IMG/VR virus record: IMGVR_UViG_2740892449_000004
DNA length: 64,000 bases
Origin: a virus
Taxonomy: Duplodnaviria > Heunggongvirae > Uroviricota > Caudoviricetes
Strand: one strand, 5' to 3'
Shown: in pieces, positions 1 through 64,000 of the stretch
How the letters are laid out: each line of letters starts with the position of its first letter
Numbering within the stretch: the stretch's first letter is position 1
Notes under the pieces: generated by a model
What the model saw: the letters and a program-made list of their open reading frames with translations, nothing else
Database searches by the model: none
What the model was told of the DNA's origin: nothing
Translations under genes and position numbers: made by a program

Positions 1-192
1 TGTGTCTTCAGCGTTGTAGAGCGGCTCAGAAGGAAATGAGCAAACAGGGAAACCTTATACAACGGCATTACAGCTATGCATTGCTCATCTTACACACAGC
101 GCAATGTTGTTAGATTACCCCAGCATGGATCATGGGTGAAACAGTAGGTCAGAGCTTCAGGCTCTGTGTTGTCAATACAGTGAGGCATAATT

Positions 193-402
193 ATGGCTTT
201 CATTCCACCAACCATCGACGACGTTAGACATTGCTCTAACGCTTTATCTGTAGACCCTGCCGAAACCGACGCTGCCCGCGCCATTGCTGAACACTACTCA
301 AAGATATCCAATCAGGAGTACCGCATCACCCAAGACGACCTGGATGATCTCACTGACACAATCGAATATCTCATGGCCACTAACCAGCCAGACTCACAAT
401 AA
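193..402 (+). CDS. coi: Coi-like C1-inactivator (immC)
   Basis: 69-aa ORF with GTGAGG ribosome-binding site, directly upstream of c1 on the same strand; size and position match P1 coi from memory. Confidence 0.6.
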   Translation: MAFIPPTIDDVRHCSNALSVDPAETDAARAIAEHYSKISNQEYRITQDDLDDLTDTIEYLMATNQPDSQ

Positions 403-418
403 ATGCACTAATAAATCT
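402..418 (+). promoter_or_regulatory. C1 operator-like site between coi and c1
   Basis: AATGCACTAATAAATCT, 14/17 match to the 17-bp motif ATTGCTCTAATAAATTT that recurs through the window. Confidence 0.4.
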
Positions 419-512
419 ATTATTTTCGTTGGATCCTTCTATAATGGTGGCCAACAACTCCCAGTGTAATCCGCTGTGAGTTGTTGGCCATGTCAATTCT
501 GGAGGAGGATCA

Positions 513-1364
513 ATGATAAATTATGTCTACGGCGAACAACTGTACCAGGAGTTCGTCAGCTTCAGGGATCTCTTTCTAAAAAAAGCTGTTGCACGCGCCC
601 AACACGTTGATGCCGCCAGCGACGGTCGTCCTGTACGCCCGGTTGTCGTTCTGCCGTTCAAAGAAACGGACAGCATTCAGGCTGAAATTGATAAATGGAC
701 TTTAATGGCGCGAGAACTGGAACAGTACCCAGACCTCAATATCCCAAAGACTATTTTATATCCAGTGCCTAACATCCTTCGCGGTGTGCGTAAGGTTACA
801 ACTTATCAGACAGAAGCTGTGAACAGCGTCAACATGACCGCTGGCCGCATTATTCATCTGATTGATAAGGACATTCGCATCCAGAAAAGCGCGGGGATCA
901 ATGAGCACAGTGCGAAATACATAGAGAACCTGGAAGCAACAAAAGAGCTAATGAAGCAGTACCCGGAGGATGAAAAATTCCGTATGCGTGTACACGGCTT
1001 TAGCGAAACAATGCTGCGCGTCCATTACATTTCCAGTAGCCCTAACTACAATGATGGTAAATCAGTTAGTTACCATGTGCCGCTGTGTGGTGTGTTTATC
1101 TGCGATGAAACTCTCCGTGATGGAATCATCATCAACGGTGAATTCGAGAAAGCAAAATTTAGCCTTTATGACTCTATAGAACCGATCATCTGCGACCGCT
1201 GGCCGCAGGCAAAAATATATCGCCTGGCAGATATTGAAAATGTAAAAAAACAAATTGCCATCACTCGCGAAGAGAAAAAGGTCAAATCAGCCGCATCAGT
1301 TACGCGCAGCCGTAAAACTAAGAAGGGGCAGCCAGTAAACGACAACCCCGAAAGCGCGCAATAG
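513..1364 (+). CDS. c1: C1 repressor of lysogeny
   Basis: 283-aa ORF; sequence and length match recalled P1 C1; its cognate 17-bp operators recur across the window. Confidence 0.85.
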   Translation: MINYVYGEQLYQEFVSFRDLFLKKAVARAQHVDAASDGRPVRPVVVLPFKETDSIQAEIDKWTLMARELEQYPDLNIPKTILYPVPNILRGVRKVTTYQTEAVNSVNMTAGRIIHLIDKDIRIQKSAGINEHSAKYIENLEATKELMKQYPEDEKFRMRVHGFSETMLRVHYISSSPNYNDGKSVSYHVPLCGVFICDETLRDGIIINGEFEKAKFSLYDSIEPIICDRWPQAKIYRLADIENVKKQIAITREEKKVKSAASVTRSRKTKKGQPVNDNPESAQ

Positions 1365-1373
1365 TTTCTATCC

Positions 1374-1408
1374 GGCATGGTTAATGAGTTATTCATTAAG
1401 CCATGCCA
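1374..1408. terminator. Imperfect hairpin between convergent c1 and pacB (putative bidirectional terminator)
   Basis: GGCATGGTTAATGA/TCATTAAGCCATGCC inverted repeat in the 24-bp gap between convergent genes; no clear U-run. Confidence 0.3.
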
Positions 1409-2873
1409 GAGCTTCATCAACCTGCGCTTCGTCTTCGACGCTAAGCACTTCATCCTGGGGAACATAGTTCGCCAACATAGCGAAACAATATGTATCCCAA
1501 TGGTCCGGTGAGTGCAGGTTGAGTTTTTTCTTCATATCTTCCTTTGACATCACCTTCCATTGACCTGCGGAATTTATCCCTACCGGTATCTTTGATGCTT
1601 CCTCTATAGTCGCAGCCCCCTTATCAAGCCTCATACGCCCTGATTTTACAGCTTCTGCCGCCTGAATATTCGCGAAAGCGCGCATATCGAAATAAAGGCT
1701 TTTATCTTCACGGCTGTGCATCTTTTTACCCCAGCGGATACGCTGGACGGTAATGCCATAGCGTTCGTACATTAGATCAGCCGTCGATTTCCCCAAGCCA
1801 TCGCCATCAATAGCTATGGTTATGTTCGGGAACCGTTCTGGGTTACATTCTGCGAAAATCTTGGCGGCTAACTGCGTTTCTGTAACGTCTGTGTATTCCA
1901 GCATACGATAGTTGATTACACGGCGTTTATTTCGCTGGCCGGACACCATCATGATATTAATAACGGACTTATCTCGTCCTGTGCCACCAGCAACGTCAAC
2001 ACATGCAACCCAGCCCCATCCTTTGGCAATCTTGACCTTTCGCCGCGTCGCCCGCTCAACCTCATCACGACCAAGAAGAAAGCCATCTTGAGATTTGGGA
2101 AATTCACCACGTACTTTGATCATGTACATGGGGTTATCACGACCGCCATACTCCGCAAGTTTTGCTCGTATAAATTTTGCATCTACAAGCGGAGATTCTT
2201 CACTATTCAGTATTATCGCAGTAAACAATCCATCAGGATTTCCCGGGCGAATAGCTAGTCTGTGGTGTGAATCGTAGAAATAGCCTGAAGGTCGCGTAGG
2301 CTGGGAAAGAAGCAGAATACGGTTATCCTTACCGGTCAGCGCACCTGTTATCACACTGAATGCTTTATCACTCACACCCGACGCTTCGTCGATGATATAC
2401 AAGAGATGATCGGCGTGTTCACCAGCCAACGCCTCCTCATTCCCGGGGCGACAGGACTTTATCAATATTGTCCAAACACCCTTGCCAGTCACCTCAAAAA
2501 AAGACGTTTCTGTAAGAATGAAATACTTCGACAACCACGGGAATCTGCTAACAGCAGTAGCCCAATTGCTCTTTATGTATTTGAAAATACCATCAAGGAC
2601 TTGCTGTCTTTTGTTAGCGACCAGAATGACGCGAGCGCCGGGGAAAAACATGATGAAGAGTATTGCAATGATACTCGTCATATCCGATTTACCAGTACCA
2701 TGGCCGGAGGTCACACTTGTCCAACTGCCGTCCTGCTGCGTGGACTCAATGATCTCATCCTGCTGCCAGGTTGGTGTCTTCCCAAACAACACATCAGCGG
2801 CCGCAATCCAGTCATAACGATATAGCGCCACCAGCTCGCGCCAACGTGGGTCCGTTACGCAACTTCTGGCCAT
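1389..2873 (-). CDS. pacB: Terminase large subunit PacB
   Basis: 494-aa ORF, GxGKS-like ATPase motif (GHGTGKSD), 4-nt overlap with upstream pacA; matches P1 PacB size. Confidence 0.85.
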
Positions 2874-4066
2874 TAATCATCATCCCCGTACAGTTTGCGG
2901 GTAACTTCTTCGTCTTCCTCCTCGTCTTCGTCCAGATCCTGTTCAAGCCATGCTTCGTTTGATATGCCTTCCGCATCGACATCACCATAACCACCTGTAT
3001 CGACGATATCGGCAATTTCTTCTCTACGATGCTCAATCCACAATGCGGCATCAGCGCGGCGGCTGGCGGCCCGTTCTCGCGCGATTTTATCCAGATCTTC
3101 AAGTGATGGAGCGCCAGATGCTGTTTGGTTTTCCTCATCATCGGTATTGGTCTTAGGAGCACGCAGATCGGCTTTGATTTGCTCCAGCATCAGGGGCGGC
3201 ACTTTTCCTCCATGCGCCTCGATGAATTCAGCCGCTTCCAGCACTGACCAGTTATTTTCACGCTTTCGTTCGTATGCCAGCTTAACAATGCCAGCTTGCC
3301 CCATAGATAAAGCGTGCTTTTCCGCCTCCCGGCTTTCTTTTCGATAGTTATTCCGGATGCTGTAAATGGTGTTGATCAGGCTGCTTATCTGCGCGGAACA
3401 GCTGTTTAGCATGCTCGCGATACGGTATTCAGGCGGAGTACCTTCATCATCGTCTTTTTGCTGATCGCGCATTTCCTGCACCAGGCGAATACACGTATCC
3501 CTGGCGTTCTCCAGCATAAGGAGATGAGAAAGAGACTTTTCCAGAAGAGTGGTTTCCAGAACATCGGCCCCGGACCGACGCAACATAGCGCGCGCGGCCT
3601 TCCGCGCTTCAACGTTATCTATCAGGTAATCGCCAGCTTCGAATTCAAAGCGTTCACCATCATCATCCAGGGTGTCGCGTTCCAGGCGATCACGTAAGGT
3701 CCGGTGGGCGCGGGTGATCACGTCATGATCATCTGAACGATCATTTATGCGCTTATTTTGGCGCTTAGCGTTCTCGACTGCGGCACTGACAACGGCATTA
3801 ACTCTTTGTTTTTCCGCTGTTTCATCCGCAAGGTGATCACCTGCATGTTGATCATTAGAGTGATCAATGATCATGCTTTTTAGAGGCTTCCTGACTGGCT
3901 TATTTGGCTTGCGGCTGTCCGCTGTCCTGGTGTCTTCTTTGAAGGCACGGAGATAACGACGTGCGGTATTAGGGTTAAGATTAAACTCGGCGGCATACTG
4001 TGCGATGGTGTAACCACCATCTCGCGCCAGGCGAGCAAAATTCTTCTTGTGATCGTCCCAGGTCAC
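2873..4066 (-). CDS. pacA: Terminase small subunit PacA (contains pac)
   Basis: 397-aa ORF with N-terminal HTH-like region and acidic C-terminus; GATC-hexamer pac clusters lie inside it. Confidence 0.85.
3710..3878. other. pac packaging site (Dam-methylatable TGATCA/G hexamer clusters)
   Basis: GATC at 3716, 3727, 3739 (left cluster) and 3834, 3850, 3862, 3869 (right cluster), a 3+4 arrangement as described for P1 pac. Confidence 0.6.
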
Positions 4067-4151
4067 TTATGCTTCCTTTCGTAAAAACTCTTTTTGACGC
4101 GAGGGTAACGAAAGTCACATGTCAAAAGGCCCGGAACGGGCAAGCAATCAA

Positions 4152-4604
4152 TCAGATACGTGCGGATGTGGCATTACCGTAATGACGGTGCTGACGGGCT
4201 ACCTTATTGAAAAGTTGACGCGCCATTACCCAAGGCTGGTGTTCCCGGCGTTCCTTTTCGTCCTGCGTCATATAGAGTTCGTTCTGGAGTTTTTCATCAA
4301 ACCGGCGCGGCGCGCGGCTGCGGCGAAAGAATTCAGGATTCAGAGAGTGGATCTGAAATCTACGTGGGCGTGTACTGTCATCAATCAAAACAGACGAATA
4401 CTTAGACACAGCGATAGCCTTTAAGCGCAGATAAACGTCGCGCTTATCGACATCCAGATGCGGGTATTCCTTTTCAAGGATTGCTGCGAGTTCTTTCGCT
4501 GATAGAAGAGATTTGGTGCGGATCATGTAATCCGCAATCTCATACGATGTTATTCGTAAGTGATTTATTTCCATGAAGTGGCGTCCCTGCCAGTTAAGTA
4601 ACAT
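4152..4604 (-). CDS. lpa: Late promoter activator Lpa (gp10-like)
   Basis: 150-aa ORF immediately upstream of pacA; size and position as P1 lpa; C1 operator-like site just upstream. Confidence 0.6.
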   Translation of the reverse strand: MLLNWQGRHFMEINHLRITSYEIADYMIRTKSLLSAKELAAILEKEYPHLDVDKRDVYLRLKAIAVSKYSSVLIDDSTRPRRFQIHSLNPEFFRRSRAPRRFDEKLQNELYMTQDEKERREHQPWVMARQLFNKVARQHRHYGNATSARI

Positions 4605-4674
4605 CCTGTCACCTACTGATTAGCCCATGTCAACTAATCAACGTGGAATATAATGCCCTAGATTAAATAAATAG

Positions 4675-4691
4675 CAATACATTAGAGCAAT
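4675..4691 (-). promoter_or_regulatory. C1 operator-like site upstream of lpa
   Basis: reverse complement ATTGCTCTAATGTATTG, 14/17 to operator motif. Confidence 0.4.
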
Positions 4692-4692
4692 T

Positions 4693-5079
4693 TTACCTAA
4701 CGCTCGACGAGTGACTTGTGATAGCGCCGACTCCAAGCGCGTAATCAAAGAACAATCGTTGATGCATCGCCAACCTACCGTGCGTCTTCTCCCAATTATC
4801 GCGGTCACGCTCAATATCACGCTGGCATGACTGGCACAGAGGAATTGCGTAAATGTCATGCGCGCATAATCGACTATGACGAACGATATAAGGCGTAATG
4901 TGAGCGCCAGCTCCCGCAGCTCCACACCCACAGCATGGACGGGAAGCAACAAAGTCCATGTACTCAGGTAATTTTAGCGATTGCAGTTTTGGTATTTTGA
5001 AATGCGCCATGCCAGGGTCGGAGTCAACATCCACAGGGCATACTTTTGCACGCATCGGCGCGGCGCGTTCTTCCATCAT
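4693..5079 (-). CDS. Hypothetical Cys/His-rich protein
   Basis: 128-aa ORF with CCGCG...CAHD...CQSCQ cysteine cluster; no confident family assignment. Confidence 0.4.
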
Positions 5080-5129
5080 CTGAACATATGCTGTAGCGCG
5101 ATCGTCATACGGGCGAATATCCGCCTCTT

Positions 5130-5735
5130 TCAGAGGTCCGCTATCCTGCGGAGTAGCTTCATCTTATTTATTGATATGCGGCAGACTTCTTCCGGCATCA
5201 GGTGCATCATGTTGCGCATGAAAGCCCACCAGCACAGCTCCTGAATACTTAAATCATGGCTATTTGAAAGGCCCATTTCCTGACGGGCGACATCCAGTAT
5301 CCAGTTAACGCGATTATTGTGCAGCGTTTCTTTCAGCTCATTAAAACCACGCATCCGGTAATGGTTATCGTGATGCCAGCACAACAACACCGCGCTATTG
5401 TCTCGTTCAGCGTGGACAATATGGTTGTCACACCAACTACGATCTGCGGCCTGGCATTGACCCTCTTTCCTACGCAACCACGCCACCAGCGCGTCAATTC
5501 CACCAATACGGCGAAACAGTTCATCGCTGTTAAAAAACGGCTGCAACGCCTCATTTGTTGCCATGGTTTGCTCGGTAACAACGAGGCCGTCTTCCATGTG
5601 CTCGATTAACTCACGCGGCACCGGCTCCATAATAAATTTACGGCCAGCCTCCACCAGCTTTCTGACCTCCTGATCCACTTTGAACGTGGCGAGGCCAAGC
5701 TCTTTCTGTACAAAGGGAGTAATTACGGCTTTCAC
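5130..5735 (-). CDS. Hypothetical protein (post-doc region)
   Basis: 201-aa ORF in leftward operon downstream of doc; contains CWHHDNHY motif. Confidence 0.5.
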
Positions 5736-5762
5736 ATCACACCTTTAATCACTGATTGGGCT

Positions 5763-5942
5763 TTATCTGCTGCCCGGCATTCTCTGTTTAAGCACAACCA
5801 TTTCCTGACGGCATAACACAGCAATAGCGGTCCTGACTCCAATTTGCTTACCAACCAGGTATTGCTTTACCTTGCGGCGACTCACGCCATCAAGAAGCAT
5901 CTTTAACGCTTCACGGGACAATTTGTTGTATTTGCGTGCCAT
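5763..5942 (-). CDS. Small basic hypothetical protein
   Basis: about 60 codons from internal Met of 66-aa ORF, begins 5 nt after doc stop; K/R-rich. Confidence 0.3.
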   Translation of the reverse strand: MARKYNKLSREALKMLLDGVSRRKVKQYLVGKQIGVRTAIAVLCRQEMVVLKQRMPGSR

Positions 5943-5946
5943 TAAT

Positions 5947-6327
5947 CTACTCCGCAGAACCATACAATCTACGTAACGTGTCGGCGACAGAAGATACAGA
6001 TATCTCGCCAGTCGCAGCGCCTACAGTAAGGTCTGCCAGTTCAGGTGAATCAAATACCTGCACCCCGTTACGGCGTAGAAATAGCAGCGCGCTGTTTAGC
6101 GCGGTACGCTTATTGGCATCATTGAATATATGCCCTCTCGCTGTAGCCACCAGGTAGGTGGCGGAGACTTCGAAAAGGTCGGTGATCTCTTCGTAGGCAA
6201 CTCTGGCCTGAACTCTCCCGATAATGGCCTCTGCCCTACCCGGATCAGACATTCCCGGCAGGCCGCCGTAGCGGCTTATATTCGCATCATGAAGCGCAAT
6301 AAGTTCTTCCGGTGATATATGCCTCAT
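5947..6327 (-). CDS. doc: Doc toxin (Fic-fold kinase) of phd-doc addiction module
   Basis: 126-aa ORF with Fic-type motif [10 protein letters not shown]; stop-start overlap with phd. Confidence 0.9.
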
Positions 6328-6548
6328 TATCGGTTAACCAGTTCCTTGTTTGTGGAGTCCAGGGTGTCAAACAGGGATGCAAATTCAGCATCCAGCGCCG
6401 CTTTTTTGTAGGCTTCGAAAGTAGCCTTGCTGACAATTACTGCTGGCTCACGGCCTCTGCGGGTGATTTCAACCTCTTCCCCGGCTTCAACATTGTTGAG
6501 CACTTCAGAAAGGTTGCCACGCGCGGTACGGAAGTTAATGGATTGCAT
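6327..6548 (-). CDS. phd: Phd antitoxin
   Basis: 73 codons from [13 protein letters not shown]...; immediately upstream of doc with overlapping stop/start. Confidence 0.9.
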
Positions 6549-6620
6549 AAACACCTCGTGTACTCGTTATGTGTACACAATTATAAACTTCACAGGCATA
6601 AAGCACCAGCACTTTGCAGC

Positions 6621-7010
6621 TTAAATAACCGGACAATCATCAAATTCCCCACTTCGGGCATCATTGATGACATGAGTGATCACACCAAAAACAGCATTAC
6701 TGCCCGTGTATCCATCGTCATCTACTGGTAACGCCTCTTTCTTCCCGGTGCTTAAGTCCTCCAGGTGCTGGCGCGGATACTTCCTGTATCTCTTTATGCG
6801 ATATTCACCCTCCATAGCGCACACAAGCAGAGAACCATCAACCGGAGTAAGCGAGGAATCAACCACCAGCAAAGCACCCTGCAATATTCCCTCACGGTGA
6901 TGGCTATCAGCTGCCCGCATGAAGTAGGTCGCTGAAGGATGTCTAATTATCTGCTGATCAAGAGAAATTCGGCTTTCAACATAATCCGCCGCAGGAGAAG
7001 GGAAGCCCAT
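6621..7010 (-). CDS. humD: HumD, UmuD-like SOS mutagenesis protein
   Basis: 129-aa ORF aligning to E. coli UmuD core (GFPSPAADYVE...SATYF); LexA box 19 bp upstream. Confidence 0.8.
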   Translation of the reverse strand: MGFPSPAADYVESRISLDQQIIRHPSATYFMRAADSHHREGILQGALLVVDSSLTPVDGSLLVCAMEGEYRIKRYRKYPRQHLEDLSTGKKEALPVDDDGYTGSNAVFGVITHVINDARSGEFDDCPVI

Positions 7011-7028
7011 AGCGTTTTACCTCAATGA

Positions 7029-7048
7029 TACTGTTTATTCATACAGTA
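7029..7048. promoter_or_regulatory. LexA (SOS) box upstream of humD
   Basis: TACTGTTTATTCATACAGTA = CTGT-N8-ACAG palindrome. Confidence 0.7.
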
Positions 7049-7105
7049 TACATTGAAAAGGCATAGTTTGTGAAAGCGGGGTTTGTAGGCGCGCCACGCT
7101 GGGGG

Positions 7106-7384
7106 CTAATCACATTTCTCCCCCATCTTGCCGTTATTTTTTTGGTGCATCCTCGTTCTGATACACCGGATCGCTCCCTTTTGGCAACTGGAGCTTAACT
7201 GCCGGTAGTGCCGTAGCCGTTCCATGAAATAGGCGCGCAGGTTTTCCGGTTGCTCACGGGCCACCTGCTCTGCAATCACAGGTATATTCAGCCGTTCTTT
7301 GTAAGCAACGCCGCTGGCGGCAAGGTCTACGTTCACCTTGTCTCGCTCTTCCTGGCTTTTAGCTGCTATATTTCGATCTGACAC
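7106..7384 (-). CDS. hot: Hot, homolog of DNA pol III theta subunit (frameshifted near 7192-7200)
   Basis: N-terminal 63 aa align to HolE ([21 protein letters not shown]); the -1 frame continues as [20 protein letters not shown], giving 83 aa if one A is restored. Confidence 0.7.
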
Positions 7385-7416
7385 AAGAAACCTCCAGGAG
7401 TTAGTGGATCAGGCAC

Positions 7417-7767
7417 ATGCACAATAACGTTCTCAATGTTAGCCGTTCAATTCAGACAATCAGAGACTGCACCAGTGTGGTGGCATCAATCCCATTGCGA
7501 AACAGCATAGACGAACTGCAAATTCGTGTATTGAATCCGAATCAGGCTAATAAGCAATTGCGCTTTATTTTGACGCTGAAAAGTGAAACAGAGGGGATAA
7601 AGCACAGCGTAAAAGTGTTTTCTGAGGCCATTCTGCTTAATGGGAAGCTCCGGCATCTGGTAAGGCCAGAACGTCAATATCCTGACGTCCTGGCGCGTGA
7701 AAAAGACCTTCTTTCTGAAGTTCAGGATAGGGTGATCGATTTCGTCAAATGCTATCCCCTGCATTGA
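7417..7767 (+). CDS. Hypothetical protein on opposite strand
   Basis: 116-aa plus-strand ORF that exactly fills the gap between two leftward genes; no recognisable domain. Confidence 0.3.
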   Translation: MHNNVLNVSRSIQTIRDCTSVVASIPLRNSIDELQIRVLNPNQANKQLRFILTLKSETEGIKHSVKVFSEAILLNGKLRHLVRPERQYPDVLAREKDLLSEVQDRVIDFVKCYPLH

Positions 7768-8003
7768 GGGCAGGTGTTCCCTTCCGCAAAGTAGGGAAAA
7801 TTGCTATCAAGTTCATCACACCATCTGCGATGGTCGTAGCACCAAAACGCCTCCCACGGTGCACGGAAATACTTCATCCACCAGGACACTCGATCAGGTA
7901 TATCTGCTGGTGGCAGTTCTTCTGGCAATAATTTGCCTGATAATTCCCTTTCCGCCCGCGACAGCATTTTTTTTGAGGCTCGCGTTCTCTTTTTCAAGCT
8001 CAT
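7752..8003 (-). CDS. Hypothetical small protein with CxxC
   Basis: 83-aa ORF, C-terminal CPQCRG. Confidence 0.45.
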   Translation of the reverse strand: MSLKKRTRASKKMLSRAERELSGKLLPEELPPADIPDRVSWWMKYFRAPWEAFWCYDHRRWCDELDSNFPYFAEGNTCPQCRG

Positions 8004-8020
8004 CTACGCGCACCTGTAAT

Positions 8021-8671
8021 TCAGCTTTCGTTGGCATGGTCCACCTCATGCTTTTCAGCCACCAGCGGCAATAAAGCCCTGGCCATCTTATGAACCAATA
8101 GTGCATCAATAATGCCAAGCGTATGCCCCGGCTTAATGTTTAATGCCGCCTCAAGGCGACACCTTTCCAGGCCACTTTTCTCGGCTTGTTTATGATGATC
8201 TGGTGTAATAACGTCGCCCAAAACACGGCTAATTCTTTCTCGTAATTGCTGGGTGCCAGCACACTTGATCGCTGTATCGTGGAGACGGTTAACCAGTTCG
8301 CGATAAACATGCGGCTTAATTCGGATACGTTCACCGGTGACGCCCTTTCCTGGTGCTGGCACCGAACTATCCGGAATATCCGGATAGTTGCCAGCCTCGT
8401 AAGCTACCCGCAGCCAGTGCATGAATGTTTCAGTGGACACACAACCACAGTCCACATCGATTTTCCCGCGTTGCTGTTCCAGCCAATGCTCAAAATTCAA
8501 TCTACACGTATTACTTTCATGTTGCTCTTTTTGTCTCAAGGCCAGCATCTGCTGGGCTATTTCCAATACTTCATCTGCCGTATATCCAGCACCGTGACCA
8601 TACATTTCGATACGGGAAATAATCTCTGATATGCGCTCTTCAGTGATTCTGGTCATTTCTTTTTGCGCCAT
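8021..8671 (-). CDS. Hypothetical protein
   Basis: 216-aa ORF in leftward accessory operon. Confidence 0.5.
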   Translation of the reverse strand: MAQKEMTRITEERISEIISRIEMYGHGAGYTADEVLEIAQQMLALRQKEQHESNTCRLNFEHWLEQQRGKIDVDCGCVSTETFMHWLRVAYEAGNYPDIPDSSVPAPGKGVTGERIRIKPHVYRELVNRLHDTAIKCAGTQQLRERISRVLGDVITPDHHKQAEKSGLERCRLEAALNIKPGHTLGIIDALLVHKMARALLPLVAEKHEVDHANES

Positions 8672-9027
8672 TTCTTTTCACATTCCTTAGTCCATTTTTC
8701 AATGTTCATTTTGGCAATATCAGTCATTCCATCACCTAAGAAATACTTTTTCCGGTACGTCTTGCACTTAAACCACACTACAACAGCCACCAACCAGAAA
8801 ATAAAAGGCCATACAGCAATACCAACTCCAGCCGCGATAAAGCCCAATAGCCATAAATGAAGCTCTCCAACTTCTGTTTGCGGCAATATTCTTAAAGAAT
8901 TAAACAGCAGACTGAAGGAATGGTCGTATGCATTGGCGGTATAAGACATGCAATCCATATAATTAAAGTCATAGCCTGCGGCTGCCGCCCATAATGGGCG
9001 GTCAAGAAAATGTTTTAGTGTCATCAT
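8653..9027 (-). CDS. Hypothetical membrane protein
   Basis: 124-aa ORF with two hydrophobic helices (LWLLGFIAAGVGIAVWPFIFWLVAVVVWF). Confidence 0.5.
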   Translation of the reverse strand: MMTLKHFLDRPLWAAAAGYDFNYMDCMSYTANAYDHSFSLLFNSLRILPQTEVGELHLWLLGFIAAGVGIAVWPFIFWLVAVVVWFKCKTYRKKYFLGDGMTDIAKMNIEKWTKECEKKWRKKK

Positions 9028-9033
9028 ATAAAT

Positions 9034-9327
9034 TTAAGGTTCAGACCAGTTATCTTCAATAGCAATGCTTAATCTTTGTAGCCATTCTGCTAATTTCAGC
9101 ATTGCTTCTCTTTCGCTTAAACCACGAGGAAAATCATCAAGCGAAATTGTTGGCTTGAAGCCCCCGTAATTATCCATTTCAACAGTCAGATTTTGCTCCA
9201 GAACGGTATTTCTTACGCGGCTATTGTGCCGAAGCAAATATACTGAACGTGATTTATTGGTTTTGTGGTCGAACGTATATTCGGTAAGTATCATCTGACT
9301 TCCGCCATGATTATTACCGCGCCACAT
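9034..9327 (-). CDS. Hypothetical protein
   Basis: 97-aa ORF. Confidence 0.5.
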   Translation of the reverse strand: MWRGNNHGGSQMILTEYTFDHKTNKSRSVYLLRHNSRVRNTVLEQNLTVEMDNYGGFKPTISLDDFPRGLSEREAMLKLAEWLQRLSIAIEDNWSEP

Positions 9328-9350
9328 AATTACTCCGTGTTAATTGAAAT

Positions 9351-9632
9351 TTAGCTATTAATCTTCACTTTTATCGCGAACACCTTTACCGGTTTATCAC
9401 CGAAGTGTGGATGTGTGATTGTTTTTATTTCATATCCGTTATACGGGACGTCAATTCTGCGACTGAAGTCTTCGCGCTTCGGATATCCCTTTGTGATAAT
9501 CAGGCGGTCATACTCGCGGAACATAATTCGCTTATTCCAGTAGTCATTACACAGGCGATACTCTTCCGTTTTCTCTCCGCGAATCATGGCATCGAAGTAT
9601 TCACCTTTAACGGCAAGTTGCAGGTTAGCCAT
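9351..9632 (-). CDS. ASCH-like small protein
   Basis: about 93 codons from MANLQLAVKGEYFDAMIRGEKTEEYR; start overlaps upstream stop. Confidence 0.45.
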   Translation of the reverse strand: MANLQLAVKGEYFDAMIRGEKTEEYRLCNDYWNKRIMFREYDRLIITKGYPKREDFSRRIDVPYNGYEIKTITHPHFGDKPVKVFAIKVKINS

Positions 9633-9892
9633 TACCTCACCTCCAGTCTCCATACCGCCTGACCAATCCGGCTGGCATGGGTATCTTTGGATACTGTTCC
9701 GTCTTTAGCCAGCTCCATAAGAATTTTGCGCAAATCTGCCGAACGCCATTCTTCATCAGGAAATTCCTTCTCCATTGCCAACCGCAGATTCCAGGTTGCC
9801 ATCCTGAATGGATATTCCCCGCCGAGAGCTTTATCTTGCAGGGCAGCCCGGGAACGCATCACCTGCAAAACCTTCTCTTTTACATCCATCAT
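9632..9892 (-). CDS. Hypothetical protein
   Basis: 86 codons from MMDVKEK; ATGA start/stop overlap with upstream gene. Confidence 0.45.
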   Translation of the reverse strand: MMDVKEKVLQVMRSRAALQDKALGGEYPFRMATWNLRLAMEKEFPDEEWRSADLRKILMELAKDGTVSKDTHASRIGQAVWRLEVR

Positions 9893-10746
9893 TTCGCCTC
9901 CTGCGGCGGTTCTGGTAGCGGCATCCAGAACAAGGCGTTCCCTAACCACGATAAAGTGCCGTCGCTCAACTCCACGTATTCCCCTTGTACCTGTCCTGCC
10001 ATATACTCGCCGTGCTTTGAATAAATTAAAATCCAATCATCTTGAGGGGGCATTCGCTCACTACAGCTTATCCAACCATCCGGAGTTACCGGAGAGTTGC
10101 CTGCCAGTCTACGCAAAACAGCCTTAACAGCCTCAATACGGTCATCATCGTAACTTTCCGCCGTATCTATGCGGTCGAGCATGATGATTGCGTTATCAAT
10201 ATCAGGATTGCCGGTCCACTCATTACCGCGATTGGATTCGGCAGCCTGGTTGCCGCGTACTGGTTGATTGTCGGCTTTACCCAGTCTGTCGTCGCTGCAT
10301 GAATGCCCTTCCAGCCAGGCCAATGCTTGTCGCATGAAATACGCAATATGTTTTCCGTGGTAATCGTCTTCATCGATGTGAAAAGCGATACTACGAATGT
10401 ATTCAATTGCGTTTTCAATGGCCTCTAACGCTATCGGCGCTGGCGGAGTGGTATATAGTTTTCGACATTTGTATATCCAACCGGCATGGTCAGGCGTGTC
10501 TGTAAAACGCAAATCGTCTTCGTAGCACTCACGACTACGTTCTTTCCATTCCGTCCACGGAACACCGCTATTCCAGGTGGGGCGAGTGCAGGACTGATAC
10601 AGAACAGGCTCTGCTTCCAGCGATGCCAGCACGATACGCGCCAGTTCTTCCGCTTCTTCTGCTGGCAGTACAACGTTGCTATCAGGTCCGTATGTTTCGC
10701 GCCACTGCTTGATTGTCAGCAGTCGCTCTTTGGTAATAGTGATCAT
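9889..10746 (-). CDS. DUF551-like phage protein
   Basis: 285-aa ORF ending in the WMPLPEPP motif recalled as typical of DUF551. Confidence 0.5.
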   Translation of the reverse strand: MITITKERLLTIKQWRETYGPDSNVVLPAEEAEELARIVLASLEAEPVLYQSCTRPTWNSGVPWTEWKERSRECYEDDLRFTDTPDHAGWIYKCRKLYTTPPAPIALEAIENAIEYIRSIAFHIDEDDYHGKHIAYFMRQALAWLEGHSCSDDRLGKADNQPVRGNQAAESNRGNEWTGNPDIDNAIIMLDRIDTAESYDDDRIEAVKAVLRRLAGNSPVTPDGWISCSERMPPQDDWILIYSKHGEYMAGQVQGEYVELSDGTLSWLGNALFWMPLPEPPQEAK

Positions 10747-10822
10747 GCCGCGTTTCCTTCTTTCTTATTAACAATTACACCGTCATATATTTCATTAAGG
10801 TGCCCTCTCAACTCCATGCGCC

Positions 10823-11257
10823 TTAATGCAGATAACATGTAATCGCATTCAACCTGCTTATTCCCAATAAAAGGTTTATCTTCAGGGTTACCCCAACAGC
10901 AATTACCCTTGGGCCACCCATGTACTTTCCGTACTCTTCCGTTAACAACGTGAAGTAATCCCCAGCCAGGTGGTAAATCCTCAATTGAAATAATTCCCGC
11001 TCACTAATAAAGAATCGCCAGTCGCCCATTCCAAGAGACGGATTTTTACGAAAACGCTTTTTTCTATCTGCCAACAAATCAGCACGAGAACACTTCGCCT
11101 CTATCAGGCATGATGCTGAATTTCTGAACCCCATAGCATCTGGCTGTTCTCCGGTACTGGTTACAGCTATAAAGCGGTCATGAAAACAAACCTTGAACCC
11201 GTTGCGCTTAAGGAACTTGTACGCAATCTGACAGAGTTCGCGGTGTGTTAACGCCAT
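10823..11257 (-). CDS. PD-(D/E)xK nuclease-like protein (putative)
   Basis: about 145 codons from MALTHRELCQ; motif PDAMGF...CLIEAKCS. Confidence 0.4.
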   Translation of the reverse strand: MALTHRELCQIAYKFLKRNGFKVCFHDRFIAVTSTGEQPDAMGFRNSASCLIEAKCSRADLLADRKKRFRKNPSLGMGDWRFFISERELFQLRIYHLAGDYFTLLTEEYGKYMGGPRVIAVGVTLKINLLLGISRLNAITCYLH

Positions 11258-11258
11258 A

Positions 11259-11447
11259 TCACTCTCCTTTAGTGCGCAAATGGTTTTTCCAGCGGTTTTG
11301 CGCCGCGCTGGGCTTTTTGCAAAAACCACAATCCATCATCCCGTAATATTTCATCAACCCCATCCGTCGGTTGCTGAGTCTCACCCACTGCCAGACGCCA
11401 GGAGCGTTTCTACGAACTAACAGAATCTTTGCTTTACGGTTTTTCAT
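11259..11447 (-). CDS. Small basic protein (MKNRKAK family, copy 2)
   Basis: 62-aa ORF; start ATG overlaps stop of upstream paralog (ATGA). Confidence 0.35.
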   Translation of the reverse strand: MKNRKAKILLVRRNAPGVWQWVRLSNRRMGLMKYYGMMDCGFCKKPSAAQNRWKNHLRTKGE

Positions 11448-11620
11448 CTTACTGCGTACCCTTTCTTCCGCCTGTTCTGTGACGCAGTAGGCTTACGCTT
11501 TGCGGCAAAAGCCACCTGACCAAATGGATGGAGTACCGCTATCTTATGGTTGCTAATAACCAGCTCCACCACACGCACAGGTCGCTGTAAAAAAAGTCGT
11601 TTTGCCTTACGGTTTTTCAT
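11444..11620 (-). CDS. Small basic protein (MKNRKAK family, copy 1)
   Basis: 54 codons, AGGAGA ribosome-binding site 9 nt upstream; shares N-terminus MKNRKAK and C-terminal KRKP.A.QNR with copy 2; below the 60-aa ORF-track cutoff. Confidence 0.3.
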   Translation of the reverse strand: MKNRKAKRLFLQRPVRVVELVISNHKIAVLHPFGQVAFAAKRKPTASQNRRKKGYAVR

Positions 11621-11792
11621 CGCTTTGCTCTCCTGCGTCTCTTTGCTACTCGTCGTGCCGCTGCAATACCGGTATGGCGGCGCTTTGGTGCTGGGGTGAT
11701 GTTGTCAGCCATCAGGACCTGTGGCTTTGCAATTAGCGCAGAAGCCCAAAAACGAGTCGGGTACGGTAACAAGCCAATACATGCCACACGCA

Positions 11793-12281
11793 CTACTCAC
11801 CTCCGTTGATGCGAATGCCTGTTGCAATGCTGTTTATGATGCTGTCAGTGCATGGGGTAGAAAGCTGGGCATCTCCAGCAATTTTCATAACATCAACATC
11901 TGCATATCGAATACCGAGGTGTATCAGACCGGCTATACCTGACTTAAGCCGAGCATTTTCCATAAACAGATCCTTTGCCCGCTGTTTTTCTGCCTCAAGC
12001 TCAACGCGCAACTTCCCTACCGTTAGCGCAATATCCTCGTTCTCCTGGTCGCGGCGTTTGATGTATTGCTGGTTTCTTTCCCGTTCATCCAGAAGCGCCA
12101 GCACGGTTTCTGGTCCGGTCAGAAATTTGAAGGCGTTGAGCGCATCAATATCCACACCGTAATCTTTAAGTTCCTGTTCACTTAACAAATCATCATCAGC
12201 TGGCAACATTAACAGGCGTTCCATTGCTGGAATTGCACGTTCCGCCGCCTCACGCAGTGCCTGGTAATTAATTTCGCTCAC
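11793..12281 (-). CDS. Ea22-like modular protein (GTG start)
   Basis: 162-aa ORF starting (V)SEINYQALREAA, GTGA overlap with upstream stop. Confidence 0.5.
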   Translation of the reverse strand: MSEINYQALREAAERAIPAMERLLMLPADDDLLSEQELKDYGVDIDALNAFKFLTGPETVLALLDERERNQQYIKRRDQENEDIALTVGKLRVELEAEKQRAKDLFMENARLKSGIAGLIHLGIRYADVDVMKIAGDAQLSTPCTDSIINSIATGIRINGGE

Positions 12282-12925
12282 TGGTTGCCTCCTTTGCGAA
12301 GCTCAGCGGCGAAGGCTACTGCGTGATCATGATGTTCAAGTGTGTATGCACACTCCGCAAACATCTCCACGCCCTGCGCCCGTACTTCAGCCAGGAAAGC
12401 ATCGGTGGCTGGCATATTTCCTGTTGCCTTCATGGCCTCCAAAATAACCAGAACGCCATCTCGCCCAACCACCTCAGCGATAACCTCGGTGTTGTCGCCA
12501 ACAACATCGCAGAATGCCTGAACTGCCTTACGAGCCAGCTCATTCTCCACTGCCAGCGCCGTGCGATTACCCTCCAGCTCTGCAATGCGCTGTTTTGCGG
12601 CATCCAGTTCAATCGACAATTTTTCCAACTGCTCTTGATGCTTCTTGTATTCCTGATATGCGTGCCAAGACTGACCTTTGCGCACACTATCAGTGATATC
12701 AGTAATCTGTTCTGGTGTTAGCGTGGTCAGTGGCTGTGATGGGAAAATAAGCACTTTCCCGGAATCCCAATCAAAACCAGCGTGAATTGACTGAACCTCA
12801 ACTGAAGGTGTTGAACCAATGCTGCCAGGCGAATGAACAACGATTGTTACATCCATATCGCGACGATGGCTGTGGTTGTTGGACAAAATACGATTCACCA
12901 ACTCAGAAAATTTGGAAAATTTCAT
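12278..12925 (-). CDS. Ea22-like modular protein
   Basis: 215-aa ORF ending AELRKGGNQ; shares ATDAFLAE.RA segment with 13209..13910. Confidence 0.5.
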   Translation of the reverse strand: MKFSKFSELVNRILSNNHSHRRDMDVTIVVHSPGSIGSTPSVEVQSIHAGFDWDSGKVLIFPSQPLTTLTPEQITDITDSVRKGQSWHAYQEYKKHQEQLEKLSIELDAAKQRIAELEGNRTALAVENELARKAVQAFCDVVGDNTEVIAEVVGRDGVLVILEAMKATGNMPATDAFLAEVRAQGVEMFAECAYTLEHHDHAVAFAAELRKGGNQ

Positions 12926-13212
12926 GCTGATTCCCCTTTCTCTGCTCTCTCCTGTCGGAACATCACTATCATCAGGTCGCCTTTTGTCGCTATCCTGGCT
13001 GTTGTACCTGGTTCAATGCGGCTAAGCTCAAATGCGTCATAGAACGCTTCTAATGCCTTCTGGCGTAGTTCCTGTTTGCGCCGTTTTTTCCACTGTTTTA
13101 GGAAAATGGAACCCAGCCATCGCCATGTACGGGACATGATGTAAAGCCAACCGAGAAGTGCCAGACCGGTATTTAGGAGCGTATCGATCGTTATTGTCGT
13201 GTCGATATTCAC
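12922..13212 (-). CDS. Small membrane protein (GTG start)
   Basis: about 96 codons from (V)NIDTTITID with AAGGAAG ribosome-binding site; one TM helix. Confidence 0.4.
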   Translation of the reverse strand: MNIDTTITIDTLLNTGLALLGWLYIMSRTWRWLGSIFLKQWKKRRKQELRQKALEAFYDAFELSRIEPGTTARIATKGDLMIVMFRQERAEKGESA

Positions 13213-13910
13213 TGGCTGCTTCCTTTGCGAATCTGTTCCGCCCATTCTTCAAGGGATTTCTCCGCATATTCACCAGACAGGCCATCAATCGGATGCGCTT
13301 CATTAGCCAACTCTTCTTTCGCTGACAAAATCATGCGTGTAACGTCGAAAACTTCACGCAAAGACTTATTGATAAATCCGTGATTGAACGCAGCAGCAAG
13401 ACGGCTGGCGGTATAGTTAATCCCCTCGTTGCGTGCTTCCGCACGAATTTCAGCCAGAAAAGCATCGGTAGCTGGAGTTTCGCTGTGGTGTAGGGCATCG
13501 TTGATAATCATTGCAGCAACACCAGCCTGCCCTGCATCCGTGACCGACACATGCTCAAGAGTTACGGCCATTGCGTGTTTCAGCCCGGCGTTCTCTGCCA
13601 CCAGCGCCGCGAGCTTAGTCTCAAGCGGTGCTATTCGGCACATAGCATCAATATTTGTGTCCTCCAGGCGCTTAATTTCACCAAGTAGCGCCAGTGCAAC
13701 CTTTGGGTTGAATGCGGCAACATAACGAGCGTTGTTCTCTGCGTTTTTCAGCCCATCAAAGCCGGTCCATTTGATAACATCTTCACATCGTTTATCACCG
13801 GGCGTATGCACCGCATACGTACCAGTACCCGGCGAAATAAATGCGACCCATTCGCCCTGTGTTGCCTGTTTTGCTATCTCACGCAGTGCCCGGTAATTAA
13901 TTTTGCTCAC
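13209..13910 (-). CDS. Ea22-like modular protein (GTG start)
   Basis: about 233 codons from (V)SKINYRALREIA, ends EQIRKGSSQ. Confidence 0.5.
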   Translation of the reverse strand: MSKINYRALREIAKQATQGEWVAFISPGTGTYAVHTPGDKRCEDVIKWTGFDGLKNAENNARYVAAFNPKVALALLGEIKRLEDTNIDAMCRIAPLETKLAALVAENAGLKHAMAVTLEHVSVTDAGQAGVAAMIINDALHHSETPATDAFLAEIRAEARNEGINYTASRLAAAFNHGFINKSLREVFDVTRMILSAKEELANEAHPIDGLSGEYAEKSLEEWAEQIRKGSSQ

Positions 13911-14146
13911 TGGCTGCCTCCTTTGCGGAGTTGCGCTTCGATGCACGAAAAAAAAGACTCCCGAGTATGACTGTTAAGAGCTGGTGCGAACGCCGCGTTA
14001 AGAACGGCAGCATCACAGCCGTCATCAATATAGAGCGCAATTTTTTTCTCCAGGCGCGCTTTGGCTTCCTGCAACTGCATACCCCGGCACGCACGCGGGA
14101 TATAATCAGCAATTTGAGCGATAGCTTTTTCGTTCTGTTTAAACAT
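13907..14146 (-). CDS. Small protein ending LRKGGSQ
   Basis: 79-aa ORF, C-terminal motif shared with downstream paralogs. Confidence 0.45.
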   Translation of the reverse strand: MFKQNEKAIAQIADYIPRACRGMQLQEAKARLEKKIALYIDDGCDAAVLNAAFAPALNSHTRESFFSCIEAQLRKGGSQ

Positions 14147-14342
14147 GCTTCACCTCGATAGGCTTGATGGTGTCTAACAGCAGTCGACGGCGCGTATTTT
14201 CTGCAAAGTGGCGGCGTCCGGTATCTTTGTGGTAAAACTCATTTTTGCCGACGACCCACATCCGCTCTGTTTGGTGCAGTTTTTTTACCTGCGGACCGTC
14301 TTTGGTGATCACGGTGCCGGTATGGGTTTTTACGATTGTCAT
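14139..14342 (-). CDS. Hypothetical small protein
   Basis: 67-aa ORF, 8-nt overlap with next gene. Confidence 0.35.
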   Translation of the reverse strand: MTIVKTHTGTVITKDGPQVKKLHQTERMWVVGKNEFYHKDTGRRHFAENTRRRLLLDTIKPIEVKHV

Positions 14343-14425
14343 GCCACTACCTATTCGAACAGATGAACGAGACAGGCTGATGCTCGTCCACCTGAAAAAC
14401 TGACGATTTGATGCATACTCACGGT

Positions 14426-15154
14426 TTATTCCTGAATGCGCTTAAACTCGATTACCCACACCCAGGGATTAGCGTTCCAGCTTTCTTCACCATAGATGGA
14501 TTCCCACAGGCGCTGGAACGCAACCTTGGCCATTGCGAAATCCCCCTTGGGAGTAAGGAATGTTCCCGGGTGATCAGGAAGCAAACTTCCAGCAGGCGGA
14601 ACGCCCTCAGCCCTTGCATCGCATTCGCTGATATCGTTCAACCGTTCAACGCGCACGTTGGTAATTTCCAACAGAATGCGTGATGCCCATCGCGGCATGT
14701 GAATTGATGGACGCCACCCACCATCAAACTTTTCATTCACAGTGTGAGGTTTCCAGTCGGCATCATCGGGTATCGACCATAAGCCGTAATCACCAGGTTT
14801 TTGCTCGCAACTGGCCCGATAAATCCTTGCTGCGTTCTTCTCATCGCCACGACAAAGGTTGTCGTTCCAGTCCACACTGCAACCATCCTCATTGCCTAAT
14901 ATCGCCCATGTTTCACGAACCCAAATTCGATCGCCGACGATACCAAAGGGGCAATTGAAAACACTGCTTACACCATCAGCCCCGTACCACTGAAAACCTG
15001 CACCAATTTCCCTAACCATCACTGGTGCTTCTGGACCAACTTCCGCAGGCTGATTTTTCATTATCCGCCGCGTCTGCGTTTTCCTTCCTTCGAGGATGGC
15101 TCGGACCATCTCATCGTTGAAAATCATGCCGCGCTCTTTCACTTCGCCTTTCAT
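14426..15154 (-). CDS. Hypothetical protein
   Basis: 242-aa ORF with AAGGGGGA ribosome-binding site. Confidence 0.55.
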   Translation of the reverse strand: MKGEVKERGMIFNDEMVRAILEGRKTQTRRIMKNQPAEVGPEAPVMVREIGAGFQWYGADGVSSVFNCPFGIVGDRIWVRETWAILGNEDGCSVDWNDNLCRGDEKNAARIYRASCEQKPGDYGLWSIPDDADWKPHTVNEKFDGGWRPSIHMPRWASRILLEITNVRVERLNDISECDARAEGVPPAGSLLPDHPGTFLTPKGDFAMAKVAFQRLWESIYGEESWNANPWVWVIEFKRIQE

Positions 15155-15163
15155 GCATCCCCC

Positions 15164-15250
15164 TTACCCATGCGCGACGATGCCGCCAAAAGTGATAGAG
15201 AACAGCCAGAAATAGATCGCGGCCATAATGATTTTGAATGCCGTGTTCAT
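15164..15250 (-). CDS. 28-codon hydrophobic peptide (candidate small membrane toxin or leader peptide)
   Basis: ATG with AGGAG 8 nt upstream; MNTAFKIIMAAIYFWLFSITFGGIVAHG; stop 9 nt before next gene; below ORF-track cutoff. Confidence 0.35.
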   Translation of the reverse strand: MNTAFKIIMAAIYFWLFSITFGGIVAHG

Positions 15251-15278
15251 ATTTTCAGCTCCTGTGATTGATTAGATA

Positions 15279-15309
15279 CATGCCGCGCCTTGCGGCATGT
15301 TTTTATTTT
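15279..15309 (+). terminator. Rho-independent terminator on plus strand (antisense to leftward operon)
   Basis: CATGCCGC-GCCTT-GCGGCATG hairpin followed by TTTTTATTTT on the plus strand only. Confidence 0.5.
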
Positions 15310-15332
15310 CACTTTCCCTGCTTTAAAAATCA

Positions 15333-15349
15333 AGATTTATTAGAGCAAT
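15333..15349 (-). promoter_or_regulatory. C1 operator
   Basis: reverse complement ATTGCTCTAATAAATCT, 16/17. Confidence 0.5.
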
Positions 15350-15855
15350 TACTGCTGATGAAGAAGCGCATTTTCATACTCCCTGACCATTAACGTAAGC
15401 ACGCCGTGTCTCCTGAAAACACGCGCCACTTCAATCTTATCTTCCAGCGCGAACGCAATTTTACTTAGACCAATTTTCTTAAGGAGATCAATCTTTGCTG
15501 GGCCGTCATTTCTGTCATCGGTGGCAGGGCGCATAGATAGCAAAGGCTCAGCCCCGTTTGTTACGTACTTCCGCAGCCAAGCTCGTGTTTTATCCCTTGC
15601 GATCTCACAGCGCCCGGTTACAAACCAGACCGTGTAAACGTTAAATAACTGGCGCACAATATCAATAACTGGAGTTATGGGAGTATCAGTGTCACAGGCG
15701 AGATTAAACTCGTTCCAGTCCTTTGTTAATGCACCTTTACCTGGTGGCGGAAGCAAATGCAGTCTGTCTTCCGTTGCCTCCGATATTGTTCCATCAATAT
15801 CGACTATGACGATATACGGACGTTCCTGGTGTGCGTGTTTATTGAAAATACTCAA
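15349..15855 (-). CDS. HAD-superfamily phosphatase-like protein
   Basis: 168-aa ORF with HAD motif I (IVDIDGT). Confidence 0.55.
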   Translation of the reverse strand: MSIFNKHAHQERPYIVIVDIDGTISEATEDRLHLLPPPGKGALTKDWNEFNLACDTDTPITPVIDIVRQLFNVYTVWFVTGRCEIARDKTRAWLRKYVTNGAEPLLSMRPATDDRNDGPAKIDLLKKIGLSKIAFALEDKIEVARVFRRHGVLTLMVREYENALLHQQ

Positions 15856-15928
15856 ATGCCCTCCTCATTGGACGAAAAAAATGCTGGTGGGACGCACTCC
15901 ACCAGCATTAAAAGTGACACTGTAACTA

Positions 15929-17191
15929 TCAGCGAACGTAAATAGTGCCGCCGTTCTCTTTTTCCCATGCATCGCTACGTGCATAGCAAACATCGAGAAG
16001 TCTTCTTGCCGCAGTTTCCTCTAAACTCAATTCGACAACCAACTGCTCATGACGGCGGGTAACCACATCAAACAGGGTATGCAGCCCTTTAGTTGCCAGA
16101 TCATCAATGAATTCCGGTTCGAACGGCAGCTCTGCATCTGCCAACATAACCTCTTGCGCCCACTCAACTCGACGGACCAGTTCCGGGCGGCGGCTTTCCA
16201 TCTCTTTACAGATCAATTCATGGAAGAACTCTACCCAACCTTCCGGCTGGAACTCGCGGAAAATGGCCAACGGCTGGAAGTTTGGCATCAACCATTCGTT
16301 GATCCGGATATCAATGGCATAGCCCATGTCGCAGCAGAACTGATAAGCAAAGTCCAGCTTAGAAACGATATAAGGACGCTCGTTATTGAACTCTTTAGGC
16401 GATGAGATCCCATAAGCCAGGAGGCGCGGGAAGAAGGAGATTTGCCCTAACGTCGGGTGAAGTTTGCTTGCAGGGAAACGGCGCTCAGTAATGCCATACA
16501 TTTCCTTCTTGAGCGTCGCAAATTTGGCATTCTCATTAACCAGCGCGGTAACCTCTGCTTTTTTATTAGCAAATGCCACGCGCGCTTCGCTTGCATCTTT
16601 AATAGTTTTTTTGAGCTGTTGGTTAAGGTCGGCGACCTGCTTACGCAGTTCCTGTCGCTCGCTTTTAGCTTTGTTATAGCGTTTCTCAAGGTTAAAAGGA
16701 TCAAGTTTCATGATCTCTTTATATTGAGATTTTAGCGTTGAAATCTGTGAGTTCCGCAGTTCAACCATCGCGGTCATTTCATTGAGTTTTGTTTCCAGCT
16801 CAATGCTTATACGTTCGGCATTATCAGCACGCTGGTTGGCGTCATGCGTCGCATCGTCGATCGCGTCCTGTTGCTGGCGTTTCAAATGTTCAATTTGCAG
16901 CTGAAGCTCTTCAATTTCTTTACCCTTCAGACCGAGATCCAACTGCATATTTTCAGCTGCATCGACCAGGGAGTTATGGCTATCAGCTTCTGCGTTATAA
17001 ACATCAATAAGCTGTGCGTGAAGCATCTCCGCTGACTGAACCGCATTATCAAAAAAACGTGCTGTGAGGTCATCACAACTAACGCGGCGTTGCGCGGCCC
17101 GGATGTTCTGGATAATGGCCGGGATACCGGCATTCAGGACATCAGGGATAGATACATTTTCGATTGATTGGTTTTGTGCTGAAGTGCTCAT
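15929..17191 (-). CDS. Coiled-coil protein, unknown function
   Basis: 420-aa ORF with long heptad-rich central region. Confidence 0.55.
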   Translation of the reverse strand: MSTSAQNQSIENVSIPDVLNAGIPAIIQNIRAAQRRVSCDDLTARFFDNAVQSAEMLHAQLIDVYNAEADSHNSLVDAAENMQLDLGLKGKEIEELQLQIEHLKRQQQDAIDDATHDANQRADNAERISIELETKLNEMTAMVELRNSQISTLKSQYKEIMKLDPFNLEKRYNKAKSERQELRKQVADLNQQLKKTIKDASEARVAFANKKAEVTALVNENAKFATLKKEMYGITERRFPASKLHPTLGQISFFPRLLAYGISSPKEFNNERPYIVSKLDFAYQFCCDMGYAIDIRINEWLMPNFQPLAIFREFQPEGWVEFFHELICKEMESRRPELVRRVEWAQEVMLADAELPFEPEFIDDLATKGLHTLFDVVTRRHEQLVVELSLEETAARRLLDVCYARSDAWEKENGGTIYVR

Positions 17192-17192
17192 T

Positions 17193-17411
17193 TCAAAGTT
17201 CCGTATTAGCTTGTGCTTCGGTCATTTTTCCTAAGTATGAAGGTGGAAGGACTACGCAATTTGTATCCAGTCCCTCACCTATGGCAGCCTGTAAAATTCT
17301 GGCTAAGGTGAGTCTCTTGTTGCGATACCTGGTGATGACATGCCTGATACCGCCGGTCGGCGTAACAAAGGCGATCAGCCAGTAGTGATATTTCCGTCGG
17401 AATGGCCACAT
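17193..17411 (-). CDS. Hypothetical small protein
   Basis: 72-aa ORF ending 2 nt before next gene start. Confidence 0.4.
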   Translation of the reverse strand: MWPFRRKYHYWLIAFVTPTGGIRHVITRYRNKRLTLARILQAAIGEGLDTNCVVLPPSYLGKMTEAQANTEL

Positions 17412-17425
17412 AGTGCACCTTGTAG

Positions 17426-17491
17426 ATTGCTCTAATAAAAAACGTGATGAGTGTACATCACGTTTTAAAAATATGGAATTATTAGAGCAAT
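17426..17491. promoter_or_regulatory. Divergent pair of C1 operators flanking a 24-bp palindrome
   Basis: ATTGCTCTAATAAAAAA (17426-17442, plus) and operator in reverse at 17475-17491, around AACGTGATGAGTGTACATCACGTT. Confidence 0.5.
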
Positions 17492-17492
17492 A

Positions 17493-18194
17493 TTATTCTG
17501 ATTCTCGCTCAAAAAATGAGCTGATAAGGGGAAGCCAATCCTCTGACACTTCGCGAGGTCGCGGTTTGCCGTGGAAAAAGATTATTCGGCAGTCTTTTGG
17601 TAATGCCCCATTCCCCCTGGAGTAACGCGCGCTCGCATATTTCGAACCAGGTTCCACAACATCGGCCTTGTAACTTACAAACCATCCCGGATACAGATCC
17701 TGAAATGCTGGTGTATCATCACCCATAACCTTCCGCAAAAACCCCTGATCACCCCAGCATTCAGTAGTAACACAACGAGCAATCCAACCTTCCGGATCTT
17801 GCCAGAATGCACTCCAGATATGCGCTTTTACACTATTTGGTATCCACAGGGCACCGCTGCCACGATATTGTGGATGGTAAAAATCCCTAAGCATGGTGAA
17901 GCTGGTTGGTGGATGCTCTAGGATTGGGCGTATATCACCGGCAATAACCGTGTCCAAATCCAGATAGAACAGATCATCGGTTATATCCGGTCGGAACAAC
18001 TCTATTTTCGCCCACCAGCCACGGCACTTTTGCCACTGGTTGATCAATGGGACAACTTTGACGCCAGGTACATGTAAACGCTTCAGGTCTGTCAGGCAAA
18101 TAATTTCATAGCCTTTTGGCAGTTGATTAACCAGCCACTGCACATCGGAAGCGTTATAGTCACCACCAGAGCGAAAAACTAAAGCAATCTTCAT
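17493..18194 (-). CDS. Hypothetical protein
   Basis: 233-aa ORF; ATGA overlap with ppp stop. Confidence 0.55.
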
Positions 18195-18882
18195 GCTGCA
18201 CCATCACCTTTCACTTTCATCAATGTCAGGTTTCCGCAAAATACGGCACCAGTGTCGATATACTGCTGATTCCAGAATGTCTTCGGGCTTTTCACCGGAG
18301 TGTGACCAAAGATAAAACGATCTGCGCCCGAAATTTCGCCACCAATATCATCCATCGAATCACTGATACGCTCGCGCGCCCAGACAACGTTGAAAAGCGG
18401 CACCTCCTTACCGAATTGGTATTCATTATCCGGATAGTCGGCATGGGCTATAACGATAGTTTCTTGCCCGGTGTTCAACTCAATGATATAGGCAGATGCT
18501 TTACCAGCTCCACCAGCGCCCAGGCTAATATTTCCTGATCAGTGTCCAGCATGAAGAACCATTGTCCGCCATTCATTAGCCAGTTATTCACGTTGCCATC
18601 TGGACTTAACGCATCAATCATCAGCCGCTCATGGTTCCCCATCACTGCCCTGAACCAGGGCATCTGCAATAGTTCCAGACATTCGACATTTTCAGTACCG
18701 CGATCGATAAGGTCGCCGACCGATATCAGTAAATCCTGCGCCGGGTCAAAATCCACACGATGGAGTTCGGACATCAGTCTGGTGTAGCAACCATGCAGAT
18801 CACCAACAACCCAGACATTCCTGTATTTGGTACCGTCGATACGGTGATAAATTGTGGGTGCCATCATGTATTCTTCAGCCAT
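18191..18882 (-). CDS. ppp: Ser/Thr protein phosphatase (lambda PP-like), frameshifted near 18515-18524
   Basis: N-part GDLHGC...GDLIDRG...GNHE and C-part HADYP...[12 protein letters not shown] align to lambda phosphatase but sit in two frames; one base missing at GCCTGGGCG. Confidence 0.75.
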
Positions 18883-19490
18883 TCTTTAAGAGTCATCTGC
18901 GGAATACCTCCCATTTTCCCGCATGAAACAACGTCAATCCGTTCACGCGCAGACTGGAATAACAAAGGCAGGTGACTTAGATTTTTTGGCGTGCCGCCGG
19001 AGTGAACGCGTGGTTCTTGTGTAGCGTCAACGCCCACCAGGGCGACATGTTTGAATCCGATATGGAAAGCCAGGTTCAGAGCGCCATATGCACTATTGCC
19101 GCTGGCAATTTCATTCTCATCTTCGCAAAGTCCGAAATGTGCGGACCAGCGCCACGCCCACCACTCGGGAGAATTCGTATTTTTTGGCTCCATGCCACGT
19201 TCAGCCACACGACGGAAGCACAGAACGCCGTCTCTGACTTCACGTTCTTTAACATCGGGTAGTGCCATGCAATAACAAACACCACGGCGACGGCGGCCAC
19301 GACCAACGCGCCGCATATTGTCTGGCGATGGATCAAGTGTGAAAAAATAAGAAGCGCGGTTCAGCCAGTCGATGGCCCCATTGACCGCTATAATCGGCAC
19401 TCCGCGCGGCGCAACAAAGTTTGCGGCGCTTGGGCCACTGCCGACGATAATAACGCGATCACTGCCTCTAAATTTATTCTTGGGAAACAT
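18864..19490 (-). CDS. Hypothetical protein, GSGPS-motif paralog B
   Basis: 208-aa [12 protein letters not shown]...IIAVN...VALVGVD; paralog of 19388..20050. Confidence 0.5.
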
Positions 19491-20050
19491 TGAATTGCAC
19501 TGCTCCTACTTGCATTCAAAATATGTAAATCTGCGTGTTTTTTGCGGGTATCCAGGAACTGCTGTTGCCATTTTGAAATAGACACCTGCGTTGGATTCCG
19601 TAGGGCTTGAGGGTGCGCGCCATGCCAATGAAGGCCGTTTTGCAGAGAACAGTCATAGCCGACTAATACAACTACTTCAGCCCCTGATTCAGCAGCCAGA
19701 CTGATAGCCTGCGCGCCGCTATTTACCCCTTCCGCCGGTCCACAATATCGCCTGTACTCCAACGAAAATGATTTCGCCGCCGCCAGGTTGGCTGTCACTT
19801 TGCGGAATTTCCCTCCCGGTATGGTGGATCCGTATTGCTTCCACCATGACAAATCACCGGCGTATAAGGCATAAATGTCATCGAACATCTGCCAGGAATT
19901 GTTAACCGCGATGATTGAACAGCCAGTTTTTTCTATAGCAGCACAGTCCTCACGAGTGAGTGACGGACCGCTACCGACACAAAAAACAGTCCTAGTCGCC
20001 CTGGGTGGTATGTTCATTCTCAGCTGCAAATTCAGCCTCCAGGCGAGCAT
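19388..20050 (-). CDS. Hypothetical protein, GSGPS-motif paralog A
   Basis: 220-aa ORF, VFCVGSGPS...IIAVN...VVLVGYD; 3' end overlaps paralog B by about 100 nt. Confidence 0.5.
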   Translation of the reverse strand: MLAWRLNLQLRMNIPPRATRTVFCVGSGPSLTREDCAAIEKTGCSIIAVNNSWQMFDDIYALYAGDLSWWKQYGSTIPGGKFRKVTANLAAAKSFSLEYRRYCGPAEGVNSGAQAISLAAESGAEVVVLVGYDCSLQNGLHWHGAHPQALRNPTQVSISKWQQQFLDTRKKHADLHILNASRSSAIQCFPRINLEAVIALLSSAVAQAPQTLLRRAECRL

Positions 20051-20191
20051 TCATTTCAGCGATTACCGGGTCCACTACAGCATCTGCTTCCTGTTCATTA
20101 CGCGGCATGATCGATGCCAGCGATTCATAATTAGCCTTGGATGACACGATTATTCTCCCGATGTTAATGTGCGCTGTATCAAAGATACACA

Positions 20192-20208
20192 TATGCACTA
20201 ATTAATTT
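20192..20208 (+). promoter_or_regulatory. Degenerate C1 operator-like site
   Basis: TATGCACTAATTAATTT, 13/17. Confidence 0.3.
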
Positions 20209-20214
20209 ATTATT

Positions 20215-33553: not shown

Positions 33554-34455
33554 TGCTTAGCCTCTCCACCAAGGGCATTTACCAGAGCATCAACCAGGCA
33601 CGAAATTTCACTGGTCAACAGGAAGAAATCTGCGTCCAGTCGCTGCGCAACATCTTCACTATCAATATCAGAGTTCTGCTCAAGCAATTCATCCGCAAAT
33701 TTGACGCTGGTAAGGCTGAAGTTATGGTCCAGTGTAAATTTAATGCGGTTCTGCCAGTCGAGTGCCAACTTAGTAACGAGCTTGCCAGCTTCCAGGTGTG
33801 TGGAAATTTCATCGCTTCCCAAATCCTGCTTTTTCACTCGGGCAATACCGCCATCCTCAAGCACTGCCTTAAGTTCTGCCGCATCCCCCATTTGAAATCC
33901 CTGTGGAGCACTACCATCACGTACCCAGTCGGTCAGCGTTAATTCAATGGGATTTTCAACACTTAGGGGAACAACAGGAAGAGAACCCAGAGATTTACGC
34001 ATAAGCGCGAGCATATCCTCTGCCTGCCGCGCGCTGGCATTGATATAGATACGTTTAGTTGAACCGTCGTAGATCGCCTGGATAACAGAAAACTTTGAAA
34101 AAGCCCGTGGCAGAAGAGAATGCAGAACTTCGTCTTTCAGGGAGTCCTTCTCTGTTTTCTTCAGTTTACGCGCTTGTTCTTGCTCGAGTTTTTCAATTTT
34201 TTCTTGAATAGCTCGCTGGATAACCGGCGGGGGAAGGATTTTTGTTTCGCGCTTTGCTTCAACAAGGATAAAACCATTTCCATGCATAGCGATAACTTCG
34301 GAATTATCACCAAATGGAGATACAAAACCGAACTTGGCCATATCCTGACTACCGCATGGCGTGAAAAGGATCATTTTCTTTTTATCTTCTAAGTCGGTCA
34401 GATCCGCTTCACGAGAAAGTTTATAAATAGTAATGTTTTTCCAGTGCTTAAACAT
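33550..34455 (-). CDS. hrdC: RdgC-like recombination-associated protein
   Basis: Aligns along its length to E. coli RdgC from [16 protein letters not shown]; ORF-track start at 34569 is an upstream extension. Confidence 0.8.
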
Positions 34456-34732
34456 GTTGTAACCCTTGAATATCAACCACAGAAAGCTCGTTTTTGTAGA
34501 AAAAGGCCAGGTTGAGGCACCCCCTAGTTTGAGCGTATGAGCTGGGACCAATTTCGTTCTTCCAGACAAATGGCTTCAAATCCGTACGGCGAAGCATAAA
34601 AACGCGATTTGTTCCGCTCTGATTCCCAATGAGGCAAAAGCCTTCTTTCACCTTGATAGCCTGCAAGTTGTCGAGTTCACCGCTGGTTACACGGCTATCG
34701 AACTCTTTGCGGCTTATTAGCTCCATCTGCAT
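34448..34732 (-). CDS. uhr: Small protein upstream of hrdC
   Basis: about 95 codons from [11 protein letters not shown] with GGAG ribosome-binding site; 8-nt overlap with hrdC. Confidence 0.4.
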
Positions 34733-34803
34733 CTGACGACTCCAAACAAATACCCATTGAAGGGCGATGGCTGAATGGTACCGAAAACACGACATAAAAA
34801 ACA

Positions 34804-34820
34804 ATATTTATTAGAGCAAT
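34804..34820 (-). promoter_or_regulatory. C1 operator upstream of uhr-hrdC-dmt
   Basis: reverse complement ATTGCTCTAATAAATAT, 16/17. Confidence 0.5.
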
Positions 34821-34847
34821 CATGCAATAGTTAACACCATATAGACC

Positions 34848-34868
34848 ACAAGTAACCTAAGTTAAAAT
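34848..34868 (+). promoter_or_regulatory. Putative late promoter
   Basis: ACAAGTAAC-N6-TAAAAT, 33 nt upstream of the GTG start at 34901. Confidence 0.45.
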
Positions 34869-34900
34869 AACGAAAACCAGAGCAAATAATTGGTGATGAC

Positions 34901-35185
34901 GTGGCAAGTATTGCAACAAAAGACAGCATTTGTTCGGGGCACGGAGGATTCCCATCCAGGCCTCCTGTAGAGAGTGAACCACTACTTAAAGTCAACGGAG
35001 TCGAAGTGTTAGTTGATGGTAAGCAATATGCACAGCATACCGATGGAAACAGTACGCACGGTGGGCAAGCTATATCAACCAGGGCATGGTTTACCGTCAA
35101 TGGTAAAGGGATCGTATGCGTTGGTGACCCTGTTTCATGCGGATCTACCGTAGCGTCCGGAGACGGCCTGGTTCAGGTAAGTTAG
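34901..35185 (+). CDS. PAAR-like spike-tip protein (GTG start)
   Basis: 94-aa ORF with PAAR-like Gly/Cys pattern: DSICSGHGG...VNGVEV...HGG...VNGKGIVCVGDPVSCG. Confidence 0.5.
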   Translation: MASIATKDSICSGHGGFPSRPPVESEPLLKVNGVEVLVDGKQYAQHTDGNSTHGGQAISTRAWFTVNGKGIVCVGDPVSCGSTVASGDGLVQVS

Positions 35186-35193
35186 GAGATATC

Positions 35194-35982
35194 ATGCTGG
35201 AAAAAGACTACCAGTTATCCGCATATAAAAAATTGGCCGCCGCCGGTGGGATGAAAACACCTGGTGCCATAACATCGGCACGAAACAGTGCTAACACAGC
35301 AAAACTGCTTGCAGAAGAATTGACCGGATTAATTCTGGATACAATTGTCTATCCCGACACTATTACCAGCTATGTTTCAACGATCAGAACAACCACAACC
35401 GGCTTAACGAACATTGGAGAACTGGCAACTAAGCACGCGGACCTGTTGGCTGGTTATGCTGATCTGTCAATGCTCCTTCAACTCGATATTGGTTGGGATG
35501 TTTACTGTCGTGCTAATGAGCGAGAAGTATCAGAACTGCCGATCTCTATTGCCATTGGTGATGTGACTATTACTAAATCGCTTGAGGACGCTGTAAACGC
35601 GCTTAATACATCAAGTTTAGTCGCTGCTATGGGGGAGATTAACCAGACCCTTAACACTGGCTCAGGAAGCTCGTCAGGCTCTGGTTCAGGCGGCGGCACT
35701 GCCACTCCCCCACCAGCACTAACAGAAGAGCAAATTGAATCTCTGAAAGTAGCAACTGAACAGTTTGGGGTTGTTTTCAACCAGACAACAGCGCCCACAA
35801 CTGCGTTACAACAGCAGTATGAACGAGCGAATGAAAGCGCCAACGTAGCCATAACTGCTTATAACCATGCTATCGGTACCGCGCTTGCGGAAGCATCAGC
35901 AAATAAGGTCAGCACAGCCAGCGCAGTTGCCGCTTTGGTTCCTGATTCTGTTCTTGATGAATTAAACAAAGCGGCACAGTAA
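35194..35982 (+). CDS. Hypothetical protein with Gly/Ser-rich linker
   Basis: about 262 codons from MLEKDYQ behind AGGAGA; central SGSSSGSGSGGG linker. Confidence 0.5.
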   Translation: MLEKDYQLSAYKKLAAAGGMKTPGAITSARNSANTAKLLAEELTGLILDTIVYPDTITSYVSTIRTTTTGLTNIGELATKHADLLAGYADLSMLLQLDIGWDVYCRANEREVSELPISIAIGDVTITKSLEDAVNALNTSSLVAAMGEINQTLNTGSGSSSGSGSGGGTATPPPALTEEQIESLKVATEQFGVVFNQTTAPTTALQQQYERANESANVAITAYNHAIGTALAEASANKVSTASAVAALVPDSVLDELNKAAQ

Positions 35983-36021
35983 CAAAGGACTTCATTGATA
36001 ATTTTTCTTCAGGAGGAAGAC

Positions 36022-36444
36022 ATGTCATTCTTTTCTACGTTAAAAACAGCTTTGTCTTTGAAGGAGAAACTTGCTGCTACTGGTGTTCTTGTTCTGATTT
36101 GCGCACTTGTTGGTGCTGGGTTTGCATGGGAACGTCATCAGCTAAAGCAAGCCATGGAGAAAATTGGCAGTCTTGATCAGGCTGTTAAGGAACGTGATAA
36201 GTCAATAATGGATCTTAACCAGACCATTGAGACGATGAACAAAGCAGAGCAACATTTTCACAGCCAGGAAGTGAAAAATGAATCAGAACAAGCCAAATAT
36301 GCTGACAGGCAAATGGAACGAAAAGCTGAAGTTCAGAAACAACTGGTTGCGGCGGGTAATGTTCGCCAGCGCATTCCTGCTGACACTCAGCGGTTGCTCC
36401 GGGAGTCGATCAGCGAATTTAACGCCGACGCCGACAAAGGTTAA
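36022..36444 (+). CDS. i-spanin-like protein (N-terminal TM helix plus periplasmic coiled coil)
   Basis: 141 codons from MSFFSTLK behind AGGAGGA; TM helix ATGVLVLICALVGAGFAW then charged coiled-coil region. Confidence 0.5.
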   Translation: MSFFSTLKTALSLKEKLAATGVLVLICALVGAGFAWERHQLKQAMEKIGSLDQAVKERDKSIMDLNQTIETMNKAEQHFHSQEVKNESEQAKYADRQMERKAEVQKQLVAAGNVRQRIPADTQRLLRESISEFNADADKG

Positions 36445-36610
36445 CCACCCTGCCCCCAAAAGTGCATTTATGTGCAGAATGCCAGAGTTTAGCAGTGAAT
36501 ATTTTGATGATCTGCCAGCGTATATCCTCGATACAGAAACGATGCTGAAGGGGATTAACAGGAAGAATCGCAACGTTAATGATTACAACCGTGCTATCAG
36601 CGGTAACTAA
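36278..36610 (+). CDS. o-spanin-like lipoprotein overlapping the i-spanin gene in another frame
   Basis: Lipobox LLTLSGC followed by Pro-rich mature region (TPTPTKVNHPAP); starts inside the 36022..36444 gene and extends beyond it; exact start uncertain. Confidence 0.45.
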   Translation: MNQNKPNMLTGKWNEKLKFRNNWLRRVMFASAFLLTLSGCSGSRSANLTPTPTKVNHPAPKSAFMCRMPEFSSEYFDDLPAYILDTETMLKGINRKNRNVNDYNRAISGN

Positions 36611-36621
36611 AAGGAAAAACT

Positions 36622-36981
36622 ATGTCCGATATGGAAATTGAAAAAGAGATTCTGGCCAAAGGCAAAACAGCACCACGCCTGACTCCTGATCACATCGAGA
36701 GTGTGATTGCCGAAGAGCATTATTTCACAGCTTTTGACGGCATTCGCGCTGCGCACGAAGGCGTTCGTGAGGTGCTGTCTGTTCATCCCTCTACGCGTAG
36801 CCTGACCATCTGTGTCTTGGTGCTGTGCAATGGATTCATTGTTACCGGGGAAAGCGCCTGTGCCAGCCCTGAAAATTTCGACGCGGAGATTGGCCGTAAG
36901 GTGGCCCGTAAGAACGCCATTGAGAAAATCTGGCCGCTGGAAGGTTATCTGCTGAAGCAAAAGCTCAGCGAGCAGATTTAA
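36622..36981 (+). CDS. Hypothetical protein
   Basis: 119-aa ORF. Confidence 0.5.
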   Translation: MSDMEIEKEILAKGKTAPRLTPDHIESVIAEEHYFTAFDGIRAAHEGVREVLSVHPSTRSLTICVLVLCNGFIVTGESACASPENFDAEIGRKVARKNAIEKIWPLEGYLLKQKLSEQI

Positions 36982-37051
36982 TCAACTGTAGAAATCGTAA
37001 TATCAACACTCATGACTTTACTTTGGCAGGAAGCCACTAAGGACAAACAAC

Positions 37052-37453
37052 ATGTTTGCGGTTAAACAAGAAATAAACAACGCTACTTCTTTGTTCGAAA
37101 TTGAGAGTATTACCGTTGGATATCCTGGGTCAGATCAATTTAAACAGGCGTTCGAGATTGCTGAAGAACTGGGTATCAAAACGCCTGATGCGATTGAATA
37201 TATCCCTGTTGCGTACGAAGATGAGGAGATGACAAAGGCAATCGGGGAAGAGCAAACTTTGAGTACAGAGCGTAAGGATGTACAGCGGGATGACTGTATC
37301 GCCGTGATTTGCTCTGGGGTTGCTTCTGAAATGTTCCCCGACCTCCCTGCCATAGGAGGTGTTGGTTATCAATTCCTCTACAAAGGTGATACGTTACGCA
37401 TCTATACAAGTAGTTTGTTGATCGAAGAAGTAGGTACGGAAAACGACAACTAA
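37052..37453 (+). CDS. Hypothetical acidic protein
   Basis: 133-aa ORF. Confidence 0.5.
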   Translation: MFAVKQEINNATSLFEIESITVGYPGSDQFKQAFEIAEELGIKTPDAIEYIPVAYEDEEMTKAIGEEQTLSTERKDVQRDDCIAVICSGVASEMFPDLPAIGGVGYQFLYKGDTLRIYTSSLLIEEVGTENDN

Positions 37454-37619
37454 TTCGCTTCAACTCTTCACAGAAATCGGTCCTCAGTGGCCGGTTTTTC
37501 ACTTATCCACATTATCCACTGGGTAGATCCAATAATCAGGTCCATACAGATCCCAATTAGATCCATATAGATCCCTGATCGTTGCAGGCCGCGCCACGTC
37601 TGGCTTAGAAGTGTATCGC

Positions 37620-37724
37620 GATGTGTGCTGGAGGGAAAACGATGTGTGCTGGAGGGATAAAAATGTGTGCTGACGGGTTGCTAATGTGTGCTGGCGGGAT
37701 ATAGGATGTGTGCTGACGGGAAAG
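37620..37724. repeat. incC: five direct 19-bp RepA iterons (plasmid origin oriR)
   Basis: Five copies of (G)ATGTGTGCTGGAGGG-like iteron, same orientation, upstream of repA. Confidence 0.8.
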
Positions 37725-37779
37725 CCTGGGTAGTTATCACCACTTATAAAAACTATCCACACAATTCGGAAAAAGTAAT

Positions 37780-38640
37780 ATGAATCAATCATTTATCTCC
37801 GATATTCTTTACGCAGACATTGAAAGTAAGGCAAAAGAACTAACAGTTAATTCAAACAACACTGTGCAGCCTGTAGCGTTGATGCGCTTGGGGGTATTCG
37901 TGCCGAAGCCATCAAAGAGCAAAGGAGAAAGTAAAGAGATTGATGCCACCAAAGCGTTTTCCCAGCTGGAGATAGCTAAAGCCGAGGGTTACGATGATAT
38001 TAAAATCACCGGTCCTCGACTCGATATGGATACTGATTTCAAAACGTGGATCGGTGTCATCTACGCGTTCAGCAAATACGGCTTGTCCTCAAACACCATC
38101 CAGTTATCGTTTCAGGAATTCGCTAAAGCCTGTGGTTTCCCCTCAAAACGTCTGGATGCGAAACTGCGTTTAACCATTCATGAATCACTTGGACGCTTGC
38201 GTAACAAGGGTATCGCTTTTAAGCGCGGAAAAGATGCTAAAGGCGGCTATCAGACTGGTCTGCTGAAGGTCGGGCGTTTTGATGCTGACCTTGATCTGAT
38301 AGAGCTGGAGGCTGATTCGAAGTTGTGGGAGCTGTTCCAGCTTGATTATCGCGTTCTGTTGCAACACCACGCCTTGCGTGCCCTTCCGAAGAAAGAAGCT
38401 GCACAAGCCATTTACACTTTCATCGAAAGCCTTCCGCAGAACCCGTTGCCGCTATCGTTCGCGCGAATCCGTGAGCGCCTGGCTTTGCAGTCAGCTGTTG
38501 GCGAGCAAAACCGTATCATTAAGAAAGCGATAGAACAGCTTAAAACAATCGGCTATCTCGACTGTTCAATTGAGAAGAAAGGCCGGGAAAGTTTTGTAAT
38601 CGTCCATTCTCGCAATCCAAAGCTGAAACTCCCCGAATAA
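37780..38640 (+). CDS. repA: RepA plasmid replication initiator
   Basis: 286-aa ORF flanked by iteron arrays; sequence matches recalled P1 RepA. Confidence 0.9.
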   Translation: MNQSFISDILYADIESKAKELTVNSNNTVQPVALMRLGVFVPKPSKSKGESKEIDATKAFSQLEIAKAEGYDDIKITGPRLDMDTDFKTWIGVIYAFSKYGLSSNTIQLSFQEFAKACGFPSKRLDAKLRLTIHESLGRLRNKGIAFKRGKDAKGGYQTGLLKVGRFDADLDLIELEADSKLWELFQLDYRVLLQHHALRALPKKEAAQAIYTFIESLPQNPLPLSFARIRERLALQSAVGEQNRIIKKAIEQLKTIGYLDCSIEKKGRESFVIVHSRNPKLKLPE

Positions 38641-38924
38641 GTGTGTGCTGGAGGGCAGCTGCATTCAAAAAATGTGTGCTGCCGGGAAGGCTTGTCCAAT
38701 TTCCTGTTTTTGATGTGCGCTGGAGGGGGACGCCCCGCAGTTTGCCCAGACTTTCCCTCCAGCACACATCTGTCCATCAGTTTTTCCCTCCAGCGCACAT
38801 GTAATTCTCTGTCTTTCCCTCCAGCACACATATTTGATACCAGCGATCCCTCCACAGCACATAATTCAATGCGACTTCCCTCTATCGCACATCTTAGACT
38901 TTTATTCTCCCTCCAGCACACATC
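38641..38924. repeat. incA: nine RepA iterons in two orientations (copy-number control)
   Basis: Three iterons in repA orientation (38641, 38671, 38712) and six inverted (38753 to 38924), irregular spacing. Confidence 0.8.
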
Positions 38925-39197
38925 GAAGCTGCCGGGCAAGCCGTTCTCACCAGTTGATAGAGAGTGAAGCCTGGCTGCCCGTTGAAGCAGGAAATCACCA
39001 AAATGATTCAGGCTACAACCTGAACATAGAAGAAATCCGCGTCCTTTATACGTGGAGGATGCCAAAGCATGTTGTGACACACTTGGCAAAGGAGTAAACA
39101 TGCAGAGAATGCTATGTACAAGCATCTGCGCATACATTATTATTTTATGCAGCATTTTTAATTAAATTCAAAAATACAGCATAAAGGATGACTTTCG

Positions 39198-40393
39198 ATG
39201 AGTGATTCCAGCCAGCTTCACAAGGTTGCTCAAAGAGCAAACAGAATGCTCAATGTTCTGACTGAACAAGTACAGTTGCAAAAGGATGAGCTACACGCGA
39301 ACGAGTTTTACCAGGTCTATGCGAAAGCGGCACTGGCAAAATTGCCTCTACTGACTCGAGCGAACGTTGACTATGCCGTAAGTGAAATGGAAGAAAAGGG
39401 CTATGTTTTCGATAAACGCCCTGCTGGCTCTTCAATGAAATATGCGATGTCAATTCAGAACATCATTGACATATATGAACATCGCGGAGTGCCAAAATAC
39501 CGGGATCGCTACAGCGAAGCGTATGTGATTTTCATCTCCAATCTTAAAGGCGGAGTGTCAAAAACTGTATCGACGGTTTCTCTGGCGCATGCAATGCGTG
39601 CCCACCCTCATCTTCTGATGGAAGATTTAAGGATTCTGGTTATTGACCTTGATCCGCAATCTTCAGCAACGATGTTTTTAAGCCATAAACACTCTATTGG
39701 TATCGTAAACGCAACATCTGCACAGGCTATGTTGCAGAATGTAAGCCGTGAAGAGCTGTTAGAGGAGTTTATTGTTCCTTCTGTTGTACCTGGGGTTGAC
39801 GTTATGCCTGCGTCGATTGACGATGCCTTTATTGCATCCGATTGGAGAGAGCTGTGCAATGAGCATCTACCGGGTCAGAACATCCATGCTGTCCTGAAAG
39901 AAAATGTGATTGATAAGCTGAAGAGCGATTATGACTTTATCCTCGTTGATAGTGGTCCTCACCTTGACGCCTTCCTGAAAAATGCTTTGGCCTCGGCCAA
40001 TATACTGTTTACACCTCTGCCGCCAGCAACTGTCGATTTCCACTCATCGCTTAAATACGTTGCCCGCCTTCCTGAGTTGGTGAAACTCATTTCGGATGAA
40101 GCTGCGAGTGCCAGCTTGCGACTAACATTGGTTTTATGTCCAAGTTGAGTAACAAGGCAGATCATAAGTATTGCCATAGCTTGGCTAAAGAAGTGTTCGG
40201 TGGGGATATGCTCGATGTCGTCCTCCCTCGCCTTGACGGTTTTGAACGTTGCGGCGAGTCTTTTGACACTGTTATTTCAGCTAACCCGGCAACGTATGTT
40301 GGTAGTGCTGATGCATTGAAGAACGCGCGAATTGCCGCGGAAGATTTTGCTAAAGCAGTTTTTGACCGTATTGAATTTATCAGATCTAACTGA
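39198..40393 (+). CDS. parA: ParA partition ATPase (frameshifted near 40100-40103)
   Basis: 316-aa ORF with deviant Walker A (KGGVSKT) plus overlapping 85-aa ORF carrying the C-terminus; frames join if one G is restored at GAAG|CTGCGAG. Confidence 0.85.
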
Positions 40394-40409
40394 GGAGTAA
40401 GAAACCCCC

Positions 40410-41438
40410 ATGTCAAAGAAAAACAGACCAACAATTGGGCGAACCCTTAATCCTTCAATATTAAGCGGATTTGATAGTTCTTCAGCCTCTGGCGATCGAG
40501 TCGAGCAGGTATTCAAGTTATCAACTGGTCGCCAGGCCACATTTATTGAAGAGGTAATACCTCCGAACCAGGTAGAAAGCGATACCTTTGTTGATCAGCA
40601 TAACAACGGGCGTGACCAGGCATCTCTTACGCCAAAATCATTAAAAAGTATCCGAAGCACTATTAAGCATCAGCAATTTTACCCTGCAATAGGTGTTAGA
40701 CGGGCTACAGGGAAAATTGAAATTTTGGATGGTTCCCGGCGTCGAGCTTCTGCCATCTTAGAGAACGTAGGGTTGCGGGTTTTAGTCACGGACCAGGAGA
40801 TCAGCGTTCAGGAAGCGCAAAATTTAGCGAAAGACGTTCAGACAGCATTGCAGCACAGCATTCGAGAAATAGGTCTGCGTTTGATGCGAATGAAAAATGA
40901 TGGGATGAGTCAGAAGGATATTGCAGCCAAGGAAGGGCTGTCTCAGGCGAAAGTCACGCGTGCTCTCCAGGCAGCGAGTGCTCCGGAAGAATTAGTCGCC
41001 CTTTTCCCTGTGCAGTCGGAATTAACCTTTTCGGACTACAAAACGCTTTGTGCTGTTGGCGACGAAATGGGGAACAAGAATTTAGAGTTTGATCAGCTTA
41101 TTCAAAACATATCCCCGGAAATAAACGACATCTTATCCATTGAAGAAATGGCCGAAGATGAAGTTAAAAATAAAATCCTGCGCTTGATAACAAAGGAAGC
41201 CTCACTACTCACGGATAAAGGTTCTAAAGATAAGTCCGTAGTTACTGAATTATGGAAATTTGAGGACAAGGATCGCTTTGCAAGGAAGCGCGTGAAAGGC
41301 CGTGCATTTTCTTATGAGTTTAATCGACTTTCAAAAGAGCTACAGGAAGAACTCGACAGGATGATTGGGCATATCCTTAGAAAGAGCTCGATAAAAAGCC
41401 GAAGCCTTAAACTTTCGCCATTCAAATTTCACTATTAA
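40410..41438 (+). CDS. parB: ParB centromere-binding protein
   Basis: 342-aa ORF directly after parA, followed by parS. Confidence 0.85.
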   Translation: MSKKNRPTIGRTLNPSILSGFDSSSASGDRVEQVFKLSTGRQATFIEEVIPPNQVESDTFVDQHNNGRDQASLTPKSLKSIRSTIKHQQFYPAIGVRRATGKIEILDGSRRRASAILENVGLRVLVTDQEISVQEAQNLAKDVQTALQHSIREIGLRLMRMKNDGMSQKDIAAKEGLSQAKVTRALQAASAPEELVALFPVQSELTFSDYKTLCAVGDEMGNKNLEFDQLIQNISPEINDILSIEEMAEDEVKNKILRLITKEASLLTDKGSKDKSVVTELWKFEDKDRFARKRVKGRAFSYEFNRLSKELQEELDRMIGHILRKSSIKSRSLKLSPFKFHY

Positions 41439-41439
41439 C

Positions 41440-41505
41440 CTACTGTTTTTAAAGTAAATCACTCTAAAATTTCAAGGTGAAATCGCCACGATTTCACCTT
41501 GGATT
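41440..41505. other. parS partition site
   Basis: AAGGTGAAATCGCCACGATTTCACCTTGG: inverted heptamers GTGAAAT/ATTTCAC around hexamer TCGCCA, directly after parB. Confidence 0.65.
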
Positions 41506-41564
41506 TTACCTTCCTCCCCTACTCCCGAAAAAAAATAAAAAAATTGCTTGTCACGAGAAAGTCA

Positions 41565-41585
41565 ACAAGTGACTTTCAATAAAAT
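41565..41585 (+). promoter_or_regulatory. Putative late promoter
   Basis: ACAAGTGAC-N6-TAAAAT upstream of the large structural gene. Confidence 0.5.
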
Positions 41586-41615
41586 CTCTTCCGAAAAGGG
41601 ATTCACACAAGTGCC

Positions 41616-43343
41616 TTGTGTTTAAGGAAGAGTAAATTGAGTAACTTACGCGAATACCAGAATCGTATTGCAGATATCGCAAAACGCTCTAAAGCTGTGC
41701 TTGGCTGGGCAAGCACTGCGCAGTTCGGTACTGATAACCAATTCATTAAAGATGATGCCGCGCGTGCCGCATCTATCCTTGAAGCTGCACGTAAAGACCC
41801 AATTTTTGCGGGTATCTCTGATAATGCCACCGCTCAAATCGCTACAGCGTGGGCAAGTGCACTGGCTGACTACGCCGCAGCACATAAATCTATGCCGCGT
41901 CCGGAAATTCTGGCCTCCTGCCACCAGACGCTGGAAAACTGCCTGATTGAGTCCACCCGCAATAGCATGGATGCCACTAATAAAGCGATGCTGGAATCCG
42001 TCGCAGCAGAGATGATGAGCGTTTCTGACGGTGTTATGCGTCTGCCTTTATTCCTCGCGATGATCCTGCCTGTTCAGTTGGGGGCAGCTACCGCTGATGC
42101 GTGTACCTTCATTCCGGTTACGCGTGACCAGTCCGACATCTATGAAGTTTTTAACGTGGCAGGTTCCTCTTTTGGTTCTTATGCTGCTGGTGATGTTCTG
42201 GACATGCAATCCGTCGGTGTGTACAGCCAGTTACGCCGCCGCTATGTGCTGGTGGCAAGCTCCGATGGCACCAGCAAAACCGCAACCTTCAAGATGGAAG
42301 ACTTCGAAGGCCAGAATGTACCAATCCGAAAAGGTCGCACTAATATCTACGTTAACCGTATTAAGTCTGTTGTTGATAACGGTTCCGGCAGCCTACTTCA
42401 CTCGTTTACTAATGCTGCTGGTGAGCAAATCACTGTTACCTGCTCTCTGAACTACAACATTGGTCAGATTGCCCTGTCGTTCTCCAAAGCGCCGGATAAA
42501 GGCACTGAGATCGCAATTGAGACGGAAATCAATATTGAAGCCGCTCCTGAGCTGATCCCGCTGATCAACCACGAAATGAAGAAATACACCCTGTTCCCAA
42601 GCCAGTTCGTTATCGCGGCTGAGCACACGGTACAGGCGGCGTATGAAGCACAGCGTGAATTTGGTCTGGACCTGGGTTCCCTACAGTTCCGCACCCTGAA
42701 GGAATACCTGTCTCATGAACAGGATATGCTGCGTCTTCGCATCATGATCTGGCGTACTCTTGCGACCGACACCTTTGACATCGCTCTGCCGGTTAACCAG
42801 TCCTTTGATGTATGGGCAACCATCATTCGTGGCAAATTCCAGACTGTATATCGCGACATTATTGAGCGCGTTAAATCTTCTGGTGCGATGGGGATGTTTG
42901 CTGGTGCTGATGCAGCATCTTTCTTCAAACAGTTGCCGAAGGATTTCTTCCAGCCAGCCGAAGACTATATCCAGACTCCGTATGTTCACTACATCGGTAC
43001 CCTGTTCGGTAACGTGAAAGTGTACGAAGTACCTGCTGGTATTTGTAAGAACTTAACGACAGAGAACATTCAGTTCAGCTCGATGGATGTGCTGTGCTAC
43101 GTCCGTGATGAAAATCCGGGTAAAGCAGGCTTCGTGACTGGTGATGCTGTCCCGGCTATCCCGTTCCAGCATCCGACCACTCCGGCGCTGGTCAACCGTA
43201 CCACACTGTGGGGTTCGGCTATCAACGATATGCACCCACGCAACGGCGCTGATTACTTCACTCGTGTAACGCTGACAATGGCCAAAAAAGGCGGGCTTAA
43301 CTTCATTAGCGGCGACACGATTGATGCCGGTGACTCTGAGTAA
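41616..43343 (+). CDS. Major structural protein (P1 gp23-like, head protein candidate)
   Basis: 575-aa ORF with TTG start (alternative TTG at 41637 behind AAGGAAGAG); assignment from position next to parS and size. Confidence 0.55.
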   Translation: MCLRKSKLSNLREYQNRIADIAKRSKAVLGWASTAQFGTDNQFIKDDAARAASILEAARKDPIFAGISDNATAQIATAWASALADYAAAHKSMPRPEILASCHQTLENCLIESTRNSMDATNKAMLESVAAEMMSVSDGVMRLPLFLAMILPVQLGAATADACTFIPVTRDQSDIYEVFNVAGSSFGSYAAGDVLDMQSVGVYSQLRRRYVLVASSDGTSKTATFKMEDFEGQNVPIRKGRTNIYVNRIKSVVDNGSGSLLHSFTNAAGEQITVTCSLNYNIGQIALSFSKAPDKGTEIAIETEINIEAAPELIPLINHEMKKYTLFPSQFVIAAEHTVQAAYEAQREFGLDLGSLQFRTLKEYLSHEQDMLRLRIMIWRTLATDTFDIALPVNQSFDVWATIIRGKFQTVYRDIIERVKSSGAMGMFAGADAASFFKQLPKDFFQPAEDYIQTPYVHYIGTLFGNVKVYEVPAGICKNLTTENIQFSSMDVLCYVRDENPGKAGFVTGDAVPAIPFQHPTTPALVNRTTLWGSAINDMHPRNGADYFTRVTLTMAKKGGLNFISGDTIDAGDSE

Positions 43344-43403
43344 TCAGGGGAAGTTCTCCGTTTAACATAGCGCCCCCGTGCGGGGCGCATAACAGGGAAA
43401 GTT

Positions 43404-44993
43404 ATGTCTCAATATTCAATTCAACAGTCATTAGGTAATGCATCCGGCGTCGCGGTTAGCCCGATCAATGCCGATGCGACGTTATCTACCGGTGTTGCAT
43501 TAAATAGCAGCTTGTGGGCTGGTATTGGCGTATTTGCGCGTGGCAAGCCGTTTACTGTTCTTGCGGTTACTGAGTCCAATTACGAAGATGTTCTCGGCGA
43601 ACCGCTGAAGCCGTCTTCCGGCTCACAGTTCGAACCAATTCGCCATGTATACGAAGCTATTCAGCAAACATCTGGTTATGTTGTTCGCGCTGTTCCGGAT
43701 GATGCGAAGTTCCCGATTATTATGTTCGATGAATCAGGCGAACCGGCTTACAGTGCGTTGCCATACGGTTCTGAAATTGAACTTGATAGTGGCGAAGCCT
43801 TTGCTATCTACGTTGATGATGGTGATCCGTGTATTTCACCTACCCGTGAGTTAACCATCGAAACGGCAACAGCGGACAGCGCGGGTAATGAACGCTTCCT
43901 CTTAAAACTGACCCAGACGACTTCGCTCGGCGTGGTAACGACCCTGGAGACACACACTGTGTCTTTGGCGGAAGAAGCGAAAGATGACATGGGCCGCTTG
44001 TGTTATCTGCCTACGGCTCTGGAAGCCCGTTCTAAATATCTGCGCGCGGTTGTTAATGAAGAGCTGATTTCGACAGCGAAAGTAACAAACAAAAAATCGT
44101 TGGCGTTCACTGGCGGTACCAACGGCGATCAGTCGAAAATCTCAACCGCTGCGTACCTGCGTGCGGTTAAGGTGCTGAACAATGCGCCGTACATGTACAC
44201 CGCTGTTCTCGGCCTGGGTTGCTATGACAATGCGGCGATCACCGCGTTAGGTAATATCTGTTCTGATCGCCTGATTGATGGCTTCTTTGATGTCAAACCG
44301 ACATTGACGTACACGGAAGCGATCTCTGCTGTTGAAGATACCGGTTTACTTGGTACCGATTATGTAAGCTGTGCTGTCTATCACTTCCCGTTCTCCTGCA
44401 AAGACAAATGGACCCAATCCCGTGTTGTCTTCGGTCTGTCTGGCGCGGCGTATGCGGCGAAAGCTCGTGGCGTTAAGAAAAACTCCGATGTCGGCGGTTG
44501 GCATTACTCACCGGCTGGTGAAGAACGTGCCGTCATTGCTCGTGCATCACTTCAGCCGCTGTATCCTGAAGACACCCCGGACGAAGAAGCTATGGTCAAG
44601 GGCCGACTCAATAAAGTATCTGTAGGTACTTCGGGCCAGATGATCATCGATGATGCTTTAACTTGCTGCACGCAGGATAACTATCTGCACTTCCAGCACG
44701 TCCCATCCCTGATGAATGCAATCAGCCGTTTCTTTGTCCAGTTAGCCCGACAGATGAAGCATAGCCCGGACGGTATTACTGCGGTTGGCCTGACTAAAGG
44801 GATGACCAAACTTTTAGATCGCTTTGTCGCCTCCGGCGCTCTGGTGGCTCCTCGTGATCCTGATGCTGACGGTACAGAACCGTATGTGCTGAAAGTTACG
44901 CAGGCGGAATTCGATAAATGGGAAGTAGTCTGGGCCTGCTGCCCGACTGGCGTAGCCCGTCGTATCCAGGGCGTACCGCTGCTTATTAAGTAA
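43404..44993 (+). CDS. Structural protein (P1 gp22-like, tail sheath candidate)
   Basis: 529-aa ORF following a GC-rich hairpin; assignment by position and size only. Confidence 0.5.
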   Translation: MSQYSIQQSLGNASGVAVSPINADATLSTGVALNSSLWAGIGVFARGKPFTVLAVTESNYEDVLGEPLKPSSGSQFEPIRHVYEAIQQTSGYVVRAVPDDAKFPIIMFDESGEPAYSALPYGSEIELDSGEAFAIYVDDGDPCISPTRELTIETATADSAGNERFLLKLTQTTSLGVVTTLETHTVSLAEEAKDDMGRLCYLPTALEARSKYLRAVVNEELISTAKVTNKKSLAFTGGTNGDQSKISTAAYLRAVKVLNNAPYMYTAVLGLGCYDNAAITALGNICSDRLIDGFFDVKPTLTYTEAISAVEDTGLLGTDYVSCAVYHFPFSCKDKWTQSRVVFGLSGAAYAAKARGVKKNSDVGGWHYSPAGEERAVIARASLQPLYPEDTPDEEAMVKGRLNKVSVGTSGQMIIDDALTCCTQDNYLHFQHVPSLMNAISRFFVQLARQMKHSPDGITAVGLTKGMTKLLDRFVASGALVAPRDPDADGTEPYVLKVTQAEFDKWEVVWACCPTGVARRIQGVPLLIK

Positions 44994-45002
44994 GGGAATA
45001 CA

Positions 45003-45818
45003 ATGAGCAAAAACTTTTTTCAATCCGGGGCATTTTTGGGGAATGGACTGTCCCGTTTCGCTTTGAACTCTGATCCTGTGCAGCTGATGGAGTCTGCCCG
45101 AGCAAGCGCACAACCGCCAGCAGATCCGATTATTAATAATAATCCGGAACCGGCGGCACAGATTAACGAGAACGTTCCACCTGACCAGGCTCCTGAGCAA
45201 ATCCTGGAAGGGAAAGAAGGTAAAGAATGGACCGTTGAACAGGCGCACCAGATGATTCTGGAAGCTGCAAATCGAAGTGCTATGCAGAATGCGTTGAGTG
45301 ATGCGGCCGACGCCGTTTTCGCCTGGGCTGATAGCGGTGATCTGACTTTCGACTCCCTTGATGGTTTCGTTCAGGCTATCGCGGGTATCTCTGACGACGA
45401 CGACACCGAAGTTACAGAAGAACAGGACGATGCCTATAACGAAGCATGGGCAAATGTTGCTGACTTCCTCGCAGCATGCGGTGTAGATGATGACCTGATC
45501 GAAGCACTGGCCGACGATGAAGACGACGACGCAGCTGCTGATGTTGGTTCCGCTATCGCTGGTTTGGATAGCGACGACCGCGACGAACTGGAAGCGGCGT
45601 TCGTTGTTGCTGGAACTTCTGATGAAATGCTGACTGAAGCATTTAAGAAGGTTGTTCGTAATGGTGAGATCAAACTCATCCGTAAACGCCTGCGTAAAAA
45701 ACGTCTGACTGCGGCTCAAAAATCGGCGCTGAAAAAAGCGCGTCGAAAAGCCCAGACCGGCGCGGCAAAACTTGCCCGCAAAAAGTCAATGAAACTGCGC
45801 CGTAAGCGCCTTGGCTAA
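45003..45818 (+). CDS. Acidic protein with basic K/R-rich C-terminal tail
   Basis: 271-aa ORF; D/E-rich body, C-terminus KKRLTAAQKSALKKARRKAQ. Confidence 0.5.
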   Translation: MSKNFFQSGAFLGNGLSRFALNSDPVQLMESARASAQPPADPIINNNPEPAAQINENVPPDQAPEQILEGKEGKEWTVEQAHQMILEAANRSAMQNALSDAADAVFAWADSGDLTFDSLDGFVQAIAGISDDDDTEVTEEQDDAYNEAWANVADFLAACGVDDDLIEALADDEDDDAAADVGSAIAGLDSDDRDELEAAFVVAGTSDEMLTEAFKKVVRNGEIKLIRKRLRKKRLTAAQKSALKKARRKAQTGAAKLARKKSMKLRRKRLG

Positions 45819-45853
45819 AGGAGGAGGCCGGAGAACTCCGGCCTTTAACTTGA

Positions 45854-46435
45854 ATGGCACCTATACCTTATGGGGTTTACAGCCAGGCTGACGGTGTATC
45901 GCCATTTCTGAAAGTTACTTTAACGAACTCTCAGTACCAGGTTACCGGATATATCAGCCAGGGAGCGGCAATGAACATGGCCCAGAATTGGGAAGCGCCA
46001 TTTACCGGTATGTCCATGGGATCTGTTTCTGGTGCTCTGGGTGGTTTTGTGCAAGTAGGTACTGAAACAACGTCTGTTGCCCGTTGGAATAGCTTAATGG
46101 TTTGGGAAGGGGGGACTCCGCCGACGTTCACGCTGCCCGTAACTTTCATTGCTTTGAACAATCCATTCATTGAAGTTTCAGGCGCTATCGCCGCGTTGAC
46201 AGCCATGATTAGCCCGGAACTAAAAGCGGCCAATGTTGGTGGTCGAATCCCGGAGCGCGTGACGCTAAACATTGGTCGCCGGATCAACATCACCGATGTC
46301 GCCATCCAGGACTTAAGTTTTGATCTCGATGCGCCAAGGGACAGTAATGGATATTTCCTGAAAAACACCGTCAACCTCCAGTTGACCGGTTCTTCGATAT
46401 ATAACAGCTCCGATATTGTTCGGGCGTTCCAGTAA
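45854..46435 (+). CDS. Putative tail tube protein
   Basis: 193-aa ORF downstream of sheath candidate; size typical of contractile-tail tube proteins. Confidence 0.45.
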   Translation: MAPIPYGVYSQADGVSPFLKVTLTNSQYQVTGYISQGAAMNMAQNWEAPFTGMSMGSVSGALGGFVQVGTETTSVARWNSLMVWEGGTPPTFTLPVTFIALNNPFIEVSGAIAALTAMISPELKAANVGGRIPERVTLNIGRRINITDVAIQDLSFDLDAPRDSNGYFLKNTVNLQLTGSSIYNSSDIVRAFQ

Positions 46436-46446
46436 AAGGATTTTAT

Positions 46447-46956
46447 ATGGGGCACAATAACACTAAGGGAAACCGTAAATTTATTAAGGGCCGCTATACT
46501 GCCAACGCGGCCAAAGGCGAACGACTGGTATCTTCTGAATTCCAGCTCACTTTTGCAGGCTATGAAGATATCAGCGTACTGGTTCGCACGTCGCAAATCC
46601 CTGAAATGACCCGCGAGGATGTGGAGGACTATGGCCCAAATGGTGTGAAGTTCAACCAGCACGGTCCAATCCGTAACTCCGGGGAAATCCAGGTCCAGTG
46701 CGTGGAGACTATCGAAGGCGATATTCTTCAGTTCATTAAAGATCGCATTGCGGCGAAGGACTATGTTGATATCACGATGGCTGCGACCCCTGAATCCAAA
46801 TCTTCCGGGGTTAACGCTGTGACAAAAGCTGCTACAACAATTGAAATGTTGGACTGCAAAATCTACAGTGATGCAATCGACTTTAGTACCGAAGATGTGA
46901 CTGCCGCTGTGCGCCCGTCACTTCGTATCGTCTACAACTGGATTGAGTGGGATTAA
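46447..46956 (+). CDS. Hypothetical structural protein
   Basis: 169-aa ORF followed by a strong terminator. Confidence 0.5.
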   Translation: MGHNNTKGNRKFIKGRYTANAAKGERLVSSEFQLTFAGYEDISVLVRTSQIPEMTREDVEDYGPNGVKFNQHGPIRNSGEIQVQCVETIEGDILQFIKDRIAAKDYVDITMAATPESKSSGVNAVTKAATTIEMLDCKIYSDAIDFSTEDVTAAVRPSLRIVYNWIEWD

Positions 46957-46975
46957 GAGTCATCCCTTGTATTTT

Positions 46976-46999
46976 AAAGCTCCTTCGGGAGCTTTTTTT
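46976..46999 (+). terminator. Rho-independent terminator
   Basis: AAAGCTCC-TTCG-GGAGCTTT hairpin followed by TTTTTTT. Confidence 0.75.
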
Positions 47000-47097
47000 A
47001 TAACTATTTTATATAAACATGCATCGATAACATTGTCTGGAGTTTTATGTTAGATTATTAATGTTCTAATAAACTACAATTATTGAGGTAGCTGTTT

Positions 47098-47723
47098 GTG
47101 CCTGTACTGTTAAAGGGGGACTCTAAAATGGCTGTGATTCCAATGTCGTACTCCCCGGGTACTGTCGCTCGTCGATTTTCGATCCTGGACGGAGTTACCA
47201 TCCAAGGTGTGCTTTACCAGGTTATATGGGATTCCAAAACCCCATTTGCAGCTGTAATAGAGCTGCGCCTTCTATTATCGATGGTGATATGCGCCATAAG
47301 GTTGTCGCTACTCTTGAACTTCAACGTCGCCCGCAGCTTGAAGGCGTACTGGTAAGGAAGTTCTGGGAGGATAGCGATGTTGCCCAGATTGAAGGTATCG
47401 TGGTTGATGGAACCGTCCGGGATGTCGGTTTAGCTACTTTTGTTTACGAAACCGTAGCCTCAAAAGCTGGTGTTGTTTTGCTCAGTGATAATGAGCAATA
47501 CGAAGGTGGAAAAGCTCTTTGGCAACACATCGCCCGTCGCTCTTCCGAGCTAAAAGTGTTTATCCTTGACACCGATGCCGCTCAGTATTACCCGTTTGAC
47601 GGCGAACGTGTTTGCTATGACGGGGTAAGTATTCCTGAATCCGAGATATGGAGTGAACACCCAGATCGAAGTAAGCATGGGGTTGTTCTGGTCGCTGAAT
47701 CCATAATTGGAAATGCGGCATAG
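47098..47723 (+). CDS. Hypothetical protein (frameshifted near 47266-47270)
   Basis: 85-aa and 165-aa ORFs overlap in frames 1 and 0; they join as ...AAVIELRPSIIDGDMRHK... if one C is restored in GCGCCT. Confidence 0.5.
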
Positions 47724-47905
47724 CAGTAAAAAATTCCTTGCTCCTTAAAAGGGGAGAGGGTTAATCTACGTATGCTAAGCATAGATATGGCCTCAGATTA
47801 ATGTTAAGCGTCTTGCAGGACGCGTAATGTTATCTGGGGCTTTCTTCTATCTGCTTTTCGGGTAATGCCTGAAGCAGATAGCCTCAAGCACCCGCAACGA
47901 TTGTA

Positions 47906-48151
47906 TCAATGTCTGGCTTTTTTTCTATAGAAATCACCTGGAAGGGTGAATATCCACATCAGAAGAAATGTTGCAGCAAACATGATCCCTAATGGCCAGA
48001 CCGCGCCAAAGAAAATCCATTCTAAGATCTCCTCTGCTTGTTCTTTGCGGTCGATATCGACAAGCATTTTTCGGCTGATCATGTATACACAGAAGCCAAT
48101 ACAAACATATTCTGCAAAAGCGATCGCTAACTGTAAAAAATCAGATTGCAT
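47906..48151 (-). CDS. Small membrane protein downstream of repL
   Basis: about 81 codons from MQSDFLQ behind GGAG; two hydrophobic helices. Confidence 0.3.
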   Translation of the reverse strand: MQSDFLQLAIAFAEYVCIGFCVYMISRKMLVDIDRKEQAEEILEWIFFGAVWPLGIMFAATFLLMWIFTLPGDFYRKKARH

Positions 48152-48201
48152 CTCCGACCTCAAACTGAAAACGCCAGGTGACTCCAGATTAGAGCAATCT
48201 A

Positions 48202-49047
48202 TCACCCTCTGAATCCTGCCGGTATACCCCATTGTTCGTTATCTTTATTTTTGGCTAAAACCGCATTAAGAGCTTCGTTTACCGTCATGCAATGCGGCAA
48301 ATTATCGAAGTTTGATACCCCGCCAATATCAGGAGAACGCTTGTTCTTCAGGTAAGCATATTTCCGCGCTGCCGCCTCTACTTTCTGCTTGAACTCATGT
48401 TTTTGAGCGCGCTTTTTGGATAACCGCAGATTGTCAGCCTTTGCTTTTGCCTCAGCGATCCATGAAGTCAATTTTTTGAGTCTGCTCGTTCCGGCACCGC
48501 CGGAAACTGATCTTTTTGTTTTTTTAACTTGTGACTTCTTATTCTTTATTGCCACGTCATCCTGACAGGGGGAGGGGGTATCATTTTGACATGGGGGTGT
48601 GGATAAAAAATTAAATAAAGCCAATGTCTTAGCGAGAACAGCTTTAACCTTGGTTGCCGCTGAAGAGATCTTTAATTTGCTTTCAATCAGCGCATTTTTG
48701 GCTTGTTGTGCGAAGGCCAAAAAGGATGGCGTAAACCGGTACAGGTTAGCGCGACGTTCACGGTGATCGCCGATAACAATCTCTACAGACAGAATTCCTT
48801 TGTTTACAGCTTCACGGAATGCACGAACGACGGTTGATTGGCTATAACCAGTTTCTGCCGCGATCAGGCGGTGAGGCTTGTGAATGAAGTATTCACTGGT
48901 TGTTGCCGCGAGATTTGCACATTGCGACAGGATATGCCCGGTGCTACGGGATAGACCGGAGTGTGTTACAAAGCAGGCCAATTCATAGCCAGAAAAAGTA
49001 AAATCGCTCATCGTTATACAGCTCAGGAAAGTGACTTTAGCCAGCAT
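48202..49047 (-). CDS. repL: RepL lytic replication protein
   Basis: 281-aa ORF as last gene of the c4-icd-ant-kilA-repL order; assignment by operon context and size. Confidence 0.6.
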   Translation of the reverse strand: MLAKVTFLSCITMSDFTFSGYELACFVTHSGLSRSTGHILSQCANLAATTSEYFIHKPHRLIAAETGYSQSTVVRAFREAVNKGILSVEIVIGDHRERRANLYRFTPSFLAFAQQAKNALIESKLKISSAATKVKAVLAKTLALFNFLSTPPCQNDTPSPCQDDVAIKNKKSQVKKTKRSVSGGAGTSRLKKLTSWIAEAKAKADNLRLSKKRAQKHEFKQKVEAAARKYAYLKNKRSPDIGGVSNFDNLPHCMTVNEALNAVLAKNKDNEQWGIPAGFRG

Positions 49048-49129
49048 TACAATGCTGGTGGTTCTTACTACGTCTGTTAGCGCGTTGCCGCGACAGGTAC
49101 CAGCACACCAGCATCAAGCAATCGCTTCA

Positions 49130-49876
49130 TCAGCACTGCTGACCTTTGCCGGTTATACGAGTCGTGAAAGAAATCCTGCTTCCATTGCTTGTATCGATCA
49201 CGGTTTCTTTAAGGGTGAAATACCCACGGGATATGTATTCTTGTTTGGGGACGTTCCTGCGTTCACCGGTTGCGATCAGAATTCCGTTATCACGCAACCA
49301 GGTGAAGAGATAGTTTTGGCCCAGGCCGAGCACTTTGGCATAGTTGCCGATTAGAACCCCGCTGGCGGTAGCAACGCGTTCGGCGAATTCGACTTTAGGT
49401 GCATCCATAAGCATTTTTTGCTCCAGCCGTTGCTTTTGCTCTGCCAGGTCGGCAGCCAAACGGAGAGCTTCAGGGAGACTCTGCGGAATAGCAGGTTGTA
49501 ATCTTCCAGCTCGATAGTCGATAAATGTCTGGTTTACCTTCAGCCGAAACGCGGGAGAAATCCAGCCTGCGTACTCCACAGCGAGCAATTCATGGGCAAA
49601 AGTGCCGCCGCCACGGCCTTCGAACGAAACTATGCAATTCTGCATAGTTTCTTTTTCAAGCTCTTCGATGAGCTGTTTGGCTGACAGCGTTCTTAGCCAT
49701 TGAGCTGGCGCTTTATGGGCACCGAGTCCGCTCGCTCTGTGTAGAGCATTAAGGTTGTAACGGCCAGCGCGGTCGGTCGTAATTTCAACACCACAAATAA
49801 CAGGCAGAGTGGTTGAAGGATCGACATTTTGATGAAGGTTTGATATATTCATATCCGCATTGAATGTTTGTTGCAT
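49130..49876 (-). CDS. kilA: KilA (KilA-N domain plus antirepressor-type C-terminal domain)
   Basis: 248-aa ORF; C-terminal domain is a paralog of the ant C-terminus (PEALRLAA.LAEQKQ.LEQK). Confidence 0.65.
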   Translation of the reverse strand: MQQTFNADMNISNLHQNVDPSTTLPVICGVEITTDRAGRYNLNALHRASGLGAHKAPAQWLRTLSAKQLIEELEKETMQNCIVSFEGRGGGTFAHELLAVEYAGWISPAFRLKVNQTFIDYRAGRLQPAIPQSLPEALRLAADLAEQKQRLEQKMLMDAPKVEFAERVATASGVLIGNYAKVLGLGQNYLFTWLRDNGILIATGERRNVPKQEYISRGYFTLKETVIDTSNGSRISFTTRITGKGQQC

Positions 49877-49945
49877 TTTTTCTCCAAATTTGCATCAACC
49901 TTCAATCACCAGCTCGAAATGGTGATTCTTTGCACTTAGAAAACG

Positions 49946-49962
49946 AAATTTATTAGAGCAAA
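49946..49962 (-). promoter_or_regulatory. C1 operator upstream of kilA-repL
   Basis: reverse complement TTTGCTCTAATAAATTT, 16/17. Confidence 0.55.
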
Positions 49963-50039
49963 TTTTTCTGACTCGATCCAGATCGGGTTGGTCGATCTGC
50001 TCAGAAACCTGCCAGTTTGCTGGCAGGTTTTTTCTTTTG

Positions 50040-51448
50040 TTAACCTATTGCTACTGGTTTTAACAAACCAGCATCAAGTAGCTTGCGAGTTAACCACTGC
50101 TGGCCTTTACCCGTTAATTGGGGCGTCAGCCGTATCTGGTAGCCATTTTCATCATCCAGCACCACTTCTTTCACCGTGAAATATCCGGCGTTGATGTACT
50201 GCTGGCGCGGTACGTTTTTGCGCGCACCAAAAGCATGAGAATGCCGTTCTGGCGCAACCATGAGAAAAGGGCGTTTTGCTTAAGTCCAACGACCTTTGCA
50301 AAGTTCCCGATCAGGATTCCATTAGCCACTGATACCCGGTCGGCAAAATCGACTTTAGGGGCTGCGGCCACCAGCTGCTGATTTAGCTGGTGGGTTTTCT
50401 GTTCCAGTAGCTGCTTTTGTTCAGCCAGCTCGGCAGCCAGGCGCAGAGCTTCGGGAAGCGTCTGGGGGATTGCGACCGGTTGCTGTTCTTTTTGCTGGAA
50501 GTAGCTGTCTTCCAGTTTTTCAAAGAATGCCCACGCTTGCTCTGTGTCTACGATCTTAGACATGCGTGCCGCTCCGCGTTCGGTCCAGAGTATTAAGGAT
50601 CTGGTCTTGGGGGAAATTTGCAGCTCGCTAAAAGATAGTCGCAAACTTTTTATCTCATCTCCTTTGATTTTAAAGAAGTGTTTACCCTCTACAAATCGTT
50701 CTTCATTGCGATTGTAGTTCTGCTGAATACGAATAGGTGTAGTGCCATACCCTCTAGCAAGAGTCTCGGTTGTCACGACGCGTACTCCCTGCCATTCCAG
50801 AACGGGAATTTCATCAGGCTGATTTTCAACATTTATAGGTTCCAATGACTGAATCATGGTATGTAGCGAACGGCGGACCGCTTTCGATTCGCGCGCGGCG
50901 ACTCGCAGGGCTTGTTTGTAGGTCATGGTTATGACAACCATAGGCGTACCGCCACCTGGCGGCACGGTTGCACTTTTTGTGTAACCGTCCTCACCTTCTA
51001 ATTCGTCGAGTATTTTTTCGATGAATTTGTTGTTCCGAACCTCTGGTTCCCCACATAACTTACGCGCTTCATTGACCATCTTTAACAGTGTCAGGCTGTC
51101 GATTGTGTCTCCGGTGTTGGGGATAATATTCACGGCTGGTGCTGGCGTAGCTGACGTAACAGGTGCTGGTTTTTCAACATTCAAATTATTACCGGTCATT
51201 CTATGTGCCTCCTTTCTCATTTCTGCTGCCACTGTTGCGTAACGTAGACGTCCTTGTTCAATCAAATAATCCCTGATCTCGGCTATCAGTAGCCTGTTGA
51301 TCACAGCCTTATCTGTTCGGGTATAAAAACGCCTGGTTATCATGAAATAGTTAGCAATTGCGCCGGGGATCTCCCGTGTCGGCATACAGGCAGTATGCAA
51401 GGCGATCGCTTCGGCTATTTCATTACGGGTGACGAGAGGTGTTTTCAT
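50040..51448 (-). CDS. ant: Antirepressor Ant (frameshifted near 50228-50231)
   Basis: Start MKTPLVTRNE overlaps icd stop; C-terminal domain homologous to KilA C-terminus continues in the -1 frame (73-aa ORF 50040..50261) after a T4 run. Confidence 0.7.
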
Positions 51449-51666
51449 AAACCCCCCTGAACGTCGGCAGAGAAGGGGAGGCTCCAATAACTAAGTGAAT
51501 TGCGCGAGTTAGTTGAAAAACGGGCAGTAAAAATGCAGGGGCCATCAGGCAATTGAGAGCGTGCTTCGTCTTCTGTTGCTGCGATAACGAAGTGATAGTG
51601 GTGTTTTTGGCAGGAGTAAAAGCGCCAGATAAATTCAGGATGAGTAGGGGTAGGGATAGTAGCCAC
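51445..51666 (-). CDS. icd: Icd-like small protein (GTG start)
   Basis: 73 codons with AGGAGG ribosome-binding site, 4-nt overlap with ant start. Confidence 0.55.
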   Translation of the reverse strand: MATIPTPTHPEFIWRFYSCQKHHYHFVIAATEDEARSQLPDGPCIFTARFSTNSRNSLSYWSLPFSADVQGGL

Positions 51667-51684
51667 AATGGCAGCCTCCTTTTG

Positions 51685-51800
51685 CTAATTTAAGGAGCTA
51701 CCGCGTGAGGTTCCAATCTCAATGGCGGTAGCACTGACTGGGTTGGAACTACCGGCGCAAAAGGGAACCGGCCTGCCTTTCGGCAGCCCAGCCAGCACTA
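51685..51800 (-). ncRNA. c4: Candidate c4-type antisense regulatory RNA region (ends not defined)
   Basis: Noncoding leader between operator/promoter and icd with nested inverted repeats (GCTACCGC/GCGGTAGC, GGTTCCAA/TTGGAAC); position as for P1 c4. Confidence 0.3.
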
Positions 51801-51850
51801 CCATTGATCTCGGAGCTATGTGCTACGTATGGTTGTGCGATGGCATGACA

Positions 51851-51874
51851 CAAAAAAAGACGCTTTTGGCGTCT
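51851..51874 (-). terminator. Terminator-like hairpin in the immI leader
   Basis: On minus strand AGACGC-CAAAA-GCGTCT followed by TTTTTTTGTG. Confidence 0.45.
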
Positions 51875-52000
51875 ATGTCGCCTTTTGCATTATCCGGGGT
51901 TCCAATCCCGGCATCCGTTTTACTAAGATGCCTGTTTAGGATAAACCGAAAATGCATTAGCACGCAAGCAAGTTAATGTAGCATATGAAGCTAAAAAAAT

Positions 52001-52017
52001 AAAATAATTAGAGCAAC
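52001..52017 (-). promoter_or_regulatory. C1 operator at head of immI
   Basis: reverse complement GTTGCTCTAATTATTTT, 14/17. Confidence 0.45.
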
Positions 52018-52085
52018 TTGCAACCATGTAAATTATTTCTCTGGTAACTAAAATGTATGAGTTTAATTGATATGGGTCAAAGATT

Positions 52086-52114
52086 TTGACCATTGCATGG
52101 TGAAACTTTATGCT
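52086..52114 (+). promoter_or_regulatory. Sigma70-type promoter for the AT-rich cassette
   Basis: TTGACC - 17 bp - TATGCT, 50 nt upstream of ATG at 52164. Confidence 0.45.
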
Positions 52115-52163
52115 ACAAAATGTTATTTTAAGGCGTTTTATCTGTGGCAGGAGATAGTTAATC

Positions 52164-52514
52164 ATGTCATCTGAACATGTTCGTAAAGGTGTAACAAATG
52201 CGAAATTCAATGAAGAGCAATCTAATATTCTCTTTATTGAAATAGGAATTCTGTCAATACTGATAGGTTTAATGTCTAAATCATGGTGGGCCTTTGGCGG
52301 TTCTTTTCTTGGACTGATTTTTAGTTTAAGAATAAAATTTCTAGCAATACCATTGATGATTGTATTTAGCTTAGTATGGGGAGCTATTGGCTATAGTATT
52401 GGTACTTTGTTTGAATCAACAGCAGCAAGTATTGTTTTGGGGGTAATTGCTTTCCTGAGTGGTTTGGGTACTCATTTTGCTGCCGTGCAATGGGCAAATG
52501 ATATTGCAGAATAA
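52164..52514 (+). CDS. Small integral membrane protein (3 TM helices), AT-rich cassette gene 1
   Basis: 116-aa ORF with GGAGA ribosome-binding site; three hydrophobic helices; AT-rich codon usage unlike neighbours. Confidence 0.6.
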   Translation: MSSEHVRKGVTNAKFNEEQSNILFIEIGILSILIGLMSKSWWAFGGSFLGLIFSLRIKFLAIPLMIVFSLVWGAIGYSIGTLFESTAASIVLGVIAFLSGLGTHFAAVQWANDIAE

Positions 52515-52536
52515 TTACAGATAAGAAGCGAAAAGA

Positions 52537-52959
52537 ATGAATATGAGATGGTTTTTATTATTTGTATCGTTAGTTTCAGCAGGAACATTTGCAAAAATTG
52601 ATCCTCTACAATGGAATGTAATTGAAGAGAGAGGGGGGAGAGAATATACAATCCATAATCATAATGGTGATAAGATAAGTTTTTTATGTGATATGGGATT
52701 CATGTATGGTTCACCAGATAGTGCAGGTAGTTTAGGCTTGTTGCTAAGTTCGTCGAATAATAAAAAAGAGTATAATGCTGACAAGAATAAAATAGTATTA
52801 ACTATAGATGGTGAGCAATATCCTTTTAGCAATCTTGGATCAATGGTTGGAGATTCTTGGTGGTATGCCTTTTGGCAAGATGCAGCAGATTCAAATGCTA
52901 ATATGATTGATGCTTATGTTGATAATGAAAAAATTGCTACATTCCCTCTTTCTGGCTAA
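52537..52959 (+). CDS. Secreted/periplasmic protein, AT-rich cassette gene 2
   Basis: 140-aa ORF with signal peptide MNMRWFLLFVSLVSAGTFA. Confidence 0.6.
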   Translation: MNMRWFLLFVSLVSAGTFAKIDPLQWNVIEERGGREYTIHNHNGDKISFLCDMGFMYGSPDSAGSLGLLLSSSNNKKEYNADKNKIVLTIDGEQYPFSNLGSMVGDSWWYAFWQDAADSNANMIDAYVDNEKIATFPLSG

Positions 52960-53053
52960 GTAAGTTGTATCAACAAGCCAAAATGGATGGATGTATTAAA
53001 CGAGGCAAATGATCTTTCTGTGTTAAAGATTAACGCAATCAATAAAACATTGG

Positions 53054-54121
53054 TTGCGTAATATTCTATTATATAAATGGAATAATATGACAAAAATTAC
53101 TAATTCTAATGAGTTGAAGTTACTGTATAAACAGTCAGTGCTCATTCCATCATACAAAGATCACGTAGCGATCTTGCAAAAACAATTAGGAATAGAAAAA
53201 CATTCTTTTCAAAATATGACAAGATTGAATAGACAAGCTGTAATTAGTAACTCTCTTCGAAAACAATTTGCTAGTATACCGAACTTGGCTGGAATAGGCA
53301 GCAAGTATCGTGAACATATCGCGATTTTACAGAAACAGACTCAGGCTCTTTTCCCTCATGATGCAAATAGATATATTCAAATGCTAAGGAAACAGGCCGA
53401 AATAGCTATGCCATTACGAAAACAGCTTGAGGTGCTTAATAAGCAAGCTGGTTTAAATAACATGCAAGCGATACTTAAAGAATTACAACAAAGTGCAAGT
53501 TATAAAATAGATGTAAGCCAAGACATAAAGAAAGTACTAGATCACTATGCTAGAACAAGAAATGCTTCATTACATCAAATAATAGAGCAGGGGATTTCAT
53601 CTATTGCGCAGGCTTATGCTGAAGGTGCTACTGAAACATCACACACCAAAAGTAATGTTCAAAATAAAGGATTAAATAAACCTAGCTCAAAGTTTGTTGA
53701 TTCATTTAAAGAGCTTCCTTATCCACTGCAATGGTTACTAATGGTTATATTTTCTCAAGTTGTGTTTGGTGCTTTTATTGATTACGGAAAAGAGAAAACC
53801 TTGCTGGGAATACACAAGGCAGAATCATATTTTATATCTCTGTTTGAGGATAAACCAATATCAAAACAACAATTAATTAAAGAAAACAAAGAAATTAGTT
53901 GGGAAGATCTCAATGGTTTTCGTTTTATAACTGGTGAGAACGTAAGATTACACGTCAGTCCTTCTATAAATAGTGAGGTGATTGAATGCATTGGCAAAAA
54001 TACTATAGTGGCTGTTTTAGATAAAAAAGATCGCCAATGGCTTTTCGTGCAGGTTAAATCAGGGGACGAGTTTATTACTGGATGGATTACACGAACATAC
54101 ACAAAGCCTCTTAAGGCTTGA
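53054..54121 (+). CDS. Membrane-anchored protein with N-terminal repeats and C-terminal SH3b-like domain, AT-rich cassette gene 3
   Basis: N-terminal repeats (H.AILQKQ... twice), one TM helix (LQWLLMVIFSQVVFGAFIDY), C-terminal SH3b-like fold; likely ATG start at 53087. Confidence 0.55.
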   Translation: MRNILLYKWNNMTKITNSNELKLLYKQSVLIPSYKDHVAILQKQLGIEKHSFQNMTRLNRQAVISNSLRKQFASIPNLAGIGSKYREHIAILQKQTQALFPHDANRYIQMLRKQAEIAMPLRKQLEVLNKQAGLNNMQAILKELQQSASYKIDVSQDIKKVLDHYARTRNASLHQIIEQGISSIAQAYAEGATETSHTKSNVQNKGLNKPSSKFVDSFKELPYPLQWLLMVIFSQVVFGAFIDYGKEKTLLGIHKAESYFISLFEDKPISKQQLIKENKEISWEDLNGFRFITGENVRLHVSPSINSEVIECIGKNTIVAVLDKKDRQWLFVQVKSGDEFITGWITRTYTKPLKA

Positions 54122-54222
54122 ATTTTATCACCGTATCTTGGGGCTGGGTGTTGATGATGATGTGCTACTTGAAGTACTTGGGTTTTTTAACGCAGCATCT
54201 GAAATGTGTAGACTGACCGGTA

Positions 54223-54243
54223 ACAAATGACAACTCGTATAAT
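54223..54243 (+). promoter_or_regulatory. Putative late promoter
   Basis: ACAAATGAC-N6-TATAAT with no -35, 32 nt upstream of ATG at 54275. Confidence 0.5.
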
Positions 54244-54250
54244 CGGGTAA

Positions 54251-54841
<591 letters not shown>

Positions 54842-54851
54842 GGGGGCTGAT

Positions 54852-55463
54852 ATGGGGCTTAATGTTGCTTCAGTAAAGTCTTATGTATCTTCGGCATTAA
54901 CGACGACATTATTTGGCTCCGGCGTTGGTGAGCGGGAAGTTGGCAAGCTGACGTCAATCATCATGAACAAAATGCTGTTCGCGCAAGGATGGCAGTTCTC
55001 TGTCGAAGTTGATGGTCTGGAGGGGGCAGACTTCTTTGCTAAAGACATTACCTACCACGATTACAGCATCGAATATGAAACGATTAAAATCGGCGGAGGG
55101 AATATCCTTCAGCCAACGGAGCGTTCGCCTGGGCAGATAACAATGATGGTCAGGGATACCGTTGATGGCCTCGTTTTGGACTGGTTTAAGACGGCAAAAA
55201 GTCGAGTGATCAATCCGGACGGTACCGGGAATATACCGTCTAAATATTTGCTCAATGTGCGTATTTATCGGTTGCTGTCCTCCGGTTTAACCAAACTGGA
55301 AAATGAGATGACGGTATTCCCGGTCACTACCGGCGATGTCACCTATGCGCGGGATCAGGTTACGGAATTTAAGTCATTCCCAATGACCTTCGCATTGCAC
55401 AGCACGTTTAACCAATCCTCAAGTTCTTTAGCTTCCCTTCTGGGCTTTAGTTTTTCGCTTTAA
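54852..55463 (+). CDS. Hypothetical tail-module protein
   Basis: 203-aa ORF. Confidence 0.55.
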   Translation: MGLNVASVKSYVSSALTTTLFGSGVGEREVGKLTSIIMNKMLFAQGWQFSVEVDGLEGADFFAKDITYHDYSIEYETIKIGGGNILQPTERSPGQITMMVRDTVDGLVLDWFKTAKSRVINPDGTGNIPSKYLLNVRIYRLLSSGLTKLENEMTVFPVTTGDVTYARDQVTEFKSFPMTFALHSTFNQSSSSLASLLGFSFSL

Positions 55464-55477
55464 ATTAAGGAGCAAGG

Positions 55478-56359
55478 ATGCTTTTACCCCTTTTCCCGCT
55501 ACCATCGCGGCCAACTGAATTAATCCAGTTCCGTCAGCCAAATATTGCTGATGCGATGCGTTTCAACTCGATAACACCGGAGGAACAAGAACAGCAGACA
55601 ACAGCGTATTTAAAAGCCTTGCTGGCTGAAGCTGCGAAACATGATCCACTGAAATGGACGGCACAGGACCGGATTACCGCGTTATGGTGGATATTTACTG
55701 GCTCCCGCGAAACACCGATCGAGACATTTACCTACACCTGTAAACATTGCGGTAAAGAGCATTATTACGATTGCGATATGAATGCTCTGGCTGAAGATAT
55801 CCAGGTCCTGGAAGTGGAACCGTTCATTGACGATATTGAGGTGTCTGTAGAGGGCGTGCCTTATCAATGGCGTATCGTGCCGCTTGATGGTTGGGCAATG
55901 GAAATGCTGGAGATGCGCCGAACAGCATTGCCACCTGAAGACGACGCGGAATTCAAAGAAGCGATCGTTGATTTGCGTTTTTGGGAATTCGCTTATCAGT
56001 GTGAACTTTATAACGATGTTAGCGGTACTCGTGAAGAGCAGGCTGAGCGTCGTTATGAAACGATCAAACGGATGGCCATTGATACTGAATTTATGAAGCT
56101 GGCGGCACACATCCGGCTGGCTCATGAAAAGCTCGAACATGGTTTACCGTGCTACATCGATAAAGGCGAAATGCGTCTTCGTCTCCCGCCGCACAAATGC
56201 CCAAACCAGGATACAAAGGAGTCCACAGAGGGTGCGTATACCCGTCTGTGGGTGCCCTTTCGGGCTACCGACTTCATTCCACAGGTGGGGATTGAAAAGC
56301 TATCAGACCTTAGTGTCCAACCTGGTTTTGTATGGGGGTATACCGATTCAGGACGCTGA
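55478..56359 (+). CDS. Hypothetical tail-module protein with CxxC pair
   Basis: 293-aa ORF; CKHCGKEHYYDCD. Confidence 0.55.
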   Translation: MLLPLFPLPSRPTELIQFRQPNIADAMRFNSITPEEQEQQTTAYLKALLAEAAKHDPLKWTAQDRITALWWIFTGSRETPIETFTYTCKHCGKEHYYDCDMNALAEDIQVLEVEPFIDDIEVSVEGVPYQWRIVPLDGWAMEMLEMRRTALPPEDDAEFKEAIVDLRFWEFAYQCELYNDVSGTREEQAERRYETIKRMAIDTEFMKLAAHIRLAHEKLEHGLPCYIDKGEMRLRLPPHKCPNQDTKESTEGAYTRLWVPFRATDFIPQVGIEKLSDLSVQPGFVWGYTDSGR

Positions 56360-56440
56360 AAGGCTTACTGAATCCTATGCGTTTTTCCTGTTGGAGAAAC
56401 TGGAAGAAAAACTTAAACCGAAACGGTAGGCGATAAGATC

Positions 56441-59400
56441 ATGGAAAGAAAAAACGCCAATATTGACGATGTTATAAGGACAGTTGAAACCGCCAGCGCG
56501 AAAGAGCTGGAAGAGCTTGCAGGTATTCGGGAAGCTGTTGAAGATTTGAAAGGGGAACGAGTTGCAACTGTTGATCCTGTCTCTCGCAGTGTGTCGGCAT
56601 TAAATCGCACAATCGAAAATTCACGTCCTGACTTTGTGACCAATGTGCCATCAGTGGACTCTATTGTTGACGCAATGAAACGGCTTAATTTAGGGGACGT
56701 TTCTCGTATACGGGAGGACAAAGTCACTAACCGTGAACAGCAGGCTGCACCAACAGCGCACAATCCCCCAAATAGACGAAGAGAGGCAATAACAGAGGAT
56801 GTTAAAGCACAGCGGTTAGAAACGGTCAAACTCGCTCGTGATTTGAAAGGGGAACGCGTTGCAACGGTTGACCCAGTATCTCGCAGTGTGTCGGCATTAA
56901 ATCGAACAATCGAAAATTCCCGGCCAGACTTTGTGGCCAATGCGCCATCAGTAGACCCTATTGTTGACGCAATGAAACGGCTTAATTTAGGGGACGTTTC
57001 TCGTGTAGTTCAGGAGGGCATTGCTCAACAGGAACAGCAGGCCAAATCAACTACACCAAAGGGTAAAAAAAGACGCAGGAAGGCTATACCAGAGGATATA
57101 AAGGCACAACGGACCGAAGCAGCCGAACACGCTCGCGAAATGTTCGATCAAAAAGGCGGCGCGCAAAAAAGCCAAAACCAACGCGATGCGCGTGGTCGTT
57201 TTATTGGAAAGTCAGGGAGTAAGGCCGCAGCGGAAGATGCCCGTGCTGAACGTGCTGAAAAGGCCAGGCGCAAAGAGGATGATGAGCGTCTAAATGCTGA
57301 ATCAGGTTTATTAAAAAAAATGTCAAAAGTAGCTGAAGGCATAGGTAACCCTTCAGAGACTCGTGCCGTCGATGCGTTAGGTTATGCCGTTGCTGGTCCA
57401 TTGTGGGCAGCAGGGAAGGAGCTTGGCGGGATATCAAAAGAAGTTGGTGGATCGCTTAATGGTGCCAGAAAGTCTATTGCCGATGTGATTCGTGGCAATG
57501 ACGATAACAGCCGTAGAAAAGGTTTTTTTAGGCGTAAATCGCAAAATAGTGCCGATGTCGTTCAGGTTAACACCCAAAAACGGACGGTTCAGGAACTTCA
57601 GGAGCAGACCAGCGAAATTAAAGAGGGCAATGACAAGATTCTCCGCGCCCTTGATCAGATAGCCAAAAACACCGGTAAAAAGAAGGGCGGCTTGCTGTCC
57701 AAACTATTTAGCCTGTTAGGGAAGGGGGCCGGTGGCGTCGCGTCGTTGTTAATGGGGCGTGGCATGCTGAAAAAAGCTGGAGCACTCGCTTTTGGCGCTC
57801 TGGGGGCAAAGAAACTTGTAGGAATGCTACGCGGTGGTGGCAAGAAGACTCTCGCTCATGAAGGCGGAGATTTGGCTGCCCGGGCAGCAGGTAAACTTGG
57901 ATTAAAGGCAGTTGGTAAAGGGGCGTTACGCGCAATTCCCCTAGTCGGCACAGTGGCTGGAGGTATTTATGATGCGGTAACCGGTTGGAATGATACAGAA
58001 GCGCAACGTCGAGCGTTTGGGCTTAAATCAGGACAAGATCCATCATTCCAGCAAAAAGCCGCTTATACGTTAGCCAATGTTCTTGATTTGGGGGGACTGG
58101 TATCTGGTATTAGCAGTGCTATTGGTGATGTTCTCAAATCACTTGGATTTGAGGATATCGGCAATATGTTGCAATCATTTTCGACGGAAAGTATTGCCCA
58201 GGCCATTGATAGCGGGGTTACCAACTTAGAAACATATATTTCTAACCTTGGCGACACCATTTCTACCAAGTTCGATGATTACACAGCAAAGATTGGTGAT
58301 GCTGTTTCAGCATGGTTTAGCGATACATCTAATAAGTTGCTTGAAAAGCTGGATGCCATAAAAGACTTCTTTACTGTCGATAACCTGAAACAGGTTTTCA
58401 GTGATGCAATTGATAGTGCAATTGACTTCATTAAGAACCCAGGGAAACACATTAAAGAGGCGGCTGGTAATATTTTGGATGGGGTTAAAAATTTACCCGG
58501 TAAAGCATTAGATGCAGCGGTTGATGCCGTTAAAAATACCCCTGCGGCAATGATTGTATCAAAAATACCCAATCCGATCGGCGAGGCTAATGCAAAAGAA
58601 ATCACTCCAGAGTTAAAAGCTCCGGTTAATAGCCACCAGGAGACATCTGATTCTAAAACTGAATCCGATGCTAAACAGACTAATATTGCTACCCGCGTGA
58701 TAAATGCGGCACTGGACACGGCGAAAGATAGCAATAAAACAGTTAAAGAAACTGCCAATCAGATTATCAATGCAAATGCCGTAGAAACGGGCAATAGCGC
58801 GGTGCGGAAAATTGATTCAGCTATTGGACAAAATAGCTCGTCATCATCGTCGCGTAATACCACCGGCACTGGGAATGACATTCAGAAAGCTGCTGATACC
58901 TACAATAATGGCAACTTAGATGTAAAAGTCGGAAGCTTGGCGCTGAAGGTAAGGCAAATCTCGATAAGTTAGCTCCGTATTTTGCTGAACTAGAGAATAA
59001 ATATGGTCTTCCTGAAGGCACTCTTTACGCGATTGCTGCAACTGAATCAGGAGGGGATCCTAACGCAAAGTCTCCGCTTACAAGATCACCAGATGGAAAG
59101 TTAAGTGGTGGCGCACTCGGGATGTTCCAGTTCACGAGTATTGCTCGTAAAGAGACAGGGATATCGGAACCGGATGCATTTGATCCTGTGAAATCGGCAG
59201 AAGCTGCGGCTCTTCTCATGAGCAAGTATCTGAAGCAAGCCAATGGAGACTTAAACGAGGCCATCACTGCATATAACGCTGGGTTTGGCACTATTAATAG
59301 GTGGAAAAAAGGCACAGGTGACTTATCGAAAGAAAACCGTGAGTACGCGATCAAGGTCAATACTCATCGTGCGCGCTATTTAGGTGGTGAAATCTATACA

Positions 59401-60159
59401 CCAGGGGCAGGAGCACAGGGGGGGGCGCAATATGGAGTGAGGGGACCACTGCCTGATAACGCCGTTATCGATCAGTCTACTGGCCTGGCGTTTACCCCTG
59501 GTGATAGCCCGTTTGAGAAGGGCGGTCTGGTAGACAAAATCGGTAATGCTGTTGGCGTTAACGATCTGGTCAACAAATTCATGAATGGTCGGGGGATGCG
59601 TCGAGAAGTCGTCCAGGGAACCCTCGAAGAACGTGCACGAGGAAATGGGACCGCAACAGCAGCTGGCAATGTGTATGTTGATACTCCGATGCCAGTTGAA
59701 GAGGCGCGTCCGGTGGCCAGCAACTCAAGTTACTTTGACCAGCTCGGTGCACAAATGGGGATTGATGGACTGTATGACAAACTCATTAATGCCCGGGGAA
59801 TGCGCTCAAATAATTCTCCTCAACCAGCCTCCACGTTCCAGGTGACGACTGCCGCCAACGATTTGCAGCAACCAACCGGTCGTATGCAGATAGACGGACA
59901 GGTTATTAGTGACCTTGGCGGCTCCGGTGCCAAGCCGACAATGCAGTTGGCTGATAATACCGTTTCACTTGATGGTGAAACGAAGCGGCTGTTTGCGCAG
60001 ATGACCTCATTGCTTGCCAGGATTGAAGAGCACACTAAAGACTCGGCGAAAGGCCAGGGAACTGTCGTAAAGGTCAGCACGCCTCAACCGGGCGTTATGC
60101 GCACGGTGCCACTGTCAATTGATGATCCGTTGATGAATGACTACGCGAGAGTTGATTGA
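56441..60159 (+). CDS. sit: Sit-like tail protein: tape-measure-type region plus C-terminal lytic transglycosylase domain (frameshifted near 58946-58952)
   Basis: 843-aa ORF with internal repeats and Gly-rich region; SLT domain (AIAATESGGDPNAKSP...GMFQF) sits in the -1 frame, open from 58909 through 60159; one G missing at CTGAAGGTAAGG. Confidence 0.7.
56540..57010. repeat. Two roughly 160-bp direct repeats (about 90 percent identical by eye) inside sit
   Basis: 56551-56712 and 56845-57006 encode LKGERVATVDPVSRSVSALNRTIENSRPDFV.N.PSVD.IVDAMKRLNLGDVSR. Confidence 0.6.
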
Positions 60160-60515
60160 TGGCCAACAATAACGAAATTGATCCTTTGCTGACGCTGGAG
60201 TTATCCGGCGTAAAAACGTATGAGTCCCAGGAGGAGGCCTGGGGCGCTCGTTTATATGAGTGGCTAAACACTTATCAGGGTGAGGTATACGGAGATCCGT
60301 CATGGGGCAATGTTTTACCGCAGTTTAAACACGAACCGACCAACTTGTCGCATGTTCAAATTGCGGTTGAGGCAATGCTGTTGCAAAAACTGACGGTAGA
60401 TTTACCTGACATACCGATTTCTGGCTTGTCAGTAGCCGAGGGAGATGCTTTTGATAAGTTGAAAATATCCATTCGTATCAGGGATATAACTATCACACAG
60501 GACGTGGTGCTATGA
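60156..60515 (+). CDS. Baseplate wedge-like small protein (gp25/W-like candidate)
   Basis: 119-aa ORF, 4-nt overlap with sit stop and with next gene. Confidence 0.45.
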   Translation: MMANNNEIDPLLTLELSGVKTYESQEEAWGARLYEWLNTYQGEVYGDPSWGNVLPQFKHEPTNLSHVQIAVEAMLLQKLTVDLPDIPISGLSVAEGDAFDKLKISIRIRDITITQDVVL

Positions 60516-61944
60516 GTAAAACAACACCGACTAAAGACAGTATTCGTGCAGAGTTTGAAGAGCTTGTCGAGAAAGATTCATTCTGGTCGAAGTTTGTCGG
60601 CTCTCAATTTGTCTCGATGCTGACATTGTTTATTACCCAGATTGTCTACAGGTGCTTTCAGTATGCCGATGCGGCGCTGGCTGAAGGCTTTATATCGACC
60701 GCGACGCGGCGTTCCTCTATCCTGGCAGCGGCAGAAACGAATAGTTACGTTGGTACCAAGCCAACACCGTCATCGGGGATGATTGAGATCACCGCCACAA
60801 GTGAAGATGCCCCAGCGGTAATCCCCAAAAATATGCCTTTAATATCTGACGACCAGTACCCTTACATGACTATGGATGTATGCAGGTTGGTTGACGGCAC
60901 CGGTACGGTAGAAGTGGCACAGTTGGAAATCCAGGAGGTGACATATACCGTTACGGCAGCCAAAGAATTTCTGGAAGTCGTGTTATCAAAGGCTCTCACT
61001 GCTGTCTGCTATAAGCTGGAAGTATTCGTGACGACCGATGGTAAGACCACGCAGTGGTCTTCCAGCACTATGTTCCGGTTAGCCGGTAGTAAAAGCCAGG
61101 TCTACGTTGAGTTTTATAAGCCATCCGAGCAGTTGGGGGTTCGATTCGGTGATGGGCTAATTGGGCAAATACCGCCAGAAGGCTCGACCATTACACTTAA
61201 GGTATGGTGCACCAACGGAGATATAACCCTGGTTGCTGGCCAAAACCTGACGCCTGTCGATTCTGCGGCTAATTTAGCTAATTTGATTTCAGTTAAGACA
61301 ACGACACCCATAACCGCAGGTACCGATGCCGAAACAACGGAGATCACACGTAATCGTGCACAATATTACCTTGCCTATGATGATCAGGTCGTATGGGGCG
61401 GGGACTATACGTATTTTTTGGTGCGTAACATCCGGGACTGTCCTGGGTAAAGGCATGGGGCGAAGGCCAGCAAGAGAAATTAGATGGTGCTTATAATGTT
61501 CGGAATATCAATAAGATATTTATTTCAGGATGGCATCCAAACAAAAGCCAGTCAGAGCTTGAAGAAGTGATCCTGGCTGCCTTTAAGAAGGTGCCGAATG
61601 AGTTGAACAAGAAATTCTCGTATAAAGAGGTCAGAAAACTCCCCTTTAAGATCACTATCACTGGGCGGATATCGGCAAGCCTGACCATTGAGAACGTGAC
61701 TGATGAGCTGAAGTCGGCACTGGAAACAAAATTTGGGCGTGACTCAACTTTCTTTGATCCGAACCGTGTTGGCAAGTACATCCTAATCAAGAAAAAAGAC
61801 GTTTGGGCATTTATCGAAACGCTGGGTTATTTCCGCGACTTTTATCTGGAATTTGTCGAGTGGAATGAGTCCAACGGCTTTTACGATTTCGTTTATCTGG
61901 ATACAGAAAACTCCACCTTTAATATTTCGTATGAGGAGGAGTGA
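60512..61944 (+). CDS. Baseplate J-like protein (frameshifted near 61430-61440)
   Basis: 312-aa ORF; the -1 frame is open from 61429 and runs into the 125-aa ORF 61567..61944; joins if one G is restored at ATCCGGGACTG. Confidence 0.5.
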
Positions 61945-62780
61945 TGCAGCGTTCCTGGTTTAATAACCGGCTTACATCAGCTAAGCAAAAGTCATTACTT
62001 TATAAATCATTGGCTGATTTGGTTCAGTCAATGATGGACACCTTTGTTGACCCATGGTTGGAGCGAATTACCAACCGGAAGTCTATTTTCTCCATGAGCA
62101 AGGAGGATCTGGAGACTAGAACAAATGAACTTGGCCAGTTTTTTACTATCAGAACGTCGAATTCATCTTCCGTTCCGATGTTGTTACAACAGCGGTTTGA
62201 TGAGATCCATTTTAAGGGTACTGAACGCCCTATAAACCAGACAATTTATCGCGAATTTAACGGTATATCGGTTTTATGGGATCCAATATATGCTCCGGTG
62301 GACTTTGAACGTCATCCCTATGGCACGGTCCTGATTCCAGAAAGCACACTGGAAACCACCGGCGGCACATTCGGCGAGATGTTTCTGACTTCCAGAGGAA
62401 TGATCAGTATTCCCATAAACGACCTGGCCCGGACAATGGGTATTACTGGAACGATAGATCAGTCCGCAATTACAGAAGAAATTCTCAGAAAGTTTAATCA
62501 GTTCGTAAAGCCTCTACTGCCACTGCATATAGTGTTTGATGGGCTTACGCTCTATTTGTCGGTTGTTGTAAATGAACAGGCCGACATGATCACTTTGAAT
62601 GAGATTTCTGATACCGAAAAAGCATTCTGCTGGTTTGAAACTTCGGATACAACTTCGCTTACTGAAGTTACGTCGATTAACGCCCCGATCACTGCAACGC
62701 CGGGCGGCACTATTGTGAAAGCAACGCCTACGTTTGATCGCACCCGCGCAGATGATTTGCTGTTGGATAGCGATGCGTGA
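61941..62780 (+). CDS. Putative baseplate/tail-fibre-associated protein
   Basis: 279-aa ORF, 4-nt overlap with upstream gene; GC-rich hairpin follows. Confidence 0.5.
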   Translation: MMQRSWFNNRLTSAKQKSLLYKSLADLVQSMMDTFVDPWLERITNRKSIFSMSKEDLETRTNELGQFFTIRTSNSSSVPMLLQQRFDEIHFKGTERPINQTIYREFNGISVLWDPIYAPVDFERHPYGTVLIPESTLETTGGTFGEMFLTSRGMISIPINDLARTMGITGTIDQSAITEEILRKFNQFVKPLLPLHIVFDGLTLYLSVVVNEQADMITLNEISDTEKAFCWFETSDTTSLTEVTSINAPITATPGGTIVKATPTFDRTRADDLLLDSDA

Positions 62781-62807
62781 CAATCACCCCGTCCGCAGGG
62801 CGGGGTG

Positions 62808-62828
62808 ACAAGTTACTTATCTTACAAT
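62808..62828 (+). promoter_or_regulatory. Putative late promoter
   Basis: ACAAGTTAC-N6-TACAAT, 31 nt upstream of ATG at 62859. Confidence 0.45.
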
Positions 62829-62858
62829 GAGGCTTCACAACATTGATTAGGGAAAATC

Positions 62859-63293
62859 ATGTCTGACGTCTCAACAAACCTCTATAAGAGTCAGTTGTTG
62901 GACTATTACTATCAGCGGCGCGCTGAATCGTCCATTAACAAAGGCTCTCGATTTTTAATCAGCAAGGCCGTTTTCGGTACCAGTTCACTGGTTACTAAGA
63001 AAGGAGATGGCACTTATGAGATTGGAGAACTGCCAAAGGCTTTCGATCTGGCAGAACTGACCAGTCAATTTTGCACCATCAACCTCGTCCCAACCTACTC
63101 AGGCGGGATAATTACTGTCCGAATGGACCTTGATCAAAGTCAGTTGCAGGAAGGGAAAAACTACCCATTCAACACTCTGGTTGTTCTGGATAACGAGAAT
63201 AAGCCAATCGCCATTATTTGTGTCCAGGAAGACTCGCTGTATGTGGGCAAAACATATACCGCAGTTATGGCCATAAACTCGACTACAGCATAA
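62859..63293 (+). CDS. Hypothetical tail protein upstream of tail fibre gene
   Basis: 144-aa ORF. Confidence 0.5.
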   Translation: MSDVSTNLYKSQLLDYYYQRRAESSINKGSRFLISKAVFGTSSLVTKKGDGTYEIGELPKAFDLAELTSQFCTINLVPTYSGGIITVRMDLDQSQLQEGKNYPFNTLVVLDNENKPIAIICVQEDSLYVGKTYTAVMAINSTTA

Positions 63294-63304
63294 GGATATG
63301 CTTG

Positions 63305-64000
63305 ATGAATGACGTTACAGTTGTTACATCGGTTACTTACCCATCACCCGAGTCGTTGGCTCTGGTGGCTGATGTGCAATACCACGAACCATATCTGTCA
63401 GCCGCTCTAAACCGAAAATTCAGGGGAATTGTTGACCCGGGATTTTATGCTGGTTTCTTGCCTAAGCCTGGCGGTGGGATGAACCTGTTAATCACCTCAG
63501 TGGATGGAGATAAAACCGCTGGCGCGGCGTCAGTGGATATTGGTGAATTCTACCAGGTAACTATTCAGCATCGTAAGGATATCTCTCTTGCACTTAACGC
63601 AGGCAAGAAATATGCAATTGTGCTGAAGGGAAGATACCTTCTTGGAGAAGATACCTATCAGGTGAATACCGCGTCACATATTCATGCAGCTGAATTTGTT
63701 GCCAGAACCTATACCGATTCATATCAGTTAGGTGATGGGGAACTGCTGGTTTGTACGGTGAATATCCCTGCTGGCGTATCTACCATTACTCAAGAGATGA
63801 TTGATACATCCGAGCGTATCAACCGCACGATCGGCATTGATATTTCAGACTCTGTAACCAGTACCAGAAGTGATGTTGCTGCGAGTTCGCTGGCAGTTAA
63901 AAAAGCCTACGATCTGGCGAAAAGCAAGTATACGGCGCAGGATGCAAGCACAACGCAAAAGGGATTAGTTCAGCTCAGTAGTGCCACTAACAGTACGTCC
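63305..64000 (+). CDS. Tail fibre protein, N-terminal part (runs off window end)
   Basis: ORF from ATG 63305 behind AAGGA, open to window end; contains conserved tail-fibre motif KGLVQLSSATNSTS as in P2 H / Mu S / P1 S. Confidence 0.6.
   Translation, partial: MNDVTVVTSVTYPSPESLALVADVQYHEPYLSAALNRKFRGIVDPGFYAGFLPKPGGGMNLLITSVDGDKTAGAASVDIGEFYQVTIQHRKDISLALNAGKKYAIVLKGRYLLGEDTYQVNTASHIHAAEFVARTYTDSYQLGDGELLVCTVNIPAGVSTITQEMIDTSERINRTIGIDISDSVTSTRSDVAASSLAVKKAYDLAKSKYTAQDASTTQKGLVQLSSATNSTS

Follow-up and report, generated by a model that had tools for sequence, protein, structure and literature searches.

When a short hydrophobic reading frame lies beside a strong terminator of the opposite strand, is it the toxin of a type I toxin-antitoxin pair, a leader peptide or something else? 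The question is raised by the pap–pmgT intergenic region of the DNA analysed here (the window, 64,000 nucleotides), which is that of a P1-like phage-plasmid. A first-pass annotation had described there a 28-codon ORF with an AGGAG site 9 nt before a 242-aa gene and a terminator on the (+) strand, and had offered both the toxin-antitoxin and the leader-peptide readings. The features were found where they had been described. The explanation that we favour, with a probability of roughly 0.6, is that a conserved control-and-leader cassette lies here at the 5′ end of the pmgT operon, which in this P1-like phage-plasmid is C1-repressed. On this view no antitoxin RNA ends at the (+) strand site, which consists of an inverted repeat together with the complement of the A-rich stretch that covers the −10 and the start.

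Gene neighbourhood of the small ORF

The window and P1 share 98% identity over pap–pmgT. The small ORF (28 aa, MNTAFKIIMAAIYFWLFSITFGGIVAHG; 15250..15164, (−) strand) is the first cistron of an Op88-controlled operon, of which the 242-aa pmgT-like gene (14426..15154, (−) strand), without a Pfam family, is the second. The stop codon of the small ORF, TAA at 15166–15164, precedes the ATG of the 242-aa gene (15154) by 9 nt, and the Shine-Dalgarno sequence of the latter, GGGGGA at 15163–15158, adjoins this stop codon. The upstream neighbour is pap (15349..15855, (−) strand), which encodes a HAD/PNKP-type phosphatase (PF25109, E = 6e-12) and whose stop codon overlaps the operator Op88.

The stretch from pmgT to humD is a known hypervariable cargo region of P1-like phage-plasmids, and the 242-aa pmgT-like gene is its start (PMC9603915). 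Both pmgT and pap were found to be non-essential by CRISPRi (PMC10695390). The cargo downstream of pmgT in the window differs from that of P1, and in many P1-lineage elements homology to the window stops about 4 nt past the stop codon of the small ORF (window 15160). As had been stated at the outset, no (+) strand gene is close by; of the (+) strand ORFs annotated in a close relative, the nearest is about 7.4 kb off (window 7417–7767). Literature searches with Op88, pmgT, the peptide sequence and P1 transcriptomes, including P1 RNA-seq papers, returned no transcript or small-protein data for the locus.

A conserved small membrane-protein gene

The small ORF is a real, conserved, uncharacterised small membrane-protein gene which opens the C1-repressed operon. 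It is considered real because it is conserved and not because its frame is open; 124 ORFs of at least 20 aa overlap the 7 kb here, and a 28-codon ORF alone is unremarkable. Its Shine-Dalgarno sequence, AGGAG at 15263–15259, stands 8 nt ahead of the ATG. The P1 reference record leaves the gene unannotated, as does a plasmid that matches the window at 100% identity over 299 bases (15102–15400). This is not so in SJ46 and RefSeq (WP_001312275), where a 44-aa extended version is annotated as a hypothetical or membrane protein, or in a few E. coli O111 genomes, in which the 28-aa version is annotated. We rejected the 44-aa extended ORF as a conserved gene: the window carries TAA at 15274–15272, other lineages either lack the extension or have it out of frame, and the variants within it are non-synonymous.

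A single transmembrane helix is predicted at residues 7–25 of the 28-aa peptide (Kyte-Doolittle score of 2.10 over a 19-residue window), and the corresponding values of 1.8–2.1 across lineages fit a transmembrane helix. Of several hundred P1-like plasmids and phages, the great majority carry exactly this peptide. Among 19 phage records with a tblastn match, 18 carry it at 100% identity and the remaining one at 96.4%. Protein searches returned only relatives at least 93% identical with the 44-aa SJ46 form and three clusters with the 46-aa Salmonella form. No Pfam, NCBIfam or PHROG family was matched at E ≤ 0.01. The scans at E ≤ 10 were at chance level (best E = 0.039), with no family in Pfam, only chance TatC and nitroreductase fragments in NCBIfam, and PHROG matches of unknown function at E of approximately 0.04 or above.

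The same cassette occurs in four other P1-like lineages (L109, L197, L198 and L220), represented by Salmonella plasmids and by viral and metagenome contigs. L109 was found by protein-level search, whereas L197 and L198 were found by synteny with PmgS, which is 68–75% identical to the P1-lineage protein. L220 came from a metagenome search with a DNA pattern of the operator plus AATCAATCA and was then placed by a divergent pap upstream. A PmgS scan of genome contigs gave two loci, both of the P1 lineage, and a 20-mer anchor in pap, which was too variant-specific, gave 2 loci. The homologues in the four lineages are syntenic, 46–53 aa long, and share the N-terminal transmembrane segment.

Start, Shine-Dalgarno sequence and reading frame are kept in the five lineages at 56–74% nucleotide identity. 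Synonymous sites are saturated across lineages (pS 0.65–0.93) versus pN of 0.16–0.39, and the differences by codon position 1/2/3 are 0.43/0.15/0.53, i.e., second positions are conserved. The frame, start and helix are therefore under purifying selection as expected for the gene of a small single-pass membrane protein, and the claim of a genuine small hydrophobic peptide gene is borne out. That the region contains no gene at all, merely a promoter, a hairpin and an untranslated pmgT leader with a chance ORF in it, is hardly credible; the abundance of short ORFs here and the omission of this one from the P1 reference annotation would suit such a reading, but the maintained start, Shine-Dalgarno sequence and frame, the coding-type substitution pattern and the conserved hydrophobic helix argue against it.

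Judged from the alignments, the P1-lineage peptide is a C-terminally shortened version of the 46–53 aa protein of the sister lineages. The P1-lineage ORF ends 2–3 residues past the transmembrane segment, whereas the sister lineages run on for 20–28 residues under purifying selection; for the C-terminal tail of L198 versus L220, pN is 0.12 and pS 0.46. An AXA-like site follows the hydrophobic segment in two or three sister lineages. The spacing between the stop of the small ORF and the next start is 9 nt in the P1 lineage and 5 nt in L109, while stop and start overlap as TGATG in L197 and as ATGA in L198 and L220. The sister-lineage gene is predicted to be translationally coupled to a winged-helix regulator.

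Within the P1 lineage, diversity is low: codons 1–22 show 0 synonymous and about 9 rare non-synonymous variant sites, and the segment 15300–15211 is unusually invariant at the nucleotide level. This variation is uninformative as independent proof that selection acts on the shortened 28-aa peptide. The frequency-weighted diversity in the P1 lineage was 0.037 at the third position versus 0.025 and 0.022, and 0.036 versus 0.014 and 0.010 in the motif-anchored set, the first within-lineage data set being biased by the motif used to fetch the sequences.

Operator, promoter and predicted 5′ hairpin

The C1 repressor operator Op88, also named OpmgT (ATTGCTCTAATAAATCT; 15333..15349, (−) strand), is entered in AF234172 as a protein_bind feature and differs from the operator pattern ATTGCTCTAATAAATTT by 1 mismatch. 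The window contains 12 sites of this pattern versus 0.24 expected, and the first 15 nt of Op88 are identical in the five lineages. The P1 record annotates Op88/OpmgT with two predicted promoters at this site, P1pmgT and P2pmgT, and the operator overlaps the −35 regions of both. P1pmgT, annotated as a predicted sigma-70 promoter (15305..15333, (−) strand), consists of the −35 TTGATT at 15333–15328, a 17-nt spacer and the −10 GAAAAT at 15310–15305. With an approximate weight matrix, no other promoter-like site of the region scores as high as P1pmgT (10.15, top 3.8% of 200-nt windows), and its −35/spacer/−10 layout is kept in L109, L197, L198 and L220. A 17-bp asymmetric operator of the pattern ATTGCTCTAATAAATTT which overlaps a promoter marks the C1 regulon of P1, and this arrangement was found here. 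Following the annotation of the P1 record, the small ORF operon is probably controlled by C1 via Op88, and no antisense RNA control is visible.

On the (+) strand, a stem-loop at 15278–15300 (10 pairs, 6 of them G–C) is followed by the T-run TTTTTATTTT at 15301..15310. As RNA the site has a folding energy of −15.4 kcal/mol with z = −5.5, and 0 of 200 shuffles were as good. A G+C-rich stem-loop directly before a U-tract is the form of a rho-independent terminator, and the terminator-like site that had been noticed on this strand is thus present. The promoter −10 and A-tract (GAAAATAAAA), read on the opposite strand, give this T-run. At the equivalent position the T-run is absent from L109, L197, L198 and L220, and only in the P1 lineage is the opposite-strand tail U-rich, while the A-run is largely kept across P1-lineage variants. 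The first-pass annotation had overlooked that an operator and a promoter are annotated where hairpin and T-run lie.

Read on the (−) strand, the same G+C-rich inverted repeat, ACATGCCGC-AAGGC-GCGGCATGT (15278..15300, present on both strands), is most likely a 5′-terminal stem-loop of the operon mRNA. It begins 5 nt past the −10, at the predicted 5′ end of the mRNA. In all five lineages a hairpin follows the −10 by 5–8 nt with differing stem sequences, namely ATGCCGC/GCGGCAT, AGGCCAC/GTGGCCT, AAGGCCAC/GTGGCCTT, AGCCGC/GCGGCT and GGTCGC/GCGGCC. From this distance the hairpin is predicted at +1 to +2, a position that depends on the predicted promoter.

Since MAFFT misaligned the P1 hairpin against the others, pairs were counted only on the four gap-free non-P1 sequences. 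These four distinct hairpins (five rows, one of them a duplicate) have 92.9% paired cells versus at most 62.5% with the partners slid, and contain 2 compensatory pairs and 1 U·G, although the shuffle control for pairing was weak (39–47 of 500 shuffles were as good, with four distinct non-P1 sequences). U·G pairs, seen in L220 and in the common P1-lineage variant C15292T, are possible solely in the (−) strand, i.e., sense, RNA. Minimum-free-energy folding puts the 5′ hairpin first in 4 of the 5 leaders. Conservation of structure through sequence change, as in the elements of the ompA/papA type, was therefore found, on a small sample and with the weak shuffle control given above.

The hairpin is followed by an unstructured leader (15259..15273, (−) strand, from alignment and folds), made up of the AATCAATCA motif at 15273–15265 and the AGGAG of the small ORF. 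(C)AATCAATCA and then GGAG are invariant across the five-lineage alignment, and the leader region is unpaired in the minimum-free-energy folds. The order operator, promoter, hairpin, CAATCAATCA motif, GGAG, ATG is common to the lineages.

From these elements a course of events can be proposed. In the lysogen, C1 bound to Op88 would shut the overlapping promoter TTGATT-17-GAAAAT, as the P1 annotation implies for this site. Once C1 is inactivated, transcription would start about 7 nt past the −10, within or at the foot of the inverted repeat, and the operon mRNA would therefore begin with the stable stem-loop AUGCCGC-AAGGC-GCGGCAU. By analogy with ompA and papA, this stem-loop may protect the transcript from 5′-end-dependent decay by RppH and RNase E. 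The unstructured CAAUCAAUCA leader and the strong AGGAG would then drive translation of the 28-residue single-pass membrane peptide, and ribosomes would end within or next to the Shine-Dalgarno sequence of the next gene, 9 nt before its ATG, where termination may favour coupled translation of the cargo gene that follows. The leader-peptide reading survives in the sense that a short first cistron directly precedes the 242-aa gene, but not as attenuation, as no attenuator was found between the two. The "antisense terminator" is most likely the 5′ hairpin of the operon mRNA itself, read from the wrong strand, and the locus is therefore not considered a type I toxin-antitoxin system.

Rival readings and known systems

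In the type I reading, the peptide would be a toxin of the membrane, with its translation blocked by an antisense RNA from the (+) strand that ends at about 15310. We regard this as very improbable, even though the ORF is small and hydrophobic with a strong Shine-Dalgarno sequence as such a toxin would be, the strong opposite-strand terminator-like site overlaps its 5′ UTR, and the segment 15300–15211 is unusually invariant. Transcription from a weak candidate promoter, ATGATT-16-TATTTT, would yield about 48 nt of RNA covering the Shine-Dalgarno sequence. Against this, the best (+) strand promoter-like score of 6.7 (approximate matrix) is equalled by 37% of random 200-nt windows, a consensus scan found no antisense promoter, and none is conserved in L109, L197 and L198. 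The antisense T-run, itself complementary to the −10 and A-tract that belong to the annotated C1-controlled promoter, is missing in 4 of the 5 lineages though ORF and hairpin are kept, so the antitoxin signal is not conserved along with the gene. The natural variants that form U·G pairs in the sense RNA would give A·C mismatches in the antisense. The gene stands under a repressor operator as a first cistron, unlike known type I toxins, and matches neither Hok, Ldr, Ibs, TisB, ShoB nor other toxin families in Pfam and NCBIfam. The sole match of an Rfam scan covering 12–19 kb at E ≤ 10 was a sub-threshold GcvB on the (+) strand (20.7 bits versus a gathering threshold of 42, E = 0.29), which we took as chance, driven by the terminator-like hairpin. 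The toxin-antitoxin proposal is accordingly abandoned. A use of the (+) strand site other than for an antitoxin is a different matter, since a DNA inverted repeat folds on both strands and the (+) strand version of the P1 lineage, a textbook intrinsic terminator, may be used as such. The inverted repeat would then have gained its adjoining A/T-run in the P1 lineage and would work as a real (+) strand terminator, which stops transcription leaving the hypervariable cargo bay toward the conserved pap, pmgRS and the Op88 promoter, and which is the hsdR terminator in hsd plasmids. This is possible, if clearly the lesser prospect, and is compatible with the control-and-leader cassette. In the hsd-bearing P1-like plasmid pMB7206_1, the hsdMSR locus lies next on the opposite strand, and from the hsdR stop to pap no terminator-like site occurs other than the T-run site, which follows hsdR at a distance of about 190 nt; in P1-lineage plasmids with such a convergent type I restriction locus, the same hairpin may terminate hsdR transcripts too. 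The strength of the site by sequence, its place at the edge of the known hypervariable region, the loss of homology at 15160 in many P1-lineage elements and the largely retained A-run speak for this additional role. The distance of about 7.4 kb to the nearest (+) strand gene here and the absence of the T-run from the four other lineages speak against it, and the A-run is in any case part of the sense promoter, as its −10 and initial region.

The value of the peptide itself can be questioned in a similar manner. The P1-lineage ORF could be a translated spacer, i.e., the truncated 5′ remnant of a 46–53 codon gene, whose functionless peptide is kept by ribosome loading or anti-polarity for the downstream cargo, or because the segment is young. 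We hold this to be doubtful. Truncation just behind a transmembrane segment after which the sister proteins continue under purifying selection, the cargo-replacement breakpoint about 4 nt past the stop codon, the mostly non-synonymous within-lineage variants and the non-essentiality of pmgT and pap by CRISPRi would all agree with a relic. On the other side, the peptide is identical in most of several hundred plasmids and phages, the ORF is intact without a co-directional gene after it in hsd-type plasmids, and the frequency-weighted diversity is higher at third positions. At the opposite extreme, and as a long shot, the cassette may be a portable "expression head" bordering the cargo bay. Its repeat would be bifunctional, a 5′ stabiliser in the sense direction and, for convergent cargo (type I restriction loci, for example), an insulating terminator on the opposite strand, and the peptide would be a C1-guarded active membrane effector made only on induction or infection, for instance one that depolarises the membrane, acts in superinfection exclusion or modulates a host membrane protein; the longer sister form might be exported, and a peptide-plus-regulator signalling pair is conceivable.

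P1 is among the best-studied phages and a standard genetic tool, and P1-like phage-plasmids are common carriers of resistance and defence cargo. The reading as a control-and-leader cassette adds to the reference annotation a conserved uncharacterised small membrane-protein gene and a 5′ RNA element, exactly at the border of cargo exchange. It explains the 84-nt piece of the small ORF beside the type I restriction locus on hundreds of IncF plasmids and disposes of a mistaken type I toxin-antitoxin assignment. The advance is an incremental one, and no new kind of system is proposed.

Among known systems, the C1-controlled operons of P1 (AF234172, NC_005856) are the same locus at 98% identity, with the same operator, predicted promoter and pap and pmgT flanks, but the reference annotation has neither the small ORF nor a hairpin or terminator between promoter and pmgT; both are added here. 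Stabilisation of E. coli mRNAs by 5′-terminal stem-loops is established (Emory 1992, Bouvet & Belasco 1992, Arnold 1998 and Bricker & Belasco 1999, listed in PMC3997798). As in ompA hp1 and papA, a stable G+C-rich hairpin is predicted 0–2 nt from the 5′ end, an unstructured leader with a strong ribosome-binding site comes next, and structure rather than sequence is conserved here; unlike those elements, the P1-lineage repeat has the form of an intrinsic terminator when read on the other strand. With the type I systems hok/sok, ldr/rdl, ibs/sib, tisB/istR, shoB/ohsC and zor/orz, the locus shares a peptide of less than 60 aa with one hydrophobic helix and, in the P1 lineage, an opposite-strand terminator-like signal overlapping the 5′ UTR. 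It differs from them by lacking an antisense promoter and a conserved antisense signal, by its protein repressor operator and polycistronic layout, and by matching no family (Hok/Gef, Ldr, Ibs, TisB, ShoB, Zor, DinQ). Finally, coupled short upstream cistrons likewise stop in or next to the Shine-Dalgarno sequence or start of the next gene, but here there is no attenuator structure, and the peptide is conserved as a transmembrane helix and persists where no co-directional gene follows.

Organisation of the pap–pmgT intergenic region

The features considered here fall between pap and pmgT, in an intergenic region of 98 nt, and in the bases that follow directly. Comparison of window 14900-15600 with bacteriophage P1 revealed 98% identity over pap–pmgT, the minus strand of the window corresponding to the P1 plus strand, and over a 299-nt piece of the region the identity to a P1-like IncY plasmid of E. 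coli is 100%. The elements described in the first-pass annotation were all found in place: a small minus-strand ORF (15250..15164, product MNTAFKIIMAAIYFWLFSITFGGIVAHG), an AGGAG ribosome-binding site (15263-15259, minus strand) 8 nt ahead of its ATG, a stop codon TAA (15166-15164, minus strand) inside the GGGGGA Shine-Dalgarno sequence of the 242-aa pmgT-like gene and 9 nt ahead of the ATG of that gene, and a plus-strand terminator-like site, in which the hairpin ACATGCCGCGCCTTGCGGCATGT (15278-15300) is followed by TTTTTATTTT (fold −15.4 kcal/mol, z = −5.5). Its remark that no plus-strand gene is nearby also held, the closest one, by annotation in a close relative, being ~7.4 kb away. Taken alone, the 28-codon open frame is uninformative, since the 7 kb around the locus is overlapped by 124 ORFs with a length of 20 aa or more.

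In the P1 record, OpmgT (earlier called Op88), a monovalent operator for the C1 repressor, is annotated at 15349-15333 (minus strand), together with two predicted promoters, P2pmgT in the same region and P1pmgT with −35 TTGATT at 15333-15328 and −10 GAAAAT at 15310-15305 (minus strand). The T-run at 15301-15310 is therefore the complement of this −10 and the following A-tract. The operator pattern has 12 matches in the window vs 0.24 expected, and the sense promoter scored 10.15, in the top 3.8% of 200-nt windows by an approximate matrix. The hairpin starts 5 nt past the −10, and the minus-strand mRNA would open with the stem AUGCCGC/GCGGCAU if, as we infer, its start lies ~7 nt past the −10, at A15298.

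Hairpins were observed at other C1-operator-like sites of the window. The segment 402-486 (plus strand), which precedes c1 (513..1364, plus strand), has a C1-operator-like site AATGCACTAATAAATCT, a TATAAT box and, a few bases further on, a 14-bp hairpin TGGCCAACAACTC...GAGTTGTTGGCCA (−31.5 kcal/mol for the 60-nt segment) just ahead of the c1 Shine-Dalgarno sequence. Hairpins also come after the operators at 49946-49962 and 31528-31544 (both minus strand). A 5′ stem-loop may recur among the C1-controlled transcripts of P1. On the coding strand, a strong terminator-like site, an 11-bp stem followed by TTTTTCGT, is located between pmgS and pap (15870-15909, minus strand). No terminator-like site of this kind was found on that strand from pap to the Op88 promoter, and hence pap transcripts may run on into the pmgT operon.

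A conserved cassette and its small gene

The conservation search proposed for the peptide returned near-identical copies in the P1 lineage, with 100% identity in P1, P7, SJ46, RCS47 and others and about 870 plasmid records carrying it, as well as homologues in four further lineages. These are a divergent P1-like Salmonella plasmid (L109), reached through a tblastn match of 58% identity, two viral contigs (L197 and L198) from a viral-contig search with PmgS as anchor, and a metagenome sequence (L220), which was found with the DNA pattern operator plus AATCAATCA and has a divergent pap directly upstream. Their peptides are MHTVFKLAMAAFYIWIFTIVFTGIAKATPVNASEVGVRTIYCDLGE, MNTAFKLAMAAFYFWIFCIAFNGLVKAAPTLQVIYHNDAPASNQEGSF, MNAFLKLAVTAFYIWMFTVAVTSFKPDANMKASRHLGNVSASYLCDLSGDDAL and MHLIFKLAITAFYAWMLTVVITSFKPDANMKASRYLGNLSASYDCDQQGDDSL. 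The operator ATTGCTCTAATAAAT is common to the five lineages, and in all five the promoter has TTG(A/T)TT separated by 17 nt from an A-rich −10, the hairpin begins 5-8 nt past the −10, and the leader carries the motif CAATCAATCA, GGAG and ATG in that order.

The stems differ from lineage to lineage (ATGCCGC/GCGGCAT, AGGCCAC/GTGGCCT, AAGGCCAC/GTGGCCTT, AGCCGC/GCGGCT and GGTCGC/GCGGCC). In the non-P1 hairpins 92.9% of the cells are paired vs at most 62.5% with the partners slid, and compensatory changes are seen at two pairs, in a small sample of four distinct sequences (five rows, one duplicate) with a weak shuffle control. The U·G pairs, one in L220 and those from the P1-lineage variants C15292T (common) and C15285T, form in the minus-strand RNA only. 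On the opposite strand, the hairpin of the non-P1 lineages is followed by GAAAACAUUC, UAAUCAUUC, UGGUGGUAU or GGGGAGUAU, so that there is no opposite-strand terminator outside the P1 lineage. The hairpin is kept without it, and what is conserved is therefore a stem-loop at the predicted 5′ end of the sense RNA rather than a terminator of antisense transcription.

Across lineages, the 24 shared codons have 56-74% nucleotide identity, with pS of 0.65-0.93 (saturated) vs pN of 0.16-0.39. Mean differences at codon positions 1, 2 and 3 (0.43, 0.15 and 0.53) are as would be expected for the coding sequence of a hydrophobic helix, and the tail is constrained too (pN 0.12, pS 0.46 for L198 vs L220). 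Hydropathy windows of 1.8-2.1 predict one transmembrane helix, for which the charges, +1 N-terminally against −1 or −2 within the tail, favour an N-in orientation. Judged from these coding-type substitutions and the predicted helix in five lineages, the small hydrophobic peptide gene noted in the first-pass annotation is a real gene for a predicted membrane peptide. The P1-lineage ORF is a shortened form, since it ends 2-3 residues past the helix. An AXA-like motif past the hydrophobic segment was seen in two or three non-P1 lineages, whose tails are conserved (Y-x-C-D-L).

In all five lineages the stop codon adjoins or overlaps the next start codon, with a gap of 9 nt in the window and 5 nt in L109, the sequence TGATG in L197, and ATGA in both L198 and L220. 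In these sister lineages pmgT is replaced by a gene for a ~100-aa protein (L109, 2647-2918; L197, 1956-2273; L198, 4127-4435; L220, about 627-940, reverse strand) that weakly matches TrmB/HTH (winged-helix-like) in Pfam, below threshold (21.3 bits vs a cut-off of 25.6, E = 2.5e-4).

Annotation in SJ46, and likewise in RefSeq, gives a 44-aa version whose start is an ATG within the 5′ arm of the hairpin (15296-15298, minus strand), in frame with the ORF and at the predicted +1. This ATG opens a 44-aa ORF in P1 and most relatives, and such a form would be leaderless. It was rejected as the conserved gene because TAA at 15274-15272 (minus strand), where relatives have CAA, closes the frame in the window, and elsewhere the added part lies out of frame or is missing. 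P1-lineage copies diverge by about 5% only, the segment 15300-15211 is nearly invariant, and codons 1-22 show no synonymous and about nine rare non-synonymous variants. This variation is consistent with a recently spread segment and speaks neither for nor against selection on the 28-aa peptide; nor does it count in favour of an antisense RNA.

Antisense readings and the cargo-bay border

A small hydrophobic peptide facing an antisense signal had been read as a type I toxin-antitoxin locus, which now appears very improbable. A consensus scan of the plus strand found no promoter, and the best candidate, ATGATT-16-TATTTT, scored 6.7 with the same approximate matrix, which random 200-nt windows reach in 37% of cases. 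Antisense candidates of the other lineages have background scores at non-homologous positions. The peptide matched no type I toxin family, or any other family at E ≤ 0.01, in Pfam, NCBIfam and PHROG (scans at E ≤ 10 gave weak, chance-level matches only), and the sole Rfam match was a sub-threshold GcvB. Moreover, the gene stands under a repressor operator at the head of an operon. A second role for the P1-lineage hairpin and T-run, true termination of convergent cargo transcription, is possible though somewhat doubtful. In one class of elements the whole region has given way to an oppositely oriented type I restriction-modification locus, and in pMB7206_1 the hsdR stop is ~80 nt from the small ORF. 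There, the hsdR strand has no terminator-like site up to pap other than the hairpin and T-run, which in the P1 lineage may thus serve convergent cargo.

P1-like phage-plasmids are known to be hypervariable over pmgT..humD (PMC9603915). Homology between elements often stops ~4 nt past the small-ORF stop codon (window 15160). About 400 plasmid records (IncF; locus positions 3001-3084 in L003 and L004) carry a relic of the small ORF, 84 nt at 98.8% identity, reaching from codon 3 to 4 nt beyond the stop codon. It is located between an IS1 end, which cuts it at codon 3, and the 3′ end of the same type I hsdR as in the P1-like class. The hsd locus, together with its flank, was apparently acquired from a P1-like element, and the relic accounts for the R124/3 and EcoDXXI similarity noted in the P1 record.

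In the cargo region that follows pmgT (window 7400-15150) there are some 20 small genes of lambdoid type, which the annotation of the near-identical plasmid CP088508 names as Ead/Ea22, DUF551, DUF1382, DUF4014 and eaa. Only one gene lies on the opposite strand (7417-7767), and the set differs from pmgU-hot-lxr of bacteriophage P1. PmgT has 309 aa in the P1 record vs 242 aa in the window, so this portion of the operon is rearranged relative to P1. Directly 3′ of the 242-aa gene lies a 23-codon ORF, VSMHQIVSFSGGRASACLVHLFE* (14351-14422, minus strand), which, with its SFSGG motif, seems to be the truncated N-terminal end of a PAPS-reductase-like protein.

Proposed mechanism and known counterparts

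In the lysogen, C1 on Op88 would hold the promoter off. Upon induction or infection, the mRNA 5′ end would fall at the foot of the stem-loop, which would guard it against RppH and RNase E. The unstructured CAAUCAAUCA leader and AGGAG would then allow efficient translation of the membrane peptide, whatever activity this may have, and termination of the ribosome within the next Shine-Dalgarno sequence would couple translation to the cargo gene. The model for such protection is provided by the 5′ stem-loops of the ompA and papA mRNAs (references in PMC3997798), to which the stem-loop predicted at the transcript 5′ end in the P1 operon is alike. The pieces are all of known types, namely small membrane proteins of phages, stem-loops at mRNA 5′ ends and early operons under repressor control.

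Follow-up and report, generated by a model that had tools for sequence, protein, structure and literature searches.

Phage P1 and its relatives carry a predicted two-component spanin whose genes, ppfA and mlp, overlap in different reading frames. Credit for the first prediction of this pair goes to Summer 2007, which, as cited in later work, already counts P1 and P7 among the overlapped spanins. Kongari 2018 subsequently defined a "P1" family of overlapped two-component spanins, and Table S1 of that study lists P1 gp064 (PpfA) and Mlp as an "ovl" OIS/OOS pair, with the pair of P7 likewise classed as overlapped. Both genes are within the 21 most conserved genes over 77 P1-like phage-plasmids (PMC9603915).

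The lysis system of P1 is unusually complex and includes several holin-like proteins (PMC9025707), and its genes are divided among three or more operons: lyz/lydD/lydE occupy 20.0 to 20.9 kb of the P1 map, lydB/lydA/lydC occupy 30.4 to 31.5 kb, and mlp/ppfA are found at 63.4 to 63.9 kb. In its passage on spanins, Bednarek 2022 (PMC9025707), citing Summer 2007, describes a predicted spanin operon that is unlinked to the other P1 lysis genes. The i- and o- labels of the two subunits are swapped in that paper.

Identity and position of the gene pair

The DNA analyzed here, a stretch of 64,000 nucleotides referred to as the window, is that of a P1-like phage-plasmid, and by synteny it covers the replicon, with one end at about c1/pac and the other at gene R. 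A first-pass annotation, made from the letters of the sequence, had pointed to an overlapping spanin-like pair at 36022-36610 beside a plasmid replicon. This pair is very probably ppfA/mlp, the catalogued two-component spanin of P1-like phage-plasmids. The region has 98 to 99.6% nucleotide identity to P1, P7, RCS47, SJ46, and other phage records, in which the genes are annotated as ppfA/mlp, as "Rz-like spanin," or as Rz/Rz1; the RefSeq label of P1 mlp is "Rz-like spanin." PpfA is 99% identical to its P1 counterpart, and Mlp is 97% identical. With the 589-bp region as the query, the pair turns up in 656 PLSDB plasmid records, including a 100% identical one (NZ_CP023961.1, from E. coli). What the sequence analysis shows directly is the gene structure, the identity to P1, the homology to the P2 spanins, and the purifying selection in both frames. 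In many P1-like phage-plasmid assemblies, the annotation is simply "hypothetical protein."

The pair is located between upfB and the oriR/repA/parAB replicon, the same as in P1, and a Rep3-type repA is found at 37780-38640, 1.2 kb downstream, which agrees with the placement beside a replicon. The proposed overlapped i-spanin/o-spanin architecture is the class assigned to the pair in Kongari 2018, and the corresponding gene layout is present here. The finding is correct but ordinary, being already known and published and in the usual P1-like position. The only shortfall of the earlier reading is that the pair went unrecognized as a known feature of P1.

It had also been remarked that the pair is not next to any holin or endolysin gene in the window. 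Searches with P1 Lyz, LydA, LydD, and LydE by tblastn against the 64-kb window returned nothing at an E value of <0.3. In P1, the holin and endolysin genes are 32 to 43 kb away from ppfA/mlp, which places them outside the window; they are missing from it because the lysis genes of P1 are dispersed and the window excludes both of the other loci. A position in or next to a lysis cassette is a usual but nonobligatory criterion for spanins, and ppfA/mlp lies apart from any such cassette, an already described oddity of P1.

The predicted i-spanin, PpfA

The ppfA gene (36022-36444, plus strand) encodes a predicted i-spanin of 140 aa in which an N-terminal transmembrane (TM) anchor is followed by a helical domain predicted to be periplasmic. 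Its ATG start is 5 nt past an AGGAGG Shine-Dalgarno sequence (36011-36016, plus strand), read directly from the sequence and marked as the same ribosome-binding site in Table S1 of Kongari 2018. Residues 17 to 35, encoded at 36070-36126 on the plus strand (LAATGVLVLICALVGAGFA), are the most hydrophobic 19-residue window in the protein (Kyte-Doolittle mean, 2.35), and the flank N-terminal to them has a net charge of +2. Both features fit an N-in/C-out, type II topology, as had been suggested for the product of 36022-36444.

An AlphaFold2 model built from a 19-sequence alignment (mean pLDDT of 70) has a helix at residues 13 to 110 that includes the TM residues, a break at 111 to 119, and a second helix at 120 to 137, with the two helices at a pLDDT of about 70 to 80. 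This modeled layout of TM-helix, linker, and helix would be that expected for an i-spanin. The periplasmic coiled coil that had been proposed is borne out in part: the long helix is predicted, but its heptad pattern is indistinguishable from that of shuffled sequences. Hydrophobic occupancy of the a and d positions is 0.88 over residues 41 to 72, a value reached in 126 of 1,000 shuffles and therefore not significant in what is a crude heptad test. Compared with relatives of about 60% identity, ppfA has a dN/dS of 0.18 to 0.27. Searches of solved structures gave no relatives of PpfA, Mlp, or UpfB.

The predicted o-spanin, Mlp

The second gene, mlp (36278-36610, plus strand), is in the +1 frame relative to ppfA and encodes the predicted o-spanin, an outer membrane lipoprotein precursor of 110 aa as annotated. 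It overlaps ppfA by 167 nt (98 nt if translation were to start at a TTG at 36347, discussed below) and extends 166 nt past the ppfA stop, in agreement with the lipoprotein gene previously noted as overlapping in another frame. The lipobox L-S-G-C, also part of the earlier description, is found at residues 37 to 40 (36386-36397, plus strand; Cys40 codon at 36395-36397), and its Cys is invariant in the relatives, including five diverged lineages. At position +2, Mlp has Ser and thus is without the Asp that serves as a Lol avoidance (inner membrane retention) signal.

Mature Mlp would comprise 71 aa with 6 Pro residues (8.5%), 5 of which are in the first 31 residues. The description of this region as Pro-rich holds with respect to the N-terminal bias, but the protein is moderately, not strongly, rich in Pro. 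Besides the lipidated Cys, the only Cys in the mature protein is Cys66 (in FMCRMPEF), which is kept in all of the diverged lineages. PpfA is without a periplasmic Cys, so that Cys66 supplies the periplasmic Cys (at least one in either subunit) that is used as a criterion for spanins. Kongari 2018 reported periplasmic Cys residues, for homotypic disulfide links, in 507 of 528 systems, and the table in that study gives counts of 0 and 1 for P1.

The annotated signal peptide of Mlp is unusually long at 39 aa, and LipoP fails on P1 Mlp (Kongari 2018). For Mlp, AlphaFold2 gave a model with a pLDDT of 57, too uncertain to serve in fold searches. In most P1-like assemblies, automatic gene callers pass over mlp or cut it short, leaving stubs of 45 to 52 aa in Logan/ENA.

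Conservation and selection in the mlp frame

Homologues of PpfA with about 60% identity were found in Salmonella, Cronobacter, Klebsiella aerogenes, and two metagenome-derived contigs. The gene order dmt-rdgC-uhr, then PAAR gene-upfB-ppfA-...-repA, is common to all five of these diverged relatives, and an open +1 frame of 109 to 123 codons is present in every one of them. The five lineages keep the +1 open reading frame (ORF), the lipobox Cys, the Ser at +2, and the second Cys, with LSGC, LNGC, LSAC, and LNAC as lipobox variants. In these relatives also, the +1 ORF is missed or truncated by automatic gene callers.

Selection was analyzed with a gapless six-sequence DNA alignment that included four relatives of about 60% identity; the fifth lineage was looked at separately. 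In the part that belongs to mlp only, dN/dS is 0.08 to 0.12 in the mlp frame versus 1.2 to 2.4 in the other two frames, and variability by mlp codon position is 0.26/0.20/0.73. The corresponding values by ppfA codon position in the ppfA-only part are 0.41/0.36/0.78. Within the overlap, variability collapses at all positions: 85 of 108 ppfA third positions are variable before the overlap versus 10 of 32 within it (Fisher P = 1.7e-6). The low dN/dS in its own frame and the drop in ppfA third-position variability in the overlap indicate that mlp is a genuine, constrained coding gene. The question of whether the lipoprotein ORF is translated, raised with the first-pass annotation as a point on which it might fail, is thus answered in evolutionary terms, by a dN/dS near 0.1 when mlp is read in its own frame and >1 elsewhere.

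Family relationships

A blastp alignment of Mlp with P2 LysC covers 68 aa at 37% identity (E = 4e-8). It matches phrog_30284 at 3e-76 and phrog_456, the P2 LysC family, at 1.3e-5, and P2 LysC in turn matches phrog_30284, Mlp's own family. Judged by sequence, Mlp and the o-spanin LysC of P2 are homologues. Since blastp gives this E value yet the score against NF038368 (NCBIfam LysC) is 14.9 bits, below the cutoff of 27, Mlp is best described as a LysC homologue outside the curated equivalog.

PpfA matches phrog_89 ("Rz-like spanin") at 1.2e-25, as does P2 LysB at 5.8e-61, and its score against TIGR03495 (NCBIfam LysB) is 19 bits, with a cutoff of 92.75. A search for direct homology of PpfA to P2 LysB gave no significant match (blastp E = 57; about 1% probability in hhalign with the PpfA family), and nor did one for direct homology to lambda Rz (not significant by blastp; 1.6% probability in hhalign with the PpfA family). 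Because the hhalign probability is about 1%, the assignment of PpfA as an i-spanin rests on its architecture and on one broad PHROG cluster. Lambda Rz itself is a member of phrog_13, not of phrog_89. Searches by blastp gave E values of 0.26 with lambda Rz and 0.006 with Rz1, where the alignment was confined to the signal peptide, and neither PpfA nor Mlp matched the Pfam Rz/Rz1 families at an E value of ≤0.1.

Start codon of mlp

The annotated ATG of mlp is preceded, at a distance of 6 nt, by the Shine-Dalgarno-like sequence AGGAAG (36266-36271, plus strand), which is AGGAGG in relatives. An ATG with a Shine-Dalgarno sequence (AGGAGG or AGGAAG) 6 to 9 nt ahead is found in all seven lineages examined. 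Codons 1 to 23 are without constraint in the mlp frame, with a dN/dS of 2.3 to 5.3 and a ppfA third-position variability of 0.87. Codon 24, which aligns with M1 of P2 LysC, is TTG in the P1 clade (36347-36349, plus strand) and ATG in four diverged relatives, and in the fifth lineage (PpfA Glu109) the equivalent codon is AGG.

The annotated precursor of 110 aa may therefore be too long, with translation possibly starting from the TTG at 36347. If so, the result would be a canonical 16-residue lipoprotein signal peptide, MRRVMFASAFLLTLSG, immediately ahead of the lipidated Cys, which would explain the failure of LipoP. The stronger claim, that this TTG is the true start, was downgraded because the codon is AGG in the fifth lineage and the upstream ATG and Shine-Dalgarno sequence are universal among the seven. 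Both candidate starts lead to the same mature lipoprotein.

Operon structure and transcription

Upstream of ppfA are upfC (34901-35185), which encodes a PAAR protein, and upfB (35137 or 35194 to 35982), both on the plus strand and tightly packed according to the P1 annotation. The PAAR match of upfC (NF033420) is at 4.5e-9, below the curated cutoff, and a note in the P1 record describes the protein as similar to T4 gp5.4. The upfC/upfB order upstream of ppfA is kept in the five diverged relatives. Together with mlp and the next ORF, these genes are tightly packed and divergent from the leftward dmt operon. Packing, orientation, and gene order indicate that upfC, upfB, ppfA, and mlp are probably in the same operon. 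The pair adjoins oriR/repA only because this rightward operon ends at the plasmid replicon.

A weak candidate for an Lpa-type late promoter, AAGTAACCT-N4-TAAAAT, is present 33 nt upstream of upfC (34850-34868, plus strand). The consensus used, AAGT(G/T)A(C/T)TT-N4-TANNNT, is based on LP23, LPlyz, and LPdar, together with a site ahead of gene R (62810-62828) that is free of mismatches and is presumably the tail fiber late promoter of P1. Relative to the −22 box consensus AAGT(G/T)A(C/T)TT, the candidate has two mismatches, and its 4-nt spacing is that of late promoters. Its TAAAAT hexamer (TACAAT in L008) and the spacing are conserved in relatives, without a usable −35 element, and a conserved C1 operator (Odmt) is found in the dmt-upfC intergenic region, with the hexamer about 45 bp to its right.

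When the window was scanned with two mismatches allowed, 11 matches to the late promoter consensus were found versus 4.9 expected; at ≤1 mismatch, there were 6 versus 1.1 expected, so that true late promoters stand out. The element upstream of upfC is absent from the latter group, and the P1 record has no late promoter annotated for the upfC-upfB-ppfA-mlp operon, at this site included. We therefore treat this weak match as a late promoter candidate only. The P1 record does carry predicted sigma-70 promoters, P1ppfA and P2ppfA, just upstream of ppfA. A simple scan for sigma-70 promoters and terminators gave no excess over shuffled sequence and did not recover either of them.

The spanin genes may end a previously unannotated, Lpa-dependent late operon transcribed from a degenerate promoter upstream of upfC. 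Such an operon would couple spanin synthesis to genes for the virion tip instead of to the holin and endolysin. Taken jointly, the start of Mlp at TTG 36347 and the placement of the spanin genes at the tail of an Lpa-dependent late operon are two modest readings that we advance tentatively, with somewhat more doubt than confidence. Neither of them, if true, alters what ppfA/mlp is.

Proposed mechanism and alternative explanations

The mechanism proposed for ppfA/mlp is modeled on the analogy with lambda Rz/Rz1; from this analogy we infer localization, complex formation, membrane fusion, and the timing of expression. PpfA would be inserted into the inner membrane by its N-terminal TM helix, N-in/C-out, with its long helical domain reaching into the periplasm. 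Mlp would be exported, lipidated at Cys40, and cut by signal peptidase II, and the Ser at +2 would direct it to the outer membrane via the Lol system. The periplasmic domains of the two proteins would then bind each other, forming periplasm-spanning complexes that are trapped in the peptidoglycan mesh. Once the holin LydA triggers and the SAR-endolysin Lyz degrades the wall, the freed complexes would draw the two membranes into contact and fuse them, and lysis would end with the destruction of the outer membrane.

Several alternatives to this role need to be weighed. PpfA and Mlp could be true spanin homologues that are redundant or dispensable in P1, with the outer membrane being disrupted in some other way and the pair adding little to lysis in most conditions. 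In a genome-wide CRISPRi study (PMC10695390), knock-down gave an efficiency of P1 plaque formation (EOP) of about 0.2 for mlp and about 1.3 for ppfA, making both nonessential, while lambda Rz was scored as essential. Dispensability would also be in keeping with reports that spanins are nonessential for lysis in shaken laboratory cultures and with the several holin-like proteins of the complex P1 lysis system (PMC9025707). However, the CRISPRi knock-down is partial, and spanin defects can be masked by shear or low divalent cations (PMC9025707). Strong purifying selection in both frames (dN/dS of 0.1 to 0.27) across lineages that are about 40% diverged also speaks against redundancy, as do the high conservation of the genes in the 77 P1-like phage-plasmids (PMC9603915) and their presence in the 656 plasmid records. 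The nonessentiality seen with CRISPRi fits the known conditional phenotype of spanin mutants yet leaves room for redundancy, and we regard a dispensable spanin in P1 as unlikely. A more radical view is that the +1 lipoprotein ORF is a chance ORF without translation and that ppfA is the sole gene. The habit of gene callers to skip or truncate mlp in most assemblies could be read in this way, as could the long annotated signal peptide on which LipoP fails (Kongari 2018). The frame-specific selection past the end of ppfA contradicts it: dN/dS is low (0.08 to 0.12) for the mlp frame but exceeds 1 for either of the others, and variability is highest at mlp third positions (0.73; first and second positions, 0.26 and 0.20). 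In addition, the overlap shows the constraint of dual coding, every lineage keeps the lipobox Cys, and Mlp is homologous to P2 LysC. The probability left to a chance ORF is close to nil, and the frame-specific dN/dS values effectively refute it.

The position of the pair, adjoining oriR/repA/par and with no adjacent lysis gene, invites the suggestion that it belongs to an envelope module of the lysogen (for superinfection exclusion, serum resistance, or a plasmid-related function) driven by sigma-70 near the replicon. The P1ppfA/P2ppfA predictions in the P1 record and the lack of an annotated late promoter there are consistent with this, but those predicted promoters fail a simple consensus scan here. 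Homology of Mlp to LysC of the P2 lysis cassette, with the same architecture, argues for lysis instead, and the first gene of the operon, encoding a T4 gp5.4-like PAAR protein, would suggest late expression. A search of six proteins from the operon and its neighborhood against the PADLOC defense families found none, which also counts against a lysogen module. We consider such a module very unlikely, and a spanin with a function in lysis is the reading adopted here.

As a spanin, ppfA/mlp would serve lysis in a textbook manner, in a phage that is among the best studied, and the value of the observation is mainly for annotation quality. With its predicted spanin function, P1 also offers a convenient case for the timing of a spanin operon that is unlinked from holin and endolysin.

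Comparison with known spanin systems

The closest system is that of P1 and P7, in which ppfA (gp064) and mlp (gp063) are the same gene pair, with 98.7% nucleotide identity and the same position, +1 overlap, and lipobox. Relative to P1, there are point substitutions only, resulting in I45M in PpfA and S7N, V32A, and M91K in Mlp. The two genomes differ on the 3′ side of mlp, where a PF13876 gene (N4 gp49/Sf6 gp66 family) is found here and upfA is found in P1. The PF13876 gene downstream of mlp is also present in phage vB_EcoM-813R1.

In P2, the prototype of the overlapped class, lysC likewise begins within lysB, in the +1 frame, and runs beyond it. However, lysB/lysC belong to a single cassette, directly after holin Y, endolysin K, and lysA, whereas ppfA/mlp is far from such genes. 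P2 LysB and PpfA match the same PHROG family, but neither pairwise nor profile-to-sequence comparison detects similarity between them.

Lambda Rz/Rz1, of the embedded class, is the only system that has been dissected mechanistically. As predicted for PpfA, Rz is a type II inner membrane protein with two periplasmic helical segments, and Rz1, as predicted for Mlp, is a small Pro-containing outer membrane lipoprotein whose gene uses the +1 frame of its partner. The two systems have no significant sequence similarity. The Rz1 gene is contained entirely within Rz, while mlp continues beyond the ppfA stop. Two periplasmic Cys residues are present in Rz and none in PpfA, and mature Rz1 (40 aa) is more strongly Pro-rich, with PPPPP and PPP runs, than is mature Mlp, at 71 aa and 8.5% Pro.

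The T4 pair PseT.3/PseT.2 represents the separated class, and its genes do not overlap, unlike ppfA/mlp; the likeness considered here is one of features. PseT.2 has two essential periplasmic Cys residues, while in mature Mlp the lipidated Cys is accompanied by a single further Cys. As with PpfA/Mlp, the T4 i-spanin is without a periplasmic Cys and the cysteines are on the o-spanin (Kongari 2018), and PseT.2, like Mlp, is an o-spanin larger than Rz1 with predicted C-terminal helical structure.

Annotation and start codon of mlp

The overlapped mlp gene (36278-36610, +) has fared poorly in sequence records. Across the relatives surveyed (five with diverged ppfA regions, L008-L011 and L015, along with many plasmids from the PLSDB database), most P1-like assemblies leave mlp uncalled, reduce it to a stub of 45 to 52 aa that sits downstream of the ppfA stop codon, or label it "hypothetical protein." This is an annotation bias, described in Kongari 2018, that works against o-spanin genes of the overlapped type. 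The literature also contains a reversed assignment, in which ppfA is termed the o-spanin and mlp the i-spanin (PMC9025707, Introduction); this labeling is contradicted by the sequence, which places the transmembrane anchor in PpfA and the lipobox in Mlp.

The start of mlp is ambiguous between the annotated ATG at 36278 and an internal TTG at 36347. The ATG is accompanied by a Shine-Dalgarno sequence and is kept across all lineages. The TTG is replaced by ATG in four of the five diverged lineages and occupies the position equivalent to M1 of LysC, the o-spanin of phage P2, and codons 1 to 23 show no sign of coding constraint when read as mlp.

Elsewhere in the window, a sim-like region contains two neighboring ORFs (52164-52959), one encoding a 116-aa membrane protein with multiple transmembrane segments and the other a 140-aa protein that has a cleavable-looking signal peptide without a lipobox Cys. 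It has been noted that gene Upf50.0 of P7 was initially mistaken for the Rz equivalent (Kongari 2018).

Upstream genes and candidate late promoter

The two genes preceding ppfA, upfC and upfB, occupy 34901-35982. The upfC product is a PAAR-type protein of 94 aa that matches the T6SS PAAR model at 4.5e-9, below the cut-off, and a note in the P1 record likens it to T4 gp5.4. The upfB product carries a Gly/Ser-rich linker, GSGSSSGSGSGGG. Its start is more probably the ATG at 35194 than the annotated position at 35137: AGGAG lies 7 nt upstream of this ATG, and the PHROG alignment and the relatives (258 to 260 aa) both start there.

Upstream of upfC, a conserved C1 operator, AATATTTATTAGAGCAAT (Odmt/Op68 of P1), is followed after approximately 45 bp by a conserved −10 hexamer, TAAAAT (TACAAT in the diverged relative L008), both within 34803-34868. 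The hexamer is preceded by a degenerate −22 box, AAGTAACCT, that is late-promoter-like, and the two elements may represent an unannotated late promoter for the upfC-upfB-ppfA-mlp operon.

Scanning the window with the consensus of P1 late promoters, AAGT(G/T)A(C/T)TT-N4-TANNNT, revealed an enrichment of matches, with six at ≤1 mismatch versus 1.1 expected. Matches include 41567-41585, which is the annotated LP23; 62810-62828, which has zero mismatches and lies 31 nt upstream of gene R; 22844-22862; and 4102-4120 (−), which, going by the positions of the listed ORFs, lies just upstream of a pacA-sized ORF.

Region between mlp and repA

Similarity to P1 ends directly after the mlp stop codon (36611-37500). 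The interval between repA and upfA is a published hypervariable region and insertion hotspot in P1-like phage-plasmids, as with blaCTX-M-55 in JL22. In contrast to P1, upfA is absent here, and its place is taken by a PF13876 gene of the N4 gp49/Sf6 gp66 family (36622-36981; E = 1.1e-33) and a phrog_1453 ORF (37052-37453). This arrangement is also found in some of the diverged relatives, and phage vB_EcoM-813R1 has the same arrangement in place of the upfA of P1.

Follow-up and report, generated by a model that had tools for sequence, protein, structure and literature searches.

A low-GC allele of the sim locus in a P1-like phage-plasmid and its possible role in superinfection exclusion

In the 64,000-nucleotide stretch of viral DNA analyzed here (the window), an AT-rich block has the C1 operator of immI on one side and the late promoter LPsit on the other. 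The block is an allele, which we designate type A, of the sim locus, a hypervariable, low-GC region of P1-like phage-plasmids in which several sets of genes for membrane and periplasmic proteins are interchangeable. An envelope-acting exclusion role for its three genes is plausible because of the sim position, the export signals of their products and the absence of any late-promoter motif within the block, and it is fair to call the block a candidate new exclusion module. That the type A allele comprises two sub-modules whose envelope products would exclude superinfecting phage in the manner of Sim is a proposal that we hold tentatively, as a real possibility. The features are as follows, with positions in the window.

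52001 to 52017, minus strand: C1-operator-like site, GTTGCTCTAATTATTTT, three mismatches against the operator consensus; left landmark
52086 to 52114, plus strand: candidate sigma-70 promoter for ORF1-ORF2, TTGACC-17-TATGCT, 9 of 12 consensus positions
52164 to 52514, plus strand: ORF1, 116 aa, three to four hydrophobic segments; phrog_15014
52537 to 52959, plus strand: ORF2, 140 aa (relatives, 158 aa); YfjT/YkfB family, PF27224, phrog_3429
52954 to 52955, plus strand: 1-bp deletion truncating ORF2, GG here and GGG in relatives, from the alignment with plasmid p36C_1_p3
53033 to 53059, plus strand: hairpin between ORF2 and ORF3, dG -13.9 kcal/mol, z -5.3, weak U tract
53087 to 54121, plus strand: ORF3, 344 aa from an ATG, the start chosen by RefSeq in a near-identical plasmid; phrog_7086
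Within ORF3: residues 1-212, variable, repeat-rich and helical; residues 213-232, transmembrane segment; a conserved linker; residues from about 288 to 340, SH3b domain
54104 to 54119, plus strand: terminator-like hairpin at the end of ORF3, AAGCCTCTTAAGGCTT followed by GAATTTTATC, dG -7, z -2.7
54225 to 54243, plus strand: LPsit-type late promoter, AAATGACAACTCGTATAAT, a -22 box plus a -10; right landmark

The sim locus and its alleles

A reading of the sequence alone had described the block as visibly more AT-rich than the rest of the window, and computation bears this out. The GC content of positions 51990-54230 is 0.340, compared with a mean of 0.476 (sd 0.027) for equal-length windows over the 64 kb, and the block is the sole GC minimum below 0.40 in that scan. 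GC3 is 0.22-0.26 for ORF1, ORF2 and ORF3 and 0.47-0.53 for pmgC, tub and pmgB. The block is compositionally foreign.

Operator-like sites are frequent in the window (12, with 0.24 expected), and in alignments the site at 52001-52017 coincides with the Oc4 annotation in P1 and P7; it is the equivalent of P1 Oc4/Op51 and heads the immI operon. LPsit is annotated at the same position in P1 and P7, and collinearity resumes there in all five aligned alleles. With both junctions aligned in this way, the setting first described, with the C1 operator of immI on the left and a late promoter on the right, is confirmed, as is the direction of the block away from immI, and its position is that occupied by simABC in P1 and by upf50.5/upf50.0 in P7. 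No transposition or site-specific insertion repeats were found around the block ends; the junctions are in regulatory DNA that is conserved, a setting consistent with homologous recombination. The block had been called inserted, but allelic replacement at a known hotspot is the better description: this is a common allele and not a unique insertion, and all three of its proteins are already catalogued as protein families.

The sim locus of P1-like phage-plasmids has a low GC content and is highly variable (PMC9603915, PMC6906374), and the sim genes are not needed for P1 lytic growth (PMC10695390). The sim genes confer superinfection exclusion according to Kliem and Dreiseikelmann (1989), as that work is cited in PMC10433841, and the P1 annotation labels simC "superimmunity"; our account of Sim biology draws on GenBank notes, citations in papers and general knowledge. 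Among 5426 complete Escherichia coli genomes, the adjacent P1-like tail genes pmgC-tub were matched in 509, P1 sim in 251, the P7 pair upf50.5/upf50.0 in 164, and parts of the type A cassette in 113, of which 37 carry the full cassette.

Like the block, P1 simABC lies in the slot between Oc4/Op51 and LPsit, reads away from immI, has a low GC content, is dispensable and encodes exported proteins (PMC9603915; PMC10695390). It differs in encoding three signal-peptide proteins instead of a polytopic, a YfjT-family and a bitopic SH3b protein, and no similarity between the two sets is detectable: BLASTP of ORF3 against SimC gave E ≥ 2.2, hhalign put the YfjT-family profile at a probability of about 1% with SimC and with SimB, and tblastn with SimA, SimB and SimC found nothing in the window. 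The P7 genes share the slot and also encode envelope proteins, but ORF1-3 have no sequence or profile similarity to the Upf50.x proteins. Upf50.5 is a lipoprotein with a weak TraT-like/glycine-zipper match (E 7e-5 for TraT), whereas no lipobox lipoprotein occurs among ORF1-3; Upf50.0 is a DUF5384 protein. The earlier judgment that the three proteins are not core P1 genes is therefore correct, since they are absent from P1 and P7, nor are they ordinary P1 sim-region proteins. A relationship of ORF2 to Upf50.0, SimB or SimC was considered and rejected, all comparisons being negative.

Comparison across P1-like phage-plasmids shows how variable the locus is. Type B loci encode a SimA-domain protein of 172 aa, a YfjT paralogue of 168 aa and an SH3b protein of 389-394 aa. 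The two divergent E. coli allele types, A and B, have an SH3b gene immediately after a YfjT-family gene in this locus. Their first genes differ, ORF2 and the 168-aa paralogue are 26-29% identical and the SH3b proteins are 62-78% identical. The immI leader is of the P1 c4-a1b1 type in type B and IsrK-like in the window. Loci of types A and C have ORF1 together with ORF2, ORF1-ORF2 is found without ORF3, and ORF3 is found behind different first genes; the ORF3-type gene of type B loci occurs without ORF1, and these loci carry an ORF2 remnant. Distant ORF3 relatives stand alone beside unrelated genes, for example umuDC or ICE-like genes. A scan of genome contigs gave ORF3 relatives at only three loci. 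The view of the block as a single cassette consequently does not hold, because ORF1-ORF2 and ORF3 assort independently. What the alleles share is a pattern of export signals: SimA, SimB and SimC have export-signal-like first residues, Upf50.5 and Upf50.0 have annotated signal peptides, signal-like or hydrophobic starts recur in the type B proteins and in a DUF4760 protein, and ORF1-3 match this pattern.

Three predicted envelope proteins

The make-up read from the sequence, a membrane protein (with three to four transmembrane segments), a signal-peptide protein and a repeat/transmembrane/SH3b protein, all on the plus strand, is upheld, and the prediction of membrane or exported location applies to all three products. 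ORF2 belongs to the YfjT/YkfB family and the C-terminus of ORF3 matches SH3_3; NCBIfam gave no matches to any of the three, and TraT or related Pfam families did not match them. PADLOC-DB v2 had no match to ORF1 or ORF2, gave only a chance-level REase_II match to ORF3 (E 0.024), and did not match the other sim-locus alleles. No paralogous segments of ORF1-3 that might indicate virion-protein mimicry were found elsewhere in the window.

ORF1 is a predicted polytopic inner-membrane protein that matches nothing in Pfam, NCBIfam or PADLOC. Its size and number of transmembrane segments resemble those of small membrane effectors, and it is tightly linked to ORF2 (a gap of 22 bp) and co-occurs with it in two allele types. 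These properties would suit an abortive-infection or toxic membrane module in which ORF1 is a holin-like effector restrained or triggered through ORF2 or ORF3 upon breach of the peptidoglycan. We consider such a module highly improbable, given that ORF1 matches no holin, toxin or Abi family, that in type B and in solitary contexts ORF3 has no ORF1 beside it, and that there is no indication of a sensor.

ORF2 is a true YfjT/YkfB homolog, as judged from its sequence. It is 28% identical to K-12 YfjT in pairwise comparison (143 aa, E 4e-11), and an identical 158-aa protein is named "YfjT/YkfB family phage-associated protein" in RefSeq. The PF27224 assignment is precomputed on its cluster and, among the matches listed, on 120 relatives; the Pfam and NCBIfam versions that we searched lack that model. 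The N-terminus is signal-peptide-like (MNMRWFLLFVSLVSAGTFA), and the signal peptide ends in ...SAGTFA|K without a lipobox cysteine. Two cysteines, C51 and C153 in the numbering of the 158-aa form, are invariant and probably form a disulfide bond. A structure predicted with AF2 for the 158-aa form reached a pLDDT of 79.8; the ORF2 profile found nothing significant among PDB sequences.

In the window the signal peptide and C51 of ORF2 are present, but the deletion costs the last 18 residues, including C153, and residues 141-158 remain encoded in the next frame at 52956-53009. Only one other contig was seen to carry the 140-aa form. The ORF1-ORF2 part may therefore be impaired in the window, although the lesion, being inside a G run, could be a sequencing error. 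The truncation might mean that the whole cassette is decaying cargo without current function in this element, a reading that also draws on the sit gene of the window, which is likewise frameshifted and has an internal duplication, and on the ORF2 remnant of type B loci. We find this quite improbable: both ORF1 and ORF3 are intact, database copies numbering in the hundreds match them at 99-100% identity, and elsewhere the family is kept as intact genes across 26-78% divergence.

ORF3 was listed by the gene-finding program at 53054-54121 with a TTG start. The architecture first proposed for it, N-terminal repeats, one transmembrane helix and a C-terminal SH3b domain, is borne out in each part. 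Residues 22-70 and 73-123 are a duplication (score 70, compared with 29.7 +/- 4.7 for shuffles), and the Pfam model SH3_3 (PF08239; cut-off 27) scores 28.4 bits against the C-terminal 112 aa, 26.0 bits, which is under the cut-off, against the full-length protein, and matches 13 of 13 ORF3 relatives (best E 3.2e-10). Because residues 213-232 are the sole hydrophobic segment and an N-terminal signal peptide is absent, we infer a bitopic inner-membrane protein with a cytoplasmic N-terminal region and a periplasmic, presumptively peptidoglycan-binding SH3b domain. Across the family, linker and SH3b domain show strong conservation and the number of N-terminal repeats varies. For full-length ORF3 the AF2 structure was unusable (pLDDT 36), and neither the ORF3 nor the SH3b profile found anything significant among PDB sequences.

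SH3b domains are common in endolysins, the SH3b part of ORF3 has a weak PHROG amidase match (E 0.0087), and the block adjoins the tail/sit operon, all of which could suggest a late lytic or virion-associated accessory that helps cell-wall binding or lysis during P1 morphogenesis or lysis. Such a role is scarcely credible, in that there is no catalytic domain, the block lacks a late promoter and lies upstream of LPsit, the cassette is absent from the fully functional P1 and P7, and the locus is dispensable in P1 (PMC10695390).

A hypothetical model of exclusion

The exclusion proposal has two parts. One sub-module would comprise ORF1, as a small polytopic inner-membrane protein, and ORF2, as a periplasmic YfjT-family protein; the other would be ORF3, with a cytoplasmic repeat-rich N-terminus and a periplasmic peptidoglycan-binding SH3b domain. 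The hairpin at 53033-53059 marks the border between them and possibly acts as a partial terminator or as a site of processing. The genes would be transcribed from sigma-70 promoters outside late control, and their products would therefore be made in the lysogen. These would assemble where the inner membrane, the periplasm and the peptidoglycan meet and, acting as Sim does, would block a post-adsorption step in genome delivery by superinfecting phages, possibly by shielding the peptidoglycan or membrane entry site from the transglycosylase/tape-measure protein of the incoming tail.

The promoter named in the sequence-only reading is indeed present at 52086-52114 but is only a candidate, because promoter-like sites are not enriched in the AT-rich block (7 found, 10.1 expected from shuffles) and the related type C allele has TGTGCT in place of the -10 hexamer TATGCT. 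The hairpin at 54104-54119 lies upstream of the late promoter; in P1 the terminator at the equivalent position is clearer.

The proposal draws on the position and the export pattern shared by the alleles, the pairing of a YfjT-family gene with an SH3b gene in types A and B, the conserved SH3b domain and linker beside a variable N-terminus, the dispensability of sim in P1, and the lack of a late-promoter motif together with the hairpin before LPsit. Several points count against exclusion. ORF1-3 have no similarity to SimA, SimB, SimC or Upf50.x and no PADLOC match to any protein; the YfjT family is mainly non-phage, distant ORF3 relatives are solitary, and ORF2 is frameshifted in the window; the promoter is a consensus match and the topology of ORF3 is a prediction. 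AT-rich DNA such as that of the block is also often silenced in E. coli.

YfjT-family genes occur mostly in CP4-57/CP4-6-type islands and other non-phage contexts. In K-12 the CP4-57 genes ypjK-yfjS-yfjT and CP4-6 ykfB resemble the block in having a YfjT-type gene after genes for small membrane-anchored proteins, but the partners in CP4-57 are the YfjS/YafY lipoprotein and the 78-aa YpjK in place of ORF1 and an SH3b protein. ORF1 was also considered as a relative of YpjK, and this was rejected on a negative comparison. The homology of ORF2 to YfjT gives no mechanism. The block might instead be a host-fitness "moron" at a permissive hotspot, altering the envelope or cell-wall physiology of the lysogen (stress tolerance, division or surface) with no effect on phage exclusion. 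That YfjT-family genes are typical of such integrative islands, beside the YfjS/YafY lipoprotein, and occur in Aeromonas chromosomes, that single ORF3 relatives lie in non-immI contexts of other elements, and that no defense model matches would all agree with a moron, as would the layout of ORF3, a cytoplasmic region, a transmembrane segment and a peptidoglycan-binding domain, which we take to be similar to that of the host bitopic cell-wall proteins DamX and FtsN. We nevertheless think a moron rather unlikely: the sole allele with a known phenotype at the locus, P1 sim, acts in exclusion, the contigs on which the ORF3 family was found are almost all Enterobacteriaceae contigs of phage-plasmid size, and searches turned up no domain known from virulence or fitness functions.

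T4 Imm and Sp, P22 SieA and HK97 gp15 are phage or prophage envelope proteins, located in the inner membrane or periplasm, that block genome entry after adsorption. Their likeness to the exclusion proposal is in the mode of action only, and no homology is claimed; to our knowledge they lack both an SH3b domain and a partner of the YfjT family. The lipoprotein exclusion proteins TraT, Llp and Cor differ from ORF1-3, in which a lipobox or family match is absent.

Implications for P1-like phage-plasmids

P1-like phage-plasmids, which spread resistance genes, are common in E. coli: about 9% of the complete genomes searched match their tail genes. The cargo of the sim hotspot may decide which phages enter a lysogen, other P1-like elements and transducing particles included. 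If exclusion is not its function, the block is one further uncharacterized cargo set at a known hotspot. If the block is an exclusion module, the few envelope-acting exclusion systems would gain a new protein architecture, the YfjT/YkfB family of the K-12 cryptic prophages would receive a first function, and the fast turnover of the sim locus would be explained. In a bolder and unlikely version, a periplasmic YfjT-family protein and an SH3b protein anchored in the membrane, joined here by a small polytopic partner, would constitute an unrecognized superinfection-exclusion system. That system would stop Sit, the transglycosylase/tape-measure protein in the tails of incoming P1-like myophages, when it reaches the peptidoglycan and inner membrane; the sim slot would then be one in which at least five unrelated envelope-acting exclusion modules are swapped, and the widespread YfjT/YkfB family would gain its first function through that system.

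An allelic block in the sim slot

The block at 51990-54230 has a GC content of 0.340, against a mean of 0.476 (sd 0.027) for same-size windows over the 64 kb, and is the sole region below 0.40 GC; GC3 is 0.22-0.26 in its genes versus 0.47-0.53 in the neighbouring tail genes. The sequence-only reading, which had called it more AT-rich than the rest of the window, is upheld. The window is P1-like phage-plasmid DNA. When 51400-54900 was used as a megablast query, the flanks were 96-98% identical to P1, P7 and relatives, and the central ~2.6 kb had no match among phage records.

Annotations place simA, simB and simC in this interval in P1, and upf50.5 and upf50.0 in P7, so the position was rightly recognised as the one where P1-type phages carry superimmunity functions. 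The variability check that had been proposed, against P1, P7 and P1-like phage-plasmids, reveals an allelic slot: the gene sets of P1, P7 and the window differ. In five aligned alleles, collinearity resumes exactly at the LPsit -22 box, and the operator core is conserved at the left junction. The block had been described as inserted; no flanking repeats were found around it, and it is better read as an allelic replacement. Its compositional anomaly and variability are real yet already known, because published surveys count simABC as one of the eight regions in P1-like phage-plasmids that are highly variable and low in G+C (PMC9603915), and describe it as a hotspot of low GC for recent acquisition (PMC6906374).

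Genomes matched per query among 5426 complete E. coli genomes
Adjoining P1-like tail genes pmgC-tub: 509/5426
P1 simABC: 251/5426, 127 of these nearly full length
P7 upf50.5/upf50.0 pair: 164/5426
Part of the window's cassette: 113/5426
At least 80% of the window's cassette: 37/5426

Features of the block and the adjacent immI leader
51721-51808, minus strand: C4 antisense RNA (RF01695, 76.7 bits)
51853-51931, minus strand: IsrK-like sRNA directly upstream of C4 (Rfam RF01394, 58.3 bits, cut-off 50)
52001-52017: C1-operator-like site, left landmark of the block
52086-52114: candidate promoter TTGACC-17-TATGCT, a consensus match
52164-52514, plus strand: ORF1, 116 aa, 3-4 hydrophobic segments
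52537-52959, plus strand: ORF2, 140 aa here, signal peptide
53033-53059: hairpin between ORF2 and ORF3 (dG -13.9 kcal/mol, z -5.3; weak U tract)
53087 (annotated ATG start), plus strand: ORF3, 344 aa
End of ORF3: terminator-like hairpin
54225-54243: LPsit-type late promoter, right landmark of the block

Of the sigma70-like promoter attributed to the block, the sequence is present but is a consensus match only: promoter-like matches are not enriched in the block's AT-rich DNA, and in an alignment a related allele has a different -10 hexamer. A motif search found no LPsit-type late promoter within the block; a late lytic role for its genes is a less likely reading. The hairpin between ORF2 and ORF3 is stronger than that at the end of ORF3 and overlaps an upstream TTG alternative start of ORF3; it might be an attenuator, a processing site or a recombination scar.

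On the left, megablast homology to P1 stops near 51640, and the regulatory RNA region is therefore also a different allele. The immI leader consists of the IsrK-like sRNA followed by C4 in the window and in the type C locus described below, where it accompanies ORF1-ORF2, and of c4-a1b1 (RF03163) in P1, P7 and type B loci. The related plasmid p36C_1_p3 carries in RefSeq a 39-aa "ash family protein" CDS, equivalent to window 51685-51804 (minus strand); this CDS overlaps the gene for C4 RNA, which was probably mistaken for a coding sequence. Further left, a 438-aa ant1-like ORF (50171-51487, minus strand) aligns with P1 Ant1 in only two segments, at 71% and 87% identity, which are separated by sequence that has no match; this mosaic allele is common to the window and two related loci (L016, L033).

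The three products and their shuffled relatives

The predicted products agree with the earlier description of a 3-TM protein, a signal-peptide protein and a protein with repeats, one TM helix and an SH3b-like domain. All three are already in databases as hypothetical proteins and PHROGs of unknown function, and such a PHROG is the sole match of ORF1. ORF2 is 28% identical to K-12 YfjT over 143 aa (pairwise E 4e-11) and its cluster is assigned Pfam PF27224, named YfjT; by sequence it is a genuine member of the YfjT/YkfB family. A full HMMER scan gave 22 representatives versus 284 clusters by profile search, the latter mostly from Enterobacterales and typically next to a lipoprotein of the YfjS/YafY type in CP4-57-like islands. 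Two cysteines are invariant in the family, which suggests a periplasmic disulfide.

The window's copy of ORF2 has a 1-bp deletion within a run of G (GG at 52954-52955, where relatives have GGG), so that it ends at 140 instead of 158 aa and lacks the second invariant cysteine. The deletion could be genuine or a homopolymer artefact of sequencing, and the 140-aa form was seen on only one other public contig. The tape-measure/lytic transglycosylase gene sit (56441-60159) encodes 1140 aa in relatives and is broken in the window into ORFs of 843 and 345 aa. Its frame shifts near 58915-58940, and roughly 270-400 nt close to the 5' end are duplicated internally. The lesions in ORF2 and sit jointly suggest a defective element or an error-prone sequence; decay of this particular copy is a less likely account of the block.

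ORF3 contains an internal duplication (residues 22-70 versus 73-123, score 70; shuffles 29.7 +/- 4.7), one hydrophobic segment (residues 213-232) and a C-terminal bacterial SH3 domain (SH3_3; 28.4 bits scanned alone, cut-off 27) that is matched in 13/13 relatives. No catalytic domain was found in ORF3, and the AF2 model of the full-length protein was unusable (pLDDT 36). The family comprises 48 clusters; every named member comes from Enterobacterales, chiefly Enterobacteriaceae along with Yersinia, and most are on contigs of roughly 90-100 kb. Conservation is high in the TM segment, linker and SH3b domain, and the first ~200 residues differ between relatives both in sequence and in the number of repeats.

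Gene-order types of the sim slot (tblastn map of 30 related loci, with annotations)
Type A (window, L001, L010-L016, L033): ORF1, ORF2, ORF3
Type B (L005, L007, L017-L030): 172-aa exported "SimA-domain" protein, 168-aa ORF2 paralogue, 389-394-aa ORF3 homologue
Type C (L004): ORF1, ORF2, then a reverse-strand DUF4760 gene; ORF3 absent

By tblastn, type B and type A share 26-29% identity in the ORF2 paralogue and 62-78% in the ORF3 homologue. Distant ORF3 relatives (33-48% identity), in Citrobacter, Salmonella, Yersinia and Scandinavium elements, are solitary and in unrelated neighbourhoods. The three genes, taken earlier for a single cassette, do not hold together as one unit: type C lacks ORF3, type B has another first gene, and ORF3 can exist alone. 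What stays together within Escherichia P1-like elements is therefore the pair of a YfjT-type gene and, behind it, an SH3b gene; the first gene of the slot is swappable. The DUF4760 product, a membrane protein of 297-320 aa encoded on the reverse strand (L004 4616-5509; also L005 and L023), takes the ORF3 position in type C and lies behind an ORF2 remnant in some type B loci; it had no PADLOC match.

P1 SimA (52 aa; L002 2165-2323) is about 90% identical to the first ~50 residues of the 172-aa protein of type B (L005 1645-2163). It therefore looks like a remnant of that protein, and the P1 sim locus in turn looks mosaic, with a type B-like ancestor. The C-terminal end of the type B protein (GMRHQNVQGTLEERARGPGVA) is similar to a stretch of Sit that follows the SLT (transglycosylase) domain (window 59389-59655; GMRREVVQGTLEERARGNGTA), with 36% identity over 99 aa (pairwise E 1e-8), and by this likeness the type B protein might serve as decoy or mimic of the injected protein.

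A possible role in superinfection exclusion

By function and position, P1 simABC is the closest known system to the block. Sequence and profile comparisons found no resemblance of ORF1-3 to SimA/B/C or Upf50.x, which agrees with the earlier view that they are not core P1-family genes and gives no homology for membership in simABC; the memberships found are those of ORF2 in the YfjT/YkfB family and of the ORF3 C-terminus in SH3_3. None of the three had a PADLOC match. The P1 allele is annotated "superimmunity" in the P1 record, P1 can grow lytically without its genes (PMC10695390), and it brings about superinfection exclusion (Kliem and Dreiseikelmann 1989, cited in PMC10433841). All block products are predicted membrane or exported proteins, and the other slot alleles also appear, from annotation or evident signal peptides, to encode only such proteins. 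The best-conserved part of the block is the segment predicted outside the membrane plus the SH3b domain.

We tentatively propose, at somewhat below even odds, that the lysogen would express the block genes and that their products would act at the peptidoglycan and inner membrane, stopping genome delivery by superinfecting phages. The main rival, a host-envelope "moron" without relation to phages, is somewhat less probable; the occurrence of the YfjT family outside phages and the ORF3 relatives that stand alone speak for it. An abortive-infection module is less likely. The case for exclusion is an argument from position, and the block itself is an uncharacterised form of a locus whose kind is known, at an already described hotspot of P1-like phage-plasmids.
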